Counted from the stretch's first letter, positions 1-19,797 are shown. The stretch: DNA of 19,797 nt from Fidelibacterota bacterium (GCA_046861645.1 JBHHUM010000037.1:1-19797), one strand, 5' to 3'. Translations and numbers: made by a program. Notes: generated by a model from the sequence alone, not told the origin.

Positions 1-758
1 AGTCCATCATTTGTACCGATCCAGAGTTCTCCCGTCTTGGACATCTCTATAGCTTCAACCCAGTTATCGCTGAGGCTGTTGGGATCATTTGGATCGTGTT
101 TATAATGGATAAACCGGTTCTTCTTATATTCGAATTTGTTCAACCCGTTGTACGTACCTATCCAGAGTATTCCTTCTTCTTGAGATATATCTTCAACTAT
201 TGCATTGATGTGGTTATTACCCAGACTATTGGGATTTTCAGGATCATGAGTAAAATGCTTAAACGTCCCGCTCTCCGGATCGAACAGGTTCAGACCGGCA
301 CCATCGAAGGTCCCCACCCAGAACAGTCCATCACGGGTCTTACAGAATTCAACAGATTCATCACTGCTCAGACTTGTGGAATCTTTGGGATTATGCCGGA
401 ATGATGTGAATTGACCTGTCTTCGGATCCAGTTTAGCAATACCTCCAACGCTCATTCCTATCCACAGCATTCCTTCCTCGTCTACATGTAACTCCCACAC
501 ATAGTCAGTACCCATAGAATTGGAATCGGCAGGATCGGACAAGTAATTGGTGAATTCATAGCCATCATATTTTGCAAGTCCACCAGCTGTTCCTAACCAC
601 ATAAATCCATCCTGGTCCTGGGCGAAACTGGTTACATATGGAAAAATGAGTCCTTGTTCTACTCCGATGTGTTCAAATCTGATCTCTTGTGAGAAAAGGG
701 ATACATTAAATAACATGGTGCTTATCAAAATAGAGTGAAATAGAGTGTGGTTTTTCAT
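1..758 (-). CDS. Two-component-regulator propeller (Reg_prop) periplasmic sensor protein, N-terminal part; runs off the left edge
   Basis: Manual minus-strand translation from ATG 758: MKNHTLFHSILISTMLFNVSLFSQEIRFEHIGVEQGL...FAQDQDGFMWLGTAGGLAKYDG...DEEGMLWIG...LFWVGT...ILWIGTYNGLN...ELWIGTNDG. Signal-peptide-like N-terminus and repeated D..G.LWIGT..GL blades; no stop before position 1, which explains its absence from the ORF track. Confidence 0.9.
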   Translation of the reverse strand, partial: MKNHTLFHSILISTMLFNVSLFSQEIRFEHIGVEQGLIFPYVTSFAQDQDGFMWLGTAGGLAKYDGYEFTNYLSDPADSNSMGTDYVWELHVDEEGMLWIGMSVGGIAKLDPKTGQFTSFRHNPKDSTSLSSDESVEFCKTRDGLFWVGTFDGAGLNLFDPESGTFKHFTHDPENPNSLGNNHINAIVEDISQEEGILWIGTYNGLNKFEYKKNRFIHYKHDPNDPNSLSDNWVEAIEMSKTGELWIGTNDG

Positions 759-795
759 CAGTTCTTTTAGCTAAATACTCCCAATCAGACTACAG

Positions 796-824
796 AATTT
801 GTGTATCGGTACTTACAATGTCAA
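796..824 (-). promoter_or_regulatory. Candidate sigma70 promoter for the propeller gene
   Basis: Minus strand TTGACA (824-819) - 17 nt - CAAATT (801-796), ~40 nt upstream of ATG 758. Confidence 0.45.
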
Positions 825-874
825 AACAAAAAGGTATGGGGTGATTTGTATGTTTACCTCACTGTTACCAACTA

Positions 875-896
875 CAGTGTGATCTGAGGCACATAT
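875..896. promoter_or_regulatory. CRP/FNR-family-like binding site
   Basis: CAGTGTGATCTGAGGCACATAT = TGTGA-N6-GCACA, 9/10 core match to TGTGA-N6-TCACA, in the divergent intergenic region. Confidence 0.4.
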
Positions 897-1035
897 GTTT
901 AAAAACGTTGTGGACAGCAGTTAAATGTCTAAACCTTGATTATTAGGTATGATCCGTTGTACCCTTAGGTAAGAAAAAACATAATTAGAAAATTCAAGTC
1001 ATCAGCAAAATCAAGTAAATCAAGGTTCAGATAAG

Positions 1036-1065
1036 TTGACAAAATGATACTACTATATCTACTTT
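1036..1065 (+). promoter_or_regulatory. Candidate sigma70 promoter for the CADD-GNAT-chorismate mutase unit
   Basis: TTGACA (1036-1041) - 18 nt - TACTTT (1060-1065); an alternative TTGCCT-N18-TATTCT lies at 1124-1153. Confidence 0.35.
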
Positions 1066-1204
1066 TTCCTAAAGATGATATCTTTATGGAATGAAGTCAT
1101 TTCAAAAAAACAAAAGAAAGAAATTGCCTGTTATATCACTCTATGACTATTCTAAGAATAGTAATAACCAATATCTTTGCCACTTTAGTACTAAAGGAGC
1201 TTTC

Positions 1205-1948
1205 ATGACAGCATACTCGAACCACACTCCCTACTCATCAGCAGAATTTGTAACACGATTGAAAAATGTAATCGATAGAAACGCCATGCTCTCCCATCCG
1301 TTTTACAAGTTATGGAACGAAGGTAAATTAACCTTGGATATATTGGCTGGATACGCCAGGGAGTATTATGCTCACGTTAAGGCATTCCCTGTTTATGTTA
1401 GTGCTGTCCATTCCCATTGTGATGATATTGCTACCCGACAAATTTTGTTAGACAATCTAATCGAAGAGGAACAAGGTAATGAGAACCATCCCGAATTATG
1501 GTTGAGATTTGCTGAAAGTGTAGGGGTTACCAGATCTGCTGTTATGAGTACCCAGCTATTGGAGAGTACTTTTAACACTGTAACAACACTTAAGGAGATC
1601 ACTCAGGATCAAGATTTTCGTGTTGGTGTAGCCGCCCTCTATTCCTATGAATCTCAGATACCTGAGGTTGCACTTACAAAACGGGAAGGGTTGCAGAAAT
1701 TTTATGGTATAGACGATGACAAAAGTATATCCTTTTTCACTGTTCACGAAGAAGCTGACTTTTTTCATCGAAAATCCGAATTGGACATCCTCAAGAAATG
1801 GTGTACAACACTTGAATCACAAGAGAAAGTTATTCGATCTGCCGAAATAGCTTCCCTGGCCCTACTGGAATTTCTCGATGGTATTTATGATGCCTTTATT
1901 GTCGGGAATAATGAGATTGAAGAGGTACTAGAGTTTGCAGCAGCATAG
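1205..1948 (+). CDS. CADD-family heme-oxygenase-like dimetal oxidase (TenA/PqqC fold), probable self-sacrificing 4-aminobenzoate (pABA) synthase
   Basis: Motifs MLSHPFYKLW..G.L, YAREYYAHVKAFP.YVSAVHS.CDD, LLDNLIEEE...NH..LW, GVAALYSYESQIP, TKREGL, FTVHEEAD..H closely match Chlamydia CADD as I recall it. Start placed at ATG 1205 (SD AAGGAG 1194-1199) rather than 1091; 247 aa. Confidence 0.9.
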   Translation: MTAYSNHTPYSSAEFVTRLKNVIDRNAMLSHPFYKLWNEGKLTLDILAGYAREYYAHVKAFPVYVSAVHSHCDDIATRQILLDNLIEEEQGNENHPELWLRFAESVGVTRSAVMSTQLLESTFNTVTTLKEITQDQDFRVGVAALYSYESQIPEVALTKREGLQKFYGIDDDKSISFFTVHEEADFFHRKSELDILKKWCTTLESQEKVIRSAEIASLALLEFLDGIYDAFIVGNNEIEEVLEFAAA

Positions 1949-2573
1949 TAAACCAGAACAGATGATTCTGGAAATTGCCGAAACCTCCCGGTCCAGGGTG
2001 ATCGCCTCTTCCTCACTTAATTTTCAGATAGAGCTTATAGAGCACGTGGGCGAAGAAGATATCCCCCAGCTAATTTTGATTTCCCAACACTTAGAAGACG
2101 AATTTGATGAATCAGCTCGGTTAACAAAATCGAGCATACGTAAATACTTTAACTATCCTTACACTTTACCCTTTATTGCTCGACACCATGGAGAAATCAT
2201 TGGTTTTATCATAGGTGTACCCTTAGAGTATTTCTCCAATGATCCGTCATTTCAATGCGATGAAAATATTGGAGCTAAAAACACACTTTATACTTATGCT
2301 TTTGTTGTCATGGCCAAGTTTAAAGGCAATGGTTACGCCAAAACACTTAAAAGGGTCTATTTAAGTTGGGCTAAGAAAAAAGGATTTAAATATGTTACTG
2401 GACATGTCCAAGAAGGTGTCTCCAAGCGGTTCACCGGTGATATAAGAATTTTAGCTCGGTTTGAAAATTGGCACGGGACTAACAAGACCTTTGAGTACTA
2501 TCGTCGAACTATCCAACCTGCCGGTCACGCTCAAATCATAAGCAAAGACCCGCCTTTAGTTTCCAAAATATAG
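1935..2573 (+). CDS. GNAT-family N-acetyltransferase
   Basis: FIARHHGEIIGFIIG strand, motif A-like YAFVVMAKFKGNGYAKTL, then WAKKKGFKYV. TTG start with GAGGT ~8 nt upstream, overlapping the CADD 3' end; ATG 1962 is an alternative start. Confidence 0.75.
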   Translation: MQQHSKPEQMILEIAETSRSRVIASSSLNFQIELIEHVGEEDIPQLILISQHLEDEFDESARLTKSSIRKYFNYPYTLPFIARHHGEIIGFIIGVPLEYFSNDPSFQCDENIGAKNTLYTYAFVVMAKFKGNGYAKTLKRVYLSWAKKKGFKYVTGHVQEGVSKRFTGDIRILARFENWHGTNKTFEYYRRTIQPAGHAQIISKDPPLVSKI

Positions 2574-2589
2574 GACTTAATCACTACCA

Positions 2590-2886
2590 ATGAATCTGAC
2601 CAAACAAATGAGTATGCTTAGACGTCAGATTGATGACATCGATGATCAGCTCTGTAAACTTATTATTAAGCGAATTGAACTCGGAAGAGAAATTGGGGAA
2701 GTCAAGTCAAATCTGGGTTTGCCCCTTAAGGATGAACAACGGGAAAACGAAATAATTAGAAGAGTCATTCGATTAACAGATGGGTACATAAGCCGTAAGG
2801 ATGTAACACGAATATTCAATGAGATCATAAAGGCCACCAAGCGAACTCATTTACTCAAAAGCAAGAAAACTGATAAGGAAAATTGA
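2590..2886 (+). CDS. Monofunctional chorismate mutase, type II (AroQ class)
   Basis: LRRQIDDIDDQL..LI.KR.ELGREIG.VK....LPLKD.QRENEII is the CM_2 signature; 98 aa. Confidence 0.88.
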   Translation: MNLTKQMSMLRRQIDDIDDQLCKLIIKRIELGREIGEVKSNLGLPLKDEQRENEIIRRVIRLTDGYISRKDVTRIFNEIIKATKRTHLLKSKKTDKEN

Positions 2887-2905
2887 CGTTCCAACTACAA
2901 AAGTC

Positions 2906-2934
2906 TTGCACTGCTGCGTCAAATAGTTTAATAT
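2906..2934 (+). promoter_or_regulatory. Candidate promoter of the aromatic supra-operon leader
   Basis: TTGCAC (2906-2911) - 17 nt - TAATAT (2929-2934), 9 nt before the leader ATG. Confidence 0.6.
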
Positions 2935-2943
2935 CGCCGCAAC

Positions 2944-3018
2944 ATGAAACAGACAGATAACCGAATTTTCAGCTACTACTGGTATTTTACTAAGGAGGGG
3001 TTGGTCCAGCGACCTTAG
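2944..3018 (+). CDS. Attenuator leader peptide MKQTDNRIFSYYWYFTKEGLVQRP (24 aa; Phe/Tyr/Trp control codons)
   Basis: ATG 2944 to TAG 3018. Codons TTC AGC TAC TAC TGG TAT TTT (2968-2988) give 6 aromatic residues in 7. Lies between a promoter and a terminator directly upstream of trpE. Confidence 0.85.
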   Translation: MKQTDNRIFSYYWYFTKEGLVQRP

Positions 3019-3046
3019 GCGATACCGCTATATTTGCTGAGATTTC

Positions 3047-3073
3047 AACCCCGCTCTTTAGCGGGGTTTTTTT
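3047..3073 (+). terminator. Intrinsic attenuator terminator upstream of trpE
   Basis: Stem AACCCCGCT (3047-3055) / AGCGGGGTT (3060-3068), loop CTTT, T7 run 3067-3073. Competing antiterminator GGGGTTG (2997-3003) : CAACCCC (3046-3052). Confidence 0.9.
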
Positions 3074-3088
3074 ATCTGGTAAAAAACA

Positions 3089-4564
3089 ATGAGAAGAATG
3101 GAAAAAGACGAGTTCCTACAACTGGCCGAGAAGTACAGAACGGTTCCTGTTTACCAGAGAGTACTGGCGGATTTGATCACTCCCGTATCAACCTATATGA
3201 GCCTCCAAAGAGATTTCCCCTATGCCTTTATACTCGAGTCAGTAGAGAAGGGTAAACAATATTCACGATACTCTTATGTAGGATTTAACCCCAAGTTGGT
3301 TCTTGAATATAGAGCAGGCATAACAACTGTACATAGCGCGGAAGGAAAAGAGAATAAAAACGAACCGTTCCTCTCTCTTCTCCGCAGTACAATGGCTAAC
3401 TATTCAACTCCAAAACTACCTGGGCTACCTTCATTCTCTGGTGGTCTAGTTGGATACTTTGGCTACGAAACGATTACCTTGGTAGAGGATGTACCCATCA
3501 GATCCCAGGGAGATAATGGGGTACCCGAAGCCTTGTTTATGCTATTCGAAGAATTGATAGCATTCGATCACCTGAAAGGACAACTCGTCATATTCTTTAA
3601 TGTCTCTCTTGATGAGAACACCGATTTAGATGATGCCTTTGCTCATGCTCACGAGTGCATTGATACAACTCGAAAGAGACTGCAAACAAATATTCATTCT
3701 CAAACTCCCGTTAAGGTTGAGCAGAGTAAACTCTATTCGAACTTTACTAAATCCCAGTTTTCTACCGCTGTAAAAAAGGCAAAGGACTATATCACTGCTG
3801 GTGATGCTTTCCAGATTGTCCTCAGTCAACGATTTCATCGTCATACATCAGTAAAGCCTATTATTCTTTACCGGGCACTACGCACCGTCAACCCATCTCC
3901 ATATATGTTTCACCTGAAGCTCAATGACTTCGATATAATCGGTGCATCACCTGAACTTCTCGTAAAGGTAACCGATGATTTAGTGGAGGTTCGACCCATA
4001 GCCGGTACTCGTTCTAGAGGGAAGACACCTGAGGAAGATATCGTTATCGCTAAAGAATTATTAACTGATGAAAAAGAAAAAGCCGAACACCTCATGCTCC
4101 TCGATCTCGGCCGCAATGATGTAGGACGTGTAGCAGAATTCGGATCCGTCCACGTGGATGAATATATGGTTGTGGAAAATTACTCCCATGTCATGCATAT
4201 CGTCTCCGACGTGAAAGGAAAACTGAACGGTAAACACGATGCTCTTGATGCTCTGATGAATGCCTTTCCAGCCGGAACCACTACTGGCGCCCCAAAAATT
4301 CGTGCCATGGAAATTATCTATGAGCTGGAGCCAACCCACCGCGGTATCTATTCGGGAGCCGTGGGGTATCTCGATTTCTGTGGCGACCTGAACACCTGTA
4401 TCGCTATTCGCACGATGATCATGAAAGATGGGCTGGTTTTCTTCCAGTCCGGAGCAGGTATCGTTTATGATTCCGATCCCCAAAAAGAGTATGAAGAAAC
4501 AGTTAGCAAAGCAGAAGCAATAATGAGCGCCATTGACTTTTCAGAAAGAGGTCTTATTTCCTGA
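3089..4564 (+). CDS. trpE: Anthranilate synthase component I
   Basis: FILES and NPSPYM Trp-feedback motifs, GASPE, PIAGTR, EKAEHLMLLDLGRND, GAPKIRAMEII; first gene of the trp block. Confidence 0.95.
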   Translation: MRRMEKDEFLQLAEKYRTVPVYQRVLADLITPVSTYMSLQRDFPYAFILESVEKGKQYSRYSYVGFNPKLVLEYRAGITTVHSAEGKENKNEPFLSLLRSTMANYSTPKLPGLPSFSGGLVGYFGYETITLVEDVPIRSQGDNGVPEALFMLFEELIAFDHLKGQLVIFFNVSLDENTDLDDAFAHAHECIDTTRKRLQTNIHSQTPVKVEQSKLYSNFTKSQFSTAVKKAKDYITAGDAFQIVLSQRFHRHTSVKPIILYRALRTVNPSPYMFHLKLNDFDIIGASPELLVKVTDDLVEVRPIAGTRSRGKTPEEDIVIAKELLTDEKEKAEHLMLLDLGRNDVGRVAEFGSVHVDEYMVVENYSHVMHIVSDVKGKLNGKHDALDALMNAFPAGTTTGAPKIRAMEIIYELEPTHRGIYSGAVGYLDFCGDLNTCIAIRTMIMKDGLVFFQSGAGIVYDSDPQKEYEETVSKAEAIMSAIDFSERGLIS

Positions 4565-5169
4565 TGATCCTGGTATTAGACAACTATGATTCATTCACCT
4601 ACAATCTGGTCCAGGCTTTAGGATCGTTAGACAGCAACATTACAGTTGTTCGTAACGATGAGATAACCAATTTGGAAATCAGAAACATGAATCCAAACAG
4701 GATCGTGATCTCACCCGGTCCAGGACGACCTGAAAACGCGGGTCTTTCAGTTGAAGTCATCCGAGTATTCGGTAGTCAGATACCTATACTTGGTGTCTGT
4801 CTTGGACATCAGGCTATTACCGTAGCTTTTGAGGGAAAAGTGATACCTGCGCCGGAAATTTTACATGGAAAAACTTCCCACATCATCCACAATGGGACCC
4901 CCCTTTTTAAAAATGTGGAATCACCTCTGATAGCTACCCGTTATCATTCTCTTATGATTGAAAGAGAATCTCTTCCATCGTGTTTGAAAATTATAGCAGA
5001 AACTGAAACTGGAATGATTATGGCCGTGAAACATAAAGAGTGGCCCGTTTACGGTGTCCAGTTCCATCCTGAATCCATCGCCACCAAGACAGGAACAATG
5101 ATCCTTGAAAACTTTCTATCAATAGAGACTGAGTACCTTTCTAAAAATCATAAGGAGTTTTTATCATGA
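4564..5169 (+). CDS. trpG: Anthranilate synthase component II (glutamine amidotransferase)
   Basis: DNYDSFTYNL, ISPGPG, GVCLGHQ, RYHSL, GVQFHPES; TGATG overlap with trpE. Confidence 0.95.
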   Translation: MILVLDNYDSFTYNLVQALGSLDSNITVVRNDEITNLEIRNMNPNRIVISPGPGRPENAGLSVEVIRVFGSQIPILGVCLGHQAITVAFEGKVIPAPEILHGKTSHIIHNGTPLFKNVESPLIATRYHSLMIERESLPSCLKIIAETETGMIMAVKHKEWPVYGVQFHPESIATKTGTMILENFLSIETEYLSKNHKEFLS

Positions 5170-5279
5170 AAACCCAATCCATAATGACCAACATAAATAG
5201 GTCCAAGAAAAGATCGGCTTCGCATTTAAAATCTTACATCGACGTACTTCATTTAATTATTCACATCTTTCATAAATGA
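5166..5279 (+). CDS. Small ORF of unknown function, 37 aa (MKTQSIMTNINRSKKRSASHLKSYIDVLHLIIHIFHK)
   Basis: ATGA overlap with the trpG stop and strong SD TAAGGAG (5151-5157) 8 nt upstream; fills most of the trpG-trpD gap. Confidence 0.45.
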   Translation: MKTQSIMTNINRSKKRSASHLKSYIDVLHLIIHIFHK

Positions 5280-5304
5280 TAATTAGTAGAGATGTGAGGT
5301 AGCT

Positions 5305-6303
5305 GTGAAAGAAATATTGGAACAACTTCTTGACAGACAGGACCTGTCACGAAATCAAGCGCAACAGGTTATGAAGAGAATAATGTCTGGTGAGTTCAAT
5401 GATGCTCAGATTGCTGGCTTCCTAATGACCTTACGGGCAAAAGGTGAAACGGTAGAAGAAATTACAGGTTTCACATCAGCCATGCGCGAAAAGATGATTT
5501 CCGTAGATATTGATTCTCCCGCCATAGACATGTGTGGTACAGGTGGCGATGCAAAAGGGACATTCAATATTTCTACAGCAGCATCTTTTGTAGTTGTCGG
5601 AGCAGGTATCAAAGTAGCCAAACATGGTAATCGGTCCATGACTTCTAAATCTGGCTCAGCTGATGTCCTGCAGGCACTAAAGGTTCCCATTGACAAAACA
5701 GCAGAAGAGATTGCTCAAGACATTGAATCCATTGGGCTCGGTTTCATCTTCGCCCCGGTTTTTCACCCTGCCATGAAGTATGCCATTGGCGCCCGAAAAG
5801 CTTTAGCCACCAGAACCATATTCAATATTCTTGGTCCTCTCTGCAATCCAGCCCATGTAAAAGCTCAGGCTATGGGAATCTTTCATGCTGATCTGACGGA
5901 ACTACAGGTAAAAGTATTGAAGGAGTTAGGATCAACAGACGTTATGGTTTTCCACGGTCGGGATGGACTTGACGAGATATCCACCACTACTACTACACAG
6001 GTAAGTCAGATGCATGAGAGTAGTGAGATTAGAACCTACGAGTTAGACGCTCAAGCTCTCGGATTACCCCGGGCAACACTACAAGATCTGGTTGGTGGAA
6101 CTCCAGAGGAAAACGCCGGCATAATACAGGAAATCCTGTCTGGAGAAAAAGGTCCGAAAAGGGACATTGTTTTGCTGAATGCCGCGGCAGGGATTGTAGT
6201 CGGTGGCAAAGCTGATAACCTGGAAACAGGTCTCACGTTAGCTGCGGAATCAATTGACTCCGGTGCCGGAAAAAATATTCTGAATCAGTTGGCTTTAACA
6301 TGA
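5305..6303 (+). CDS. trpD: Anthranilate phosphoribosyltransferase
   Basis: DMCGTGGD, FNIST, KHGNRS..SKSGSADVL, FHPAMK, GLDEIS; GTG start with GAGGT SD. Confidence 0.97.
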   Translation: MKEILEQLLDRQDLSRNQAQQVMKRIMSGEFNDAQIAGFLMTLRAKGETVEEITGFTSAMREKMISVDIDSPAIDMCGTGGDAKGTFNISTAASFVVVGAGIKVAKHGNRSMTSKSGSADVLQALKVPIDKTAEEIAQDIESIGLGFIFAPVFHPAMKYAIGARKALATRTIFNILGPLCNPAHVKAQAMGIFHADLTELQVKVLKELGSTDVMVFHGRDGLDEISTTTTTQVSQMHESSEIRTYELDAQALGLPRATLQDLVGGTPEENAGIIQEILSGEKGPKRDIVLLNAAAGIVVGGKADNLETGLTLAAESIDSGAGKNILNQLALT

Positions 6304-7076
6304 AAAATATTCTGGACGAAATAATAGACCATAAGCGAAAAGAGGTACAACTTACCTCCGTTCTTAATCCTTTATCCTACGATCGATCATCTGCATTAAA
6401 ATTTAGGTCTCTCGCCACAGCATTATCAACACCGGGCATCCAGGTCATTGCCGAGATCAAACTGAAATCTCCCAGCTCTGGTGATATTCAGACTGAAGTA
6501 AATCCCGTGAAAATTGCTCAAGATTACGAAAGTGCTGGGGCTGCAGCTATCTCTGTACTAACCGATAATAAATATTTTGGTGGTAACCTGGAAATTCTTC
6601 GTCAGGTACGTCAGTCAGTTTCAATCCCTGTCTTGCGGAAGGATTTCATTATCTCAGATTACCAGCTCTACGAATCGGCAGAGGCAGGTGCAGATGCCAT
6701 TCTCCTCATCGCCGAAGCCCTGACAAATGAAAAGATGTTTCAGTTATATTCATTGGCTCAAAATCTTGGGCTCGATGTTCTGGTTGAGTTTCACTCCTCC
6801 AGGTATCTTCCTCTTATCTCTGACCTGAATCCAGGAATCGTAGGCCTGAATTGCCGCGACTTAACGACTATGACTGTGGATTTAAAACGTTTTGAGTTAC
6901 TACTCGATGATCTTCCTAAGGATGCTATTAATGTAGCGGAGAGCGGGATTTACACTGCTGCTGACTTGAAGTATGTGTCCAGACTGGGTTATAACGCAGC
7001 TCTGATTGGAACTTCGCTGATGAAAACTCATGACCCGGGAGCTACCCTTAAACAGTTGTTGGAGACACACAAGTGA
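6300..7076 (+). CDS. trpC: Indole-3-glycerol phosphate synthase
   Basis: IAEIKLKSPS.G, ISVLTD..YFGG, LRKDFII..YQ, GADAILLI, AESGI. Confidence 0.96.
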   Translation: MKNILDEIIDHKRKEVQLTSVLNPLSYDRSSALKFRSLATALSTPGIQVIAEIKLKSPSSGDIQTEVNPVKIAQDYESAGAAAISVLTDNKYFGGNLEILRQVRQSVSIPVLRKDFIISDYQLYESAEAGADAILLIAEALTNEKMFQLYSLAQNLGLDVLVEFHSSRYLPLISDLNPGIVGLNCRDLTTMTVDLKRFELLLDDLPKDAINVAESGIYTAADLKYVSRLGYNAALIGTSLMKTHDPGATLKQLLETHK

Positions 7077-7705
7077 TTCCAGTAAAGATATGCGGTATTA
7101 CCAATCCTGATGATGCCCTTTATGCAGCAAATGTAGGTGCTTCAGCAGTGGGTTTCATCTTTTTTAAGAAAAGTCCCCGAGCTATTTCTCTGCTAAAAGC
7201 TTCTAAAATTACCAGTGTCCTCTCCCCTAAACTGAAGAAAGTAGGAGTATTTGTAAACCACAGTCGAGATTTTATTGAAAAAGCCATCCGTTTTGTTCCC
7301 TTGGATATAATTCAACTCCACGGTAAGGAAACTCCCGAGTTTTGCTCAGGATTTTCAGTTCCTGTAATTAAGGCTTTTCGCCTTAAAAATAGAGATACAC
7401 TTTCTACGATAAATGACTTTGCTGTACACGCTTTTTTAGTGGACACGTGGCAGGATGGAGAATTCGGTGGTACGGGAAAAACATTCGATTGGTCACTACT
7501 CAACAATTACTCGGGAGAGATACCTATGATCCTCTCAGGTGGTCTTAATCCGGAAAATGTCCTGGAGGCTGTGAAAGCAGTTCGACCAGCAGCAATAGAC
7601 ATCAACAGTGGGGTAGAAACGCTACCCGGCCAAAAGAATAAACATAAACTGTGGGCACTCTTTCAACAAATCAAGGCTACAGAAAACACTGGATTTCAAT
7701 TCTAA
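7073..7705 (+). CDS. trpF: Phosphoribosylanthranilate isomerase
   Basis: [44 protein letters not shown]. Confidence 0.96.
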
Positions 7706-7706
7706 G

Positions 7707-8912
7707 ATGAAAGTGCTCACAAATTATAAGCTTCCCGATGATTTTGGCCACTTTGATCAATATGGAGGACGATATGTACCAGAGATCCTCATCCCTTCTC
7801 TTACAGCATTGGAACAGTGTTACCAGAAAGTAAAAGCAGATGCCGCTTTTCAGGCTGATTTATCATATTTGTTAAAACACTACGCAGGAAGACCGACACC
7901 CCTGTACTACGCTCGTAGATTATCGGAAGAACTTAGATTCGAAGTATGGCTTAAGAGAGAAGACCTCAACCATACGGGCGCTCATAAGATTAACAATGCT
8001 CTCGGACAGATTCTGCTTGCTAGCCAGATGGGAAAAAAACGAATCATAGCGGAGACAGGAGCCGGTCAACATGGAGTAGCCGTAGCAACAGTGACCGCCC
8101 TGTTCGGACTTAAGTGCATCATCTACATGGGAGAAGAAGACATTCAACGCCAGAAACTCAATGTTTTTCGGATGAATCTCTTAGGTGCAGAGGTACGAGC
8201 AGTATCCACGGGAAGTGCCACCCTGAAGGACGCTACCAACGAGGCTATCCGCGACTGGGTCACCAATGTTGATACATCCTACTACCTTCTCGGTTCAGCG
8301 GTAGGTCCCCACCCTTACCCGATGATGGTCAGGGATTTCCAATCTGTAATAGGAAGGGAAACAAAGGAGCAATTCAAGACTGAAACCGGTAAGGACTTAC
8401 CCGATCATATTATCGCCTGTGTAGGTGGGGGAAGCAATGCTATGGGAATCTTTTTTCCTTTCCTGGAAGACGAAGTCTCACTAACAGGTATTGAAGCAGG
8501 TGGTCTAGGACTGAATTCAGGACAACACGCAGCCACTCTCACCAAAGGCGAATTCGGTGTACTTCACGGTTCAGCCAGTTTCTTACTTCAAGACGAGCAA
8601 GGTCAGGTGACCCTTCCTCACTCAATATCTGCTGGGCTTGATTATCCCGGTGTAGGTCCCGAGCTTAGTTACTTAAAATCAACAGAACGAGTACACTACA
8701 CAACGGCTACAGATGTTGAAGCTGTGAGAGCCTTTAAATGGCTATCCAAGAAGGAAGGTATTCTTCCTGCTCTTGAATCGGCGCATGCTCTGGCTTATCT
8801 ACTCCAGCCAGATAACGAAATTAGTTCTGGTAAACACGTTGTGGTCTGTCTCTCAGGTCGGGGAGACAAGGATGTAAACACAGTTGCAGATTCGATGGAA
8901 GTTAATTTATGA
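7707..8912 (+). CDS. trpB: Tryptophan synthase beta subunit
   Basis: [16 protein letters not shown] (PLP lysine), [36 protein letters not shown]. Confidence 0.98.
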
Positions 8913-9679
8913 ACCGCATCCAAACCCTATTCCATCAGTCTAATGAAAAGGTGATTCCTTTCTTTACTGCAGGTTATCCACGCTTGGATAGTACCATCGA
9001 TCTAGTGCTGGCTGCCGAGCGGGGTGGGGCTGCAATGGTAGAAATTGGGATTCCCTTTTCCGATCCTATCGCGGATGGTCCGGTCATTCAACAATCCAGC
9101 CATATAGCCCTCCAAAATGGGATAACGTTAGCGATGATTCTCCAACAAGTAAGACAGATCAGGAAAACCTCTTCAATCCCTATCGCCCTCATGGGGTACT
9201 TAAATCCAATCCTTCATTTTGGACGACAGACATTCCTTGCTGAAGCTCGAGATGCAGGTATAGACGGCCTTATTATTCCTGATTTACCTGCAACAGAAGC
9301 AGAGGAATTTGTCTCTCTTACCAGGGTTCATGAAATTTCACTCATTCTCCTCATAGCGCCCAACACACCCGGTAAAGACATCACTCACATTTCCCGACTT
9401 ACACAGGACCTCATTTATTGTGTAGCGGTACAAGGAATCACAGGCGCCAGACTGAACGGGGTAGAAGGATTGACTGCCTACTTAAAGCGTGTAAAAAAAT
9501 ACTCCAGATCACCTTTCGTAGTAGGGTTTGGAATTAAGACTCGAGAGGATGTCCAGAAAATAAATCGAATCGCCCATGGCGCTGTAGTTGGAACCAACTT
9601 ATTAAAAAAGATCAAAAATGCTGATAACCCTATCGAAGTAGCTGAAACATACATTCGTGAACTGGGAAGAAAGTTTTGA
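8909..9679 (+). CDS. trpA: Tryptophan synthase alpha subunit
   Basis: [40 protein letters not shown]. Confidence 0.97.
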
Positions 9680-10263
9680 CAACAATTGGCATACAGGGTG
9701 GACAAGGCAGTTTTTGTGATGAAGCAGCTCGAGAGTTCGCAGTTAACCACGGATTAGAGGAGATAAAACTATCCTACTTGATTTCCTCAGAAAAAGTCCT
9801 GTCGGCAGTTGAAAACGGTGATACCGAATACGGCATTTTTGCCATGGAGAATGCACAGGGGGGTGTAGTAATAGAAAGTGTAGAGGCATTAGCTCAACAT
9901 CGTTGTGAAATTGTAGAGATGTTTTACATTCCCATCAGCCAGAACCTTTTGGCACGCAGAGGCGTCTTCATTGGCGATATAACGGAGATCCATTCTCATC
10001 AACAGGCTCTTCGTCAGTGCCGTGATTATCTCTCAGAGCATTTCTGGTCTCGTCCTCTGATAGAGGAAGATGATACTGCTGAAGCGGCACGACGTTTAAA
10101 GGAGGGTAAACTACCATCAACCGCAGCAGTTATCGCACCCAAATCATGTGCCAATATCTATGGTTTAGTTATCCTACAGGAAAATATTCATGACCTGAAA
10201 AATAATCTCACCCTATTTCTGGGTGTAAAGAAATTTTCTGCAAGACAATCTGAAAAGGAATAG
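9676..10263 (+). CDS. pheA: Prephenate/arogenate dehydratase, catalytic domain only (no C-terminal ACT domain)
   Basis: IGIQGGQGSF, AMENAQGG.V, IHSHQQALRQC, DTAEAA, IHD..NNLTLF; ends just after the PDT domain (195 aa); TTG start overlapping the trpA stop. Confidence 0.85.
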   Translation: MTTIGIQGGQGSFCDEAAREFAVNHGLEEIKLSYLISSEKVLSAVENGDTEYGIFAMENAQGGVVIESVEALAQHRCEIVEMFYIPISQNLLARRGVFIGDITEIHSHQQALRQCRDYLSEHFWSRPLIEEDDTAEAARRLKEGKLPSTAAVIAPKSCANIYGLVILQENIHDLKNNLTLFLGVKKFSARQSEKE

Positions 10264-10267
10264 AATA

Positions 10268-10996
10268 ATGAGTGATTCTATTGGTATAATCGGTTTTGGA
10301 AGATTTGGACGAATACTGGGACAGATACTTTCTGATGATTTTAAAGTTCAAGCTTACGATGTTTCTTCTCAGGAAGAGCAATTTGGAGTAGAATTCGTAG
10401 ATAGAGAATTAATTCTACAAAATAAAACTCTTTTCTTAGCAGTTCCCATCCGGGATTTCAAGAAATTAATTTTAGACATTAGTCCCCACTTGAACGAGGG
10501 AACAACTGTCATCGATGTCTGTTCTGTTAAAGTTTATCCCGTTACCGTTATGACTGAAACCCTCCCTGATCCTATTGGGATAATTGCCACTCACCCTCTT
10601 TTTGGTCCCGATTCCATAGACAAGCCAAACGGTCTGACGATGATGATGTATCCAGCCAGGGATGTTTATAAAAAGTTTCCATTCTGGAGCGATTACTTTC
10701 ATTCCAAGGCGATAAATATCGTGGAGATGACTCCGGAAGAACATGATAACCTGGCGGCCAAAACACAAGGGATCACACACTTTATCGGTCGTGTACTACG
10801 TAATGCCGGGGTGAAAGAGACCTCGATTGACACCCTGGGTTTTAAAGATCTCCTGGGAGTTATAGACCAAACCTGTAACGATAGTTGGGAATTGTTTACG
10901 GATCTTCAAAATTTCAACCCCTATACACTTCCTATGATAGAGAAATTGGAATCATCAATACATACCATTCTTGGGAAAATATTAAGGAGAGAATAA
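10268..10996 (+). CDS. tyrA: TyrA-family prephenate/arogenate dehydrogenase (plant-ADH-like clade)
   Basis: GIIGFGRFG Rossmann motif, DVCSVK, THPLFGP, EEHD..AA.TQGITHFIGRVL, NDSWELF.DLQNFNPY. Confidence 0.9.
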   Translation: MSDSIGIIGFGRFGRILGQILSDDFKVQAYDVSSQEEQFGVEFVDRELILQNKTLFLAVPIRDFKKLILDISPHLNEGTTVIDVCSVKVYPVTVMTETLPDPIGIIATHPLFGPDSIDKPNGLTMMMYPARDVYKKFPFWSDYFHSKAINIVEMTPEEHDNLAAKTQGITHFIGRVLRNAGVKETSIDTLGFKDLLGVIDQTCNDSWELFTDLQNFNPYTLPMIEKLESSIHTILGKILRRE

Positions 10997-10997
10997 T

Positions 10998-12086
10998 ATG
11001 CAGGTAGTATTGAGTCCAACCGCTACAGAAGACCAAATCAAACGAGTAAAGGAACGTATTCGGGAATTTGGGTTGACCCCCCATGATATTCCTGGTCAGG
11101 AGCCTAAAACGATAGGAATCACTGGTACGATAAATCAAGAAATACGGATCTATCTGGAAGGCTTGCCAGCAGTCTCAAAAGTGATCCCCATATCTCCACC
11201 CTTTAAGCTGGCCAGCAGAGATATGCATCCTGAGAACTCCTTTGTAACGGTAGGAGATGTAAAGTTCGGAGACGGCAATGTTGTAATGATTGCGGGTCCC
11301 TGTGCTGTAGAGAGTGAGGAGCAGACCCTGCGGATTGCCAGAGAAGTGGCTGACCGTGGAGCTCAGATTCTGAGAGGAGGTGCTTACAAACCGCGAACTT
11401 CGCCTTATTCCTTCCAGGGTTTAGGTGAATTAGGGCTGGAAATCCTGGCTAAGGCTCGAGAATTGACGGGATTACCTATCGTTACCGAAGTACTCGATCA
11501 CACAACTGTTGAGTTAGTGGGACAATATGCGGATATGCTTCAAATTGGAACGCGAAACATGCAGAATTTCTCCCTTCTAAAAGCATCCGGTCAATCTCGA
11601 AAACCCGTTCTGCTGAAAAGAGGTATGAGCGCCACACTTCAGGAAACCTTGATGTCCGTTGAATACCTGATGTCTTACGGCTGCCACGATGTTGTGGTTT
11701 GTGAAAGAGGAGTTCGTACTTTCACCAGTCATGCCCGCAATACGTTGGATGTCAGTGTTATCCCCGCTTTTAAGCAGATCAGCCATCTACCCATTATTGT
11801 GGACCCGAGTCACTCCAGTGGACAACGGTATAGCGTCATCCCTCATGCACTGGCAGGACTGGGCGCCGGAGCTGATGGACTCATTGTGGACGTCCATGAT
11901 CACCCCGAAGAGGCGCTGTGTGACGGTCCACAGGCACTAATACCAAATGAATTTTCTAAACTGATGAAAACAGCTAAAGGAGTCTGCGCAGCGATGGGTA
12001 AATCCATTGGTAGCGACCAATTCCTTAATCCAAGCCATAACGGTAAAACTGCTAATACTCCCCATAAAATGTCCCAACAGCCTTAA
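10998..12086 (+). CDS. aroF: DAHP synthase type I-beta with N-terminal ferredoxin-like/ACT regulatory domain
   Basis: IAGPCAVES, RGGAYKPRTSPYSFQGLG, QIGTRNMQNF, LLKRG, CERG, DPSH; ~70-aa N-terminal extension. Confidence 0.95.
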   Translation: MQVVLSPTATEDQIKRVKERIREFGLTPHDIPGQEPKTIGITGTINQEIRIYLEGLPAVSKVIPISPPFKLASRDMHPENSFVTVGDVKFGDGNVVMIAGPCAVESEEQTLRIAREVADRGAQILRGGAYKPRTSPYSFQGLGELGLEILAKARELTGLPIVTEVLDHTTVELVGQYADMLQIGTRNMQNFSLLKASGQSRKPVLLKRGMSATLQETLMSVEYLMSYGCHDVVVCERGVRTFTSHARNTLDVSVIPAFKQISHLPIIVDPSHSSGQRYSVIPHALAGLGAGADGLIVDVHDHPEEALCDGPQALIPNEFSKLMKTAKGVCAAMGKSIGSDQFLNPSHNGKTANTPHKMSQQP

Positions 12087-12125
12087 TCACATGTAAAACG
12101 AAAAATAAATGAAAACAATTTCACA

Positions 12126-13373
12126 ATGAAACTGACAGGTGAACTTTCATTTCCGGGTGATAAATCCATCTCCCACCGAGCCCTCATGTTGGCCGCTCTA
12201 TCAGAGGGCAAGTGTACAATCAAAAACCTCTCTACGGGGAAAGATGTGGAATCTACCCATCAATGTTTGCTTTCCTGCAGTATAGAATCACAACTTGATA
12301 ACGGAAAGATCAGGATTACAGGCAAACCTCTCCAAAATCCATCCCAAATCCTCGATTGTGGGAACTCCGGGACGACAGCTCGATTGCTGGCGGGGTTACT
12401 CGCCGGGCAGAAAGTAACTGCAACACTCGAAGGGGATCATTCCCTCTCCAGTCGACCCATGAACCGGATTATCGATCCTTTATCCAAAATGGGTGCTGAT
12501 GTCGATTCCTCAGATGGATATCTACCCTTAAACCTTATTCCCCGGCCTCTTCACGGTATCCAGTACACTCCACCCATCAGCAGTGCTCAAGTTAAATCAG
12601 CAGTAATCTTAGCCGGATTAGGTGCTGAAGGTGAAACAACCCTAATAGAACCAATCAAAACTCGGGATCATACCGAGCGAATGCTGAAGACACTGGGGGG
12701 TTCAATTACTCTTCAAGGTAGCAGAATTACTGTTTCCCCCCTGCAACAGCCACTGGAAACATTTGAACTCACAATTCCCGGAGACCCCTCTACGGCTGCT
12801 TATTTTGCCGCTGCTGCCACTCTTATTCCTAATTCAGAACTTAGATTAATAAATCTCCTCGCCAATCCTACCAGAACAGGATTCTTTACTGTTCTGGAAA
12901 AAATGGGAGCCAGTATAGAAATACTCTTAAAAAATCCTAATGGTGGAGAAGAAGTTCACAATCTTAAAATTTCCCCTGGAACCCTAACAGGAATTACCCT
13001 GTCCCCAGAACAGATTCCTACCATCATAGATGAACTCCCTATCCTGGCAATCGTTGCCACACAGGCAGAAGGTCGTACCGTAGTAACTGGCGCCAGTGAG
13101 CTCCGAGTGAAGGAATGTGATAGATTACAGGCAATTTGTAAAAACCTGCATAGAATGGGTGCTAAGATTACTGAATTATTAGATGGATTCGTTATCACCG
13201 GTCCTACCTCATTGCACCAGGCAAGGATCTCCACCTACAACGATCATCGCATTGCTATGGCTTTTACCATCGCCAGTCTTATTGCAGATGGGCCCGTCAC
13301 CATTGATAACTCGACCTGTATGGAGATATCGTGTCCAGATTTCAAAACTATGTTGCAAGCCATAATCCGATGA
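12126..13373 (+). CDS. aroA: EPSP synthase (3-phosphoshikimate 1-carboxyvinyltransferase)
   Basis: PGDKSISHR, DCGNSGTT.RL, SL..RPM, SSAQVKSA, RDHTERM, ELRVKE.DR, DHRIAM. Confidence 0.97.
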   Translation: MKLTGELSFPGDKSISHRALMLAALSEGKCTIKNLSTGKDVESTHQCLLSCSIESQLDNGKIRITGKPLQNPSQILDCGNSGTTARLLAGLLAGQKVTATLEGDHSLSSRPMNRIIDPLSKMGADVDSSDGYLPLNLIPRPLHGIQYTPPISSAQVKSAVILAGLGAEGETTLIEPIKTRDHTERMLKTLGGSITLQGSRITVSPLQQPLETFELTIPGDPSTAAYFAAAATLIPNSELRLINLLANPTRTGFFTVLEKMGASIEILLKNPNGGEEVHNLKISPGTLTGITLSPEQIPTIIDELPILAIVATQAEGRTVVTGASELRVKECDRLQAICKNLHRMGAKITELLDGFVITGPTSLHQARISTYNDHRIAMAFTIASLIADGPVTIDNSTCMEISCPDFKTMLQAIIR

Positions 13374-14221
13374 ATTTTGCTGTAATTGGACATCCTATTA
13401 CCCACAGTTTGAGTCCCGAGCTCCACAACTGGATATTCAAAAAATTGGGAATCGATGCCCACTATTCTAAGGTGGATATAAGTCGTGAAAAACTGGCTTA
13501 TTTCCTATCAGGGGTAAGCAGAAGCCAATTCCAGGGCTTCAATGTTACCCTACCACACAAGGAAGCCGTTATTCCACTACTGGATAACGTTGAGGAGCAG
13601 GCGGAGCAGATCGGAGCTGTGAATTGCGTTGTGAACAATGACCAAAAACTCAAGGGTTACAATACTGATTGGATCGGTTTTCAAAGAACATTACAGGATG
13701 AAGATATTTCCGTCAGGAATCGAGCCTGTTTTATACTGGGAGCTGGTGGTGCCTCCCGTGCAATCCTCTATACCCTACTCAAGGAAGGGGCAGATCCTGT
13801 TCTTCTTCATAATCGACACCAGAAAAAGGCGTTGCAATTACAAACCCACATGATGTCTCATTTCACATCTTCCACAATCGCTGTAATATCTCTACAGGAA
13901 TTGACGAACTTTTGGAACGAAGACCTGATTTTGATCAATACTACATCTGTGGGGATGACAAGTAATAATTCCTTATTACCAGTTAAATATTTTCATAGAA
14001 GACAGACTTTTATTGATGTCATTTACACGCCCTTAGAAACAACTCTTTTGCGTCAAGCTTCTGCTGTAGGTGCCAAGACAGTAAATGGACTTGCCATGTT
14101 CATCCACCAGGGATTGGCATCGATTGACCTCTGGCTGAAGCAACCTATTTCACAAAGTGTTAACCGGGAAGAAATCAAAAGTTATTTGATACGAAAACTC
14201 CAGGAGGAAATACCAGCTTGA
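13370..14221 (+). CDS. aroE: Shikimate dehydrogenase
   Basis: VIGHPI.HSLSP.LH, GFNVTLPHK, IGAVN, GYNTD..GF, LGAGGASRA, INTTSVG, GL.MFIHQG. Start placed at ATG 13370 (ATGA overlap with aroA) instead of 13331. Confidence 0.95.
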   Translation: MNFAVIGHPITHSLSPELHNWIFKKLGIDAHYSKVDISREKLAYFLSGVSRSQFQGFNVTLPHKEAVIPLLDNVEEQAEQIGAVNCVVNNDQKLKGYNTDWIGFQRTLQDEDISVRNRACFILGAGGASRAILYTLLKEGADPVLLHNRHQKKALQLQTHMMSHFTSSTIAVISLQELTNFWNEDLILINTTSVGMTSNNSLLPVKYFHRRQTFIDVIYTPLETTLLRQASAVGAKTVNGLAMFIHQGLASIDLWLKQPISQSVNREEIKSYLIRKLQEEIPA

Positions 14222-15378
14222 TGCAACGGCTAAGATGGCTCACCGCAGGGGAATCCCACGGCAAGGGATTATTAGGGATATTGGAGGGCATCCCAGCCGG
14301 ACTGGAAATCGAGGAGGATTACATTCACACTCATTTAGCCAGACGTCAGAAAGGTCACGGCCGTGGGGGTCGGATGAAAATTGAAAATGATCGGGCAGAG
14401 ATATACTGTGGCATACGGCATGGTAAAACCCTTGGTTCACCTATCGGTCTGATCCTTCCCAATCAGGATTGGGAAAACTGGAAGACGAAAATGTCAACCA
14501 ATCCAGTTGATGAAGAGGTAAAAAAAGTAACCCTTCCTCGACCGGGACATGCTGATCTGGCCGGAGTTGAAAAATTCGGTTTCGAAGATATCCGCAATGT
14601 TCTGGAACGTTCCTCTGCACGGGAAACAGCCATGCGTGTCGCTCTTGCTACTATCTGCCGGAAGCTTCTGGACGAGGTTGGTATCCAAGTGGGCAGTCGT
14701 GTAATTCAGATTCACATGATAAAAGATTCTTCACCCCTCCCTGAAAACATGTCCCCAGAGCAACTCAACGAACTCGTTGACGCATCTCCTGTTCGTTGCC
14801 TGGACAAGGAAGCTGAAAAGAAAATGATCGCCATTATTGATGAAGCTAAAATCAGAGGGGATTCGGTTGGAGGTCTTTTCGAAGTTGTAGCAACTGGATT
14901 ACCTTATGGCCTCGGTTCCTACACTCACTGGGACCGTAAGCTCCACACTAGAATAACTGCTGCAATGATAAGTATTAATGGTTTAAAGGGAGTTGAAATT
15001 GGGAAAGGCTTTGCAGGAGCCAATCTATTTGGAAGCGAAATTCACGATGAAATTGGCTGGGATGGAAATAGCTACGTCCGCTATTCAAATAATGCCGGTG
15101 GACTGGAAGGAGGTATGAGTAATACCGAAACCATAATAGTCCGCATGGTCATGAAGCCTATCTCAACCCTCATTCAACCTTTACGTTCAGTCGATATAGT
15201 TACCAAAGAGGAGAAAGGTGCCCATAAGGAGAGAACCGATACCTGCGCCGTCCCGGCTGCGTCCGTCATCGCCGAGAGTATGCTCTGCTTCGTCCTTGCT
15301 GATTCACTTTTGGAGAAGTTTGGAGGTGATACCATGGATCAATTAAAAGCTCATTTGAAAGCAAGCGCACACTACTGA
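14221..15378 (+). CDS. aroC: Chorismate synthase
   Basis: TAGESHG, RPGHADL, ERSSARETA, GDSVGG, NNAGGLEGG, MKPI; ATG 14221 (or TTG 14218) overlaps the aroE stop. Confidence 0.97.
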   Translation: MQRLRWLTAGESHGKGLLGILEGIPAGLEIEEDYIHTHLARRQKGHGRGGRMKIENDRAEIYCGIRHGKTLGSPIGLILPNQDWENWKTKMSTNPVDEEVKKVTLPRPGHADLAGVEKFGFEDIRNVLERSSARETAMRVALATICRKLLDEVGIQVGSRVIQIHMIKDSSPLPENMSPEQLNELVDASPVRCLDKEAEKKMIAIIDEAKIRGDSVGGLFEVVATGLPYGLGSYTHWDRKLHTRITAAMISINGLKGVEIGKGFAGANLFGSEIHDEIGWDGNSYVRYSNNAGGLEGGMSNTETIIVRMVMKPISTLIQPLRSVDIVTKEEKGAHKERTDTCAVPAASVIAESMLCFVLADSLLEKFGGDTMDQLKAHLKASAHY

Positions 15379-15458
15379 GTCGATAGTTGGCAGGAAATTA
15401 ATAGGATGATGAAAGGTCTTGCTGAAAACCGTGAGATATTTCCAGCTTTAGATTAATT

Positions 15459-15980
15459 ATGAATAGTCAATCAAAATTCAATATCTTCCTGATTGGGATG
15501 ATGGGAAGTGGTAAATCGAGCATAGGTCGGCAGCTGGCAAAACTACTTGACTTGGTCTTTGTAGACATTGATAAGGAATTAGAAATAATAACTAAGCTAT
15601 CAATTAATGAAATGTTCAAGAAATTCGGCGAGGAAAAATTTCGAGAGATGGAAGGAGCATTTTTCAGGGAAAAAGCGACTCAGGACCATTTGGTGTTTGC
15701 CACCGGTGGTGGGATAATCCTGAGCAAGCAAAACAGAACGATCATGAGGGAATCGGGAACGGTCATTTTTCTGGACGTACCCCTCAATATTCTCACTGAA
15801 CGTCTCAATGGCGTAAGTGACCGCCCCCTGCTGAAAAGTTCCCATGATATCAGCACAGACCTGACCTCGATCTGGAAAACTCGAGAGAAATTCTATCGTA
15901 ACACAGCTCATTTCACACTTGATGCCACTCCCTCACCTCACAAATGCGCTAACACCATTCTGGAGATTCTGGGAAAGTGA
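15459..15980 (+). CDS. aroK: Shikimate kinase
   Basis: LIGMMGSGKS P-loop, DID, GE..FR.ME, ATGGG, RPLL. Confidence 0.96.
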   Translation: MNSQSKFNIFLIGMMGSGKSSIGRQLAKLLDLVFVDIDKELEIITKLSINEMFKKFGEEKFREMEGAFFREKATQDHLVFATGGGIILSKQNRTIMRESGTVIFLDVPLNILTERLNGVSDRPLLKSSHDISTDLTSIWKTREKFYRNTAHFTLDATPSPHKCANTILEILGK

Positions 15981-17035
15981 AAACAATCACTGTCGAGCTG
16001 GGGAGTAGATCCTATCCTATTCATGTATCAAACGGCCTTTTGCAAAAACTACCTGATATTCTAAAAGAGCAGTACAACTTTAAATCCTGTGTATTGATTT
16101 CACAACCTGCCATTTTGAAATTGTTTACCCCTCATTTGCAGTCATCAGTCCTCAATTACCACAAAATAATTATTCCACCTGGTGAACAGGCCAAAGATTT
16201 TAACGAATACCGAAAAGTAATCAGTCAAATGATCGAGATGGGTTGCGACCGTTCGTGGGTTATTCTAGCCCTAGGCGGAGGTGTGGTTGGTGACCTTGCT
16301 GGATTCGCTGCAGCTACCTTTATGCGGGGAATTAACTATTTCCAGATTCCAACGACTCTTTTGGCCATGGTCGATTCAGCCATAGGTGGTAAAACAGGAC
16401 TCAATTTGCCAGAAGGAAAGAATCTGATTGGGGCTTTTCATCAACCCCAAGCCGTGTTTATTGATCCTACTCTGCTGACTTCTCTGCCCCGGAAAGAAGT
16501 TATTTCAGGATTAGCAGAAATAATAAAGTATGGCGCCATCCGTGATCGAGATTTCCTTTCCTGGATCGCCTCTAACCTGGATGAGATCAATCACTTCCCT
16601 TATGAGTCGGCCATTGCACAATCGTGCTCCATCAAAGCCCAAGTCGTTTCGCTAGACGAACACGAAGGTGACCTCAGAAGAATTCTTAATTTTGGTCACA
16701 CCATCGGTCATGCCCTGGAAGCCTATCTTGGTTATGGCAATATTCGACATGGAGAAGCTGTGGCCTATGGTATGATCTGTGCTACCTGGATTTCCCAACA
16801 ATTAGGGTATCTTCGGAATACTGATTATCAATTCCTAACGGAAACGATTATGAAACTTCCGCTACCCACTCTGCTTAATATCGAATCAACTGCAATCCTC
16901 GACCTTATCCAAAAGGATAAGAAAATGCAAAATGGCGTATTAAACTTTGTTATCTTAGATGGACTGGGAAAAGCAACCACTTCAACACAAGTGCCTGACG
17001 AACTGATAGTAGAATCACTAACAAGATTAATATGA
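15977..17035 (+). CDS. aroB: 3-dehydroquinate synthase
   Basis: GE..K, ALGGGVVGDLAGF, PTTLLAMVDSAIGGKTG, GKNLIGAF.QP, LNFGHTIGHALE, HGEAV. Confidence 0.97.
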   Translation: MKTITVELGSRSYPIHVSNGLLQKLPDILKEQYNFKSCVLISQPAILKLFTPHLQSSVLNYHKIIIPPGEQAKDFNEYRKVISQMIEMGCDRSWVILALGGGVVGDLAGFAAATFMRGINYFQIPTTLLAMVDSAIGGKTGLNLPEGKNLIGAFHQPQAVFIDPTLLTSLPRKEVISGLAEIIKYGAIRDRDFLSWIASNLDEINHFPYESAIAQSCSIKAQVVSLDEHEGDLRRILNFGHTIGHALEAYLGYGNIRHGEAVAYGMICATWISQQLGYLRNTDYQFLTETIMKLPLPTLLNIESTAILDLIQKDKKMQNGVLNFVILDGLGKATTSTQVPDELIVESLTRLI

Positions 17036-17472
17036 AGTTTCTCATCATCAATGGTCCCAATCTAAACCTACTGGGGAAGAGAGAGCCGGAAATCTATGGA
17101 AGTGAAACTTTGGATGAGATAATGACCTGGCTTAAAGCAACCCCTGAAGCAAGAGGACATCAATTGGAGCATTTCCAATCCAATCATGAGGGTTCCATCA
17201 TAGAACGTATTCACAATGCCTGGGAAGATGTAGACGGAATTATTATCAACCCGGGAGCTTTTACCCACTACTCATATGCTATTCGAGATGCACTTGCTGC
17301 AGTGGGAATAACGACGGTAGAAGTTCACCTGAGCGACATTAACCAGAGAGAAGATTTCAGAAAGATCTCAGTTATCGCACCTGTCTGCCTGGGACAGGTC
17401 TCCGGCTTAGGGAAAGAAAGCTATCTGGAAGGACTAAAAAAGTTGATTCATTCTTTTATCAATAAAAACTAA
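17032..17472 (+). CDS. aroQ: Type II 3-dehydroquinate dehydratase
   Basis: INGPNLNLLG.REP.IYG, QSNHEG, IINPGAFTHYS.AIRDA, EVHLS.I..RE.FR. Confidence 0.97.
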   Translation: MKFLIINGPNLNLLGKREPEIYGSETLDEIMTWLKATPEARGHQLEHFQSNHEGSIIERIHNAWEDVDGIIINPGAFTHYSYAIRDALAAVGITTVEVHLSDINQREDFRKISVIAPVCLGQVSGLGKESYLEGLKKLIHSFINKN

Positions 17473-17542
17473 ACTACTTTTACATGGGACAAAAGTGGAA
17501 AATTCAGTTTCTCCTGCAGAGTGTCACATACTCAAAGCTACT

Positions 17543-18601
17543 TTATATTAAACCCTTTTCTACCATTAATTCAGCGTTAAGGATAGCTCCTCCAGCAGCA
17601 CCTCGGATAGTATTATGGGATAAGACCGAAAACTTATAATCCAAAAGGGAACAGGGCCGCAGCCTACCTACACTCACCACCATCCCTCCTTCCAGATCCC
17701 GATGGAGTTTGGGTTGTGGAAACATATCTTCACTAAAATATTGAAGGGGTCTCTCTGGTGCTGAAGGAAGTCTCAATTCTTGAGGATCCCCAACGAATTT
17801 GTTCCAAACTTGCACGATGTCTTCTTTTGCAACCTCCCTACCCAACTTCACAGAAACAGACTCCAGATGCCCGTCACTTACCGGTACCCTATTACACTGA
17901 GCGCTTATGGCTACGCATGCCGGTTCTACTGTACTACCATTCAGTTGACCTAAAATCTTCAGCGGTTCCGTCTCCATCTTTTCTTCTTCTCCGGAAATGA
18001 ACGGAATCACATTGTCCATGTGGACAGGTTCAGATACACCAGCGTATCCTGCTCCCGACAATGCCTGCATGGTAACGACATTAACCGCTTCCAGCCCGAA
18101 TGCATCCAGAAGGGGCTTCAGCGCCATCACCATTCCAATAGTAGAGCAATTAGGATTCGTCACAATCATCCCTCCGTCGAATGATTGACGTTTAACCAAG
18201 TTGAGATGGTCAGCATTGATCTCCGGTACAAGTAAAGGAACATCAGGATCCATACGGTGATTTCTTGAATTGGAAATAACGACATAGCCGGCTTGGGCAA
18301 ACTCTGCCTCCACTTCCCCCGCCACTGAAGAATCGAGGCCGGAGAAGACGATCCTGCACGGCAGATCAGGCACACACTCCTGTACAACCATCTCCGCTTG
18401 AACGGGGGGAAGCTGTACTGTCTGAAACCAGTTGACTACCTCCCGATACCGCTTTCCCGCAGAGCGTTCCGAAGCTGCCAGAGCTGTAATCTCGAACCAC
18501 GGATGGTCAGCCAATAATTCGACGAATTTCTGACCGACGCTGCCAGTGGCACCCAAAATCCCTACCGGAATCCATTGTTTGAATCTCTGTTTTACCTTCA
18601 T
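17543..18601 (-). CDS. asd: Aspartate-semialdehyde dehydrogenase, archaeal/eukaryotic-type
   Basis: GILGATGSVGQKF..LL..HPWFE, ASERSAGKRY, NPNCST (catalytic Cys), QALSGAG, EEEKME.E, RVPV.DGH, HNTIRGAAG. Confidence 0.95.
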   Translation of the reverse strand: MKVKQRFKQWIPVGILGATGSVGQKFVELLADHPWFEITALAASERSAGKRYREVVNWFQTVQLPPVQAEMVVQECVPDLPCRIVFSGLDSSVAGEVEAEFAQAGYVVISNSRNHRMDPDVPLLVPEINADHLNLVKRQSFDGGMIVTNPNCSTIGMVMALKPLLDAFGLEAVNVVTMQALSGAGYAGVSEPVHMDNVIPFISGEEEKMETEPLKILGQLNGSTVEPACVAISAQCNRVPVSDGHLESVSVKLGREVAKEDIVQVWNKFVGDPQELRLPSAPERPLQYFSEDMFPQPKLHRDLEGGMVVSVGRLRPCSLLDYKFSVLSHNTIRGAAGGAILNAELMVEKGLI

Positions 18602-18642
18602 CTCTTCACTCTCTTTTTATGTCCGCCAAATTCTTTGAAATG

Positions 18643-18678
18643 AAAAACCCCCCACTGTATTGTCTCCAGTGGAGGGTT
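18643..18678 (-). terminator. Intrinsic attenuator terminator upstream of asd
   Basis: Minus-strand RNA AACCCUCCACUG-(GAGACAAUA)-CAGUGGGGGGUU followed by UUUCAUUUC, ending ~40 nt before the asd ATG. Confidence 0.85.
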
Positions 18679-18703
18679 CTTAGAATTAGTATTAGCTTTT
18701 AAG

Positions 18704-18811
18704 CTACATACTTCCCCCCGCACCAATTGTCATAGTCATGGTGCCGACCAAGTTCATTGTCATACCTGTGGAGGGCATGGTAATTGTACTCATTTCAGAT
18801 TTCATTCTCAT
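18704..18811 (-). CDS. Attenuator leader peptide MRMKSEMSTITMPSTGMTMNLVGTMTMTIGAGGSM (35 aa; 9 Met, 7 Thr, 2 Ile)
   Basis: Manual translation ATG 18811 to TAG 18704, directly upstream of the terminator and asd; thrL-like composition and ...TIGAG end. Internal ATGs make the exact start uncertain. Confidence 0.82.
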   Translation of the reverse strand: MRMKSEMSTITMPSTGMTMNLVGTMTMTIGAGGSM

Positions 18812-18822
18812 AATTGGCTACG

Positions 18823-18851
18823 AATTTATATGGTGAAGAGATCGGAGACAA
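18823..18851 (-). promoter_or_regulatory. Candidate promoter of the asd leader
   Basis: Minus strand TTGTCT (18851-18846) - 17 nt - TAAATT (18828-18823), 11 nt before the leader ATG. Confidence 0.55.
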
Positions 18852-18922
18852 ACATTTTCTGGCCTTCATACTATATGAAGCTGACAGACAAACACCCGCC
18901 GTTTGTCCCAAAGATTTAGATT

Positions 18923-19222
18923 TTACTTATCTTCACCATTTCTTTCCCGCTTTAACAATTTATAAGTTTCCTTATAGATTGTTTTAAGCGGACCGATAGT
19001 AATAACCTCAACATTACCAGTATCAGATAAACGATAGATAATCCGAATCTTACTGACACAATAACTGAGAAATCCTTCAAGTTCTCCTCTAAGAAATTTT
19101 CCAGAGTGAGGATTTTTAAGAATTTCGCTAAGAGCGGTTCTAATTCTCTTCTTAATAAACCGATGCAACTTTCGAATCAAATTCGATTGATCATCAGTCA
19201 GATATAATCGGGGCAAAACCAA
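18923..19222 (-). CDS. RelE/ParE-family type II toxin (start uncertain, possibly degenerate)
   Basis: Basic 99-aa ORF with KKRIR.AL.EIL.NP.SGK.LRGELEG..SY.V.KIRIIYR, directly downstream of a Phd antitoxin. Confidence 0.8.
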   Translation of the reverse strand: MVLPRLYLTDDQSNLIRKLHRFIKKRIRTALSEILKNPHSGKFLRGELEGFLSYCVSKIRIIYRLSDTGNVEVITIGPLKTIYKETYKLLKRERNGEDK

Positions 19223-19229
19223 ATCTCAG

Positions 19230-19490
19230 TTAATCATCAAATAATTCTTCCAACGTATAAAGCTCAGATTTCTTCTTAATTTCCTTCAAACCGTTTCGTA
19301 TCTCATTCATTAAGTCATCATCTGATATTACCCGTTGGGTCTCCTTCCAGGATTCATATTCATCTACATCAATTATTGCTGCTGCGGGCCTTCCGTTTTT
19401 TGTTACTATGATTTCTTCATTCAAAGATGTGACCTCATCAACAATCTGACTGAGCTTCATTTTCACTTCGGAGAGAGGTAGTGTTTTCAT
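19230..19490 (-). CDS. Phd/YefM-family type II antitoxin
   Basis: MKTLPLSEVKMKLSQIVDEV....EEIIVTKNGRPAAAII..DEYESWKET is a typical Phd N-terminus; acidic C-terminus. Confidence 0.92.
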   Translation of the reverse strand: MKTLPLSEVKMKLSQIVDEVTSLNEEIIVTKNGRPAAAIIDVDEYESWKETQRVISDDDLMNEIRNGLKEIKKKSELYTLEELFDD

Positions 19491-19517
19491 AATTCTGACC
19501 TTTATTTTAGTTGACTA

Positions 19518-19535
19518 TAATTTAGGTCTAAATTA
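19518..19535. promoter_or_regulatory. Probable toxin-antitoxin autorepression operator
   Basis: Perfect inverted repeat TAATTTAG-GT-CTAAATTA ~30 nt upstream of the antitoxin ATG; a smaller palindrome TAGT-TG-ACTA is adjacent (19508-19517). Confidence 0.55.
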
Positions 19536-19797
19536 CAAGTTGTCCCATAATTATCCTTTCAAGTAATGGTTTCTTGATAGCCAAGTCATAACAAATTTAT
19601 ACATATCAAGATAAGAACTTACCCCAGTTCCCTCAATATTTTCCACAGCACTATGGAGAATCCTTGATCAAAACTTGGATAATCACCAGAAAATATGTAG
19701 ATTTTCCTTGTTAAAATTTAGTCATGCAGTTTATAAGGTCATGAAAAGAATCTCATTACTTATGTTGGTGTACTAAATCTATAAAAAAGAAACCTGC

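Follow-up and report, generated by a model that had tools for sequence, protein, structure and literature searches.

The window analyzed in this work (the whole stretch of DNA examined, 19,797 nt) comes from the genome of an uncultured representative of Marinimicrobia and carries on its plus strand an operon of 16 genes, delimited by open reading frames and Pfam matches to positions 3089-17472. The genes are arranged in the order trpE, trpG, trpD, trpC, trpF, trpB, trpA, prephenate dehydratase, prephenate dehydrogenase, DAHP synthase, aroA, aroE, aroC, aroK, aroB and aroQ; trpE (3089-4564, Pfam) is the first of them and aroQ (Pfam), which ends at 17472, the last. They mostly overlap or stand a few bases apart, the terminator scan of the whole window detected no strong terminator-like site on the plus strand within the operon, and a convergent gene (17543-18601, ORF and Pfam) is located 3′ of it. 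Among public genomes, the closest counterparts of this TrpE, at 63-64% identity, come from metagenome-assembled genomes of Marinimicrobia or the FCB group. A search of sequencing runs for the stretch listed DNA contig sets of one study (X1-X4) and no RNA run.

Several features of the operon vary among relatives. Its DAHP synthase (10998-12086) is a class I enzyme with an FXD domain; in many relatives the same position is taken by a class-II enzyme (about 447 amino acids, PF01474), the loci of this type including L103, L105, L106, L114, L122 and L137. An A/T-rich gap of 135 nt (5170-5304), with no listed ORF or terminator-like site, separates trpG from the GTG start of trpD, and in relatives the corresponding distance lies anywhere between 0 and more than 500 nt. 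Foreign genes interrupt the supraoperon in some of these genomes (L109:5586-6686 and L098:11225-11605 on the minus strand, L118:10675-11760 on the plus strand), the inserts being a gene for a Fic/DOC protein at the DAHPS-aroA junction and one for a PD-(D/E)XK nuclease at the trpG-trpD junction.

Between the chorismate mutase gene (CM_2, Pfam E 3.2e-21; 2590-2886, plus strand), which stands directly upstream, and trpE lies a short open reading frame on the plus strand (2944-3018), composed of an ATG start, 24 sense codons in all and a TAG stop codon. It encodes the peptide MKQTDNRIFSYYWYFTKEGLVQRP and ends 70 nt before the trpE ATG (3089). Codons 9-15 (2968-2988), UUC AGC UAC UAC UGG UAU UUU, form the run F S Y Y W Y F, referred to below as the control run, in which six of seven consecutive codons are aromatic, one specifying Trp and five Phe or Tyr. 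This ORF had been noticed in the preliminary description of the sequence, all coordinates of which proved right, and translation together with Pfam bears out its remark that there is a single Trp codon and that trpE is the first gene. When the whole 2.5-Mb genome was scanned for short ORFs with an amino-acid run and a strong terminator, this leader was the sole case with an aromatic run. The chorismate mutase gene is placed upstream of the leader and therefore outside the unit subject to attenuation, and the Pfam scan named no aminotransferase among the operon ORFs; the earlier suggestion that the whole aromatic pathway is gated from this site was too wide. The synteny of chorismate mutase gene, leader and trpE is seen again in many relatives.

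To place the leader in its phylum, 251 genomes were searched and TrpE was found at E ≤ 1e-80 in 78 of them. Seventy-two of the 77 foreign TrpE loci were taken, giving 73 loci together with the window, and partial matches (G212, G241, G063, G140, G175) were left out. In 67 of the 73 loci trpE is preceded by a short ORF with at least one Trp codon and, 3′ of it, a hairpin and T-run, and in all 67 the leader stop codon is separated from the terminator arm by 22-42 nt. A genome of the same genus shows the same arrangement with 87% DNA identity and the leader MKQTDNRFFSYFWYFATEGLIRQP. Conservation of the aromatic codons upstream of trpE orthologues, the test by which the preliminary description had agreed to be refuted, went in its favour. 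The leader peptides are 12 to 30 residues long and their sequence beyond the aromatic run varies freely. The six loci with no leader are L120 and L142 (contig end), L161 and L162 (other gene order), and L095 (G203) and L102 (G229), which belong to one genus and have neither leader nor terminator before trpE. In the last two another gene extends to about 100 nt before trpE; their sister genomes (L110, L111) retain a short DFWWY or EFWWY leader. Outside the phylum, a script-based look at 75 of 80 TrpE loci, judged by eye, revealed mixed leaders only in the four nearest ones (L002-L005), which belong to Marinimicrobia/FCB and, in one case, KSB1, while L063 and L068 have Trp runs.

A promoter-like pair could be read from the sequence upstream of the leader: TTGCAC (2906-2911) and TAATAT (2929-2934), plus strand, spaced by 17 nt. 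The consensus promoter scan of the window did not list this pair, whose -35 hexamer matches the consensus in just three of six positions. With 9 nt between the end of its -10 box and the leader ATG, the 5′ UTR of the leader mRNA would be close to nil. In 39 of the 67 loci a TTG...TAnnnT pair lies upstream with its end at a distance of 4-10 nt from the start codon of the leader, versus 319 of 12199 random ATGs from the same loci (2.6%); a Shine-Dalgarno-like tetramer precedes the leader start in two of 67 loci, and the window has no such motif there. The sequences thus suggest that the mRNA from which the leader peptide is translated may be leaderless or nearly so.

The free RNA (2930-3075) folds with a predicted minimum free energy of -42.7 kcal/mol (z -3.27), a value reached by one of 200 shuffled sequences. 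The structure consists of a long three-part hairpin (2963-3046, plus strand) and, directly 3′ of it, the terminator hairpin. In the long hairpin the codon region (2963-2986) is paired with the spacer (3021-3046) by the helices UUUCAGC:GCUGAGA and UGGUAUU:GAUACCG, and the apical helix is formed by CUAAGG (2990-2995) and CCUUAG (3013-3018). The duplex of codon region and spacer amounts to -17.9 kcal/mol in the window, compared with a median of -7.5 kcal/mol when the spacers of other loci are offered. The intrinsic terminator found by the terminator scan (plus strand) has a stem of nine pairs, six of them G-C (3047-3055 with 3060-3068), a CTTT loop and a run of seven T residues (3067-3073), and it surpasses the remainder of the 14 terminator-like sites of the 19.8-kb window in both the number of pairs and the number of G-C pairs.

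The alternative structure, a putative antiterminator (2995-3054, plus strand), is built of a 5′ strand (2995-3012) and a 3′ strand (3033-3054), with GGGGUUGG (2997-3004) and CAACCCC (3046-3052) as their cores, and overlaps the 5′ arm of the terminator. GGGGUUG (2997-3003) pairs with CAACCCC (3046-3052), and the extended duplex AGGAGGGGUUGGU:UUCAACCCCGCU has an energy of -14.6 kcal/mol. Antiterminator and terminator exclude each other, as pairing of 2997-3004 with 3045-3052 uses up the terminator's 5′ arm.

The leader ORF of the window ends with a Pro codon followed by the stop codon (CCU UAG, 3013-3018), and Pro-stop ends of this kind (CCU UAG or CCU UAA) are common, being present also in L092, L094, L098, L105, L112, L115, L117, L122 and L133. 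A Pro-stop context slows termination of translation and could keep the ribosome over the antiterminator strand; alternatively, the motif could merely be the 3′ strand of a hairpin.

The effect of a ribosome on these structures was modelled by folding the full-length window RNA with every nucleotide kept unpaired between the 5′ end and a point 12 or 15 nt downstream of the first nucleotide of the codon in the A site. With F9, S10, Y11, Y12 or W13 in the A site the antiterminator formed completely (7/7 pairs) and the terminator not at all (0/9), and the same was obtained for Y14 with the short footprint. The outcome was the reverse (terminator 9/9, antiterminator 0/7) for Y14 with the long footprint, for F15 and for the stop codon. 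The modelled antiterminator is part of a longer helix of 2997-3012 with 3033-3052. Since it forms with the A site anywhere from F9 to W13, each of the three amino acids has at least one productive stall site in the model. Folding under ribosome footprints, proposed in the preliminary description as a check, thus gave the antiterminator at F9 to W13 and the terminator at the stop codon; the accompanying idea that a stall on an aromatic codon of any type frees the antiterminator holds in silico for F9 to W13 and fails for F15, where the antiterminator is predicted to be blocked; this last Phe codon is probably not a productive stall site.

Across the phylum the folding behaviour is less uniform. 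In full-length equilibrium folds the terminator was lost at any ribosome position in just 14 of the 67 loci (counted by eye); most loci keep it at equilibrium and would therefore depend on kinetic folding, on which the E. coli trpL system is held to rely. In folds of nascent RNA, the transcript was cut before the 3′ arm of the terminator and the boundary codon was defined as the one at which the advance of the ribosome abolishes the antiterminator. It lies no more than one codon from the last aromatic codon in 44 of the 61 loci with a defined boundary. In the same nascent folds the terminator arm was both sequestered at the stall and free at the stop codon in just 24 of 67 loci.

The two competing structures show compensatory changes among relatives. 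The segment following the last Trp codon pairs with the terminator arm of its own locus with a mean energy of -11.5 kcal/mol and with the arms of other loci with -9.3 kcal/mol (sd 0.25), and the own-arm value was reached by none of 2000 permutations, a test which overstates independence because related loci share both strands. The terminator arms vary by lineage (AACCCCG, AACCCUG, GCCUGCC, GCCCACU, ACGCCCCUG) and the upstream strand follows them; the KSB1 relative has the arm CCCACUAC, which is again matched upstream. Among 13 aligned relatives eight pairs of the antiterminator core are kept and four of the pairs have changed on both sides, with a covariation score of 0.207 versus 0.123 in shuffled alignments (reached in 0 of 500) and at most 0.170 with slid partners. 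The terminator is paired in 95.7% of cells, with 11 cells changed on both sides. The exchange of GGGGTTG:CAACCCC for the T7 terminator, postulated from the single sequence, is accordingly the conserved and co-varying core of the element in relatives.

The remaining helices did not pass the same check of stem covariation. The hairpin CTAAGG:CCTTAG, which had been proposed to hide the antiterminator strand, appears in the minimum-energy fold of the window and finds no backing in the 13 relatives, where 46% of its cells are paired, no better than in shuffles. Likewise, the long hairpin taken column by column (MAFFT alignment of 13 relatives) has 47.7% of cells paired and does not exceed the shuffled or slid controls. 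In an alignment-free test the codon region pairs with its own spacer at -10.7 kcal/mol and with permuted spacers at -8.5 kcal/mol (0 of 2000 permutations as good), and this duplex test is the only one to support some pairing between codon region and spacer in each locus.

Comparison of the leaders with the genes behind them suggests a correspondence, throughout the phylum, between the aromatic codons of a leader and the gene content of its operon. Operon content was established by tblastn with the proteins of the window, Pfam searches of unassigned frames and the position of convergent genes after trpA. All 12 complete trp-only operons have leaders with 0-2 Phe/Tyr codons in the 8-codon core and with WW or WWW runs (NNWWWE, NWWWQ, RWWK). 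Operons that contain further aromatic genes have 3-6 Phe/Tyr codons in the core in 30 of 42 cases, the full supraoperons being preceded by mixed F/Y/W leaders; the 12 other supraoperon leaders have just 0-2 (DFWWY, TWKWYF, LWWWTYF). The operons of family f22 contain the prephenate dehydrogenase gene (PDH_N+PDH_C, Pfam) and no pheA, and the cores of their leaders read YYWWYYY or NYWWYY, with three of the six leaders retaining Phe codons further upstream although pheA is elsewhere. Genome G013 (locus L122), from the same order as the window, has a supraoperon devoid of pheA and a leader, MNKTTITYLIGWAWYYYQRGLRLCP (core IGWAWYYY), devoid of Phe codons. No match to PF00800 (prephenate/arogenate dehydratase) was found in this 99%-complete genome, the control search being positive in 14 of 14 known genomes, and the organism is possibly auxotrophic for Phe, unless it makes Phe by an unknown route.

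In family f28 the trp operon is separate, and a second operon encodes a chorismate mutase-prephenate dehydrogenase fusion together with aroE-C-K-B-Q-DAHPS-aroA. This second operon is preceded by a terminator and by Tyr/Phe-rich leaders lacking Trp, MMKIDRTYTPFYYTLYFYGYIHTGPPIQTQ and MMKRELLNMPLNYTTYYYFNGQIEPGPRIRNH, with the runs TPFYYTLYFYGY and NYTTYYYFNG. Two further attenuator-like units were observed in a family with a separate trp operon, at about 1000-1280 and 2620-2900 of L165 (G074:C4) and about 2950-3120 of L166 (G088:C12, in reverse-complement orientation): one is a leader ending in NNNWWWCRE and a stop codon, with a terminator, upstream of a TrpB-like PALP gene, and the other a Tyr/Phe-rich leader without Trp, with a terminator, upstream of a CM-PDH fusion and aro genes.

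The correspondence has its exceptions. In L121 and L123 the leader has a Tyr codon, yet the operon is without tyrA. No Phe-rich leader was seen before the separate pheA genes of families f22 and f28 (G048, G053, G074), nor any leader in front of the aro operons that stand apart in f19 (G183, G232); for those of f26 (G051, G137) the search gave just a Phe-rich ORF that did not convince. The TrpE tree (77 rows, quick LG+G4) contains just three independent contrasts of operon type, none in the wrong direction, a number with which the sign test cannot reach significance.

Taken together, we are highly confident that the region between the chorismate mutase gene and trpE contains a real and conserved leader-peptide transcription attenuator. 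It is also probable, with less certainty, that this ribosome-mediated attenuator controls the 16-gene operon for the synthesis of chorismate and then of Trp, Phe and Tyr by the following three-tRNA mechanism. Transcription would start a few bases before the leader ATG, and a ribosome would translate the 24-codon leader while RNA polymerase moves ahead. When charged tRNA-Phe, tRNA-Tyr or tRNA-Trp is scarce, the ribosome would stall at F9, Y11, Y12 or W13 (perhaps also Y14) and cover the 5′ half of the long hairpin, leaving GGGGUUGG (2997-3004) free to pair with CAACCCC (3046-3052) as soon as the latter is made. The 5′ arm of the terminator would then be occupied and transcription would read through into trpE. 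When all three tRNAs are charged, the ribosome would reach the UAG codon (3016-3018) and cover the antiterminator strand, the terminator (3047-3068) would form and transcription would stop at the T-run.

That shortage of any one of Phe, Tyr and Trp is enough to open the leader, as in a three-way OR gate, is plausible and only slightly favoured, and we word it with caution because the run has just one Trp codon, because the Tyr codon of the aroR leader discussed below was inert and because the independent contrasts are few. Stalling at each codon type, and the sufficiency of one Trp codon, are what we infer from the arrangement of the codons.

The strongest competitor, which we hold to be unlikely though by no means negligible, is that the attenuator is real and answers effectively to one signal, either Trp only or, in the genus of the window, only Tyr and/or Phe, the other aromatic codons being passengers kept by ancestry or RNA pairing. 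This would suit the position of trpE as first gene and the pure Trp runs of deep-branching relatives. The UGGUAU of the control run is itself in a helix with GAUACC, which places the codons under a constraint at the RNA level as well, and a Tyr codon was inert in the aroR leader of C. glutamicum according to a review (PMC11802643). The link between operon content and codons is, moreover, carried by just three independent contrasts. Against the single-signal reading speak the composition of the run, one Trp codon versus five for Phe or Tyr, the leaders with Tyr and Phe and no Trp in front of the split-off tyrA-aro operons, the lack of Phe codons where Phe synthesis is missing (G013), and the stall sites F9 to W13, which all predict the same outcome.

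Control by tRNA charging at several codon types is much preferred to arrest of the ribosome by the nascent aromatic-rich peptide itself, for example a TnaC-like sensing of the free amino acid with slow termination at CCU UAG, which we regard as very improbable. Many leaders do end in Pro-stop (RP, QP, KP or CP before the stop codon), and the aromatic core W-Y or W-W is conserved at the peptide level. However, the residues outside the aromatic run vary freely in leaders of 12 to 30 residues, the conserved Gly is accounted for by the GGGGUU of the antiterminator strand and CCUUAG by RNA pairing, and leader make-up tracks the products of the pathway, as expected for charging control. Still less credible, and close to refuted, is a chance ORF in front of a hairpin (3047-3068) that merely terminates the upstream TenA-GNAT-chorismate mutase genes, since, although the terminator stands 160 nt past the stop codon of the chorismate mutase gene with no other terminator-like site in between, leader and terminator occur together in 67 of 73 loci, many of them without chorismate mutase upstream, a promoter-like pair lies between that gene and the leader, and antiterminator and terminator co-vary.

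It is a tentative possibility, rated somewhat below even, that the codon content of one attenuator family was re-written whenever the operon gained or lost a branch: W only for trp alone, Y/F without W for the split-off tyrA-aro operons, Y+W for operons that lack pheA, with no Phe codon left in the genome devoid of prephenate dehydratase, and F+Y+W in front of the fused supraoperon of 16 genes. Should each codon type prove to signal, the phylum would offer a natural, graded series of one-, two- and three-input, apparently leaderless attenuators, and the series would allow a direct test of how a ribosome integrates several amino-acid signals. One small RNA/peptide device seems to govern the costly aromatic pathway in a marine phylum that is abundant and uncultured, and the attenuator family, for which there is no Rfam family, ties its codon content to the controlled genes in a way that can be read from sequence. 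Leader codons can thereby annotate regulation and hint at auxotrophies from metagenomes, as with the Phe-less leader in the genome without prephenate dehydratase.

The same genome (G000, contig C5, minus strand) carries a candidate second leader-peptide attenuator, recognized from its sequence. Its leader MIVYTENLNNNNNANPKDPSDNLGVGEPV (L171:1255-1410, minus strand), with six Asn codons among seven, is built like the trpE attenuator, with a long hairpin and a strong terminator (fold z -3.55). Roughly 20 nt beyond it begins a gene for asparagine synthase (L171:1-1242, minus strand; Pfam Asn_synthase and GATase_7) that is cut by the contig end.

With respect to catalogued families, the Rfam scan of the whole window returned no family at its gathering score. 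Trp_leader (RF00513) scored 24.3 bits against a gathering score of 41 (E 0.0062) at 2996-3074, a match covering the antiterminator-terminator part downstream of the aromatic codons, and Phe_leader (RF01859) scored 19.1 bits against 55, again downstream of the aromatic codons and including the terminator. No T-box was matched up to E 10 in 2850-3120 or at the gathering score in the window. A TRAP-bound leader is recognized by 9-11 (G/U)AG triplets spaced by 2-3 nt; the region 2935-3090 contains just four scattered GAG/UAG triplets (by eye). What the window does possess are the sequence and folding features expected of a leader-peptide attenuator: a short ORF upstream of the first gene, a cluster of cognate codons, a terminator and an antiterminator exclusive with it, and, in the constrained folds, an antiterminator that is permitted by a stall at the control codons and prevented by a ribosome at the stop codon.

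The leader mechanism is a textbook one and not a new principle; its three-amino-acid version is uncatalogued. Leader-peptide attenuation has, to our knowledge, been dissected almost exclusively in Proteobacteria and Actinobacteria, and all aromatic leaders known to us, other than aroR, read a single amino acid. Neither a Phe+Tyr+Trp leader nor a leader peptide from Marinimicrobia turned up in a search of full-text literature, in which subscription journals are thinly covered. The element of the window resembles trpL of E. coli and Salmonella (the Yanofsky model) in having a short leader ORF before trpE, control codons just 5′ of the antiterminator strand and an intrinsic terminator, with termination favoured by a ribosome at the stop codon. 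It differs from trpL in that five Phe/Tyr codons flank a single Trp codon, where trpL has two Trp codons; in that the codon region is paired with the spacer adjacent to the terminator and encloses the antiterminator strand; and in that the attenuator, probably leaderless, controls 16 genes of three branches and the trunk. The pheL-pheA system of E. coli likewise combines Phe codons, terminator and antiterminator, but reads Phe only and controls a single gene.

Multivalent leaders are familiar from enterobacteria, where thrL responds to Thr and Ile and ilvL to Ile, Leu and Val. As proposed for the window, a single leader monitors several amino acids that the cell makes by way of the operon under its control; in thrL and ilvL these are other, non-aromatic ones. 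In B. subtilis the trp genes are part of an aromatic supraoperon with a TRAP-controlled attenuator before trpE. The window shares with it the joining of trp and other aromatic genes in one transcription unit and the attenuator upstream of trpE; the TRAP protein, bound to (G/U)AG repeats, senses free Trp, whereas the window has a translated leader.

A survey of Actinobacteria found no Phe or Tyr attenuators there (PMC1262725). The preliminary description knew of no experimentally characterized example of this kind; mixed aromatic leaders as such do have a precedent in the aroR leader (Phe-Tyr-Phe) located before aroF in C. glutamicum, which is partly characterized and answered to Phe and not to Tyr limitation (Neshat et al. 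2014, as cited in the review PMC11802643). According to the same review, the trp operon of this bacterium, a member of another phylum, is equipped with a trpL of its own. Hence aroR, unlike the leader of the window, has no Trp codon. The two systems are alike, as far as aroR is known by description, in placing mixed aromatic codons before an operon of the shikimate pathway, a likeness of function only.
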